DNA of 64,000 nucleotides from Octopus sinensis (lineage: Eukaryota), in assembly GCF_006345805.1 (NCBI RefSeq), contig NW_021833065.1, forward strand, positions 124,001 through 188,000, written 5' to 3'. Every line of letters starts with the position of its first letter. Position 1 is the stretch's first letter. The position numbers were made by a program, and so were the translations under genes. Below the pieces are notes generated by a model. It did not search any database. It was not told the origin of the DNA and saw only the letters and a program-made list of their open reading frames with translations. Below, in pieces: positions 1 to 64,000 of the stretch.

Positions 1-258
1 ATGTTTAGCATATTTCTTGAAATGTCATCAGGATTGGTTTAGCCTGACATCTTTCATCATTTACTGGTTAAAAATATTTAGTGACTCACTGCCATTTTTT
101 ATTATTTGTAACAAACAATTATTTTCTGTATTTCCTTCCTCTATCTGTTTGAATGTATGCATGTGTATATTTGTATGTGTAAGTGTGTGTGTATGTGCAT
201 TTGAGTTTTTGCATGTCTGTGTGTGTGTGCACATGTGAGTGTAGATATATATAGATAG

Positions 259-289
<31 letters not shown>

Positions 290-293
290 CATG

Positions 294-327
<34 letters not shown>

Positions 328-330
<3 letters not shown>

Positions 331-545
331 TCATCGTTTAACATCCACTTTCCCTGCTGGCATGGGTTGGATGGTTTGACTGAAAACTGGTAAGCCAGGG
401 AACTGCACCAGGTTCCAATCTGATTTGGCAAGGTATCTATGGCTGGATGCCTTCCTAACACCAACTACTCCAAGATTGTAGTGGGTACTTTTACGTGCCA
501 CCAGCATGGGTGCCACTGACATGACACCAGCATCACAACTGTTGC
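328..545 (-). mobile_element. RTE-type LINE 3' UTR fragment with (GAT)n tail
   Basis: Begins TCATCATCGTTTAACATCC...; reverse complement matches the 3' end of the RTE element at about 14570-14752. Confidence 0.75.
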
Positions 546-636
546 TTCTTATACCCAACTATATATATAAAGGGATATATACATATATGTGTATGTGTGT
601 GTGTGTGTGTGTGCATGTGTATATATATATATATAA

Positions 637-783
637 TATATTAAATTAGAGATAAAACCACTATTAGGCAAATCAAACAGTGAAAAACATAAGCCAATAC
701 ATAAAATTAATTTAAAATATAAAAGTTAAAAATAAAAAATTATTTAAATAATTTAAACTTATAAATTTTATATATATATACAA

Positions 784-840
<57 letters not shown>

Positions 841-1058
841 ATTTTTATATTTTTATATTATTTTATTAATTAATTAATTAATTTATTTATTTATTATTTT
901 TTATTATATCAAAAGTATTAAAAGTTTAATATCTTTTACTAAACTTTTAATACTTTTGATATAATAAAAAAATAATAAATAAATAAATAAATAAAAAATA
1001 ATAAATAAATAAATAAATTAATTAATTAATTAATTAAATAATATATAAATATAAAAAT

Positions 1059-1090
<32 letters not shown>

Positions 1091-1237
1091 TTGTATATAT
1101 ATATAAAATTTATAAGTTTAAATTATTTAAATAATTTTTTATTTTTAACTTCTATATTTTAAATTAATTTTATGTATTGGCTTATGTTTTTCACTGTTTG
1201 ATTTGCCTAATAGTGGTTTTATCTCTAATTTAATATA
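637..1237. repeat. ~600-bp near-perfect palindrome (foldback) with 11-nt loop
   Basis: Left arm TATATTAAATTAGAGATAAAACCACTATTAGGC... is the reverse complement of the right arm ending ...GGTTTTATCTCTAATTTAATATA; loop at 929-939. Confidence 0.95.
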
Positions 1238-1355
1238 ATATAATATAATATATTTATACTATAAAATTAGATTTAATCCTAAATCTCATTTTTCCCTGTA
1301 AGTTTGGATTTATTCCCTAATATTATTATTATTATATATATATATATATATATAA

Positions 1356-2835
1356 AAGACAAAAAAGAGTGAAAAAACTACAGAAGACTTGTGTTATATG
1401 GTTAAAGAGTATATTCAAATCGCTATGTTAGACAAATGTTATAAAATTTTGCGTATAGTAACATAGTTTTGGGAGAAATAACTGGTTTCGTAGTTTCTTT
1501 TCAAATTTCTCTACCTATATCGTGTCATGTCTTCACTATGTTGTGAAGTATGGAGTTCCAGACAGGGGAAGGTAATCAGGGATGTTATCTGGTATAAGGG
1601 AGATAATCAAACATGTTGGGAATGACTAATTTAACATGATTTGGTTTAGAAGGAACAGAATGTTACAAGTGGTTAGGTTTTACTTTATATTTTTTTCAAT
1701 GAGGTGAGTTTCCTTATTTAAAAATGTTAGAAATGGTTAAGTTTTGGCTTATATTTTTCAATGAAGACGGTTTCCTTATTTAATCTAACTTGTGTTGGTA
1801 TTCCAATGGCACATTGATAGAAAGGAAAGATTATAAATTGTGGTAGTAGTTGCTTTGCGCATTTCTCAATATGTTCACTAAAGGGTATCATTCTGTATTC
1901 TGGGAATGCAATCTACTGTCGATGCAGAGTGCATCTGCATCTGAGCAATAATCCCGTGGACCCTATGTAGTTTTGGTGGCAGCCCAAGCATCTTACGACA
2001 TAAATCAGGTTTTCTAAAGCAAAAGTAAAATTAGATTTGATTTTGAATTTTTGTCCCTCTTTGAAGAGGAATTCTGATCCTTCTAGAAGGTTTGGGCATG
2101 TTGCGCAATTTGGTCTGCAAAATTTTTCACTTTTGCATATGTTATTTTAGAAAATAATTTTGCCTTTGTGAGGATCTTTTTTAGTGATTTCGGTTGTTTG
2201 TAGCTTTTAATGATTTTATGTAAGTGTAAAATTTCCTTTAATTTGGGGTCCTTATGTAGCATTGGTAAATTTTGGGTGATGATGGGGAAGGCTTCTTTGT
2301 TTCTGAGGTTGTATGTGGATATGTACGGCAGTATTTTCGGGGAAGGTGTGTTGCTGTGTTGAACTTTTCTTAAGGTTTCTATGTTGATTTGTGTTGCACA
2401 TCTGATTCCATCCTCTATGAGTCAAACTGGGCAGTGTCTGTCAATTAGGGTGATTTTGAATTCTTGCAGTCTAAAGTTTCTGGTATTTTGTTCTGACACT
2501 ATTGTGCATATCCTTTTTGCAAGGTTGAAAGGGATGTTTGTTTTAGTGTGTTTTGGGTGGCATGAATCAAAAAGTAGGTATTGTTTAGCATCTGTGGCTT
2601 TGTAAAAAATGTCTGTTTCTATTTTGAGGTTAATTTTTTCAATTAGTATATCTAAGTATGGAAGTTCCTTTTGGTTGTATTCCATTGTGAACTGTATATT
2701 TGGGTTGACGCTGTTCACTAGGCTTTTGAATTTTAGGAGTTTATCTGTGTTTTCATTCCAGAGTATGAAACAGTCGTCTAGGAATCTTTTCCAATTTTCT
2801 TTTATGTATTGGGAAAGGGGGTTTCCAAAGGTAGA
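1356..2835 (-). mobile_element. Penelope-like retroelement (RT C-terminal half, GIY-YIG endonuclease, 3' UTR); 5'-truncated and disrupted
   Basis: ORF 2422-2886 has WKRFLDDCFILW and LPYLDILI..TDIFYKATDAKQYL..SCHP; downstream minus frame reads NLIYVVRCLGCHQNYIGST..HR (GIY-YIG), with stops and frameshifts. Confidence 0.9.
1473..1511 (-). ncRNA. Degenerate minimal hammerhead ribozyme in PLE 3' UTR
   Basis: Minus strand GAGAAAT-TTGAAAA-GAAACTAC-GAAAC-CA-GT-T-ATTTCTC: perfect 7-bp stem I, but the CUGANGA box is mutated. Confidence 0.55.
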
Positions 2836-4049
2836 TAACTCACCCCAAATCCCATCCAGGAGCAATAGACATTGATGTTTCACCATTTTTGTGACTTATC
2901 AACATCACATACATGAAACAAATTGGAGGTGAACTGGATAGCTTGTCCTTGACTTTAAGCAAGATAGTGTAAAAACCATCTGTTGGTATGCCCTGATAAT
3001 ACATACTTAGGAAAAAATTCAAATATGAATTAGAAGCACCACTAGTGTTGTAAGCAATATTGTGCATGTCATGCCTGTCTATAACAATCAGGTGTTTTAA
3101 CACCTGGTGCTTTGAGAGAGTCATCTCCACTATGTCAGCCTATTGGCAAGCAAGCAAAGTACATGTGTTATGTATGTGGATTATATAATGTTTGCAACAC
3201 TTCTGCCTACATTTGTCCTAACATTAAGGAAGAAAAGAGGGAGCAAACCACAAAATTTGCAAAGATCTATTCTTACAACTAATGATAGCAGAGGGAGATG
3301 GGGTAACAGATTTTTTGCAGAACCTTATTATAATATGAGGCAGTCATATCGAATATTTCTCTAGAAGAAGAAAGGCATGTGATCCTACAGTTAATGTTTG
3401 GAATTAAGCTTTTAAATACAATAAGCGAGTGACATGTGGGGTTTTTTAGGCTTATGGAGGGTCAAATAAAGAAGCATCTAAAAAGTCATTCCCAGTTAGG
3501 TTATCGTCATCTTGTTTACATTTTTTTAAACATATGTTTTTGAAATGTTGGATATCTCCCCTGTGATTTTCTTTCTGTCAGCTTTCTTATGAGCATTCCC
3601 TGTTCAAACATCATCTGCTTTGAACACAAGTGGCAAACAATCTTATTCTCAGCTTGAAAAATAATGAAATAAATGAATGTGTCGCCTACAAAATCCTGGG
3701 TAACTGTATTTCACAAGATTCGTGGTTTTTATTATAACATTATCTTCACCCTCTTATGTGATTGAGTGTTGTTCTTCTTGTTAAAGCCTTATCTCTTTCT
3801 CTTTCTCTAGATATGTGCGTGTGTGTGTGTGTGTGTCTGTGTGTGTGTGCGTGTGTGTGTGTCTGTGTGTGTGTGTGTGTATGTGAGTACATGTTAGCAT
3901 GTCTAGTATTCAAGTTATTTCTTTTAAACTCATGTTATTTTTAATTATACAAATTATAATGGCCAAAAATAGTTGCTAACTCTTTTTCTTAATGTAACAA
4001 TCTATGCAAGCTGATCAGCAAGTTTGGTTAGACTATATTATGCTGATAA

Positions 4050-4283
4050 AGGTGGCGAGCTGGCAGAATTGTTAGCACGCAGGGCGAAATGCTTATCGGT
4101 ATTTCGTCTGCCGCTACGTTCTGAGTTCAAATTCCGCTGAGGTCGACTTTGCCTTTCATCCTTTCGGGGTCGATTAAATAAGTACCAGTTACGTACTGGG
4201 GTCGATATAATCGACTTAATCTGTTTGTCTGTCATTGTTTGTCCTCTCTGTGTTTAGCCCCTTGTGGGTAGTAAAGAAAGAGA
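4050..4283 (+). mobile_element. tRNA-derived SINE, family A (central GCCTTTCATCCTTTCGGGGTCGA domain), full length
   Basis: A-box-like TGGCAGAATTG, B-box GAGTTCAAATTCC; 16-bp TSD TATATTATGCTGATAA at 4034-4049 and 4284-4299. Confidence 0.9.
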
Positions 4284-4779
4284 TATATTATGCTGATAAG
4301 GTCTTAGAGGCTGAAATATGTTCGTAGTTGTCCTTTGCTTGCATTCAAAGCTCTGTCTATCCTTCCCCTAAGCATGTAAATCAACTTTGAGATATTAACT
4401 CTTAAATTCTTCAAATTATCTCCCCATTACTTTCAGAACCACTAACAATTACCTCCGCCAACTAATAGAAAAATTTTCAATTGATTAAGAATTTTTGGTG
4501 ATATGTCATTCCATACTTCCTACCTTATTTAACTATCTAGATCAGTTATCAGCAAACTGCAGCCTGTGAATGGCATACCAATGAGAAATTACCTTGAATT
4601 TTTTTTAGTAGTATGGCCTACCTTATGATGAGCCATGTTTCACGCAGTCTACCTTTTGAAAAAAGTTTGTCCTTGCCTGATCTAGATTCATGCAATAGGC
4701 AAATTTTTATAATTTTATTTAGCACGTTATATTTTTTAACATGTCAGTATTGTCATATTAAAACATTGCTTTAAAAAAT

Positions 4780-4985
4780 TTTGGTGAAAGGCCAGTAATT
4801 TTGGGGGATGGAGGTAAGCCAATGATATTGATCCCAGTGTTCAAATGGTACATATTTTATCAACCCTGAAAGGGATGAAAGGCAAAGTTGTCTTGGCAGA
4901 ATTTAAACTTAGAACATAAAGACGGATGAATAACTTGAAGTATTTTGCCCAGCATGCTAATGATTCTACCAACTCACTACCCTAT
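4780..4985 (-). mobile_element. SINE family A, diverged copy
   Basis: Reverse-complement similarity to 4050-4283 (GAAAGGGATGAAAGGCAAAG). Confidence 0.7.
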
Positions 4986-5146
4986 TGTCATATCAGAAAA
5001 TTAAAATTTAAGGCAGTCATTATTTTCAAGAATCTATTTTATTGTTATTGTCCTCACCATCTCACTCCCTTCTCTTTTTCACCTTTTCTCTCTCCCTCTT
5101 TCTCAGTTTACACACATGTGTGCGCACACATGTACGCACACACACA

Positions 5147-5188
<42 letters not shown>

Positions 5189-5974
5189 ACATTTATCCAT
5201 CTCTCATTTCTTTTCTGCATTCTTAGTTTGCACTTTAACAATAAAAAAATTAAAAAAAAAACAGGCAGGTATTAAAATATGTAGGAGTGGTCTTTTAATT
5301 GGCTTTTCTTACCTCCTTGACATCAACCATCACTTGAAAATGCCTGAAACTTTTGGGGAGGAAGTACTTTGGAATAGACAACTTAATGGGCTTTCCTCCT
5401 TGTTCTTTGTCAGCTACACATTCAGACAGATTTTATTTCATACCAAGTAATTAACATTTATTACAGAAAATGCTGTTCAGATTTGCAATTCTTGTAATTG
5501 ACACAGTCTTAATCAAATCCATAAACAACAGAATCAATAAAAATAGATGGCTTTATTATTTATTGATTGTATTAGAGCTATATAATATATAACTCTAATA
5601 TAGACATATTTATAAGGTCGATGATTTTATGAAAATATGATCATCCAACAATCTCATATCTTTTTGTGTCTTATGCTTCTTCAACATCCTCATCATCCTC
5701 ATCATCCTCATCGTTGTTTTAAGGAACACTTTTTCGTGCTTGCATAGGTCAAACAGTTTATTGAAGCAGATTTTCTACAACCAGATGCCCTTCCTGTTGC
5801 TAACCCTTACCTGTTTCCAAGCGGACTAATATTCCTCTATGGCCACACGGTTTTGCAGAATATATGAACTGAATGTCACTGCTTGTATGGCAATGATAAT
5901 CATTTCCAAGTATCACACTCTATCAAGACGAAGAGACAGAAACACACAGTCACTCACAACACTCATACAGATGT

Positions 5975-6092
5975 ATTTCTGCTACTTAGGTAACCTAATT
6001 AGCAGTGGAGGAGGATGTACCAAAAGTGTAATTGCTAGAATAAGAATAGGATGGAGAAAGTTCAGAGAGCTTTCGTCTTTGTTGGTAACCAA

Positions 6093-6179
<87 letters not shown>

Positions 6180-6860
6180 TCTCTCTAAGGGAAAGGACGA
6201 TTGTATGATGCATGTGATGTGTATGGACTGCAATGCAACATGATAGTGAGACGTGGGCCTTGAATGCAGAGGATATGAGAAGTCTAGAGAGGAATGAAGC
6301 TGGTATGCTTCACTGGATGTATAATGTAAGTGTACATGTGCGACAGAGCACTAGAACATTCAGAAAAATGTTAGGTATAAGAAGAATTAAATACAGTGAT
6401 TGCATAAAGAAGTGCCAATCACTTAAAGTGGATGGAAGTTGTGGAAGAGAAAGACCCAGGAAGACATGGGGTTAAAGTATTGAAGGCCAATCTCAATGCC
6501 TTATGAAGATGACAAAGAACTGAAATATATCAAGGCACATTGCTGTACTCAGAACAACCCACCCAACACCACATAACAGAACAGAATTCATATCCTAAAA
6601 CTACCTTGGTAATGCTTGCCTATGAAGGTCACTGGTGCTGGTGCCATGTAAAAGCACTGGTGCTGGTTCCAAATAAAAAGCACAAATGATGGTGCCACAT
6701 AAAAAGCACCCAGTACACTCTCTAAAGTGGTTGCTTTTAGGAAGGGTATCCATCCAGCAGTAGAAACCAAGCCAAAACAGACTATGGAACCTGGTGCACT
6801 TCCTGGCATTGCAAACCCATGCCAACAAGGAAAATGGACATTAAATGATGATGATTATGA
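5975..6860 (+). mobile_element. RTE LINE 3' fragment (RT C-terminus and 3' UTR) interrupted by (CT)n
   Basis: FCYLGNLISSGGGCTKSVIARIRIGWRKFREL, HDSETWAL..ERNEAGML and GRERPRKTW match the frames at 12700-13271. Confidence 0.8.
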
Positions 6861-6877
6861 TATTATATATATGTACC

Positions 6878-7735
6878 ATCATCATCATTTAGTGTCTGTT
6901 TTCCATGCTGGCATGGATTAGATGGTTTGACTGGGACGGGTAAGTTGAAGAGCTTTACCAGGCTCCAGTCTGATTTGGCTTGATTTCTACAGCTTGATGC
7001 TCTTTCTAATGCCAACCTTTCCAAGAGTGTAGTACTCTCACTCTTTACTTGTTTCAGTCGTTTGACTGTGACCATGCTGGAGTACTGCCTTTAGTCAAGC
7101 AAATCAACCTCAGGTCTTATTCTTTGTAAGCCTAGTACTTATTCTATCGGTCTCTTTTGCTGAACCGCTAAGTTACGGGGATGTAAACACACCAGCATTG
7201 GTTGTCAAGCGATGTTGGGGGCACAAACACAGACACACAAACATACACACGCACATATACATATATACGACGGGTTTCTTTCAGTTTCCATCTACCAAAT
7301 CCACTCACAAGGCTTTGGTTGGCCTGGGGCTATAGTAGAAGACACTTGCCCAAGGTGCCATGCAGTGGGACTGAACCCGGAACCATGTGGTTTGTAAGCA
7401 AGCTACTAACCACACAGCCACTCCTATGCCTAGTGGGTACCTTTTATGTGTCACCATCACTGGCAACAACTACTTGGCTTAGCAAGTCTTCTCAAGCACA
7501 GCAAATTGCCAAAGGTCTTGATAACTTATCATCACTTCCATGAGACCCAACATCTGAAGATCTGAAGATCACCACCTTGTCTCATGTCTTTCTGGGTCCA
7601 CCTCTTCCATAGGTTCCCTCCACAGTTAGAGAATGGCACTTTTTTACACAGCCATCCTTATCCACGCACATCACATGATCACGCCAGTGCAGCCTCTCTC
7701 TCACATACCACATCTGATGCCACTTATGCTCAATT
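6878..7735 (-). mobile_element. RTE 3' end with a nested SINE
   Basis: (CAT)n start and 3' UTR match; RT-end similarity resumes after 7431. Confidence 0.65.
7045..7431 (-). mobile_element. tRNA-derived SINE, family B (CORE-like region, internal microsatellite)
   Basis: Minus strand TGGCTGTGTGG A-box and GGTTCAGTCCC B-box, then GGCACCTTGGGCAAGTGTCTTCTACTATAGCC; several copies in the window. Confidence 0.85.
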
Positions 7736-8634
7736 TTCGTATTTTGTTTAGGCATTGCAAGACTAATAACCTAGTGTAAAGAGATGACACAGGAAAAACA
7801 ATGATTATGTTATGAACTTCATTAGCTTACTGCCATTTCTGTTATAAGATGCAATGGACTCTTAGTTGAATGCCTGAATAACATCCTGTAGCTTCACCGG
7901 AGCCTTGAAGTACAATTTATTTGGGGAAAAAAGAATTACATTTGTGCAATAGACAGAGAAGGCATTACCAGTGAGAAAGTCATTACTGATGTATATAAAG
8001 AAGTATATGTCTAACAGGTAATTAGATTTACTTATAGAAAAAATAGAAAAATATATGTATACACATGTGCACACACTCAAAAAATACATGTAGATATGGC
8101 CATACACACAGCCAGAGATACACACACATGCTGATACATACATGTGTGTTTGTGTGTGCACATACTTTTAGATATATACACACATACATATATGAAATAC
8201 ATATCCACAGACATACAGTAGTATATGTAGTTTTTAGTTATTGTATCAGTAATAACATGATACCTGTAGATGATGCTTTTGGCCAGATATACTTCATTTC
8301 TTACATCTACAGGTTTTGGTTGTCATGGATTTTCCTGTAGTAGAGCTGGAATGGTTGGTGTCAGAAGTAAGGTGGGAGAGTGTTGTCAAAAGGATTAAGT
8401 TAGATGGAATCCTCTGCTGATCATTGGGTATCATATGTAGGTCTTTAGCATCCCTAAGGCCTGTAGGTATGGACATGTGTGCTTATGCGAATACTATGAA
8501 CATTTTTACTCCCTTACTTTTACTCCCTCCCCTCACTTAGCGGTCATTCCAATAGGTCTTTTGTCTTAATAGTGGCCAATCACACAGTAATTTCCCTTTG
8601 TTTAACGGTCATTTTCCATAGCATTTTTTTGATG

Positions 8635-8703
8635 GCCGGATAACTGAAGAGATGGTGGCATGGGTTTCTGCCCTGATATCTGAAACTCAGAGTTTATCAT
8701 GGC
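8635..8703 (+). ncRNA. Type I hammerhead ribozyme motif
   Basis: GCCGGATA-A-CTGAAGA(8644-8650)-stem II GAT..GGCA/TGCC..ATC-T-GAAAC(8682-8686); ACTC/GAGT stem III; T; TATC-A-TGGC closes stem I. Confidence 0.65.
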
Positions 8704-8826
8704 AACCGAATAATTGTCACATATTAATTTTACAGATAAATTCCTCTGTTTACATAATAGCGAGGTTTCTTTCATTCTTTTGTTGTCTTACCATTCCTAT
8801 CAATATATATATATATATATAATATG

Positions 8827-8858
<32 letters not shown>

Positions 8859-9541
8859 CATGCATGTATATATATATATATATATATATCTGTACGTGTA
8901 TGTGTTTTGTAAACACATGCGTGTGTGTGTGTATAAATATATATATATATATACATACATATATATATATATATATAATCCTTTATCTTTCTGTCTGTCT
9001 GTTCCCAATGTATTCTCAAGTGGCTCAACCAAATCAAATCAAATTTTACATGGTGATACTATCAGACCCCCCCCCCCGTGAATGTCAACATGTAATTTTT
9101 TTGTCATTTGGATTCAAACAATGCAACATTGGCCCTGGTTCAGTATTACATGTCAAAGGTCAAAGAATAAAAGTGAAACTATAATATCTGTTTTGTAATA
9201 TGATATATTGTTTCACTTTCATATTTGTACTTTTAATTCTAATCACGATGACACTATTCACGATGACATATATTTTGTATATGACTGTGTATCTGTCTGT
9301 GAATGTATGTGTGTGAGTGTATGAGTGTGTATATGTCTCACAGTGTGTGTCTTTCCATGTTAGGTACATTATTAAACACACTATACTTATGTGAGGGTTG
9401 GTCAGTGTCAATACAAAATTTTATTCTCATTTCAATTAAAACAATATAACATTTCATAGGGGTAATCTATTGCCAACAGGGCATTTTAGATCACAACGAC
9501 AGCAACATCACATTTTGTATATAACTGTATATCTGAGTGTG

Positions 9542-9925
9542 AGGAGGTGCAATGGCCCAGTGGTTAGGGCAGCGGACTCGCGGTCGTAGGATCGCGGTTT
9601 CGATTCCCAGACCGGGCGTTGTGAGTGTTTATTGAGTGAAAACACCTAAAGCTCCATGAGGCTCCGGCAGGGATGGTGGTGATCCCTGCTGTACTCTTTC
9701 ACCACAACTTTCTCTCACTCTTACTTCCTGTTTCTGTTGTACCTGTATTTCAAAGGGCCGGCCTTGTCACTCTCTGTGTCACGCTGAATATCCCCGAGAA
9801 CTACGTTAAGGGTACACGTGTCTGTGGAGTGCTCAGCCACTTACACGTTAATTTCACGAGCAGGCTGTTCCGTTGATTGGATCAACCGGAACCCTCATCG
9901 TCGTAACCGACGGAGTGCTTCCTCC
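9542..9925 (+). mobile_element. tRNA-derived SINE, family C; CpG-rich, so probably young
   Basis: A-box TGGCCCAGTGG, B-box GGTTTCGATTCCC; 14-bp TSD TATATCTGAGTGTG at 9528-9541 and 9926-9939. Confidence 0.9.
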
Positions 9926-10643
9926 TATATCTGAGTGTGTATATATCTCATAGTGTGTATCTTTCCGTGTTAGGTATGTTATTAAATACATACACATCTG
10001 CACTTACATATACATATGTAATAGTACATTATTAAACATGTACACACATTTACATATACATATACATATACATATGTGATGACTCATGCCGGTGTGTAAG
10101 TGTATGAGTGTGTATATGTCTCATAGTGTGTGTGTGTGTCTATCCATGTCAGGTGTATATATATGTGGTGTGTGTGGGTGTGTAGGTATGGGTGTATGCG
10201 TATGTATATAGCATGAATAGATCTGTACATGTGTGGGTCAGTCTCTGTCTGTCTCCATCTATTTTCTCTTTTGTGTGTTTATGCATGCCTTTGAATATAT
10301 ATTTTACACATGTGTGTCTGTATATGTGTGTATATATCTAAAAATATAGAATAATTATAAAATAAACTCAAATTAGGCAATCAACTTTTTATACATTCTC
10401 AAACAGTTATAAATCCTAGTTAAAATGCATATATATTAATATATATCAACATATATGAGAATTTAAAAAAATATAAATATATATAAATATACATAAAAAT
10501 ACATGTAAATAGAGTCCATGTAGGATGTAAATGGAAACAAATATGAGAAAAAGAGAACTGATAAAAATTTGTTTTCATACTAAAATTAAGAGTGGTTCAA
10601 AGTTTCAGTTAACAGATTCATAAAATTCAATCTGATTGTTTTT

Positions 10644-13600
10644 AGGGACCTTCTCTTTGTGGCTGGTGACTTCAATGGGCATGTTGGACGATGTGCTGGG
10701 GGCTTCCATGGCGTGCATGGAGGCTACGGTTATGGTTCCCGCAACGAGGAGGGAACCAGGCTGCTGGAGTTCTGCGATGCGAATAGTCTTATGGTTTGCA
10801 ACACTAACTTCAGGAAACCGACAAGCCACCTGGTCACCTACCGATCGGGCCGGCATACTAGCCAAATCGACTACATCCTTGCCAGAAAAAGGGAAAAATG
10901 GCTGCTTATAAATGCCAAAACCTTCCCAGGCGAAGAATGCACCCCACAACATAGACTGGTAGTTAGTGACTTTAGGATCAGGACTAAGAGGGCGACTAGA
11001 AGATGACCAACATGGAGAAGAAGGGTCTGGATGCTTAAGGACCCTGCGAATGGACAGAGATTTAGAGACATGTTACTTGAAGCCTTTGACGAAATGAAGG
11101 GGGTATAGCTACGCAGGGGGTAGAAGACAACTGGACGCTTCTGAGGGACAACCTGCTGAAAGCCACTGACCAGATCTGTGGCTAGTGCAAAGTCCCCTTA
11201 AGACCCAAAATAACGTGGTGGTGGAACAATATTGTTGACAGGGCTATTAGACAAAAGAAACAGGCTTGGAAGGCCTGGAAGAACGGTGGTAGCAGGGAAG
11301 TGTATCAGACTGCCAGAAGGGAAGCTAGGAGACAGGTCTATCTAGCCAGAGGGGAGGCAGATAAGGAAAAATTTGCCAATGTCCTGCGCCGTGAGAATGA
11401 AAGACTTGAGGTATTTCGTGTTGCAAGACAGTGTGTGAGAGAGAATCGTGACGTAGTAGGAGAGAAATGTGTTCGCAAGGATAACGGTTCACTTGCGCTA
11501 AATGAGGATGCAAAGAGAGAGGCTTGGAGACGCCACTATGAAAGGTTGCTGAATGAGGAAAATGAATGGGATAAAGAGAGTCTGCCGAATGTCGACCCAA
11601 CAGAGGGACCAGTAATCCAAGTTAACAGTTCCTTAGTAGATAAGGCAATTAGAAGCATGAAAACAGGGAAAGCCCCAGGCCCATCAGGAATTACTGCAGA
11701 GATGCTCAAAATATCTGGTAGTGTCGGCTATAGCTTAGTCACCCGTATAGTTAACCAGGTGATACACGAAGGAGTCATACCCAATGACTGGTGTAGCAGC
11801 ATAATAGTCAACTGCTACAAAGGTAAAGGCGACGCCCTAGATACAAATAACTACAGGGGCATCAAGCTGCTGGATCAGGTAATGAAGGTTACGGAGAGGG
11901 TTATAGCCCAATTAATTAGAGAGAGAGTTAGCTTAGATGATATGCAGTTTGGGTTCGTGCCAGGGAAAGTACTACTGATGCTATATTCCTGGTAAGACAG
12001 CTGCAGGAGAAATACCTAGCCAAAGATAAGCCCTTGTACCTGGCTTTTGTTGACTTGGAGAAAGCCTTTGACAGGGTCCCCCGATCCCTTATCTGGTGGT
12101 CAATGAGGAAACTAGGGATAGATGAATGGCTGGTGAGAGCTGTGCAAGCCATGTACAGGGATGCGGTAAGTAAGGTTAGGGTTGGCAACATGTACACAGA
12201 AGAATTCAAAGTAGAGGTTGGGGTCCACCAAGGTTCAGTCCTCAGTCCCCTCCTATTTATCATAGTCCTCCAAGCAATAACGGAGGAATTCAAGACAGGA
12301 TGCCCCTGGGAGCTCCTCTATGCTGATGACCTTGCTCTAATTGCTGAGTCACTATCAGAACTGGAGGAGAAGTTTCAGGTGTGGAAACAAGGATTAGAAT
12401 CGAAGGGCCTTAGAATCAACCTATCCAAAACCAAAGTCCTAATAAGTAGGAAGGTGGACCAATCACAAACGACTTCAGGTAGATGGCCCTGCTCGACCTG
12501 TAAAAAAGGTGTAGGTAGAAACTCTATAAGGTGCACCAAGTGTAAGCTATGGACACATAAGAGGTGCAGCAATGTCAAAGGAAGGCTAACTAGGAAAATA
12601 GTTTTTGTCTGTGGCAGATGCTCAGGAGCAATAAACACTGGAAATGTGCAGAGACCAACTTCTACCACGTTCCAGGGAGACAAACTAGAAGTAGTTGATG
12701 CTTCCGCTACCTAGGAGACCAAGTCAGTAGCGGGGGTGGGTGTGCTGAAAGTGTTTCTGCTAGAGTAAGAATAGCCTGGGCAAAGTTTAGAGAGCTCTTA
12801 CCCCTGCTGGTGACAAAAGGCCTCTCGCTCAGAGTAAAAGGCAGACTGTATGATGCATGTGTACGTACAGCCATGCTACATGGTAGTGAAACATGGACCG
12901 TGACTGCTGAGGATATGCGTAAGCTCGCAAGAAATGAAGCCAGTATGCTCCGATGGATGTGTAATGTCAGTGTTCATAATCGTCAGAGTGTAAGTACCTT
13001 GAGAGAAAAGTTGAACCTAAGAAGCGTCAGTTGTGGTGTGCAAGAGAGACGGCTGCGCTGGTATGGTCATGTGACGAGAATGGCTGAAGATAGTTGTGTG
13101 CTAAAGTGCTACACCCTAGCAGTTGAGGGAACCTGTGGAAGAGGTAGACCCAGGAAAACCTGGGACGAGGTGGTGAAGCACGACCTTCGAACTTTAGGTC
13201 TCACTAAGGAAATGACTAGAGACCGAGACCTATGGAAGTATGCTGTGCGTGAGAAGACCAGGCAAGACTAGTCAGGCCATAACCCGTGGCCCCTACCTGG
13301 GACGTAGTCAGTCATCCACCTGTGCATACCTTCCTTCTTGTGACACTTGTGAAGACCTGTTGAGGCAAGTGAAAATCAAATCAAATCAATCAAATCAAAA
13401 TAGATGAACATCAATGGAATTTGTATCTTTGTGGTACCAGTGACGGTGGCACACAAGAAAACCATCCGAACGTGGCCGTAGCCAGTACCGCATCGACTGG
13501 CCTCCGTGCTGTGGGCACGTAACAAACACCATCCAATCGTGGCCGTTCGCCAGCCTCATCTGGCACCTGTGTCGGTGGCACATAAAAACACCATCCGAAG

Positions 13601-14752
13601 ACCCGGCAAGACTAGTCAGGCCATAACCCGTGGGCCCTACCTGGGACGTAGTCAGTCCACCTGTGGATTCCTTCCTTCTTGTGACACTTGTGAAGACCTT
13701 TTGAGGCAAGTGAAAATCAAAACAAATCAAAATAGATGAACATCAATGGAATTTGTATCTTTGTGGTACCAGTGCCGGTGGCACACAAGAAAACCATCCA
13801 AACGTGGCGGTAGCCAGTACCGCATCGACTGGCCTCCGTGCTATGGGCAAGTAACAAGCACCATCCGATCGTGGCCGTTTGCCAGCCTCATCTGGCACCT
13901 GTGTCGGTGGCACATAAAAACACCATCCGAAGACCCGGCAAGACTAGTCAGGCCATAACCCGTGGCCCCTACCTGGGACGTAGTCAGTCCACCTGTGCAT
14001 ACCTTCCTTCTTGTGACGCTTGTGACACTTGTGAAGACCTTTTGAGGCAAGTGAAAATCAAAACAAATCAAAATAGATGAACATCAATGGAATTTGTATC
14101 TTTGTGATACCAGTACGGTGGCACACAAGAAAACCATCCGAACGTGGCCGTAGCCAGTACCGCATCGACTGGCCTCCGTGCTGTGGGCAAGTAACAAACA
14201 CCATCCGATCGTGGCCGTTCGCCAGCCTCATCTGGCACATAAAAACACCATCCGAAGACCCGGCAAGACTAGTCAGGCCATAACCCGTGGCCCCTACCTG
14301 GGACGTAGTCAGTCCACCTGTGCATACCTTCCTTCTTGTGACACTTGTGAAGACCTGTTGAGGCAAGTGAAAATCAATCAAAACAAATCAAAATAGATGA
14401 ACATCAATGGAATTTGTATCTTTGTGGTACCAGTACCGGTGGCACACAAGAAAACCATCCGAACGTGGCGGTAGCCAGTACCGCATCGACTGGCCTCCGT
14501 GCTGCGGGCATGTAACAAACACCATCCGATCGTGGCCGTTTGCCAGCCTCGTCTGGCACCTGTGTCGGTGGCACATAAAATGCACCCACTACACTCTCAG
14601 AGTGGTTGGCATTAGGAAGGGCATCCAGCTGTAGAAACACTGCCAGATCTGACTGGCCTGGTGCAGCCTTCGGGCTCCCCAGACCCCAGTTGAACCGTCC
14701 AACCCATGCTAGCATGGAAAACGGACGCTAAATGAATGATGATGATGATGAT
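10644..14752 (+). mobile_element. RTE-clade LINE, 5'-truncated; APE C-terminus and RT split by stops/frameshifts
   Basis: AGDFNGHVG..SQIDYIL..HRLVV (APE); KAPGPSGI, NYRGIKLL, FVDLEKAFDRV, GVHQGSVLSPLLF, LLYADDLAL (RT); RGRPRKTW; (GAT)n tail. Confidence 0.95.
13261..14600 (+). repeat. Four tandem copies (~325-345 bp) of the LINE 3' UTR
   Basis: GGCAAGACTAGTCAGGCCATAACCCGTGG recurs at 13261, 13605, 13937 and 14262. Confidence 0.95.
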
Positions 14753-14759
14753 AAATAGT

Positions 14760-15720
14760 ATATAATACAATTCAAGGAAGTTCACTTTCTATGGTCATTT
14801 CCAGAGTTCATGTCCTGGTAGAAAAATTAATAGAAATCTTACAAACCATGTGAACAATATCCCCTTCATCAGGGAAATCCTCATAAAATCACATTCTTGA
14901 CAATTTTGGGTTTTATTCTTAAAATTACCCACAAAGGGCTACACAAAAAGGGACAACACAAGGACAGCACAAGTGGGGCAAAATAACAAATGAAACAAGA
15001 TGACAAGATGGATGAATGACAGCCACTTGAACCCCACACCCAGATCAACCTCAATGAAACTTTTTTTTAAAGCACCATTTTTACAGTTTGAACATATTTT
15101 AACATCAAGGGATGTTCCAATTTATGATTGCTGGGTAAATAGTTCTGAAACTTACCATATCAGGTCATCCTTCAATTTCAGTTTCTCTTCTCATATTGGA
15201 GATGCTCTTCCTGAAGCACTCCTTTAGTTTACTGAATGTCTCTCTTGGCATCAGTGCACTTTCACATGTGAGGGCACCACCTCACAATTCGAAGTGTCCA
15301 CCCTGACCAGGGATTTCAAACTTTCGATTTCCCTTCTCACACTTTCATTTCTGTTATCAAACATTACAATAAGGTACTTTTTTTTGAGGCCAGGGAGGGG
15401 GATTTTGTGGCTCCTGTGTGTCTGCAAAACTGGTGTTCATGTCTGGTGGTATAGGGTGTGGGCCGATGTCTGTAGGGGGACAGTGGGATAAGGTGGGATA
15501 ACCATTTCTAAGCTCTACCCTTGCCAATTTTTAGGCGCTGTTCTAGTGGCTTGGAGGACCACAATCTTACCTTCAAGGCCTAGCAGTATTGTCACCACCA
15601 GCCAGGTTACATCCACCTCCGTGTGGGAGGGAGATGTCTTCCACCCTTACCCTGAGAGCATGCCTTCCTTCCAAGGTAAATGGGTAGAAGTACCACCTCA
15701 TCAGTCTTTAGGGAGGTTGC
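14760..15720 (-). mobile_element. Highly decayed Penelope-like relic with a hammerhead-like motif at 14784-14878
   Basis: Minus-strand RVELRNGYP and LTCEKC motifs; CTGATGA (plus 14866-14872) ... GAAATGACCATA; UTR shares TTGTCCCTTTTTGT with about 32253. Confidence 0.45.
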
Positions 15721-15843
15721 TGAAAAATGATAATGAGGATTGCTATAATCATAAAGCTTTAATATATATTTATTTGTGTGTGTGTGTGTGTGTGTGTGTG
15801 TGAGTGTGTGTGTATGTTTGTGTGTATGTGTGTGTGTGTATGT

Positions 15844-15885
<42 letters not shown>

Positions 15886-15951
15886 ATGCATGTGTGTATG
15901 TGTGTGTGTCTGTCAATAGTCACTCTGCCAGTATATGGATGTCTCAGATTA

Positions 15952-15994
<43 letters not shown>

Positions 15995-17027
15995 TTATGT
16001 GTGCATGCATGTGCGTGTGAGAAGACAGACAGACAGATAGATTTCTGACATCCATATATTGACAGCGTGACTATTGACATACATAAAGAAGCTATATACA
16101 CAGGATATTATGGCAACAGAGTAGAAACACTTGGAGATAACTTTGAAGTTAGAAAAATAAGCAGAATCATTCAGAGATACAATAGGTCTTTGTTTTTTAT
16201 ACATCCATCACTTTCAGTTTCTGTGAAAATCTTATAGAATGTTCTATCATAGGATCAGAATAGAAGCACTTAGAAAATAATAATGTACATTGAACTTAGA
16301 AAAATAAGTAGAAGCTTTCTGTGATACAACTGACCTTTGTATTTTATGCAGTCATTATTTTGATTTTCAGCGGAAAAGTTTACAGGATATCAAACTCATA
16401 GAATATCTCCTTCTTTTGTAAAATTAAATCATGGCTACACATAATCAGTGTAAAATACATCCATCACAGGAAATGGAAAGTACACAAAGTAGTCACTAGA
16501 TTTGCTAGAAACAGGAGCCAAATTTCTTTCAAATCATACAACCTTCCTCTTAAAAAGTGGAATGACGTATTAGATAATACACAATAGATACAACACTACG
16601 TATGGAAAAATACAAAACTGGATGGTCACGATTAGACTGTTTTTAAGGGGTTAAATAACAACAACAATTAGAATAATATTATGAGTGATAATATGTTAAT
16701 GCAATGATATTTAAGACAGCATGTAGAAAAAATCTTTAACATCTGTTTTGACTATTTCACTCAGCTAAAAATCACCAAAGAGCAACTTTTAACAACAGTG
16801 TGTACTAGTGGTTTGAACAAACTGGAAAAAAGGATATTGAATAACTATAAATTACTTTAACACATATTCTAGCATGTAGGCATGGATTAGATGAGATCGT
16901 ATTCAATATCAATGTGGTTGGACAGTTCTTTCAGTCGATGTAATGAAACATGCTGGTTTAAGAATTTAATCAAAGCAGGAATTTTTCTACCGTATCTCTA
17001 AACTACTACTTTAATTCTTTTAAGAGA

Positions 17028-17353
17028 ACCATCCGAACGTGGCTGTTGCCAGCGCTGCCCCAACTGGCTTCCGTGCACCATCCGATCATGGCCGTTGCCA
17101 GCCTCGCCAGGCCTCCGTGCCGGTGGCACATAAAAAGCACCATCCAATCGTGGCCATTTGCCAGCCTCGGCTGGCACGTAAAAGGCACCCACTACACTCA
17201 TGGAGTGGTTGGTGTTAGGAAGGGCATCCAGCCGTAGAAACATTGCCAGGTCAGACTGGGCCTGGTGCAGCCTTCTGGCTTCCCGGACCCCATTTGCACC
17301 ATCCCATGCCGGCATGGAAAGCAGATGCTAAACGATGATGATGATGATGATGA
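17028..17353 (+). mobile_element. RTE 3' UTR fragment
   Basis: Matches 14450-14752 and ends in (GAT)n. Confidence 0.85.
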
Positions 17354-17786
17354 TAGAACAAACATAAAATATAAATTTGAGCATCAGTATACAAAACAAG
17401 GAAAGTAATTCCTGGAGTAAGGGAAAGTAAATTTTAATGAATCTGTTAACAAAATTAGTAGCTATTTTTATTGTTAGGATTGTTCAGCCGTAGTTCATGT
17501 CTAATCAAACCAACCTTCCATCATCACCATCATCATCCTTTAATGTCAGTTTTCTTTCCATTTTGACCAGCTTGTTATTATCTCTGACATAAAACTATAT
17601 TATCCAAGATTTTTAGATGATAAGAAGTGATTCCAGGGAGATTTAGCTGATATTTCTAGCAGGGTCAAGAGATTCTGTAGAGGATACTCCTTGACTCATC
17701 TTCAAAATTAGTTAGGAAGTTATGTCTGATAGTCAGATTTAAAGTATTTAACTTTCAATATTTTATGCTTTACATATACTCTAGAC

Positions 17787-18409
<623 letters not shown>

Positions 18410-19774
18410 CTCTAGACCTTTTAATTTTTTGATTTATATGACATCTTGAGTATTGACTGAAAAATCTCAATGGAAGTGTCATTTCCCTTGAGACAGAAGT
18501 GATTTGACATTAGGCTATGCAGTTTTTTTTCTCCTTCTTTTGAAAAAATTATTTACATAAGAAGGAACCAGAATAGAATGGAAGATTTTAAAAGAAAAAA
18601 ATACCTTACATTCAATACTTTGTCTCTAAATTTACTAATTGTTAATTAATTAATTTATTTATTTGGTGAAGGTGGCATTCTCTGGAGATAGTTTGTGCTT
18701 ATCAGCATTTAGGTTTCTCTTTAAAATAAGACTTGATTTAGCTTTGAGTTTCAAATGACTTTGCATCAAACAAGATATAAAAATGCTTGGAACATATGAA
18801 TTTCTAAAGTCTTGTATTCTATGACAGAATATTTGATTTTTTTTTCTCTCATATTTGCATTTGCTTTGGTATAGAGTTGGACACTGCAAACAATTCAGGC
18901 ATTTGGAATTATTGGAGTATATTTTTTATTCCTCTCTGTATACTTCTGAATACCAAACATATAGTTAGAAGGGTATGTATTTTCAGTTAGCATGACTGGA
19001 ACAATACTATGAACTTCCACTTCTCTTTGATTCCGGATTTTTACCCTATAAATAAAGTGATTTTGCTTTGCCTAACAACACTCCTTCACACTTGTAGAAG
19101 TGTTTCAATTTTTGAAGTAGGAAAAAAAATATGTTAATTTTTCAATTATTGCACTTCCCTATTTTTAGTGTAGGGTTTTGTATTTGCATGTAATTCAACC
19201 ATACTATAGTAGTGAAATTATAAATATAAATATTGTCCCTGTAGTTTCAAGTTCCTGGACTAGTGAAGTAGGTTCTGGGTATCTAAATGGAATGAATTGC
19301 TATGCAGGAGAAAAAAATATATAAAAATAACACAGACCTAATGACATAATTACTGCTTGCTCTCCATCATTAAAGGGGAAAGTTCATTCTCTTCCCATGA
19401 ATGACGGTTCAAAACAATGAGTGAAATAAATCTAATATATATGAACAATAGGAAAAATCATATCATCTTTCATAACGTTTTATTCTTTCAAAAGTACAAA
19501 AAATATGTCTAATTCAGATTGATATACAGGGAAATAATATTATATTTAGGTATATACTGATTTCAGGAAAAACTTATTCTTCATTCAGATCATAGCCTTG
19601 TAATACATCTACATGTCACTAAAAGATTACTTCCTCTACTAATGCCCAGCTAGCCTTCTCCAAACATCAGCTAATTTCCTCTATGTATTTCCTGCTATAG
19701 GTTGTTGTTTTTTATCATCACTTGCACATTAAAACACATTAGCTGTAAACTCCCTCACAATACTTTTAAAATGA

Positions 19775-19927
19775 ATGGTTGGGTAGTTAAGAAGCTCATT
19801 TTGCAACCACAGGGTTTTGGGTTCAGTCCCACTCTGCAGCACCTTGAGTGAATGTCATCTACTGTAGCCCCAGGGTAAACAATGCCATATGAGTGAATTT
19901 GGTTGGCAGAAACTGTGTGGAAGACTG

Positions 19928-19930
<3 letters not shown>
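19775..19930 (+). mobile_element. SINE family B 5' fragment ending in (TA)n
   Basis: GGGTTCAGTCCCACTCTGCAGCACCTTGAGTGAATGTC. Confidence 0.65.
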
Positions 19931-20007
<77 letters not shown>

Positions 20008-20345
20008 AGATGACAAATGACCAAGATATCTAGTACTTTGCTGTACTCAAGAAGACCCATCCTTCATTGCAAAAGTGTTAATGCCACTCCCCCTGATGAA
20101 GAGGAATGGCCAACAAGAACCCTGTGCTGGTACCACATAAAAAGTGCTCAAGCCATTACCACATAAAAGCACTTGTGCCAGTGTCACACTAAAAGTACTT
20201 AGCACATACTGTAAAGAGGTTGGTATTAAGAAGGGCGTCCATAGAATCTATGCCAAATATGACTGAAATTTGGTGCAGCTCTCCTGCTTGCCAGCTCTGG
20301 TCAAACCGTCCAACCCATGCCAGTATGAAAAACAGACATTAAAGG

Positions 20346-20768
20346 ATGGTGGGGGGGGCAGTGGTGGCAGTGGTGGTGGCAGTGGTGGTGATAGTGGTGG
20401 TGGTGGTAGTGGTGGTGGTGGTGGCAGTGGTGGTGGCAGTGGTGGTGATAGTGGTAGTGGTGGTGGTGGTGGAGGTGGTGGTGGTGGTGGTGGTGGCAGT
20501 GGTGGTGGCAGTAGTGGTGGTGGTGCTGGTGCTGGTGCTGGTGGCAGCAGTGGCAGCGGCGGCAGCAGTGGTGGTGGTGGTGCTGGGGGTGCTGGTGGTG
20601 GTGCTGGTGGTGCTGGTGCTGGTGCTGGTGCTGGTGCTGGTGGTGGTGCTGGTGGTGCTGGTGGTGCTGGTGCTGGTGCTGGTGGTGCTGGTGGTGGTGC
20701 TGGTGGTGGTGGTGCTGGTGCTGGTGCTGGTGCTGGTGGTGCTGGTGGTGCTGGTGATGATGATGATA
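20346..20768 (+). repeat. Compound triplet repeat (GGT/GCT/GGC/AGT)n at the tail of an RTE 3' UTR fragment
   Basis: Directly follows ...CAACCCATGCCAGTATGAAAAACAGACATTAAAGGAT and ends GATGATGATGAT. Confidence 0.9.
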
Positions 20769-21249
20769 TATAAGACTATGTGGACTGGGGCAATACAAGA
20801 AATGATACACAAATCATTCAACTTTGGCATGATACACCAGCACTTTAAAACTTTTAGCATCAAAGATTTTCAATGATTGATTAGTTTTGGCAACACCTGC
20901 TAATATATAGTGTTTTACATTCAGAGTTCAAACCCCTTCAAGGTCTACTTTGTCTCTTATCCTTCCAGGATCAATAAAATAAAGTACCAGCAAAGTAACA
21001 AAGTTGATATAATCAACTGTTTTTTTAACAGAAATGCATGACTATATTCATATGTTAGAAATCAATATTTACAAAATCAATATACAGATATCTAAAATTC
21101 ATGGCAACTTCAATTCATTCTTATAATCTTTTCCCTTTCAACAAAAAATATGTTTGCTGTAAAGTTTAAAATATTGAGCTAGTTGTCTACTTAATAAATT
21201 TAGCAATTCTATCCAGACAAAGTTAAGTTCTGAACAAATATGTATTTCA

Positions 21250-21456
21250 AATTTTGGCACAAGGCCAGCAATTTGAGGGGAGGGGCTAAATCAATTGCAT
21301 CAACCCCAGTGCTCAACTGGTACTTATTTTAGCAACTCTGAAAGGATAAAAAGCAAAGTTGACCCCAGCAGTATTTGAACTCAGAACATAAATTTGAAAG
21401 AAATCCCACTTAGCAGTTTGTCTGGTAGGGTGATGATTTTACAAGCTAACCACCTT
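21250..21456 (-). mobile_element. SINE family A, diverged copy
   Basis: CAACTGGTACTTATTT..GAAAGGATAAAAAGCAAAGTTGACC..TTTGAACTCAGAA. Confidence 0.7.
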
Positions 21457-23215
21457 AAATTCTAAACAAATATTAAAATACTGTATAATAAGCTATATTA
21501 ATTTGATAAATGTTGATAGTTTTTCTCTTGATAAATAAAATTCAAAGTAATAATTTTATATAGTAAAGTATTTCTATTACTCCAGCTTTGTATATAAGTG
21601 TCTCATTAATTATTCCTGTTAATAATATGGTACCAGTTACTTTGTCAAAGTTCAGTGACCAACTTAATACACATATACTAATTTAGGTGGTTCCATTTTA
21701 ATCTGTCCAATTAAGCATATGTCAGATACTTGAATATTTTAACACTACTATCTTTCTTGTAAAGGAGGTGCAGTTAGGAAAATATTGGCCTTGGTTAATA
21801 ATTACCTCACTACACCTTTATCACAATCAACTATTCATCATTTTCTTTCTCTTTATTACTAGCGCTTTTGTGAAGCTCCTGGTAAGCCCAGACCAAGCAG
21901 ATCTGTGATGACTAAAAACAGCCATCCCATGGTAGTCTTAAGGTGAACATTCCATACTTCATTCAGGCATTGTGTATCTTAAACTACAATATCCAATGTG
22001 TCTCTCCCCTTTCAGTATGGTATGATTTGAGAGCAATTTCACTGTTATTTCTAGCAGGTAGGACAACCAGATGAAGGGTTAACTTAAAGTGATGGGTCCA
22101 TTCTTAGAGTCTTTTAAGGTCTTCCAAAACTGAGCAAACTGCTGGATACAGTTATTAAGGATTATGTTCAGTTTAAAATAGTGGAATTTAGTTTTCAAGA
22201 GTAAAGCATTTTGAGACAGGCAGGTTTCATGAGATGTGAAATGTAAGAAATGAAGGATTGGGTAGGACCAGTGGCAGCTCATAGATAAAATTAGTGGTGG
22301 GTGCTGCTTCAGAAAATTTTTAGCCATTGTTTTAATATTGTGTAGAAGGAAACAAACATATAAAAAGAATATTTATACATAAACTTGATTGGTTTGCGTT
22401 TTAGCCACTGCCAGATAGTGTGTTTAATTTGTTCACTGAACACTGCTACGATTTCCCTTCTTGTTTTTCAAAAATCCCCACTAAATCACAAAATAATGGT
22501 GGAAAATCTGCCCAATTTTTCAACTCCTGGCAGCAACACTGATGTTGGAAGCAGGATAATAATCTAATTCTACACTTTATCACATTCAAGAATATAAACA
22601 TGCTTTTAAGCACAACACACATGGAGTCAAAAAGAAACACTACCTTTCACCGGCACTGCATGAACGACAGTGCCCTCTCTCCCTAGCATGAAGTTTCTCA
22701 TCTCGGACATGTGAGCATGTGCACAACAGCCAAACACTGCGTTGCTAGAACTGTGAAGAGCACAGTTCTATACAAAGATTTTTGTATTTTTTTCATAAAC
22801 TAGGGGATGGCTACTGACATTAAGCTTAAGGATTATATAATGTGCATGTATAAAGAAAGAATTAAAGAAAAAAAGACTCATTATATTGAACATTATCGAT
22901 AATATCAAGTGGGAATAGGGGGTGCTGGAGTTCTGCAGTGTCTATATATGAGCCACCACTGGGTAGGACAAAACTAAATAACACTATTAATGCAAGGCAA
23001 AGAGACAGTTGCAACAAATGGGTATAGCTGAAGTGATATAAAGTGGAAATACTTAGCAAAGTAACAATCTTTGTCAATATCCATTTCCAGTTCCACTATG
23101 GTATGGTTGTTTTATAGCTGAGAGTAGGGCCGCATTATTAGCAATCCTATCAAGGCTTAAGTCTACAAATTAAAAGAACTGTTGTTAAGCTTAACAGTGC
23201 TGTTACCTCTTACAG

Positions 23216-23896
23216 CAGGGGTCAGGGAACTTTTTAACCAATAACCCCAAAATATATTGATTTACACCAACGTTACCCCCTTGATTTGAAAGGAAGAAAA
23301 TCATAGGCTCTTTGAATTCAAAAGGTTTATTAAATCTATTTATATGGAGAATACAATTATAAATAATTAAAAAAAGTATAAAACAAATGCAATAGAATAA
23401 ATATCCTCTTTATGAAACAAAAAAATTTTTCTAGAAAGTTTTTCACTTCAGGTTTTGGAGAAATGTTTCATTTTGGTCACGGTTACATCAAAATTGGGGC
23501 ATTTTGATGCCAGAGCAATTTGTATACAGTCTTCGGGATCCAATCAGTTTCATTAAAGGGCTGAATTGAACAACTACTTAAATCTACTTAAACAAAGAAA
23601 AAACATGTGTTAAAAAAATAAGGTTAAGGCAGGTAATAGACAACTGACAAATGATATCTGTTGAGTCATTTGACAACACTTTAGCAACCAAATTGTTTGT
23701 AGTTCAAAATGACATGACATCTCCAAAACACGTTCAATAGATTGGACAGATGTAGTGTTGCCAGAAGAAAAATTTCTGTCATAACAAGGAACATGTTTTT
23801 TATATAATCTCACTTATGTCTAATGAGTCTTCATTACCCACAACAATTTCATTTTTACCCCACTTTGGGTAATTTACCCTGGTTCCCCAACCTCTG
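23216..23896 (-). mobile_element. Internally deleted hAT element with transposase C-terminal remnant
   Basis: Ends CAGGGGTCAGGGAAC / GTTCCCCAACCTCTG; degenerate 8-bp TSD (5/8 match); minus frame LDPEDCIQIALASKCPNFD resembles the hAT C-terminus. Confidence 0.65.
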
Positions 23897-25052
23897 CCTA
23901 ACAATGCTGAACCCTTCCACTATGTGGTACCTACTTACAATTAAAGGGGTTGACCTGTGAAAGTTAAATGGTCACAAACATATCACAATGCTGAGGTAGA
24001 ATATGAAGTGGTTATTCCAAACTTCTATTTGATCCTTTCAACTCATCCATTCATAGCTTACCTTTGTAGAAGCAGTAAAAGTGATATACTAGCTTACCAA
24101 TTCTAATGATAATTTTTTAAGAAAAAATATATTTCAAACGTTAGAGAGTTATAGATTTTGGAGAATGAAGATAGCTTACAATGTGGACAAATTGTTATTG
24201 GCATATAGTGTACAACATGTATCTGTGATTGAAATATCATCCTAGATATGTGAGCTGTACTTTTGTCTCAGTTGCAACTCATCAGCTATTTTTGTACATA
24301 AAGCACAAATTATTTCAAATTATTGAAAATCATAGTGATAGACTAAGGCTGTTTCCCATTTTTCATTTTTAGAAAGACTTTTGACAAATGGTGCATACCA
24401 AGTTCTTCCTGTATAATAAATCTGAAATCTAAATATAACCACCTAAATTCAGAACTTCTTAAGTGATGATGAATCCTTTGATGTTTCAAATGATTCATCA
24501 TTTTGCCAAATGTTCTTCTCATCTTTAGTTATCATCAGCTCTATTTAATCAGTCTTTCATGTTGTTTAAAAACCACCAAATCAGCCCTTATCAACAGATC
24601 CTATGCAAATGAGATTGGTTGGCATCTGTTGTTAATAATCAGTCAGTGTAAAAAAAACCATTGAATCCTTCAGTGGAGAGCTGAGAATCCAGTAATGTTA
24701 AATTACTCTCAAAAAAATTCAACAAAAACACTGATATTTTACCAACCTCATCAAATTAATCCTCTCACCACCAATAAACAACTCATCAAAATTAACCTCA
24801 CCCCTGAGCAACTGCAAGAATAGACCTTAATAATGTGTACTTAGAATTAGAAAACCAACCAGCCTCACTCACTGAATATAGCCCAAACCTTGAAATACAT
24901 GAAAACAACAGCCATAAAGATTTGATCATCTTCTAGATTTAAAAATTTTGATTTTGAATAGCTATTTAAATTCTTGAAAACACTGTTTGGTTTTGGAAAC
25001 TGCTTCCATATTTGGGATAGTGCATCTTTATGCTTAAGAAAACTGATAGCGA

Positions 25053-25508
25053 TTATTTTTTCCACATATGTCTTAATCTCCCTAACCACTCTTAAATCAA
25101 TCCCAATCTTAACTATCATTTTATATGATCCATTGCAATCTCTATAATTCATGAATAATTATTTCCAGAATGGAAATAATTTTCAGTTCCTAGCCTGTAT
25201 GCTCCTTCTGTTTCTACAGTAGTGGATTCTGCTCCTTATATCTTATTACTGGTATTCACTCCTCTTAAACTTAATCCCCAAACTTGTTTCTCTGCTTCTC
25301 ACAACTCATAATACTTGTTTTATTCCAATAAATCTATATTTAAATTTTATATGTATTCATTCAGAATAACATCTTCCATCTCACAGAACTGTTTTCTCAA
25401 TTATTTTTTCCACATATATCTTAATCTCCCTAACCCCTCTTAAATCAATCCCAATCTTAACTATCATTTTGTATGATACATTGCAATCTCTATAATTCAT
25501 GGATAATA
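25053..25508 (+). repeat. ~108-bp direct duplication (25053-25160 and 25401-25508)
   Basis: TTATTTTTTCCACATATGTCTTAATCTCCCTAACC...CTCTATAATTCATG present twice with few substitutions. Confidence 0.9.
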
Positions 25509-26394
25509 TATTTCTTTGTTACACAATGATTTGCTTGATAGGTACTAACCCACTCAAATTTTGGGAGAAGATACTGTAAATAATATTGACTACAATATTT
25601 TACTGGTACTTATTATTATGATCCTGGAAGGATGAAAAGCTAGTCTATCACAACAGAATTTAAACTTAGAACATAAAGGGAGATAAAGAAATACTAAAAG
25701 CTATTTTGTATATTACATTAGTAACTCAGTCAATAAAACCAAATTTTTTGACTTTGTATATCCAGAGGTGGTTATCAGTTTGGCAGTTTCTTCCTACTGT
25801 TTTGAAAAACAGTTTTTCTGAGCCTATTTTCTATAATATATTACTTGCAACAGATGTTTCACATTTTGAAATATCAAGGCCATGTGGGGTGTTAGTTTTC
25901 ATTTATTTATTTAATTTTTCTTTTTAGTGATTTTGTGTTAAAACAAGATTTCACATTTACTGTAATATAATAAGCAGTTTATTTTGAAGAAACTTGTGTT
26001 AAAACTGTGAACTGATAATGTTTAATCTATTTCTGGAAGTTTAACTTTTTTCCTAGTGCCACTTTTTTGTCGAGGCAAATAACTTTGTGTCATATTACAA
26101 GTTGCAACTTGTAAAATACAAAATAAATTTAAAGTTAGTTTGATTACAAAAGTTTGTTTTTTGTGATAAGAACAGATTTGAGTTTAAGTAAAATAAAAAT
26201 AGGATGAATTAAGATAAGCTTTTCTAACTGGAATTTAAAATATTATAAAGCTGAAAATATTACATTAGCTCGTGTTTGTATGTTTGTACTGTGAAGGAAA
26301 CCAGAGTACTGTGAAATTACTATGATGATTTAGTTTCTTTGTTAAGAGTACTGGCCTTGACCCATGGTACCCTACTTTTATTTATATATATATT

Positions 26395-28554
26395 ATCATC
26401 ATCATTATCAGCATCGTTTAATGTCCGCTTTCCATGCTAGCATGGGTTGGATGATTTGACTGAGGTCTGGTGACCCAGATGGCTGCACCACACTCCAATC
26501 TGATCTGGCAGAGTTTCTACAGCTGGATGCCCTTCCTAACGCCAACCACTCCAAGAGTGCAGTGGGTGCTTTTATGTGCCACTGACATGAGGGCCAGTCA
26601 GGCAGTACTGGCAACAGTCACGCTCAAATGGTGCTTTTTATGTGCCATCTGCACAGGGGCCAGTCCAGCGGCATTGGCAATGACCTCGCTTGAATATTTT
26701 TTCTCGTGCCAGTAAGGCAACGCAGGTAACAATCACGCTCGAATGGTGTTTTTTACATGCCACTGGCATGGAGGCCAGCTTGTTGCTCTGGCAATGGTCA
26801 CACTCATATGGTACTCTTAGCGCTGCACTAGCACGGATGCCAGTCATTGAATTTGATTTCGCTTTCGATTTTGATTTCACTTGCCTCAACAGGTCTTTGC
26901 AAGCAGAGTTTAGTGTCCAATGAAGGAAAGGTATGCATATGTGGGCTGGTTACACCCCTGGCATATACCACAAGGTTATGATCTCACTTGAGCTTGCCGA
27001 GTCTTCTCAAGCACAGCATATTTCCAAAGGTCCCGGTCATTAGTCATTGCCTCGGTGAGACCCAATGTTCGAAGGTCATGCTTCACCACATCACTCCAGG
27101 TCTTCCTGGGTCTACCTCTTCCACAGGTACCCTCAACCACTAGGGTGTGACACACAGCTATCAATATCCATTCTCACCACATGGCCATACCAGCGCAGTT
27201 GTCTCTCTTGCACACCACATCTGATGTTTCTTAGGTCCAACTTTTCTCTCAAGGTACTTACACTCTGTCGAGTATACACACTGACATTACTCATCCATCG
27301 GATCATACTGGCTTCATTCCTTGCGAGTTTATGCATGTCTTCAGCAGTCACAGCCCATGTTTCACTGCCATGTAGCATGGCTTTTCGTACACATGCGTCA
27401 TACAGTCTACCTTTTACTCTGAGCAAGAGGCCCTTTGTCACCAGCAGAGGTAAGAGCTCTCTGAACTTTGCCCAGGCTATTCTTATTCTAGCAACTACAC
27501 TTTCAGTACACCCTCCCCTGCTACTGACTTGGTCACCTATGTAACGGAAGCTTTCAACTACTTCTAGTTTTTCTTCCTGGAATGTGGCGGAAGTTGTTCT
27601 CTGCACATTTTCAGTGTTTATTGCTCCTGAGCATCTGCCACATACAAAAACTATCTTCCCAGTTAGCCTTCCTTTGGTATTGCTGTACCTCTTATGTGTC
27701 CATAGCTTACACTGAGTATATCTTATAGAGTTTTTACCTACGACTTTTCTACAGACTGAGCAGGGCCATCTACCTGAAGGGATTTGCAGTTTGCCAGCCT
27801 TCCTACTTATTAGGACTTTGGTTTTAGCTAGGTTGACTCTAAAGCCCTTCGATTCTAATACTTGTTTCCACACTTGAAACTTCTCTATTTCTGATAGTGA
27901 CTCAGCAATTAGAGCAAGCTCGCCAGCATAGAGGATAGATGCTCCCAGGGGCATCCTGTCTTGAATTCCTCTGTTATTGCCAGGAGGACTATGAGAAATA
28001 GGAGGGGGCTGAGGACTGAACCTTGGTGGACCCCAACCTCTACCCGGAATTCTTCACTGTTTTTGTTGCCAACCCTTACCCTTTCTGACAGCGTCCCTGT
28101 ATATAGCTTGCACAGCTCTCACTAACCATTCATCTATCCCTAGTTTCCTCATTGACCACCAGATAAGGGATTGGGGGACCCTGTCAAAGGCTTTCTCCAT
28201 GTCAACGAATGCCAGGTACAGAGGTTTATCTTTGGCTAGATATTTCTCCTGCAGCTGTCTTACCAGAAATATAGCATCGGTGGTGCTTTTCCCTGGCACA
28301 AACCCAAACTGCATCTCATCTAAACTGACTCTTTCCCTAATTAGTTGAGCTATGACCCTCTCCATGACCTTTATTACCTGATCCAACAACTTGATACCTC
28401 TGTAATTATTTGTATTTAAAGCATCACCTTTACCTTTGTAGCTGTTGACTATTATGCTGCTACACCAGTCATTGGGTATGACTCCTTCGTGTATCACCTG
28501 GCTAACTATACGGGTGACTAGGTTATAGCCAACACTGCCAGATATTTTGAGCAT
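26395..28554 (-). mobile_element. RTE LINE, 5'-truncated RT plus 3' UTR (same family as 10644-14752)
   Basis: ORFs 28054-28560 and 27133-27954 are close matches to the plus-strand copy; YADD is degraded to YAGE. Confidence 0.95.
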
Positions 28555-29421
28555 ATTCAATAAAGTTGATTAATTTTACAGTGCTCAACACAGAGATTCT
28601 ATAATTCAATGAATGCTATGTCAATTTCTTAGTTTGTATTATAATTGGTATAGTTTTCTGCTGCACCACTTTTATCCTGTTTTTTCAGGCCAGCCTCTTA
28701 GCATTTATGGTTCCATCTACAGTACTATTCCATCACTATGTTATTTTCCATCTGGCTAATATCTTACCCCAATGATAGACTTTGTCTGTAGCTCTTACCA
28801 TGTTGTTTTACACAACCAGAAGGATCGGTCTTAACACTTTTTTCTGTTGGGTACAGGTGTTCTTGATTACAGCCAGGTGCCAGGAGTAGATACTGAAACT
28901 GGTGCAGATAGTTTGGCATTTTTTTTCAGTGATTTGCTCTGAAGGAAGGGGCTATGCCTATAGCTTTCACAAGCCGTCTGAGACAGTGAGATTGATATGT
29001 TTGATGCTTCTTGAACAATTGCAAGAAAAACACATTCAGAGAGAATTCCAGAAAGAAATTTGGAGAAGAACTAAGCATAGTAGTTAGTGTGACTCCTAGA
29101 CATGGCAGACACAACATGAGTGATGAGATGGGGAGAGACTAGTGGGTAGGTGGGCCTGGATAGGTGAGCCTGGATATGTGGGCCTAGCATGCGACCATCC
29201 AGCTCTGAAATGTAAAAGCAACAATAGCTGTTGAAAGGTAAGAGTGAGGAGGCAGAAAGTCTGTGGGTTAGATGTCTTGGTGTGTAAATAATTTGGGATC
29301 TGATGTATGTAAATACACTGCTTTGCAATTCAGAGTGCTTTACACCTCATCCTCATGAAACTAAACATTGGCACATCCCCTTCTCTCCTATGTAGATATG
29401 CCTGATATGTTATATCCAACC

Positions 29422-29463
<42 letters not shown>

Positions 29464-31309
29464 CTTTGCTTCTCCTCTTCTCCCACTCCTTTGATTTTAT
29501 TACTTAACTCTTGTAGCTACTATTCTTTGATACCTAGCAACTATCTAGATCCATCCTGAGAACTGGTCAGTGGTTTCCAGCAATTTATCCCAAGGGAACG
29601 GTTAGCCATCTCCTATGTCATAATTTTCCATTACCAACAATTAGTAATGTTTAGAAATTTAGTTTACCTCCATATCTTTTCTTTTTTTTCTTTTTATTTT
29701 TTACTTTCAAATCTATGTTGTTCCCAAATTAAAATTTATCATCACTAATTTAGAGAAAGATTAGGTATGCATAACCATTCTGTCTAATTTTATGGAAAAT
29801 GCAAAATAATTTGGCTTAGCTAATTAGCTGACTAAAGTTTGTATTGCAAATAATAAAGTCATTTGCACAAGAAAATTCAAAGGGCCTTGATCTCTCTTGT
29901 CTGTTCTTATGTAATACAACCCTAGTTTCTTTTTACATCAATGTATTTTATTGATCTTTTCTCATATATGTCACCATAGTTGGTTGACTATTGAAATGAC
30001 TAACTATGGATGACAATGCCACAGTCATTATTCTAGAGGTAACTTGAACAAAGATCTCACAGAAGACGGGTCATTTTACTACATTGTAAATCATAAGCAA
30101 ATCTACTCAGTTCTTTACTAAGAATGCCAGGTTCTTCCCCTCAGAAGAATTTCTACTTGAGTTCTTTGCCAATGAGAATCTAGCTGAAGTACTGAGGCAC
30201 CTAAGCATCTCATTTCTTGAACATATGACAATTGGATTTGACCCCATATTTGGCCTCATGTAAATCATGTAGTTGATCTTGGTGCCAAACCCATTTCAGT
30301 CCAAACAACAGCTTTTGTTCACATGATAGTCTGGTGGCATGACTAGAACTTTCTGTGAACAGAGCCTAAAAATAGCTGCTCATTTTAGCACATTAAGGGC
30401 TGAGTGAATTCAGTTTTTGGTGGAGCTTGCTCTTGACACATAGCTGTCCTCACAGCTACATATTCAACCTGGTACAATAAATGAAGAAACATACTGCAAC
30501 AACACAGCATGAATATGTATTGACGAGTAAAATTAGCCTAGTGTTGAATTTTCTGATAAAGATCTGTACTTTTAATATACATAGTTTCATATAAAATTTA
30601 CTCTTTTTGTATTGCATGAACATCTTCCATATTAATGTAGCAATAAGTGTTGTATATTTACTTACAACAAACCTTTCTTCATGACCATATTACGAACATA
30701 ACATGCACTGCTCAATTTAACATCATTATCTGACCCTTGGGTGCTTGTAGAAAAGCTCACTCTGCTAGTAAAGGACTCTGACTCAAATACTGCAACAGAA
30801 GTGTATTTTTTTCCCTTCCTTCCAACAGATTCAGAAGCCCTGAAAAGAGTCATGGCTGCTGCCCTCCCTCTACCTTCCAAAGAAATCATTAAAAAAGAGA
30901 AAATTTTTTATCTCTCCAGACTTATCTTTCAAAGGCACAACATTGATAGTGGCAAACCTTAAATTAGAATCCCCAAAGAAGAAAATTGTTGCTAATGACT
31001 GATTTCTAGTCATCGTATACAGTAAGCTTGTTTTCTTTATACACAATATTCTGTCTCTGTGAATTTCTTTTATTTCATTTTTATTTATTTATCTACTCAT
31101 TCATTTATCTTTTTCTTCTACATAGATTCACCTATTTTTGTACATACATATTAATTTATCTCTTCATGTATCAGTCATCCCTCATTTTTTGACTTTTTCT
31201 TTTCACACACACACACACACACTATCTTTGCACACACATGTATGAGTGTGTATGGATATTTGCATTATATCCTATATATTATGTCTATATATAGCAAATT
31301 TTTGTCATC

Positions 31310-31830
31310 TCCTTCAGGAGGCTCAACATCCTGAGATAAGCCTTCTCTATTTCACTCCACATCTTTCCAGGTCTCTCTCTTCCTCAGATTCCAAACACTA
31401 AGCGATCGGCAATTCTTTATACAGCTATTCTCATCCATACACATCACTCACAGTACGAACACAGTCTTCTTTGTTACACACCACATTTTTTTAAAGCCTA
31501 ATTTTACCTCAATATATTTGTGCTCCATTGTTCATGCACACTAATAGTTCACATCCAACAGAATATGTTCACTTAATTTCTTTTTGGTCTTCACAGGACC
31601 TCTACATTTAGTACCCAAATCTCACTGCCATGTAGCATTGCAGTTCATACACAAAAATCATACTGTTTGACTTTCACTCTGAGAGAGAAAACTTTCTGAA
31701 TTTTCTCTAGCCTGTTCATACTCTGGCAACCATACTTTCTGAACATCATTTTCCACTACTAATTAGGTTACACAGGAAACTAAAGCTATTTTCTACTTCT
31801 AGAGATCTTCATGAGCATTAAGGAGAAATT
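31310..31830 (-). mobile_element. Old RTE RT C-terminal relic
   Basis: CTCACTGCCATGTAGCATTGC and the flanking pattern match the RTE LHGSET region on the minus strand. Confidence 0.55.
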
Positions 31831-32099
31831 ATGTTGTGTGTGCTTCTACTGTTCATTGCTCTTGCACATCTACTACATACAAAGTCTTTCTTTATTAACC
31901 TGCTTATGATACCACCAGACCATATGAAATTTCTACTTACTCCTTTTCTATATATAGAGCAATGCCATTTCCCATGCATATATGCACATGCATATACATA
32001 TAAACATATATATACTGAACTGTTAATCCCTACACATTTTTTATCACTGTGTTTGTTTTTTGTTGTTGTTTTTTTTTGTTCTCTCTTCCTTTTTTACCT

Positions 32100-32308
32100 C
32101 TCAATCCTTTCTGTTGAAAAGTGTATGCTTGAAATGTCAAAGACTTTTCCATTCCTGATGTTCCCTCACCTGTGTGTGTGTGTTGACCAAGGAAAGAAAA
32201 CTTCGAATGACCCATCCTTGTTTTCTTTGTATCGGCTATCTGGATGTTTTGTTGTCCCTTTTTGTATCACCTAGCTGTCCAGATGTTTTACGTTCTTGTC
32301 CCATTTTG

Positions 32309-32375
<67 letters not shown>

Positions 32376-32491
32376 TATATATGTATAGTTGAAATTGACA
32401 GAAAAACAAAAGATGAAGACAGGTGTATAAACAACAAGCATGTATATTAGCTTGACACTCAGGAAGGTGAGAAAGTCTTTTACGTTTTGAG

Positions 32492-32496
<5 letters not shown>
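32100..32496. mobile_element. PLE-type terminal-repeat fragments in inverted arrangement, with a degenerate hammerhead at 32107-32142
   Basis: CTTT-CTGTTGA-A-AAGT(GTAT)GCTT-GAAAT-GT-C-AAAG; inverted partial copy (AGGCTCAAAACGTAAAAGACTTT on minus) at 32471-32495. Confidence 0.5.
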
Positions 32497-32525
<29 letters not shown>

Positions 32526-32596
32526 GTACGTGAATACATATATATGTATGTGCATATGTGTGTGCATGTATGCATGTGTGTGTGTTAACATAATAT

Positions 32597-33297
32597 CATC
32601 ATCGTTTAACGTATGTTTTCCATGCTAGCATGGGTTGATGCTTTGACTGGGGACTGGCAAGCCAGGAGGCTGCACCAGGCTCCAATCTGATCTGGCAATA
32701 TTTCTACAGCTCGATGCCTTTCCTAACACTAACCACTTTGAGATTGTAGTGAGTGCTTTTTACATGCCACCAGCACAGGAGCCAGTCAGGCAGCACAGGA
32801 ACCAGTTGGGGCAGCGGGGCTGGCATTGACCATGTTCATATGGTGCTTTTTATGTGCCACCAGCATGAGGAGCCAGTCAGGCAGCACTGGCAACAACCCA
32901 TGCATGAATGGTGCTTATTGCGTGCCACCAGCACAGGAGACAGACAGGTGGCACTGGTATGGGCAACAACTACAATTTCCATTTTGATTTTGATTTGATT
33001 GAGATTCTGATTGTGATTTTGATTTTGATTTTTGATTTTGATTTTTGATTTTACTTGACTCACTAGGTCTCCTCAAGCACGGCATGTTGCCCATGATTCA
33101 AAGGTACTTTTTAAATGGGCTGGTTATGCGACACTGGTATAGGCTACAGCTGTGATCTCACTTTACTTGCAGGATCTTCTCAATCACAGCATATCTCCAG
33201 AGGTCTTGGTCTCTTGTCATTGTCTCTATGAGGCCCAACATTCGAAGGTCGTGCTTCACCACCTCATCCCCTGTCTTCCTGGGTCTCCCTCTTCCAA
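32597..33297 (-). mobile_element. RTE 3' end (ORF end plus UTR)
   Basis: ATCATCATCGTTTAAC start; CATTCGAAGGTCGTGCTTCACCACC matches the RT terminus. Confidence 0.85.
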
Positions 33298-33435
33298 TAT
33301 GTATAAGTATACTTATACACAATCATGCAACAAATGGGCTCCCAGTGACTTATGTATTTCGCATTTTGGGTGGACCATTTTGTCAATTAAAACATACTAG
33401 CTCTATAGCACTTCTTTTCACTAGTATTAGTCAAC

Positions 33436-33655
33436 AAAACACAGTCAGCTGACAGAATTGTTAGAGCTTAGTGTCATTTCTTCCAGCTGTTTACATTCTG
33501 AGTTCAAATCCCATCAAAATGAAATTTGCTTGTCATCCTTTGGGGAAGCAGGGAGGGAGTGATAAAATAAAGTACCAATCAAATACTGGGGTCGATGTAA
33601 TTGAGTAACTCTGCCCCCGAAAACTGCTGGCTTTGGTGCCAAAATTAGAATGAAT
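33436..33655 (+). mobile_element. SINE family A copy
   Basis: CTGAGTTCAAATCCC B-box; 11-bp TSD TATTAGTCAAC at 33425-33435 and 33656-33666. Confidence 0.75.
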
Positions 33656-33658
33656 TAT

Positions 33659-33889
33659 TAGTCAACTAGTTAATTAATTAACCGATTAAGTAATTGATTG
33701 TTTGACTAATTGTTTGATCAGTCAGTTGGTGTTTAGATAAATCAAACCACACCTGGAGCAATGAGGGTATGTCATTGATGATATTGTGAATGGCTATGTA
33801 TGGAGTCTGATGAACCAAATGATTGATTGATAATTCGATTATTTACACAATCAATTAGTTAATTGATTAATTCATTAATTAGTCGACTA
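33659..33889. mobile_element. MITE-like element with ~55-bp imperfect terminal inverted repeats
   Basis: TAGTCAACTAGTTAATTAATTAACCGATTAAGTAATTGATTG versus reverse complement of the right end TAGTCGACTAATTAATGAATTAATCAATTAACTAATTGATTG. Confidence 0.6.
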
Positions 33890-35169
33890 CTAATAATAAG
33901 AGGAGGTGAAACAGAACCAGTTTGAGCGTTTATATTGGCAACAGAACTGTCCTAAGATATAACATCTGTTCCATCAGACCATTTACATCAAGAATCTTGC
34001 AAAACAAATACTAAAATTACACACACACACACAACACATACACACTCATGTATGTATGTATGTATGTTCATGACTGTGTCTGTGTGTACAAAAAGAGTAA
34101 GTTCTGATAGAACCATATTCCAGAAATAGCAACTAATAAAGGATTTTGCTTGGTAAGAGGAGACTAAAGGGAAAGCAAAATTTTATTTTACTTTTTTCCT
34201 CCAACATGTGCCAACATGGAAAAACAGGTTAAACTAATAACAAATTTTATGACACACATACCCTGTCTTTCTGATTATCTGAACCAATACAGTAGACTCT
34301 TTTTAGAATGCATTCTCTTTCACTTCATTTATTTATATTTTATTCAAAATCAAGATCACAATATTAGCTATCCAAGCTTGTCTCTTCCTTTCTGATTGGT
34401 CATGTATAAGTCCTTTTTATAAATAAGTTCTTTTTTTACATTTTTCTAATTTTTATTAGTTGATTGTTTTTAACTCTTTCTGGCCTCTCTTTCACTCATA
34501 TCTCTCTCTCTTTCTCTCTCTCCCCCTCTCTCTCTCGTGATCTCAAATTACTAGTTATATTATTTGCTACTGATATGGATCTACAAGTAGAACATTATTC
34601 ATCACATTTGCTTTTATCATTCATAGTCTGGCTCCAGTACATGTTTATATACCTTGGAATTCTTTACACCACATTATACTTATTTGATTGGTGGAGACAG
34701 TTGACACTTTACTTTTACAGGTTCACCTATACATACCAAATTTTTTTTTAAAAGTCTGTTTTTATCAAAAGAAAAACAGAGATGATAGTCAGACGCTATG
34801 CCACTAGTATAGTAGCAGCAAATTTAATCTTTTGCAATGAGAAAGTTTTAATAATAAATAACATTACTGCTATCAGAAGAATATATCATAGTTATGTACT
34901 TCAGTCATCTTATGCAACAGGATTTATCTGCACTTACTCTAATCACTAACTTCTGTTATGTTGAGTGGTATATGCCTTACTGGAACCATCTGTCTTCATT
35001 TCCAGGTGAGAATGAAGGCTATCTGGCTTTCATGTTCACTTGAGTAATATGATAGGCATTTGGTTTCCTGAACTTAGTTATACAAATGGTTAGGCCATTT
35101 GCATCATAGGATTCCAAAAGCCTAAGCAGCAAAGAAACAGACTTGAAAAATCTATAAGGAAGGTAACAA

Positions 35170-36960
35170 CAGACAATGTTATAAAATAGCTGGATGAGAA
35201 ACTAGAAGTTGGGTGTATTTAGCTAGAGGAGATGTAGAAAGTACAAAGGTTCACAGATATTCTGTGATGCAAGGGTCAGAGATATGAGGTGTCCAATCTG
35301 CAAGACAGTGTGCTAAGGAAATCTGAAATGTCATGGGGGAAAAGTGTTTTGGAATGACAGAGGACACTTAACCTTACTTACTGAAGAAAAAGAGACCTGG
35401 AAGTACTTGGATGTGAAGAAAACATGTGAGAAAGAGGTCTTTTCCAAGTAGACCAAACAAAGGGACCAGCCATCCAAGTTAACAGCAGCAAACAGTGTGA
35501 TTAAGAATATGAAAGGATAGTCACCGAGATGCTTAAAATATCTAGTGAAGTAGGACACATCCTAATTACTTGAATAATTAATCAGGTAGTATAAAAGTCA
35601 TCACATCCAATGACTGACATAACAGTGTCATTAAAAGCTGCTACAGGGGCAAAGAAGATGTGATAACAGAGGCAGCAAATTATAGGACCAGATTATGAAG
35701 CTTAATCATAGCACAGTTGATTAGAAACAGATTTAACCTGGATGAGATGTAGTTCAGCTTAATGCCTGAATGTAGCACCAATACCAGCTACATAGTAAAA
35801 CAACTACAGAAGTACTTAACTAAAAGTAAACCACTATAACTAGCATTTGCCAACATATAAAAGGCTTTTTACAGGGTGCCATGCTTTATAATCAGGTGGC
35901 TGATAAGAAAACCAGATGCAAATAAATGGCTTGTGAAGGTTATATATGATAGTGTTACACAATCAGCAAACTGGAAGTCAGCAATGATGAATTTAGCATA
36001 CAGGTAAGGATTCATCAGGTCTCGGTCTTCAACCTCCTCCTATACACTTTCACCCTTCAGACTATAGCAGAAGTTTAAGACCAGCTGTCCATGGGAACTC
36101 CTGTATTCTTATAGTCTAGTTCCTACAGTTGAATCTGTAGGAGATTTAGTGAAGAAATTCCAAACCTTGAAGCAAAATCTAGGCTTAAGAGACCTCAAAA
36201 TAAACTTAGTAAAGGTTAAGGTTTTTAAAAAGTAGGCCCCTGTTACCATCAGGGAAATGCTTGATATGCAGATAAAGTGAAAGTAGAAATTCCATATATT
36301 GTGCTCAGTGTAAATTATGGATGCACAACTGGTGCAGTAGGATCTCAGGCAAAGTGTTAAAAAAAAGCAAAATTTATATATAGCCTGTGTACATGAGTGG
36401 TTAGTATCTAGAATATACATGAAATTAACTCTTTCAAATGTCCAGGCACTTCTCCAGAAGTAGCTGATAACTTATACTATCTAGGTAACCTAATTAGCAG
36501 TTAGGATGGATGATCTGAAAGCATAATAACCAAAACAAAAGTGGGTTGCAAAAAAGTTCAGTTATATCTGCTGGTAACAATGACTTTGTCTCCCAGTGTG
36601 AAAAGTAAGATGTATGATGCTTTTGAGTGAACTCAATGCTGCATGATAGTGAGATGTAGACACTAAGTACTGAGGACTTGCAAAAGACTAAAAGAAATTA
36701 TACACACATGCTCTGCTGGATATGTAATGTTAGCTTGTATGAACTATTGAGTTCAAATAAGCTAAGAAGAAAAACTGCATATAAAGGCAGTCAAAAAGTA
36801 GTGGGCTGGAATAGGCACACAATACATATGGATAATGACAGTTGCATAAAGAAGAGCTCAGAGTGAATGGAACCCATGGAAGAAAGAGCTCAGAGTGAAT
36901 GGAACCCATGGAAGAAAGAGCTCAGGATGAAGTGGTGAAGACTGATCTTAAGATGTCGTA
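35170..36960 (+). mobile_element. Old, heavily decayed RTE LINE
   Basis: Collinear nucleotide similarity to 11330-13200 (GAGATGCTTAAAATATCT, GGATTCATCAGG, CCATGGGAACTCCTGTAT, CTAGGTAACCTAATTAGCAG). Confidence 0.75.
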
Positions 36961-36976
36961 TTTTATGAAGGTGATG

Positions 36977-37298
36977 GCTTCTGTGCCGGTGGCACGTAAA
37001 AAGCGCCATCCGAACGTGGCCGATGTCAGTGCTGCCTTGACTGGCTTCCGTGCCGGTGGCATGTAAAAAGCACCAATCCGATCGTGGCTGTTTGCCAGCC
37101 TCACCTGGCACCTGTGCCAGTGGCCTGTAAAAAGCACCCACTACACTCACAGAGTGGTTGGCGTTAGGAAGGGCATCCAGCTGTAGAAACACTGCCAGAT
37201 CAGACTGGAGCTTGGTGCAGCCTCATGGCTTCCCAGATCCCTGGTCGAACCGTCCAACCCATGAAGAACGGACATTAAACGATGATGATGATGATGAT
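36977..37298 (+). mobile_element. RTE 3' UTR fragment
   Basis: Matches 14430-14752; (GAT)n tail. Confidence 0.85.
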
Positions 37299-37896
37299 AG
37301 AGGATTATGTTGATTGATGATACACAGTGCTGGAGATCTGATCCCCCATGCAAACTCCATAATATGTACATTAGAATAAAGATAATGTTGGGTACTAGGA
37401 TGTACAATATATATGTCTTTTCTCTATTTTGCATAAGTCACCATCTGCTGCCCTTTTGCCTATTTGGCAAACTTTCATTTCTCTGGCAACCCTTCTCTTC
37501 ACTGGACTATGCCATTCATGAAGTGAGAGAAAACATTAGATATGTCCAACCTCAATCTTCTATTCTGCTGCCACCTGTATTTTGCTACTTTTCTCCCCCA
37601 TCAATCACAATACTTGAGTAAGTAGGGATTACATAAAATCTTCTGGTACCCAGTGGATCCCTCATTTACATTTATGTATTGACAGTCAACAACCCCTTCC
37701 CATGAGGTTACTTTTTAACCTGCATTATCTTTCTATGCCACAAAATTCCACTTCTTTTCCTCTTGGTCACTTTTTATTGACATCCATTATTTCTATATGA
37801 CTATGAGAGGAAAATTAGGCACAAGAGGCATTAAATGAAGTGTGCAATAGAGACAACTACATTTGTATGGCCATGTGAGGCATATGGTCATGTCAT

Positions 37897-38180
37897 ATCA
37901 TCATCATCGTTTAGCATCCGCTTTCCATGCTGGCATGGGTTGGACGGTGCAACTGGGGTCTGGGAAGCCACAAGGCTGCACCAAGCCCAGTCTGATCTGG
38001 CAATGTTTCTACGGCTGGATGCCCTTCCTAACGCCAACCACTCCATGAGTGTAATGGGTTCTTTTTACGTGCCAGACGAGGCTGGCAAACAGCCATGATC
38101 GGATGGTGCCTTTTACGTGCCACCGGCACGGAAGCCATTCGGGGCAGCGCTGGCAACGGCCATGTTCAGATGGTTCTTGG
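37897..38180 (-). mobile_element. RTE 3' UTR fragment nested in an older RTE relic (37800-38400)
   Basis: Reverse complement of the 17030-17353-type sequence; the host RT-end sequence continues on both sides. Confidence 0.75.
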
Positions 38181-39406
38181 TCATATGATCATATGGTCAT
38201 GTCGTGTGTATGATGAGGACAGCTGCAAAAAACGAGTGCCAATTATTAAATGTATATGGAAAAGGAAAACTCAGGAAAACATGAAATGAAGTAGTGAAGA
38301 CCAGCCTCAATTTGTTGAGCCTCATGGAGGAGATGACAAAGAACCTAGATGAATGGTAATTCTCTGTTCTTGAGAAGACCAATCCATCTTTGTAAAAATA
38401 AGGTTCTAAAGGCATATTGTTAATGCTTTTGCCCTGCATCTAATCTGTTCATGTCAAATCTTCCCAGCAGCACATCTTTGTGACAAAAATCCTTCCTTCA
38501 CCCTTCTAACTTTGGCAATATTTCCACATCTACTAGATGAGGGCAGAACTGCATATATTCTTCACCCCAATTTCTGTACTACCAGTAATCCCTCTCCTTG
38601 GAATCACTTCCCTTGCCAGTCATCTTGTACTCCCGGTCTCATTCCTTGCCACAATATTTACATTGAATGTTCCATTCCCTTGAACACCCCCTCATGTCTA
38701 TCAATGTCCCTACCCCTTTCTGAAGTTACTTATCCACTGTGTGTCTCTGTTGCTGTGCCCCTTCCATCCCCACAACACTTCACCTCATATCACTACATCT
38801 CATCTATCTATAGTTTTATTATACTGTTGTTCTCCAGCACACCTTTATGTATTACCACCTATCACCTCCTCCTCCTCTTTGACTTACTATTTTCTTAACA
38901 TTCCTCCAAACTGAGATATGCCACTGTCTACACTCCCATCCATGTTCATCATTCACTTCTCTCCTCATCTCTATTATCTATCACTCTCCTTTCACATTCT
39001 CACAAACCTACCAACCCATCCAGCTACCCTTCAATTTCAGTCTTTATTCTTTATACACCTTCTTCTACCTTAAAGGTACACCATCACCCACTTATCATTC
39101 TTTCTCCTTTTCCGGCTGGAGTAGCCATGTAACATCCTGTACATTCTGTAAAGTGGTTGGTATTAGGAAGGGTTTCCAGCCATATAAACTTTACATAAGA
39201 TTTAGGGACCCTCTGTAGCCCTCTAGCAAGTTGGCTCCCATGAAACCATCAAACTGATACCAGCATGGAATTAGGATATTAAATGATGATGATGATCATG
39301 ACGACAATGATGATGGTGGTGATGATATATTTGAAAAAATGAACAAGAATGGCTTTTCTGATAATTTCTCCTCTTTAATAATTAGATGTGTATAAATTAT
39401 TAGGTG

Positions 39407-39730
<324 letters not shown>

Positions 39731-40255
39731 CACATGATGTTATATATACATACATAGACTTGTTTTTATAAATATATACATAGTTATACATATTTATATA
39801 TATGTTTATATTAGTATATTATATACATTTACATGTGTATATACACACACACACACGCATACATACATACATAAATGCATGCATTTATGCACACACGCAC
39901 ATTCACATTTTAATACTGTCTCCTACTCCTTTGATTTCAACAAATGCACCTGACTAGATAACCATGTCTTTATGCATTGGGCTTAGTAGTATGAATGAAT
40001 AGCTCATATTCAACCAAAGAAGAAAGAAGAGAGAAGCATTTATCCCATGTCGAAAAATAATATCCATACAGTTACGATAAGAGGGAAAGTATTGCAACAA
40101 CTTATAAAATTCCAAAATTATCTCAGATTGAAAGAGGTATTGTGTAGCAGCAGCAGAAAAAACCGAAACTTATCAATGGAGTCTTCTCGACAGTGAAAAA
40201 GGGGAAAAACAAAAAAGCAGAACACCCAATTCTCAAGACCGCCGAAAGTGGTCTG

Positions 40256-40267
40256 TGCGCATGCGCA
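40256..40267. promoter_or_regulatory. NRF1-type palindrome TGCGCATGCGCA in a locally CpG-enriched, repeat-poor region
   Basis: Exact 12-bp consensus; CpGs visibly more frequent over about 40030-42600. Confidence 0.7.
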
Positions 40268-40269
40268 AG

Positions 40270-40343
40270 TTTACTGTCGTTTGTCTTTAGCATCAGTTTC
40301 TAAACTGTCTGCCTGCTAATTCACCAGTCAAATAGGAATATGG
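40270..40343 (+). other. Putative first exon ending ATGG|GTAAGT
   Basis: Canonical donor GTAAGT at 40344-40349, about 75 bp after the NRF1 site; ATG at 40340; exon start is approximate. Confidence 0.55.
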
Positions 40344-43300
40344 GTAAGTTTTTTCCTTTCAAGAATTTCTACTGTCGGCTGTTGGTCATACTTTTCTTTC
40401 TACCCAGCATATCTATCATGTGTTCGCTAGGTGTTGCTCTGTTTGTAATTATCACCGATATAAGTTGCAATTCCACCGTGTATATATATATATAAGCGAA
40501 GCCGATTGTAATTTTCATATTTCAATGAAACTATATTTATTTTCGTCAGCAGGATCTTATGATATTTTTTTAATTACTGTTGCGGAAAAAAAGGGATGGG
40601 TTCGGTTAATCTGCTTGACTTCTCGAGGAATTTTTGTTGAAATATTATTAATATACTTATATATTTAATGTAACTACGCTTATATTTGTACATATTTCGT
40701 ACCTATCTTTGTAGCGCTTGTATAAATTAGACAATAATACATATCAGAACGTGTATTTCTTTCTCTATCTCCCTCTTTCATATGGTACACACGACTGTAA
40801 TTATGTAGATGTGTATATATATTATATATTCTGCATTATCCGATAGTCATTAATTCCCATATTTTGCCTCGAAATTTCCCACCTTAATGAATATTTAAAC
40901 GAGCGATTAACCATTAAACTGTAGTAATGCAGTAATGCAAAATATATTAATTAAAAAATTAGCTTTGGCACAATCATATTTTTTCTTAAGTTTGAAAGCC
41001 CATAAATTAAAGATTTAGAAAGTTAGTCGACGTTATAAATCTATTAAATGATCAATTGTGAATATACCACGTCTGCTCAACATTCCGACCGGGCTGCTAC
41101 TACCTTACTCGTTATTTCTATCGGTGATTCATTCTGAAACTTCTTCATACATTCACACTGGGTTCAGATAAAATGATTGAGCCCTTAGGAATTTTATCTC
41201 TTTTTTTACCGAAATTCCTTCATTGTTCCTATGTTTATTCATTTTCATTGAAACTAGAAGATAATTTACCTTCGTCACCGTGCCGTTATATTTCTCCATT
41301 GTGATGTATTTTAAGTGAATGTTGTGATATGCATTTTGGTTTCAGTGAACATAATAGATATCTTGTAGAATCTCTACTCGCCTTAGCATTCCGATAAGAC
41401 TTGGAAATAAATTTACCTTGGATTAATCAACTCATCATTTGTAGATTCTTCTTTTATATGGTTCTTTCATTTATTTATCACATTTTGTGGGTCTTTTTTT
41501 TATTTTGACAACTCATAGATTCAAACAATTTTCTTACATTTTACTCTATAATTGCGAAATTTAGATAAACCTTCGCTTTATAACCTCCTTATTTCCATTT
41601 TTGGTTTGTGCCCCATTTTTGTTTTAATAATTTTCTTCCCATTTTCATTGCAGCATCCCCTTCCGCTCAGCATTTCATATATTCCACTGGTTCCCACCTC
41701 TTTTCATTCTAACAATATCGTAATTTCTCTTCATTCCGCTTGATTCCCTTGAATCTGAGCTTATGTATTAACATTAGATTATTATTATTATCATCATCTG
41801 TTTCGTTACCTAAAGAATAACGAATATGTTTTCGTTTTATAATCCCAATATAAATGACTTGCACCTAAGATAAATACCACGATACTATGAATCAACGGAG
41901 AGCCGTTATGTGATCGCTTGAAAATCAGCCAAATTCCCTGAAATTACATCAGTACCATCATAAAAAAAAAAAAAAAAGAACTCTGGATATAGTCCCGGGT
42001 TCTTTGTACATTGAGAAAAACGGGATAGTCTCGGTTGAAATGCCTTTGATCATACGTCAGCTCAATCAGGTCTGACGTAGGGCTAATCAACAACAACCAT
42101 GCTACTAGGTGCCAACAAGGGAGTTTCTGCACAGTCCCTCTCCTAGAAATAGCAGCTGCACTTCTCTCAACTAACTTAGATGACGTATTGAATAATGTAG
42201 TCATGTGTGCACGCAGCCGGCTAAAAAGGCAGGATGGTCACAACTGGAATATTCTTAATCATAGGTCTTTTCAGACAAGAATAATAACCTAGATCAAAGT
42301 AAAACCACCACGATACTGTATTAAGTGCCCCGCCATCACCAGTTATTATGTTTGATAAGTTTTCATTTAATGTTGAATTTTAAACAGTTTTGAAATTTTT
42401 ACTCCAATCATTTTCGATGCATTTGCTAAGTTGTTTCAATTTTATTTGTATTAAATTCATAATTAATTTATTAGTCATTTAGGATTAAGCTTACAAATTC
42501 TGTGTTAATAGCTGTTGTTGATGATGATGTTGATAACGGAAAAGAAACAGAAATTTAAAAAAAACAAAAAAAAACGCAATTGCTCTGATGCTATCCCGAT
42601 TTCAGAGACTACTCATCTTAAATGTTAGTAGCAGGCGTGACTTGTAGGATTACAACTTAGGAGTTGTCACTGCTATCAGTTGAAGCTACTTTGATGACAC
42701 TTAAGTGTTGAATCTGTTTGACCTTAAGAAAACTTATCCACAAATAATGCCAGATACTCACTCCTGTCAAAACATTTCCTCTCCGAAACAACTTCAGTGT
42801 AAAAGGTCTTCAAGTTGACTCGATAATTATCCCCATTAGCTAGCTGCCTTCTGTAATAACCAAAGGTAATATTTGTATATAATTAAGCAGCAAGCAGTCT
42901 CTTCCTCTATTGAAATGTGACACATTTTTTTTTCTTCCGCTGATGATGGTTTTACACCACTGCATTCATAAAATACTTTCTTGAGTTAATGAATGCCACT
43001 AAGGGCAAAAGACATAATGTACCAAATAAACTCTTTTATTCATAATCCAGTGACTTGGCACATTATTATTTAAATATAAATAGAAAAAACAATGACTATT
43101 AGAATATAGACATAAAAACTTTCATACTTTCTTTTTTGGATTTTATTGTTGTTTCCAAACATTAGCTGTTAAAATAAAATAAAAAATTAGAAAGGAATTT
43201 TTGACCAAATTTTATATGTATAGTAATGCAACACATTAACATTCTACAATGTTAAATTAACATTTCTAAATTTAATGATTGTTAGCTTTAATCATAAAAA

Positions 43301-44149
43301 GAAAAACATTTTAGTTCTAATATGCTTCCAAGGCTCAGTTATTTTTTTCAACTTGAATTTAATTTTCCTTTTGATTTGAAACATAAGTCAAGTAGAGGAA
43401 GCCCCTCCTGCCTTTTCTTTCTTTTCTTTTGCAACATTTTAATTAGTATTATTCAAAACTTGTAGGGTTTTGTTTTATTTTTTTGCAGTTCTCCATTATT
43501 TTATTTTATTTATCTATTTTGTTTAGTTTTAGAATACTAAAATATCGGTTGCTTCACGTGACAGCTTAAGCTTGTTGCCTGGTATTATTCTTTTTAACTG
43601 GACAAACATGTTATGAACTATATTTAACCAAACTTTGTTTTAAATATAGACCACAAAACTAAATTTGTGGCTTCTAAGTTAATTATTGGAACCTACTTAA
43701 CTTCTGTACTCTAGATCTATGCATTAAGTTTACAGATCTTTAAGACTTATTCTTATATTTTCATTCTCAATTCAACTTGAACCATGAAGTTCATTAGTAT
43801 TATCTAAAGTTATGTAATTCATTTGAAACATAAATTAACTGTTACTAAAAAAAGATATGTAAATAATTTTCAATACAGAACAGTATACTGAATAATTTGA
43901 TTGCTGTTAAAAATTTAACTGATCTAACAAGTATCTATAAATGATAGCCAAGAAGAATAATTAGAAAAGTAATTTATTATGATTCAGAGAATATTATCAA
44001 TGTACTTTGTCAATTTGAATATAAATATGAATCTGTGTTTTAATATACCTGTAATTTAATTACACATTCAAATATTTTTTATCTATAATTTCGATTTTTT
44101 TGGTCTATTATTTCTTTTTGAAATTCTGTCCATAAAAGAAAAATAAATT

Positions 44150-44258
44150 AAGCAATGGCACATGGTTCTGAGTTCAGTTCCACTTTGTGGCACCTTGGAC
44201 AAGAAGCTTATGCCTTCTGAGTGGATTCAGTAGACAGAAATTGAAAGAAGCCCATCGC

Positions 44259-44328
<70 letters not shown>

Positions 44329-44532
44329 GTGTGTGTTTGTGTCTGCACCCCACTGCCGCCACTGCTTGACAACTGATGTTGATGTGTTTACATCCCTGTA
44401 ATCTAGCAAAAGAGACTGATAGAATAAATGCCAGGCTTAAAGAAAAGTTCATTCGACTAAAAGTTCTTTAAGTTGGTGCTCCAGCATGGCTGCAGTCTAA
44501 TAATAACTGAAACAAGAAAAAGATAAAAGATT
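44150..44532 (+). mobile_element. SINE family B copy
   Basis: GAGTTCAGTTCCACTTTGTGGCACCTTGGACAAG ... CTCCAGCATGGCTGCAGTC..ACTGAAACAAG. Confidence 0.75.
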
Positions 44533-45714
44533 TTAGTGATGGAATATTTGTTGTTTTGCTTTTCTTTTGATTAAAACTGTAAAAATCAGTTTCTTTAAGT
44601 ACTCCATAAAGACATTTAACCTTAAAATATTTTAATATGCTAGCAATGTTAAGAGTTGATTTGTTAATTATTCTTTTTATAATTTAAATTAGGTTGCATC
44701 TAAGTAAAACTAGGTATTCTTTTCCCTCATTTTTCACTGGCTCTTCCATTGTTGCAAAGAGAATGTGTAGATGTGAAATATCTTCATCTTTTTTTTTATC
44801 TTTAAATCTGTTTGTGAAAAAGTATAACAACTGTTTCTCACAGCAATTTCTCCCATCACCCACCACTTTCTCTCTTGCAAGGGGCTTCTCAGTGACTGTA
44901 GATTTAAGTTTCCATTACTGACATTAAATTAGTGTTGCCTTATCTTATATCTCTCTATCTACTGGATGTTCAAACATCTTGGTTAACTATGTGCAGCTGC
45001 TGATATAATATGGCTCCCACAACTGCTGTTCTCTTGGAGTATTGACACCATTTTGGACTCAAAATATTTAGCTTCCTCACAAACCCTGAATGAAGAAGAA
45101 TGGCTCCATAAATACATGTCATATTCTATGTTTGACAGATGACATGCGAACTAGTGATGAGGGAGTAGGGAAAATTATTCTCTTCAGTTGTCAGATGTGA
45201 AATGTTTCCTTAAATTCACTCTGATTTACATTTGAAATTTATGTAATTGACTACATGTAGTGTATACAAACTGTTATAAATTGAATTTTCTTAGCAAACC
45301 AGTTAACTTAATTGTTTTTACTACATAAAGGTTGTATGATAAAGGAATTGGTTAAATCACACTAGACAGAAGCTTCTGTTTCTACAAGAATGTATGTGTG
45401 TGTGCTTATGTATGTATGCATATGTATATGATAGTATGAATGCATATTTATATATAACAATATGTAGGTAGGAATATGTGAGTGTATATCTATGCCTGTA
45501 TATACATCTCAATATTTATAGATAAATACATGATGTATGTATATATGTGTGTATAAATTTATATATACACATATATGTATGTATATGTATATATGTACAT
45601 ATATATATATATATGTCTGGTGCAGCCTCCTGGCTTCCCAGACCCTGGTCGAACCGTCCAACCCATGCTACCATGAAAAACGGATGTTAAACGATGATAT
45701 ATATATATATGTTT

Positions 45715-45925
45715 TTTTTCTACTCCAGGCACAAGGCCCAAAATTTTGGGGGAGTGTGTAGTCAATTAGATTGACCCTAGTACACAACTGGTACTTAATC
45801 TATTGACCCCGAAAGGATGGAAGGCAAAGTCAACCTTGGTGGGATTTGAACTCAGAATGTAAAGACAGACAAATACTGCTAAGCATTTTGCACGGCATGC
45901 TAACATTTCTGCCAACTTGCCGCCT
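45715..45925 (-). mobile_element. SINE family A copy
   Basis: ACTGGTACTTAATCTATTGACCCCGAAAGGATGGAAGGCAAAGTC. Confidence 0.8.
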
Positions 45926-46379
45926 TTTTTATGTATATATTGGTATGCACATATATATATATATATATTCATCATCGTTGTTGTTTAACGTCCTTTTTCC
46001 ATGCTGGCATGCATTGATTGGTTTGACAAGAGCTATCCAGACCCCAGTTATCTGTTGTATTATGGTTTCTAAGGGAGGGTGCCTTTCCTAACACCAACCA
46101 CTTCACAGTGTGCTGGGTGCTCTTTACGTGCCACCAGCATTTACACACCACTGGCATGAGTGCATTTTATGTGGCACTGGCACCTGTAAGGGACAAGCCT
46201 GTATGTATGGATGACAGCAATTTCACTTATCTAGACACATCTTCTCAAGTACAGCAAATTAGCCACAACTCTCGTTCCCTTGTCATTTCCTCAGTGAGGC
46301 CTAGCGTCCAAAAATCCTTTCTCATCACTTTGTCCTATGCCTTCCTGGGTCTACCCTTTAGACATATATATGTATATGC

Positions 46380-46740
46380 ATTCTATTGTTTCAGTCATTT
46401 GACTGTGACCATGCTGGAGCAATGCCTCTAGTCAAAGAAATCAACCCAGTACTTATTCTTTGTAAGCCTAGTACTTATTCTATTGGTCTTTTTGCCGAAC
46501 CACTAAGTTACGGAGACATAAACACACCAACATCAGTTGCCAAGTGATAGTGGGGGGGACAAATACAGACACACAAACATATACATATATATACATATAT
46601 GTTTCCATCTACCAAATCCACTCACAAGGCTTTGGTCGGCCCAAGGCTATAGCAGAAGACACTTGCCCAAGGTGCCATGCGGTCGGACTGAACCTAGAAC
46701 CATGGAGTTAGGAAGCAAGCTTCTTACCACAGCCACACCT
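46380..46740 (-). mobile_element. SINE family B copy, following an RTE 3' fragment at 45970-46360
   Basis: Collinear with 7045-7431. Confidence 0.85.
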
Positions 46741-46929
46741 ATAATGTATATGTATATGTACATATGCATAAATATCTGTAAAAAAAATTCTGGGGTGAAT
46801 TCATTCATTTGAAATTCTTGAAAGTGTTGCTCCTAATGACTGAAACAAGTTAAAGATATGTATGTATGTGTGTGTGTATATATATTCATATATATATATA
46901 TACTAGCATGGAAAACGGATGTTAAATGA

Positions 46930-46983
<54 letters not shown>

Positions 46984-46994
46984 CACATATGTAT

Positions 46995-47612
46995 AGGCGC
47001 AGGAGTGGCTGTGTGGTAAGTAGCTTGCTTACCAACCACATGGTTCCGGGTTCAAAGAAGAAATGGAAATGAATGATACCGCTTGATGATGGTGACAGTG
47101 GTCTACAACTATAACATATCAAAACCAAGGCACATGCATGTACACACACACACATTGGACTTATTTCAATTTCTATCAACCAAATCCACTCGTAAGCTTT
47201 TGGTTGGTCTGGTGCTATTGTAGAAGACACTTACCCAAGTTTCCACTCAGTGTGATTGAAACCCCGAAACCATGTGATTGGGAAACAAACTTGGGTAAGT
47301 GTCTTCTACAATAGCCTCGGGCCGACCAAAGCCTTGTGAGTGGATTTGGCAGACAGAAACTGAAAGAAGCCTGTCGTATATATATATGTATGTGTGTGTG
47401 TATATGTTTGTGTGTCTGTGTTTGTCCCCCAACATCGCTTGACAACTGATGCTGGTGTGTTTACGTCCCCGTTACTTAGCAGTTCAGCAAAAGAGACTGA
47501 TAGAATAAGTACTAGGCTTCCAAAGAATAAGTCCTGGGGTTGATTTGCTTGGCTAAAGGCACTGCTCCAGCATGGCCGTAGTCAAATGACTAAAACGAGT
47601 AAAAGAGTAAAG
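46995..47612 (+). mobile_element. SINE family B copy interrupted by a ~240-bp templated insertion
   Basis: AGGCGCAGGAGTGGCTGTGTGG head; body resumes near 47291; the insert matches 52837-53096. Confidence 0.85.
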
Positions 47613-47624
47613 AGTATGTATATA

Positions 47625-47655
<31 letters not shown>

Positions 47656-48799
47656 GTGTGTGTGTTTGAATATATATGTGTGTGTATTTGAATATATGTA
47701 CGTATATATATATATATATGTAGGAATATATCTATGTATAGGCATGTAGATATAGATGTGTATGCAATATATATATATATATATACACACACTACACATT
47801 CGTATGTATGTGTATGGGATTTGGGTGAATAGATTTTGAGAAAGTCTGTCCCTACATAAGCCTGTAGGGACAGACTTAGATACCTGTGGTGTAGATGATA
47901 AACAGATTCTCTGTGAAAAAACCTGTTTAGAAGTACATATATCAAATATGTTTGTCAGATAGTGTCTCATCAAGCCAAAAGTGGCATGATGGTGGAATAA
48001 TTTGGTTGATAGGCTAGTAAAAACTAAGAGACAGGCTTGGTAAAGCTAGGACAGCAGTGGTAGTAGGGTGCATTATGAAATGGCTCAAAGAGTTGCTTGG
48101 TGACCAGTGTACTTGGCTAGGGATGAAGCAGAAAAGAAGAGATTTGTGCTTGTTTTGCAACATGAGATCAGAGGTTTGAGGTGTTCAGGATTGAGAGAAA
48201 GTGTGTGAGAGTGAGAATAAACTGAGATGTCATTGGTGAGAATGATCAAAGTATACTTGCCCGTGATGTGGAAGGCAAGGGTTGATATTGCAATTATGAG
48301 TGGCAACTGAACATGGACATTGCATAGGATATAAGTGGCTAACTCATGCTGACTCTTCAGAAGGACAAGTAATTCATGTTCACAGGAGCATATTTGATAA
48401 AGCGATCAAAAACATGAAGAAAGGGAAAGTTGCAGGTCTTTCAAGGATAGTTGCAGAGACGCTCAAAATATCCAGTGAGGTAGGATATACGAATAACAAC
48501 TAGATAGTTAATCAAGTTATACATTGTAGAAGAAATTATAGAGAATCAAACTTCTAGATCATGTTTTGAAGGCCATAGAAAAATTACAGCACAATTGATC
48601 CATGACAGACTATCCCATACATTGTTCTCCAAATTTTTCACATTTTATAAGCAATCAATTAGTCTTTTCTACTTTCAATTGAATTTTCTTGAGAATATCT
48701 TCAGAAAATTGAGTAATCACCAGTTATTTATTTGCTTTATTTTCAAACATGTGAAAATGCAGAAATGAATACAGTTGCTTGTGGTCTAATATTTATATC

Positions 48800-49107
48800 A
48801 AAATGAGACTGTATTTACAAATAGCAAGCTTTATTCACATATATCTGTCATTTAAATGTGAAAACGTAGAAATGAATTGTTTAGAACATCGGTTAATGAA
48901 CAGGATGGTGGAAGAAACAGGACAGAAAGATTACAAAAATAGCGATTCTCACTTTGAAACTGACAATTTTGAAAATCTTTTTAGATTATGGAATGCCCCA
49001 CTCTCTCGTGTATCCATGTTTAAAATTTCAGTGCAATCGGATGAACAATACTTGTGCTCTAAGCATACAAAAAACAGACATACAGAATGGAATTTATATA
49101 TTAGATA
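48800..49107 (-). mobile_element. Possible non-autonomous Helitron-like (Lep1-like) 5' region
   Basis: Minus strand ATCTAATATATAAA..TCTGTATGTCTGTTT..ATCCGATTGCACTGAAATTTT resembles recalled Lep1-type 5' ends; similar motif on plus at about 8975-9060; no 3' end found. Confidence 0.35.
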
Positions 49108-49109
49108 AA

Positions 49110-49155
<46 letters not shown>

Positions 49156-49182
49156 GTATATATATATATGTGTGTGTGTGTG

Positions 49183-49225
<43 letters not shown>

Positions 49226-49445
49226 GTATGTGTATATATATATATGTGTGTGTGTGTGTGTATATATATATGTATGTATGTGTATATATATATATATATA
49301 TGTATGTATATATGTATGTACATATATATATGTGTGTACGTATATATGTGTGTATGTATATATGTGTGTATGTATATATGTATGTACATATATATGTATG
49401 TACATATATATGTGTGTGTGAACATATGTGTGTGTATATGATACT
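49110..49445. repeat. (TA)n/(TG)n compound microsatellite
   Basis: Direct reading. Confidence 0.95.
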
Positions 49446-50398
49446 GTGTGGTAATGAAACACAAACAGTAGAAATGAATGACAGTAATTAGAGAAGAATA
49501 AGTGGAATTTGGTAAGTTAGACTTAAAACATTAACCTACAAAGTCTTATATTTGTGAATTGACAAAATTGATACCAAAACAATAAGGTCACTATAAATTC
49601 AGCAGGTGATTACATTAGAATGAACATGTACTGTGAATAAATATGTTCTGTTGTGGAGGGTATCTATTTGCTGGAGAATTCTAGAAAGATCTGATAAAAA
49701 CAAATTAAACAAAACCTGTGAGTTTTGACCCTCATAGATAAGATGATTCAGGTTACAGATGCATTAATAGATGTATTTATAACTTCTGTTAGTATGGAAA
49801 CTCGGGTGCTTTAATGTGAGAGTGAATATAAAAAAGCAAAAGATATTTTAGAAAATATAGTTATTCATTATAATATTTCTGGAGCATTAACTATACATTG
49901 CATTGTATTGAAATAATTTCTGTTCTTGCATATTTGCTATTCATAATACTAAATTTCTACAATTAAACCACTAAGGTTAAAATAAAAAAGTCTTTCATAA
50001 ATACACTAACACACATTTAAGCAAGTTACCAGATAACAGAGTTATGTGCAATAGACCCTTCCAAACTAGTTGTTACTCTTTATCTTTTACTCATTTCAAG
50101 TCTATTTAAAATCCTGAAGAGTGTTAAAAAAAAGTAGTTCAAACATTGTTAAAAGTCTTTTTTAATCTTCAACGATTTTTAATGGTCATTTAATTTCGAT
50201 TATTAATTTCCCTTTTAGCATAATGTTTTATAGAAAATATATCCTTCAAAGAAATCTAGTATTTTTATAGGAATTTTAGCAAAGCTAAATTTGTTTATAT
50301 TGTTTTCAAATTATTTAGGCATACTCTGTTTATATAATTTTAGCTAAGTTTATGCTATATATGTTAGATATGAAGCTACAGATTTGTATATATATATG

Positions 50399-50434
<36 letters not shown>

Positions 50435-51090
50435 TGAGGGGATACCCAAAAGAAACTGGAACTCTTGCAAAATGATACCTTTTAACGACTCCACATCTGC
50501 AAATTCCATAGCACCAGCTTTTGGTCACCAATGATGACCTTCAAAAAAAGGTCCAGATCAACTTCCAGTTGTTCTTTCAGTTTATGACATGCATTCAGTT
50601 GTGACTGCTTTTGATCTTCCATGAGGAAGCAAGGCACAAATTTTGCTGCAACTCTATTCATTCGCACTTTCTTGCTCAAAATTCGTTGGCAGGAGTTTCA
50701 GGACATACCAGTCATATAAACAAATTTGTCAGTTGTTTGGTGACAGTCCTCCAAAATTAGTTCATGAATTTTCATGATGTTTTCATTCGTTTGGGAGGTT
50801 GACAGCTATCCTGAACAAGATTGGTCAACAAGTGACCATTCTTAAAGCATGGAAACCACTCATAAACTTGTGTTTTGCTCATTTGAGTGTCCTTGTAATC
50901 TGCTTGAAGCATGACAATTGTTTCAGCTGCTGTTTTCCCCAGCATAAAACAGAATATCACAAAAGCATGCTATTCTTTCATTTTAGCCATTGCAAAAATC
51001 AACAAACAGGGGAGAAGCATTACAAACCAAAGATGCACCACATGGCAGTAGGACTTCAGTTGATGTCACCCATCAGTAGACTGATACCTG
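50435..51090 (-). mobile_element. Mariner transposase pseudogene fragment
   Basis: FCFMLGKTAAETIVMLQ..MSKTQVYEWF..FKNG (HTH) and RVAAKFVP..EDQKQ..FLKVIIGDQK (WVPHEL linker and first catalytic D). Confidence 0.85.
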
Positions 51091-51094
51091 AGGG

Positions 51095-51770
51095 TTGCAC
51101 CAAGTGACTTTTCCCAGTTAATTTTTGCTCCTGTTACCGCTTCGTATTCTTTTAGTGTCTCGCTGACTAGATCAATATGGCCATGGCTAAACTCTATAAA
51201 GGTGACGTCGTCCACGTATGCAGATACACTCGTCCCACATCCCAATTCTTGTGGTGTCCTCCTTAGCGTTGCCAGCTTCCACAGTAGTGGCTGAAGAGTC
51301 AAAATGTACAGAAGTGACAAGTAGGGGCATCCTTAACGGACTGAATGTGCAATGTCAAATGGTCAGGATAGATGCCTATTCATGCGAACTACTGAACAGA
51401 TGCCGCTGTATAAGGCAGTGATCCAGCCATGGAAAACAGGACTGAAACCAGCCGCTATGAGGACAGCCTCCAAGTATCGATTGTCTACCCTATCGGAAGC
51501 TTTGGATTGATCTAAATTGATCAACACCTCGTCCATGCCAGGTTCCTTAACTACCTTGTTTATGATGTAGCATCAGATGGAGGATGTCATGGATACTCCT
51601 GCTTGGTACAGCGCACATTTGCGCCTTGTCAGCCAGTTTCCCAATGACAAGCGCCAACCTCTTGGCTAACATCTTCAAAATCTTTGAATCTGCATTGAGT
51701 AGAGTGATGGGCCTGAAGTCATTTATGGTATTCCCCTTGTTTGGATCTTTCTTTCGCAGTGCCACCATTC
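51095..51770 (-). mobile_element. L1/Tx1-type LINE RT fragment
   Basis: DFRPITLLNADSKIL..LAKRL, AYVDDVT, YEAVTGAKINWEKS. Confidence 0.85.
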
Positions 51771-53119
51771 CTCACTTTTGCTGCATGCATGCATCAATTT
51801 GTGTTGAGCATAATAGCTTAATACACAAACACACACTTTTATGCATTCAAAAAATGAGGAAGAGTTTATATTTTTTGGAAAACTGTTAATGACTCATCTC
51901 TTCATTACTATGTTTCACACATACACTAGGTTTTTGCCTGCGATGCTTCAGAAAATAATGTGGATAAAGGGGAATGATGCCAGGTGTTAAGTCCGTCAGT
52001 GCATTTGTGCTGGTCATGTAACTGATATGCTGGAGGTTGCAGAACTACTTTTCTTGTGCTTTTGTGGTGTAAAATGGAGAAATCTCAGTTCAAGGTTCTC
52101 ACCATTGAAGTTACTTACTCACCAAAAGCTGAATAGAACTGGCTAAAGCTTATTTTTACAAAATGAATCCTTCAGAAATCTAGAAGTTTTGGTAAATTTT
52201 ATAGAAGACCCTCCTCTAGTAGAAGCAGCTGGGCAGTACTTCTAAAATATTTTGCAGGTTGTTTCAGGATCTGGAACTTTTCAGTGAGGCAATTTCTGCA
52301 GTTTTGTGACTCACTGAAATAGAAAATATCTCTTAAGTCTTTGCTGTAATGCAAAAGCCATGTCAGTTCTTTATCACTAAGCTCCCAGTGAATAGTTGTG
52401 GAATTTTCCCTGTGTTCTTGACCTGAATGGGTAGAAATGTTGAAGGAAGCTATCCTTGTAAGCATAATTAAGCACAAGCATTGGAATGATATCCACAAGA
52501 ATTGGATGACTGGAATACCTGCAGACAAGTATGGATTCAAAATACAAACATGCCTTCTACCTCAGATTTAGGACCTTGAAGTTTTTGAATCCAATATGCA
52601 GCATTGGATAAAAATAAAAGCATAACTGTTTTGTTATTACATCACCTCTTTCTAAACACCTTAAATAACCACATGAAATCCTTCAAACAATCCTCCCATT
52701 GTTCATATATCATCATCATTTTAACACTCACTTTTCCATGGAATTCATGGAGGCATATTTTCTCTAGCCAAACGATGTTCCTGTTGCCAGCCCTCATCTG
52801 TTTCATGCAAGATATTTCCCAATGACCAGACATGTTTTCAAAGAAGAAATGGAAATGAATGATACCGCTTGATGATGGTGACAGTGGTCTACAACTATAA
52901 CATATCAAAACCAAGGCACATGCATGTACACACACACACACACACACACACCACACATTGAACTTATTTCAATTTCTGTCAACCAAATCCACTCGTAACT
53001 CCACTCGTTGGTCTGGTGATATTGTAGAAGACACTTACCCAAGTTTCCACTCAGTGTGATTAAACCCCTAAAACCATGTGATTGGGAAACACACTTTCTA
53101 ACAAACATCACCTGAAGAT

Positions 53120-54285
53120 ATTTAAAACATGCAGCTCCACCACATGAAACTCTATAAAGACAGAAGCAAAGGAATTAGTTTCCCAATAGAAAACTGTGTG
53201 AATCATCTCATCATGCACACACAGCACATTATTCTTAAAGATCACAGCCAGTTTTTTTTTCCCCGAACTCCAAAAATAGGTCAATTAACCCCTCTTTTTA
53301 GAAAAGTAACTTTTCTTGACCTATCAGCATTATCAACCTCAAGATGAGAAACTTCATGACAGTAGAGTAATGGATCTGCAGTGTTCCATCATCAGGTGGA
53401 TACACAATACTGAAAGCATGACATATTGCATGTTCCCTCCGTGTAATACTGTAGTCCTTTATTCATCCATATTTAAGTCTGTCATCATGAAAGCTGTGAA
53501 TTTCAGGAAGGAATTCACCACCATTACTGATCTAGATACTGACATCACAATGAGTGCTAGGAAGTTACTGTTATACAACAATAATTCCTACTTGGTGAAA
53601 AAAGCAAGTGACTGTTTATTCAGTCTTCATGAGTCTCTGATTAATTCTTTAACATTGATATCTTCAATAGAGCATTCCCTATCATAATGTACTAGCTATA
53701 ACCACTTTCACTAGTTCTATTTGATTAAAACCCTGACAAACCACAGGTCAATGTCAAGCCAAAAAGAGGACAATAATCTAGTTCAATCTGTCTTATGACT
53801 TAGAGTTTACCATTATTGTAGCCAGATATTTCCTAAATCTAGCAAACCATCATTTCCCATCCACACAAAAATACTGTAAGTTGTTCAATTCAGACAATAT
53901 TAAGGTCACTTAATCCTGTCGACAACATAAATTCCTAAATCAAGTACTACAATCATAATTACACAGCCACTACCTCATTAACCAATCTGTAACTCTTGAA
54001 ATTCTTTTATCTGTTCACTAAGGGGATTGTGACTTTTAAAACCATAATGACTTGAGATAGCATTGAAAAGAATTCAAGTATCACTTACCTCAACAACGCC
54101 ACTCATTCAAGGAAAATTCACATCTCTGTCACAATTTATCTGGATGCTGAAGAACTGGCAGTGTGAAGACCATTCCATACTTGAATAGATTAGGGCACCG
54201 CAGGCTTTGCTTAACTGAAAAGTCTAAAGTTTATCTTATAATCAAACAATACGCAAATGAGTTTAATGAGCAAGTTTAAAAAATT
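53120..54285 (+). mobile_element. Decayed Penelope-like element, a different lineage from 1356-2835
   Basis: ILKDH..INP; LYSSI..KAVNF..ITMSARKLLLYNN..VKK; YFLNL..HHFP..KLFNSDNIKVT*SC; IWMLK and CLTEK remnants of GIY-YIG. Confidence 0.65.
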
Positions 54286-54372
54286 GAACGTAATACACCA
54301 TACAGTTCTATATTTAAGAGATGAGGAATTAGTTACATTTGACAGATATTTGTCCTCATCTTGTATGTTGTT

Positions 54373-54418
54373 AACACAATGTTTCGGTTGATGTACCCTT
54401 CAGCCTTCATCAGGTGTC
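54373..54418 (-). ncRNA. Minimal (PLE-type) hammerhead ribozyme, left arm
   Basis: GACAC-CTGATGA-A-GGCTGA..TCAACC-GAAAC-A-T-T-GTGTT. Confidence 0.8.
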
Positions 54419-54510
54419 TTGGGGAAATTTTGAACCTGGGTACTCATTCCTAAGGTATTTTTTCAATGTTGTTGTTGTTATTATTATTATTATTATTATT
54501 GTTGTTGTTG

Positions 54511-54578
54511 AGGTCACTGCCTGGAATCGAACTTGGAATCTTGGGGTTAGTAGCCTGCGCTCTTAACCACTACGCCAT
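54511..54578 (-). promoter_or_regulatory. tRNA-derived Pol III internal promoter (not a functional tRNA); decayed mirror copy at 54594-54657 (+)
   Basis: A-box TGGCGTAGTGG, anticodon-like loop CTACTAA, B-box GTTCGATTCC; no convincing acceptor stem. Confidence 0.8.
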
Positions 54579-54734
54579 ATGTCCATGGACACATGGCGTA
54601 GTAAAGAGTACAGGCTACTAACCCCAAGATTCCAAGTTTGATTCCAGGCAATGACCTGAACAATAATAATAATAATAACAACAACATTGAAAAAATACCT
54701 TAGGAATGAGAACCCAGGTTCAAAATTTCCCCAA

Positions 54735-54780
54735 GACACCTGATGAAGGCTGGAGGGTACATCAGCCAAAACGTTGTGTT
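54735..54780 (+). ncRNA. Minimal hammerhead ribozyme, right arm (core G12 mutated to A)
   Basis: GACAC-CTGATGA(54740-54746)-A-GGCTG..CAGCC-AAAAC-G-T-T-GTGTT. Confidence 0.75.
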
Positions 54781-55334
54781 AACAACAAACAAGATGAGGA
54801 CAAATATCCGTCAAATATAAATAATGTAATACACCATTTTAAAAAGTGCTCCATTTTAGTTTCTCGTGTATTTGTGTTACAGATAGATGTAATAGATTGT
54901 CACTCCAGTGGCTTATGGAGTTTTCACAACCTGTCACCAGTTCATAGGACAAATGGACACTAGGTGGAAAGATACAATACCTCATTCTGACAGCGGAAAG
55001 AGAGAGAAACTAGGACTCACAGGAATTGCTAAATATACATACGTCATTGCCTCAAATTACTATCCTGCATTTTGTCCAGGTCATTAGAAGGGAGTAGAGG
55101 AAATAAGCTGTGAATGTGCATGGATATACACAAACACCCACGTACATGAATACATAAATATACGTATGCAAAGACTAACTACTTAATATGCTCATAGGCA
55201 CTCAAGAAAACCATATCAAGTTGTCCAGTCCTGAGTGGTCATTGTGAAAAACAATAAACCAAGAAAATGCATAGAACTGCCTGCCAAAAAAAGAATGAAT
55301 AAAGTAAAAACAACAAAGTATAATAATAATAACA

Positions 55335-55545
55335 ATCCCTTCTACTAAAGGCACAAAGCCTGAAATTTAGTGGGAGGGGACTAGTTGATTACATCAACCC
55401 CAGTATTCCACTGGTACTTATTGACCCCAAAAGGGTGAAAGGCAAAATTGACCTTGGCAGAATTCGAACTCAGAACATAAAGACAGGTAAAATACTACTA
55501 AGAACTTTGCCCAGCATGCTAACGATTCTGCCAGCTTGCTGCCTT
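55335..55545 (-). mobile_element. SINE family A copy
   Basis: AATTCGAACTCAGAAC..GCTAACGATTCTGCCAGCTTGCTGCC. Confidence 0.8.
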
Positions 55546-56970
55546 ATAATAATAGTAGTAGTAGCAGTCAAACAAGTAACAATAGCAAAAATAACAACAA
55601 TAATAGTAATGATTAATAACTGTAATTAATTATTTATTAACTATTGCATCAATCATAATAATGATAGTGAAGTCTTTAATAGTGGTCAAAATCATAACTT
55701 TTTTAAATGAAATACAAGGTAAAAAATTTGTGTAAAGGAGTACAGTCACTTATATGACAGGTACTTTATTTTATTGCCTCCTGAAGAATGAGAGGCAGAG
55801 TTGACGTTAGTGAAATTTGAAACCACAACTGTAATATATATAAGTATACACACACATATTACTTTATATTCCAAGAATTTTACTTAATAAAAAGCTACTA
55901 TTATATGTATTTTCAAAATTAAAAGTAGATTATTTTATTGAGCTTTATATTCCTTTTTTCTTTCTTTCTTTCTTTCTTTTTTTTTTTATAATGAGGTTTG
56001 ATGATGTGACAAGTTTAAGCTTCCAATTCTTTGCAGCCCCTAGTAAAATGTTAATGCGTCCATTTATATAGTCTATAATCATCAACTTAACCTTTTAGCA
56101 TTCAGATTATCAAATGTAGTACTTATTTAATCACATTGTTTTGAATTAATCTTGCAGTTTCAAGATTTCAATGATTGAAAGGCTGAATCTGGCCAGTTTG
56201 AACACAAAATAAAGTAGAATATTTAAGCCAAATATGGCCAGTTTAAATGCTAAGGGGTTATTCATTTTTTTTTCTCTGTGAGGGAGCGAATACATACCTA
56301 ATTCTTAAAAATCATAATTAAAATTCCATTGTAGAATCATATTTAGTCTATTTCATAGTAATGAAGAAAATTTTTTTAAATCATAAAATTCCAATTGTAT
56401 ATGCATATTTCAACTGAAGTGGGACCTCTTCAGTGTAATTATAAACTTTGAGTTCAAAGAGAGATGACAATTATTTTTACTTATTCAGTTCAGCTGACTG
56501 AAGCCAGAATAACATGCTGACAAAAGAGCAGGTCTCTTATTTTAATACATATGCAGGTTATACCATAGCTGCAGCCTGGGGCCAAGAGAAAATAGCTTGA
56601 ATGGAAAATAAAAGACAAATGTGTTTCATAGATATTTAAAATCTGTATTTTACATTTTCCCCCTATACAAAATACTTTTGTGTCCATTTTGAGTTGAGCC
56701 AATTTCAGGTGGTAGCAAGCCAATTTTAGCTACCTTTGTGATAAGCATTCATTCTAAACAAGAATATGAATAAGGCTAAAAGCATTCTTATGAAATATAT
56801 AAATTTATGTTGTGGTATGTTACACGATTTCCCTCATACACTAATTTCCAAATTTACTCAAAAAATTTATTTATTCTTGACATTAACTGACGTATGAACA
56901 ATCTATGTATTGTTCTTTTCTACATTTGGTTCCACATTACCTTAACAGATATAACCTCAATATTGTTTTA

Positions 56971-58498
56971 GAGCTAAGCAAGGAATATATAATAATGAAC
57001 CTATTGTATACAGTGCTAAGGTGCACTACAACTCATCAGAAAAAGTAACCAAAACTGCATGAATAGTAGATAGAATATGTGCAGAAAGTGAACAGTGAAA
57101 AAGTCTTTAAAAATAGGTGTGGGGGACATCAATCTAAAGAGTTATCTTTATATTGGCATCCAGGTTTTCCTGTCATTCAAAAATATTCCTAATATAGAAC
57201 TAATTGTTGTTTTTTAATTAGAGGAAGAAGCTGTGCTCATGGCTCTTGTAGATGCTCTAAAATCACTATGGTTTATGTCTTCTTGAACAATTACAAGTCA
57301 GTGGCTGGAAGAAAATTATGGTCTATGGCAGAAAGTTAAGGAATAGTGGTTGGTGCAAGATTTGGAATTGTAGACGCTCTTAGGAAAAAGAGGAAGAGAA
57401 ACAAATGAGTTAAGTGGCATGAGATCAACCAGCCTTTAAAAATGAGTGGCCATTGTTATAACAGTAGAAATGAAAATAAGGAGCTAAGCAAGGAATATAT
57501 AATAATGAACCTATTGTATACAGTGCTAAGGTGCACTACAACTCATCAGAAAAAGTAACCAAAACTGCATGAATAGTAGATAGAATATGTGCAGAAAGTG
57601 AACAGTGAAAAAGTCTTTAAAAATAGGTGTGGGGGACATCAATCTAAAGAGTTATCTTTATATGGCATCCAGGTTTTCCTGTCATTCAAAAATATTCCTA
57701 ATATAGAACTAATTGTTGTTTTTTAATTAGAGGAAGAAGCTGTGCTCATGGCTCTTGTAGATGCTCTAAAATCACTATGGTTTATGTTCTTCTGAACAAT
57801 TACAAGTCAGTGGCTGGAAGAAAATTATGGTCTATGGCAGAAAGTTAAGGAATAGTGGTTGGTGCAAGATTTGGAATTGTAGACGCTCTTAGGAAAAAGA
57901 GGAAGAGAAACAAATGAGTTAAGTGGCATGAGATCAACCAGCCTTTAAAAATGAGTGGCCATTGTTATAACAGTAGAAATGAAAATAAGGAGCTAAGCAA
58001 GGAATATATATAATGAACCTATTGTATACAGTGCTAAGGTGCACTACACTCATCAGAAAAAGTAACCAAAACTGCATGAATAGTAGATAGAATATGTGCA
58101 GAAAGTGAACAGTGAAAAAGTCTTTAAAAATAGGTGTGGGGGACATCAATCTAAAGAGTTATCTTTATATTGGCATCCAGGTTTTCCTGTCATTCAAAAA
58201 TATTCCTAATATAGAACTAATTGTTGTTTTTTAATTAGAGGAAGAAGCTGTGCTCATGGCTCTTGTAGATGCTCTAAAATCACTATGGTTTATGTTCTTC
58301 TTGAACAATTACAAGTCAGTGGCTGGAAGAAAATTATGGTCTATGGCAGAAAGTTAAGGAATAGTGGTTGGTGCAAGATTTGGAATTGTAGATGCTCTTA
58401 GGAAAAAGAGGAAGAGAAACAAATGAGTTAAGTGGCATGAGATCAACCAGCCTTTAAAAATGAGTGGCCATTGTTATAACAGTAGAAATGAAAATAAG
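56971..58498 (+). repeat. Tandem triplication of a ~510-bp unit
   Basis: GAGCTAAGCAAGGAATATAT starts units at 56971, 57481 and 57990; copies differ mainly by 1-nt indels. Confidence 0.95.
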
Positions 58499-58800
58499 GA
58501 GATGATAGCATGTGTTTGTGAATAATCTATGCTGATCATTTAGGTGACCTTTTTTGGAAATGTAATCTAGGATGTTCATATGTGTAGCAGCATTGCCATT
58601 CCAGACGTGGGAGCAGTATTCCATTACAGGTTTCACATGACTTTTTGTAGAGAGCAATTGTTGGTAGCTAAAGTATTTTCTGACCTTGAAAAGAAAGACC
58701 AGTCTCTATGATGAAGTTTTGGTTAATCTGTGGATGTGAAATCACTAGCATAGATCAGTAATTGAGAAGTCTAACTTTGCTATTAACTTAGAGGTTTTAG
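58300..58800 (-). mobile_element. CR1/Jockey-like LINE RT C-terminal relic
   Basis: KSHVKPVMEYCSHVW..ILDYI resembles the YK..IRP.LEY...W motif. Confidence 0.55.
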
Positions 58801-61800
58801 TTTGTAATAATATTCATAAGTGGGAGGGGTTTAAAAGATTGTTCCTTTGATGTATACAGTGATTGACTTGTAGCACTATTGAAGGAGACATGATTTATAT
58901 GGTCCTGTTAGAAAATAATTTGAAGGTTTCTCTTCATGGAAACAATGTTGTATGTGGATGATACTTGTATATAAAAAGTTAAGTGAAAGAGTATATCATC
59001 CATATAGCAAACCATTGAGAAATAGGTCCAAATATATTGCATCTTTTTTTAGCCTCTTCAATTTGTTTTTCTTTCACAGTCCTTTTGAAACAAGTACTGT
59101 TAATAGCTAGAAGGAATATATACCACTCTGGATTTATAAAGTCGAAATACCTCCATTAAATATCTGATACAATATGTTTCATTTGATTTCTTTGTTTTAA
59201 GGTAGATCAGCTCAATCATAACTACCTTTGGCTAGCTAATATCATTGGCTAATTTAAAACATTACCAGCACTTCATATGAGTATAGCTCTTGAGTTTTTT
59301 CCTCTTTAAAACACTATCATAAAAAGAAAGAAAGCCAATCATTTCCAGATATTTTAATTTACATTACACTTCACTTTAATTGGTTCTTGTCTTCGACAAT
59401 GCCCCATTGTCATATTTTTTCCTATGACCTGTTATTTCTGACTAAGATTTTGTAGCTATTGTAGTTAGTAAAATTTTGTCACTTGTTGGTGTCTATTATG
59501 ACCCAACAGTAGACAGTGTGCTATCATTGTAATCCTATCCCTAACACATATATTGTGATGACACCACCAAGATAACAATTTCTATAAGTGAAGTCATTTA
59601 GATTAGGATTAGTTAAACACACACCCACCACCTTAAGAGAAAGTGGTTAAATTAAAAGTTATTGCAAAATTGGTTCAAGTGGTGTTCGTAACCTGAGTAA
59701 AGTGTTATTAACTTGTTTTGTTAATAATAACTTTTATTCATATATAACTGCTATAATGACTTCCTAAAACTTGATTTGTTTTAATCAGTTCATGTAATGA
59801 GAAAAATCATAGCAACAATCAAAATAGTATTCTGCTAAATTTTGTACTTGTTGAAATTATATATTGGGTTTTGTTTACAACTAGTGTTTGAAGACAATCT
59901 CCCATTAAATATGACAACACGTAATATGTTTGGTGTCAGCATTGTGATAAAATGTTATATTGATATTCACAAGCAACAGCTTAAAGTATACTCTTAAAGG
60001 ATTTTGTTTGCATACAAAATGGCAAAGTACCTCCTATCAAAACAGAATTTTCAATACACAATATTTGGCAAGGAATTAGTATGACTGACTAAATATGAAA
60101 TTTTTTAAATGAAAGATTGTACCAAGATGAAACTTAAAAAAAAAAATGAATGAATGGAAATTAAAGGCATCAAAATATTTGTTGCTAAAAATAAAATAAT
60201 GATGGTGTACAAACTTGTAGAAAAATGGATAAATGGCTACATTTTACAAGTTGGGTACATGAATTGAAGTAATTATACTTACATAAAAAAAAATTGAATA
60301 AAATTTAGAAGTGTAGAGGAAAGTAATTCAGCAGACTTTTGCACTCTTAAGCCAATAATCTATATGTGAGGTCATTCATAAGGCATAAATAAAATTAAAA
60401 GAAAAACTGTTATACATAAACTGTTTGAAAGACCAACACTTGAAAATTCATTATATATGTTAATATTTTGATAACTCCTGAGCCCATTTTCTTGAAATCT
60501 CTTGGCTAATTCTCTTTCTCCTTGCTTTTTTCATTTATTAAAGCATTACAAAGGAACAATCTAAAAAGATTTTTCTGACTGTTTTCATTTTTAATTTAAG
60601 GATTGATGAACATTGTGACATAAGCCTTTTTTTCCACTTTGTAGATCTTTCAGTTGTCTTCTCATTTGGATCTAGATACAGAACAGCTAGGCATTGCACT
60701 AGATACAATAAAGTTTTCCTCACTGAAAGACATGCCTTCACCATTTGTTCTGCTTTTTGCAATTGCTGTAGATTAAAAGAAAAACTACTACTTACATAAT
60801 TCTACTGATGAAAATGTCACTGCTTGGCTTCCAACAAAATATATTATTAAATGAAAGTAAAATTTTAATCTGTACTTACCTTTCTTGGATTTATTTCTTT
60901 TTTTATCAGTCAAAACCCAGAAAAGAATAGACGAGTCAGATATTTAAATATTTCATAATTTATGCACAGCATTTGTATACATTCACAAATTATTAGACAG
61001 CAATTTAGAACCTTGCCAATTATGTTATTTGCTTTCTTTTCCTAGCCTGTGATCAGTTATTCAGTTCTCTGTAATTGTACACTAACAAAATTAATACTCT
61101 TATTGTTAAGGGATATAAGCATTCACTGTTACAATTGTTTTAGCTCCAGATCAGCCCTGATTGAGCAAATCTATAATCAAAAGCATTTCAGCTTTGCCTA
61201 TCTTGCCTTTCTCTTGAGCATTGCATATTGAGAACTGCTTCATTCAATATGTATCTCTTCTTTTTCACGATGTTAGGGTATGAAATGAAGATGTGGTTGT
61301 TATTACTTGTAGGCTGAGCTGTCACATAAAACCTCACTGAGACTTTCACGATAGGGGTATCACTTTCAGTTATTTTTTTATTTACTCTATTTTGGCATTT
61401 GTATGTCAGTCTTCTTGTAATTTTGATTTTCCAAAAATAACCAACGTACAAATCTTTGTTCAGCTGCTATGAATTATTAGCTATATTTAACAAATCGAAA
61501 AGCTGAATTTTTTGTCTCCTCTTTTCAAACTAAACTGGTACCATTGTGTCTGCTTCTGATGATAAATTAATGCTCACAAAATTGGCTTCAGATTCTTATA
61601 AAAACAATTTTGTTTCGCCTGTGCTGTGAGGAAAGGCATGAATGTTAATACATTTTACAGATAAAAATATAAATATTTTGTACCCATTCATTATTGCTTA
61701 ATGTCTGTATTCCATGCTGACATGGATTGGACAGTTTGACAGGAACCAACAAGATAGAGAACTGTATGATTTCTATGGCTGGATGCCCCTCCTATTGCAA

Positions 61801-61949
61801 TCTATTTGCAGAATATAAATGTGGTCACCAAGCAACTTGCAAGATGAGATACCCCTCAACTCAGTTAGAGTGTATTATTAAGGGAGGTAGTTTTATACCA
61901 GGTGTTGAGAGGTTAAAGTATAATAGAGGGACAAGAACAGGCCTCTTAC

Positions 61950-62182
61950 TTATTTCTTTACTACCCATATGGGGCTAAACATAGAGGGGACAAACAAGGA
62001 CAGACAAATGGATTAAGTCGATTACATCGACCCCAGTGTGTAACTGGTACTTAATTTATCGACCCCAAAAGGATGAAAGGCAAAGTCAACCTTGGCGGAA
62101 TTTGAACTCAGAATGTAACGGCAGACGAAATACGGCTACGCATTTCGCCCGGCGTGCTAACGATTCTGCCAGCTCGCCGCCC
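61950..62182 (-). mobile_element. SINE family A, full-length copy
   Basis: End-to-end reverse-complement match to 4050-4283. Confidence 0.9.
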
Positions 62183-62989
62183 TTACTGAAGAGGAGATAC
62201 ATGCTTCTTAGCTGGAATGGGAGAAAAGACATGGTAAAAGTGTACCTTCAAAGTACAAGGTGAATATAAGGGAAAGAATTGGAATGGAGGAATTGAAGGG
62301 AAGGGTAGGTAAGTTCCCAAGGGTGTGAAAGGAAACTAATATATGGTTAGAGAAGGGAATAGAGGTAGGTGCAGTAAATAGAACACATAGCTAGAGACAC
62401 AGTCAGTGATGAGTATTAGTTTGGGGAAGATGTGAAGGAAATTGTATTGGGTCAAGGATGAAGAAGAGGGGATAAATGAGAGTAAAAGGGAGACAATGTA
62501 AAGTATAGTGGAGATATATAGTGAATAATCTTGTTGTTAATGAAAGAATCTGAGTTAGAAGATGAGTTGTGGGAGAAATGATATCCTTTATTTGTTATAT
62601 TCAGTATCCATCTATATCATTTTTATTGTTACTCTGGTGTTTTCTATACATCTAGATTCATATGTAATATTATAAATAGTTTAGTTTAAAGTGCAGTGGA
62701 TGGCAGAATCACATAGATCTGTATAGTTACTGGATACAGCCCCTCCTCTAGACTAATCTTCATCATTATTATTTTAATGTTTACTTTTCCATTCTTGCAT
62801 GGGTCAACTGAGACTTATTGAAGCAGATTTCTAATCAGATGCTCTTCCTAATGCCAACACTCTCCTGTTTCCAAGCAATGTTATATTTACCCTCATCTTT
62901 GAACACAAACAGTACGATGAACAGGCATTCATTACTTCACAAATTTCCCAGAGGATATTATATTTAAAGATTGCAAATAATTGATGCAC

Positions 62990-63135
62990 ACGCATGTGAC
63001 AGGCTTCCACACAATTTCTGCTTATCAAATTCACTAGTAAGATATTGGCCACCCCAGGGCTATGGTAGAAGACACTAGCCCAAGATGCTGCACTGGGACT
63101 CAGCCCCAAACCTTGTAATTGCAAAGCAAACTTCT
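62990..63135 (-). mobile_element. SINE family B 5' fragment
   Basis: CCAGGGCTATGGTAGAAGACACTAGCCCAAG..TGGGACTCAGCCC. Confidence 0.65.
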
Positions 63136-64000
63136 TTTTTTTTTATACATCCTGCAATTGTGACCTTACAACCCAATTTCTTTGAATGGTGCTAAAACTT
63201 AATTGCTACACTTATTTACACATGCCATTAACACTGTATCCGTTATCAACACTCCTTACACGGAAAATTGACAATCTATGGTATCTCATGAAAGCTGTAC
63301 ATACTTCACATAACAAAGTATCACAAAGGCTAGGTTTCCTTTTGAAAACAAAACAATATTTCAAGTGTAAATAGCTCTTCATTTTGGGCCTTAAATTAGT
63401 GTTGCTCATGTATGAGGAACAGCACATCATACTAATATACTAGACATATTCCAAGCCACATCTAAGAAACAGCATAATTGTCAAACTTTCATTTATGCAC
63501 TGGTCTCTCACCAGGATGTATCCTACAATAAACTTTGCTACTTTGACTAAACCTACCACCAAAAGCTATACTATAAATTCACTAAATTTATCTCCTTATG
63601 CTCCTAATTACATCATTGTAGCAACTTTCAAATTTTATAATTTATATTTCCTGAGAGCTATCTCTCTCTGGAACTCTGTTCAAGCTAGTATTGTTCCTCC
63701 ACATACTCATCACCAGTAATTCAAAATGAATATTTAGTGACACTAAACTTATCAAATTAATCCACTCCCCTAAAGTGTTAAAAGTAGTGTGTTTGTGTGT
63801 GTAAAGACTGAGTAATTTGTATGTTGTTTAATTTAAATGATAAAAAATTAGCACCACTTCTCTAAAGGATAATTGAGAAAGAATATGCTTGGTTTTTAAG
63901 CTATTTGAATTGGGGAAATGGTTGGTGTTTCTTAAAATTGAAAGACTCATGATGAGTATTCAAATTTTGATACAATTTGTTGGTACAGTTTTAAAAAGGA

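What the first reader, a model, noticed from the sequence alone, without database searches (positions are those of the whole stretch)
54290..54837. Palindromic tRNA-headed, hammerhead-ribozyme element: candidate Penelope-mobilised SINE or Pol III retrozyme
Seen: a 524-bp insertion between exact 12-bp TSDs (GTAATACACCAT). It is a spacer-less palindrome centred at 54585/54586. Each arm reads outward as tRNA-like head (A-box TGGCGTAGTGG, B-box GTTCGATTCC), (AAC/AAT)n linker, hammerhead, 3' segment. Only the left arm continues into a ~31-nt tail (minus strand CTAATTCCTCATCTCTTAAATATAGAACTGT). No TTTT lies between head and tail, so Pol III could read through. Each arm has a different CpG-type lesion, and together they reconstruct GACAC-CTGATGA-A-GGCTG..CAGCC-GAAACGT-T-GTGTT. 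Established: minimal hammerheads with a palindromic stub in place of stem III, inverted terminal repeats and a short 3' extension are Penelope-like element traits, while tRNA heads define SINEs, which normally use LINE tails. Inference: a non-coding Pol III element that self-cleaves and borrows PLE RT/GIY-YIG machinery. I do not recall this combination being described, but cannot confirm novelty.
Basis: partly seen in the sequence, partly recalled or inferred. Interest (0 to 1): 0.92.

Follow-up and report, generated by a model that had tools for sequence, protein, structure and literature searches.

The report
Penelope retrotransposon carrying tRNA-derived promoter
The palindrome is two back-to-back copies of the terminal repeat of a protein-coding Penelope-type jumping gene that carries a tRNA-derived promoter sequence there, so that its ends appear to multiply like a short SINE and the whole gene may be read by RNA polymerase III, an enzyme that normally does not make protein-coding messages.

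Summary
It is not an independent non-coding SINE borrowing foreign machinery: each arm is the pseudo-LTR of an autonomous Penelope/Poseidon element of this genome. The tRNA-like head sits about 25 nt behind the stop of an RT + GIY-YIG ORF in 29 of 30 loci fetched with the ORF end, and the arm's hammerhead, 3' segment and tail are that ORF's first ~52 codons. Head-to-head arms with one 25-31-nt tail (40 of 42 pairs) and 11-13-bp TSDs are the published PLE signature. The unusual part is the tRNA-derived A/B-box head inside the pLTR of a coding element. Short copies outnumber ORF ends about 8:1 and pile up 13-14 nt before the A box. The 2.63-kb unit has no TTTT on its sense strand, whereas 0 of 18 relatives' units are TTTT-free. 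Best reading: Pol III-driven pLTRs amplifying as a built-in SINE (0.65); Pol III transcription of the whole ORF about 0.4. Against: a TATA-like motif 29 nt upstream, a hairpin at the same boundary, one headless relative with a TTTT-free ORF, and RNA-seq showing no start or cleavage site. Copies are decayed.

The parts
54290..54301 (+). Left target-site duplication (12 bp)
   Evidence: family TSDs 11-13 bp in 10 of 30 tail-selected loci under a strict rule
54302..54332 (-). PLE 'tail': 3' extension present on one arm only; it is codons ~43-52 of the element's ORF
   Evidence: exactly one tailed arm in 40 of 42 head-to-head pairs; runs on in frame into the ORF in L201, L328, L329
54303..54447 (-). 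Left arm: first 48 codons of the Poseidon ORF (one stop, decayed)
   Evidence: frame matches N-terminus of intact relative P0121
54373..54418 (-). Left arm: minimal type I hammerhead inside the coding frame, stem II and stub damaged; predicted cut between 54378 and 54377
   Evidence: topology shared with relatives
54469..54509 (-). Left arm: (AAT/AAC)n linker, length variable among copies
54510..54585 (-). Left arm: tRNA-derived head, A box 54567-54577, B box 54523-54532
   Evidence: follows the ORF stop by ~25 nt in 29 of 30 ORF-end loci
54578..54593 (.). Head-to-head junction at the short palindrome that marks the 5' boundary of the pLTR
   Evidence: same junction position seen as opposite-strand joints in RNA reads of organism E
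54586..54658 (+). Right arm: tRNA-derived head, A box 54594-54603 (3-nt loss), B box 54636-54645 (C>T)
54659..54685 (+). Right arm: (AAT/AAC)n linker
54706..54825 (+). Right arm: first 40 codons of the Poseidon ORF, open; ends at the internal (tail-less) end point
   Evidence: 12 of 20 identical to P0121 residues 15-34, pairwise E 4e-6
54735..54780 (+). Right arm: minimal type I hammerhead with G12 lost by CpG decay; predicted cut between 54775 and 54776
54826..54837 (+). Right target-site duplication (12 bp)

Best explanation
The insertion is a dead, head-to-head pair of pseudo-LTRs of a Penelope/Poseidon retrotransposon whose pLTR has, in place of the usual T-rich 3' UTR and Pol II promoter, a tRNA-derived A/B-box head followed by (AAT)n, the ATG and a hammerhead inside the first codons. 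SHOWN: anatomy, linkage of head to ORF end and of tail to ORF start, two 3' end points, TSDs, copy excess of short forms, 5' pile-up at -14/-13 from the A box. INFERRED: (1) Pol III starts ~13 nt before the A box; from any solo or 3' pLTR it makes a ~250-300-nt RNA that runs to the next T-run in the flank and holds the protein-binding and RT-start region; (2) the element's RT/GIY-YIG protein cuts both strands ~12 nt apart and each end primes cDNA, one at the tail end and one 25-31 nt inside (as shown in vitro for Anolis Poseidon); (3) the two cDNAs meet at their 3' ends, often at the terminal palindrome, giving this insertion; (4) so the element's own pLTR behaves as a built-in SINE; (5) from a tandem copy the same promoter can read through the T-run-free 2.6-kb unit, so the mRNA itself may be a Pol III product (least certain step). 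The hammerhead probably cuts only as a dimer or with protein help and is not needed for insertion, since full-length copies come from uncut RNA.
For: Head directly after ORF stop in 29 of 30 loci, 25 of 26 after removing the query and three segmental duplicates. Body+tail continue in frame into the ORF in three copies and match an intact 847-aa relative. RT, then GIY-YIG without the CX2-5CxxC linker = Penelope/Poseidon by Craig 2021. 3' ends bimodal and 40 of 42 pairs singly tailed, as in PMC3846280, PMC8557442 and PMC11167929. Exact 20-mers: 4,938 in the head against 989 only ~67 nt upstream, about 16,000 against 1,900 copies after correction for exact-match rates. Of 56 head-bearing arms 31 begin at -15..-1, 4 run into the ORF, none begins between -31 and -65. 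T>=4 runs: 0 in 2,630 nt of L201; 4, all private, in 23.7 kb of 17 copies; 0.22 per kb against 2.5-4.8 per kb in five Neptune-like families of the same genome and T content; median 3.7 per kb in 57 relatives; 0 of 18 relatives' ORF-to-hammerhead units are T4-free and 0 of 18 have a B box. Phe codons 22% TTT against 53% T in other two-fold boxes.
Against: A TATA-like TATAAG at the ORF stop lies 29 nt before the -13 start and could place a Pol II start there. The same boundary is a hairpin and palindromes at pLTR 5' ends are reported for PLEs without tRNA heads (PMC3846280), so the pile-up need not be a start site. All copies descend from one master, so the T-run test has n=1: P(no run) 0.007 under one null, 0.054 under the family's own codon usage. 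The closest fetched relative (L219) has a T4-free ORF of 1.9 kb without any tRNA head, 2 of 57 relatives in all; one Neptune family has the same TTC bias. RNA-seq of organism E shows both strands equally, 66-70% run-on into flanks and no begin or end piles. Test for second-generation short masters not significant (6 of 19 against 1 of 19, p 0.09). No copy was seen with the head directly upstream of a complete ORF; L329 breaks off in the linker. How an uncapped Pol III RNA would be translated is unexplained.
Confidence: 0.65

Rival explanations
1. Ordinary Pol II Poseidon with a passenger: a tRNA pseudogene or SINE head was captured into the 3' UTR, transcription starts from the TATA-like motif at the ORF stop (or from host read-through), and short copies are plain 5' truncations that stop at that start site or at the hairpin. 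The T-run deficit is a lineage habit.
For: [quoted passage not shown]
Against: The whole non-coding part, T-rich in 17 of 18 relatives, is T4-free here and consists only of A/B boxes and (AAT)n; start-to-A-box distance fits a type 2 Pol III promoter (established knowledge); an 8:1 step within 67 nt needs many short transcripts, which solo copies lacking the upstream TATA could only make from an internal promoter.
Confidence: 0.25
2. One reading: an independent non-coding tRNA SINE that took the 3' end of a PLE and is mobilised in trans by a partner with a different promoter.
For: Most copies are short and begin at the head; they must be mobilised in trans; arms of one insertion share derived variants 15 times against about 5 expected, compatible with short masters.
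Against: The coding element itself carries the identical head, linker and body; no head with a different body in 9 of 10 head-selected loci, the tenth unresolved in a long microsatellite; no short-specific diagnostic variant established.
Confidence: 0.07
3. Retrozyme: RNA is cut by the hammerhead, circularised and copied as tandem units.
For: Hammerhead of the type found in non-LTR retrozymes; retrozymes proposed to derive from pLTRs (bioRxiv 10.64898/2026.07.22.740005).
Against: No tail-to-head tandem array among the 60 short-copy loci examined; 5' starts of arms do not cluster at the cut site, body position 90; no read pile at the cut site.
Confidence: 0.03

Closest known systems
Penelope/Poseidon PLEs (D. 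virilis Penelope; Anolis PAc, PMC11167929; Adineta Pen elements, PMC3846280)
   Same: Single ORF RT + C-terminal GIY-YIG without Zn-finger linker; pLTR that includes the ORF start and a hammerhead; two RT start points giving an optional tail; head-to-head inverted copy with palindromic junction; short TSDs.
   Different: pLTR holds a tRNA-derived A/B-box head and an (AAT)n linker instead of a T-rich UTR; whole sense strand lacks T>=4 runs; solo pLTR copies beginning at the head outnumber ORF ends about 8:1.
Schistosoma Sm-alpha / Sj-alpha SINE-like elements (as reviewed in PMC6765202; primary paper PMC108972 not held)
   Same: Pol III-type promoter followed by a type I hammerhead in a short repeated element.
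   Different: Those are described as non-coding, tandem, with no autonomous partner named; here the head and hammerhead belong to a coding PLE and copies are inverted pairs with TSDs.
TRIMp3: Cassandra, Helenus, Ajax (PMC10886601)
   Same: Small-RNA-derived Pol III promoter inside the terminal repeat of a retroelement.
   Different: LTR class and non-autonomous; that paper argues autonomous partners must use Pol II and should not share the promoter-bearing repeat. Here the autonomous element shares it.
Animal non-LTR retrozymes (PMC7229834; bioRxiv 10.64898/2026.07.22.740005) and non-autonomous Chlamys PLEs (PMC8557442)
   Same: Short pLTR-derived, hammerhead-bearing (retrozymes) non-autonomous PLE derivatives.
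   Different: No tandem arrays or circles seen here; no tRNA head reported there in the parts read.
tRNA SINEs (SINE2), including octopus OK/OR1/OR2 (Ohshima and Okada 1994, not seen; OR2 is a CORE SINE per PMC4758252)
   Same: tRNA head with A/B boxes, dispersed, over 10,000 copies, TSDs.
   Different: 3' end comes from a PLE ORF start, not a LINE tail; no simple-repeat tail; inverted pairs. Whether OK or OR1 is this family could not be checked.

Membership tests
Penelope/Poseidon PLE | Single ORF with PLE-type RT followed by C-terminal GIY-YIG | tested here: met
   Broken but colinear in L201 and other copies; 54% to intact P0121 with PF00078/PF28514/PF26215; atlas clusters RVT_1 + HTH_animal + GIY-YIG
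Penelope/Poseidon PLE | No CX2-5CxxC Zn-finger linker between RT and EN (present in Neptune, Nematis) | tested here: met
   Translations against definition in PMC8557442; no tree with named references was possible
Penelope/Poseidon PLE | pLTR spans ORF start and holds a hammerhead | tested here: met
Penelope/Poseidon PLE | Optional 30-40-bp tail on one end, inverted 5' copy, short TSD | tested here: met
   40 of 42 pairs singly tailed, tail 25-31 nt; TSD 11-13 bp in 10 of 30
Penelope/Poseidon PLE | Internal promoter of the LINE (Pol II) type in the pLTR, 5' UTR intron as in D. virilis Penelope | tested here: inconclusive
   TATA-like motif at -29 but A/B boxes occupy the region; no spliced joint among the 15 joints shown of 60
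SINE2 (tRNA SINE) | tRNA-derived head with A and B boxes | tested here: met
   (isotype unresolved: Arg-TCT 49/73, Cys 48/72, only 7 anticodon classes compared)
SINE2 (tRNA SINE) | Non-coding and separate from its autonomous partner, 3' tail from a LINE | tested here: not met
   Head is part of the coding PLE; 3' part is PLE coding sequence
SINE2 (tRNA SINE) | Transcribed by Pol III | not testable with these tools
   Indirect only; cDNA RNA-seq uninformative
Non-LTR retrozyme | Head-to-tail tandem repeats with a hammerhead in each unit | tested here: not met
   None among 60 short-copy loci
Non-LTR retrozyme | Circular RNA, self-cleavage | not testable with these tools
   No cleavage pile in reads, library type unsuited
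Type I minimal hammerhead | Core plus stems I and II with palindromic 15.2-16.2 stub, covariation | tested here: met
   21 distinct motifs in 24 loci of relatives and family, stems vary but pair (scan requires pairing; position behind ORF 18 of 46 against 0 reversed controls). No covariation inside the family; no Rfam hit

The most novel reading that the evidence does not exclude
An autonomous, protein-coding retrotransposon transcribed in full by RNA polymerase III from a captured tRNA promoter in its pLTR, whose 2.5-kb ORF has been purged of T-run terminators and whose solo pLTRs are therefore a SINE born in one step; translation of the uncapped RNA would need a cap-independent route, possibly involving the hammerhead.
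Probability: 0.4. Interest if true: 0.9.

Novelty: new variant of a known kind. Interest (0 to 1): 0.72.

Why it matters
The standing view, stated in PMC10886601, is that non-LTR retrotransposons are Pol II-transcribed, SINEs Pol III-transcribed, and that autonomous partners of Pol III-promoter elements must use Pol II. An autonomous PLE that carries the tRNA promoter in its own terminal repeat would blur that division, give a direct route for the birth of a SINE (the parasite is the host element's own terminal repeat), and, if the mRNA is a Pol III product, pose a testable case of a 2.5-kb Pol III message and of a function for PLE hammerheads. Even on the conservative reading it identifies the parent of a family of more than 10,000 short repeats found in five related organisms that pipelines would probably file as a tRNA SINE.

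Tried and rejected
Rfam and ARAGORN find neither motif. Neptune-like PLE families as partner: five families, 93 loci, none shares the 3' end; the one match (L124) is a separate insertion of this element. PDB sequence search: nothing. Phage collection: nothing. Hammerhead covariation inside the family: none, all columns decay alike, 4.2% non-CpG and 22% CpG divergence. Truncation at the hammerhead cut site: not seen. Snap-back-only model (tailed arm always first): single tail-less arms with a TSD exist (L003) and junction orientation does not follow the tail, so two RNA-templated starts fit better; shared variants between arms (15 against ~5; 0 of 706 permutations) do not separate same-RNA from same-source. 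Short-master test by junction orientation: p 0.09, dropped as evidence. Sequencing runs: no RNA holder on record among indexed rows; raw reads of organism E gave 10,004 of 12.9 M and 7,692 of 12.0 M records on the 547-nt stretch but both strands alike and no begin/end piles: presence in host transcripts, no evidence on promoter or cleavage. Density sample: 1 copy in 17 random 10-kb stretches, consistent with 10^4 copies but weak. tRNA isotype unresolved. DNA of the closest protein relative P0121 could not be obtained. Literature searches found no report of a tRNA-derived promoter in an autonomous PLE; Repbase, Dfam and SINEBase were not searchable, PMC108972 and PMC5785218 were not held, bioRxiv supplements were closed.

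Full report
1. Observation. The insert is 54302-54825 (524 bp) between exact 12-bp repeats; the arms diverge from 54585/54586, each reading head, (AAT/AAC)n, body with hammerhead; only the left arm has the tail. Neither arm has a T run of four on its sense strand; the first runs lie at 54283 and 54837, just outside. Rfam and ARAGORN score nothing. The head aligns to 13 host tRNA genes fetched from G000 at 40-49 identities, z 2.7-7.9, with the anticodon loop one base from Arg-TCT; isotype not resolved. Both hammerheads in the window are damaged, so this copy is dead.

2. A family. G000 is a 2.72-Gb animal genome; no call names it. My impression that it is an octopus is recalled, not tested (the atlas gave only 'Mollusca' for 3 members of one cluster). 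The arm has 2,057 first-look candidates, the 40 scored 95-100% alike. Exact motif counts: tail 4,720, head 4,938, ORF end 989, controls 0; corrected with exact-match rates 15/34, 24/80 and 18/35, about 11,000, 16,000 and 1,900 (rough). Divergence 4.2% outside CpG, 22% at CpG. Twenty runs from 12 studies and five organisms hold part of the unit. In 30 tail-selected loci (the first 30 on contig 1), 14 have an inverted body and one an inverted head; 10 of 30 have an 11-13-bp TSD under a strict rule, all at inverted arms, none called for single arms. 3' ends are bimodal, body positions 143-149 and 174; 40 of 42 head-to-head pairs have exactly one tail (some loci contribute several pairs). Either arm can be the short one. 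This is the signature described for PLEs: inverted 5' copy, optional 30-40-bp tail, palindromic junction, 8-10-bp TSD (PMC8557442 and PMC3846280, passages), and explained in vitro by two RT start sites with both strands cut and extended (PMC11167929, main text read).

3. The parent. Five Neptune-like PLE families do not share the 3' end. But several copies share sequence upstream of the head, and in L084 it encodes a broken GIY-YIG domain. Fetching by that DNA, the head follows the ORF stop by ~25 nt in 29 of 30 loci (25 of 26 without the query and three duplicates). L201 is near full length: inverted arm, tail running into the ORF start, RT, GIY-YIG, stop, head, linker, hammerhead, tail; L328 and L329 confirm body-plus-tail in frame with the ORF. 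An intact 847-aa relative, P0121 (54%), has the same hammerhead-encoded peptide at its N-terminus, and the window's right arm matches it at 12 of 20 residues. There is no CX2-5CxxC linker, so by Craig 2021 it is Penelope/Poseidon; no tree with named references was made. As in Anolis PAc, the ORF starts at the hammerhead and the tail is coding sequence. All ORF copies seen are broken. So the finding is two pLTRs of this element; 2 of 10 head-selected loci are ORF-linked and 9 of 10 continue into the same body.

4. What is unusual. In relatives from metagenome and genome contigs (87 loci), 18 of 46 with enough flank have the same minimal hammerhead within 1 kb of the ORF end (0 reversed controls), with stems that differ but pair. 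Their UTRs are T-rich (T4 runs in 17 of 18) and none has a B box. Here the UTR is 25 nt plus the tRNA head plus (AAT)n. Of 56 head-bearing arms, 31 start at -15..-1 from the A box (peak -14/-13), 5 at -30..-16 (by eye, alignment running into the inverted junction), 16 inside the head, 4 upstream in the ORF. The sense strand has 0 T4 runs in 2,630 nt of L201 and four private ones in 23.7 kb of 17 copies (24.6 expected by dinucleotide shuffles); 0.22 per kb against 2.5-4.8 in five Neptune families of equal T content; relatives median 3.7 per kb, 2 of 57 at zero in the ORF; 0 of 18 complete units at zero, range 1-30. Because the copies share one ancestor the honest single-element probabilities are 0.007 and 0.054 under two nulls.

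5. Against. The closest fetched relative, L219, has a T4-free ORF but a T-rich UTR and no head, so a low T-run ORF may predate the head (pre-adaptation) or be unrelated to it. A TATAAG at the stop codon is 29 nt before the -13 start, and the boundary folds into a hairpin; either can explain the pile-up without Pol III. D. virilis Penelope has a LINE-like internal promoter (PMC2377424, passages). RNA-seq of organism E carries the element in 0.06-0.08% of records read, both strands equally, 66-70% running into flanks, reproducing both 3' ends and the inverted joint at -14, but with no begin or end piles: passive read-through. A test for daughters of short palindromic masters was not significant. 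No head was seen directly before a complete ORF.

6. Mechanism. Shown: anatomy and linkage. Inferred, in falling confidence: pLTR of a Poseidon element inserted by two-ended priming (about 0.95); short RNAs made by Pol III from the head explain the 8:1 excess (about 0.65); the mRNA itself is a Pol III product (about 0.4). The hammerhead cut would fall at codon ~23 and separate the ATG from the ORF; copies spanning the site came from uncut RNA, and in PAc cleavage needs protein and is dispensable for insertion. Ribozyme-linked cap-independent translation is reported for fungal viruses (PMC13725137, passages); its relevance here is speculation.

7. Prior knowledge. Pol III promoter plus hammerhead: Schistosoma SINE-like elements (PMC6765202, passages). 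Retrozymes as pLTR derivatives: 2026 preprint (parts 1-3 of 5 read, supplements closed) and PMC7229834 (passages). Pol III promoters in terminal repeats: TRIMp3, non-autonomous, with the explicit expectation that autonomous partners use Pol II (PMC10886601, passages). PMC4209133 (passages) defines the minimal hammerheads. Octopus repeat papers (PMC13282606 part 1 of 3 and supplement search; PMC8967140 and PMC4758252 passages) list PLEs and SINEs without this architecture. Nine full-text searches found no autonomous PLE with a tRNA-derived promoter; repeat databases and subscription journals were out of reach, so a database entry may exist. Three earlier AI notes of this scan describe non-coding tRNA-bearing repeats with PLE-type insertions in other animals (unchecked); they suggest the pairing of tRNA modules with PLE machinery recurs, but none reports a coding parent.

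8. Verdict. A member of Penelope/Poseidon (pLTR pair), working like a SINE in its short form but failing SINE and retrozyme membership. New variant of a known kind; interest 0.72; the Pol III-mRNA reading (0.4) would deserve 0.9.

Noticed in passing
window 1400-2895 (minus): 5'-truncated copy of an abundant Neptune-like PLE family (12,807 first-look candidates) that ends in (TA)n; its 3' region has a hammerhead-like motif with a UUGA-type core, not tested.
   Followed up: partly
L061 1540-8290 (minus): Tandem copies of that Neptune-like family with open frames of 811 and 923 aa and a separate 492-aa open frame between them, i.e. a long extra N-terminal region or second ORF.
   Followed up: no
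window 10590-13271 (+) and 27133-28569 (-): RTE-type LINE copies, frameshifted, with a PHD-finger-like segment after the RT.
   Followed up: partly
window about 660-1320: Long AT-rich inverted repeat next to the truncated PLE (seen).
   Followed up: no
L302 745 (-) and 2933 (+): Hammerhead of a Poseidon relative with the core C3:G8 pair swapped to G3:C8 in both inverted arms, a natural compensatory change.
   Followed up: no
L219 3001-4906: Closest fetched relative has a T4-free ORF but a T-rich UTR and no tRNA head; P0121, the closest protein, has the same low Phe content (2.2%) as this family.
   Followed up: partly
L197 2420-2463: The 25 nt between ORF stop and head are an imperfect inverted copy of the head's 5' end, as if the head had been captured through the same head-to-head junction process.
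   Followed up: no
L118 4774 (+): Hammerhead with a 6-nt palindromic stem III behind another Neptune-like family with a long 3' region.
   Followed up: no
runs X23, X24: The 547-nt stretch accounts for 0.06-0.08% of RNA-seq records in organism E, on both strands; head-to-head copies in host transcripts would form ~250-bp hairpins (possible editing or small-RNA substrates; A>G and G>A changes equally frequent, so no editing shown).
   Followed up: no
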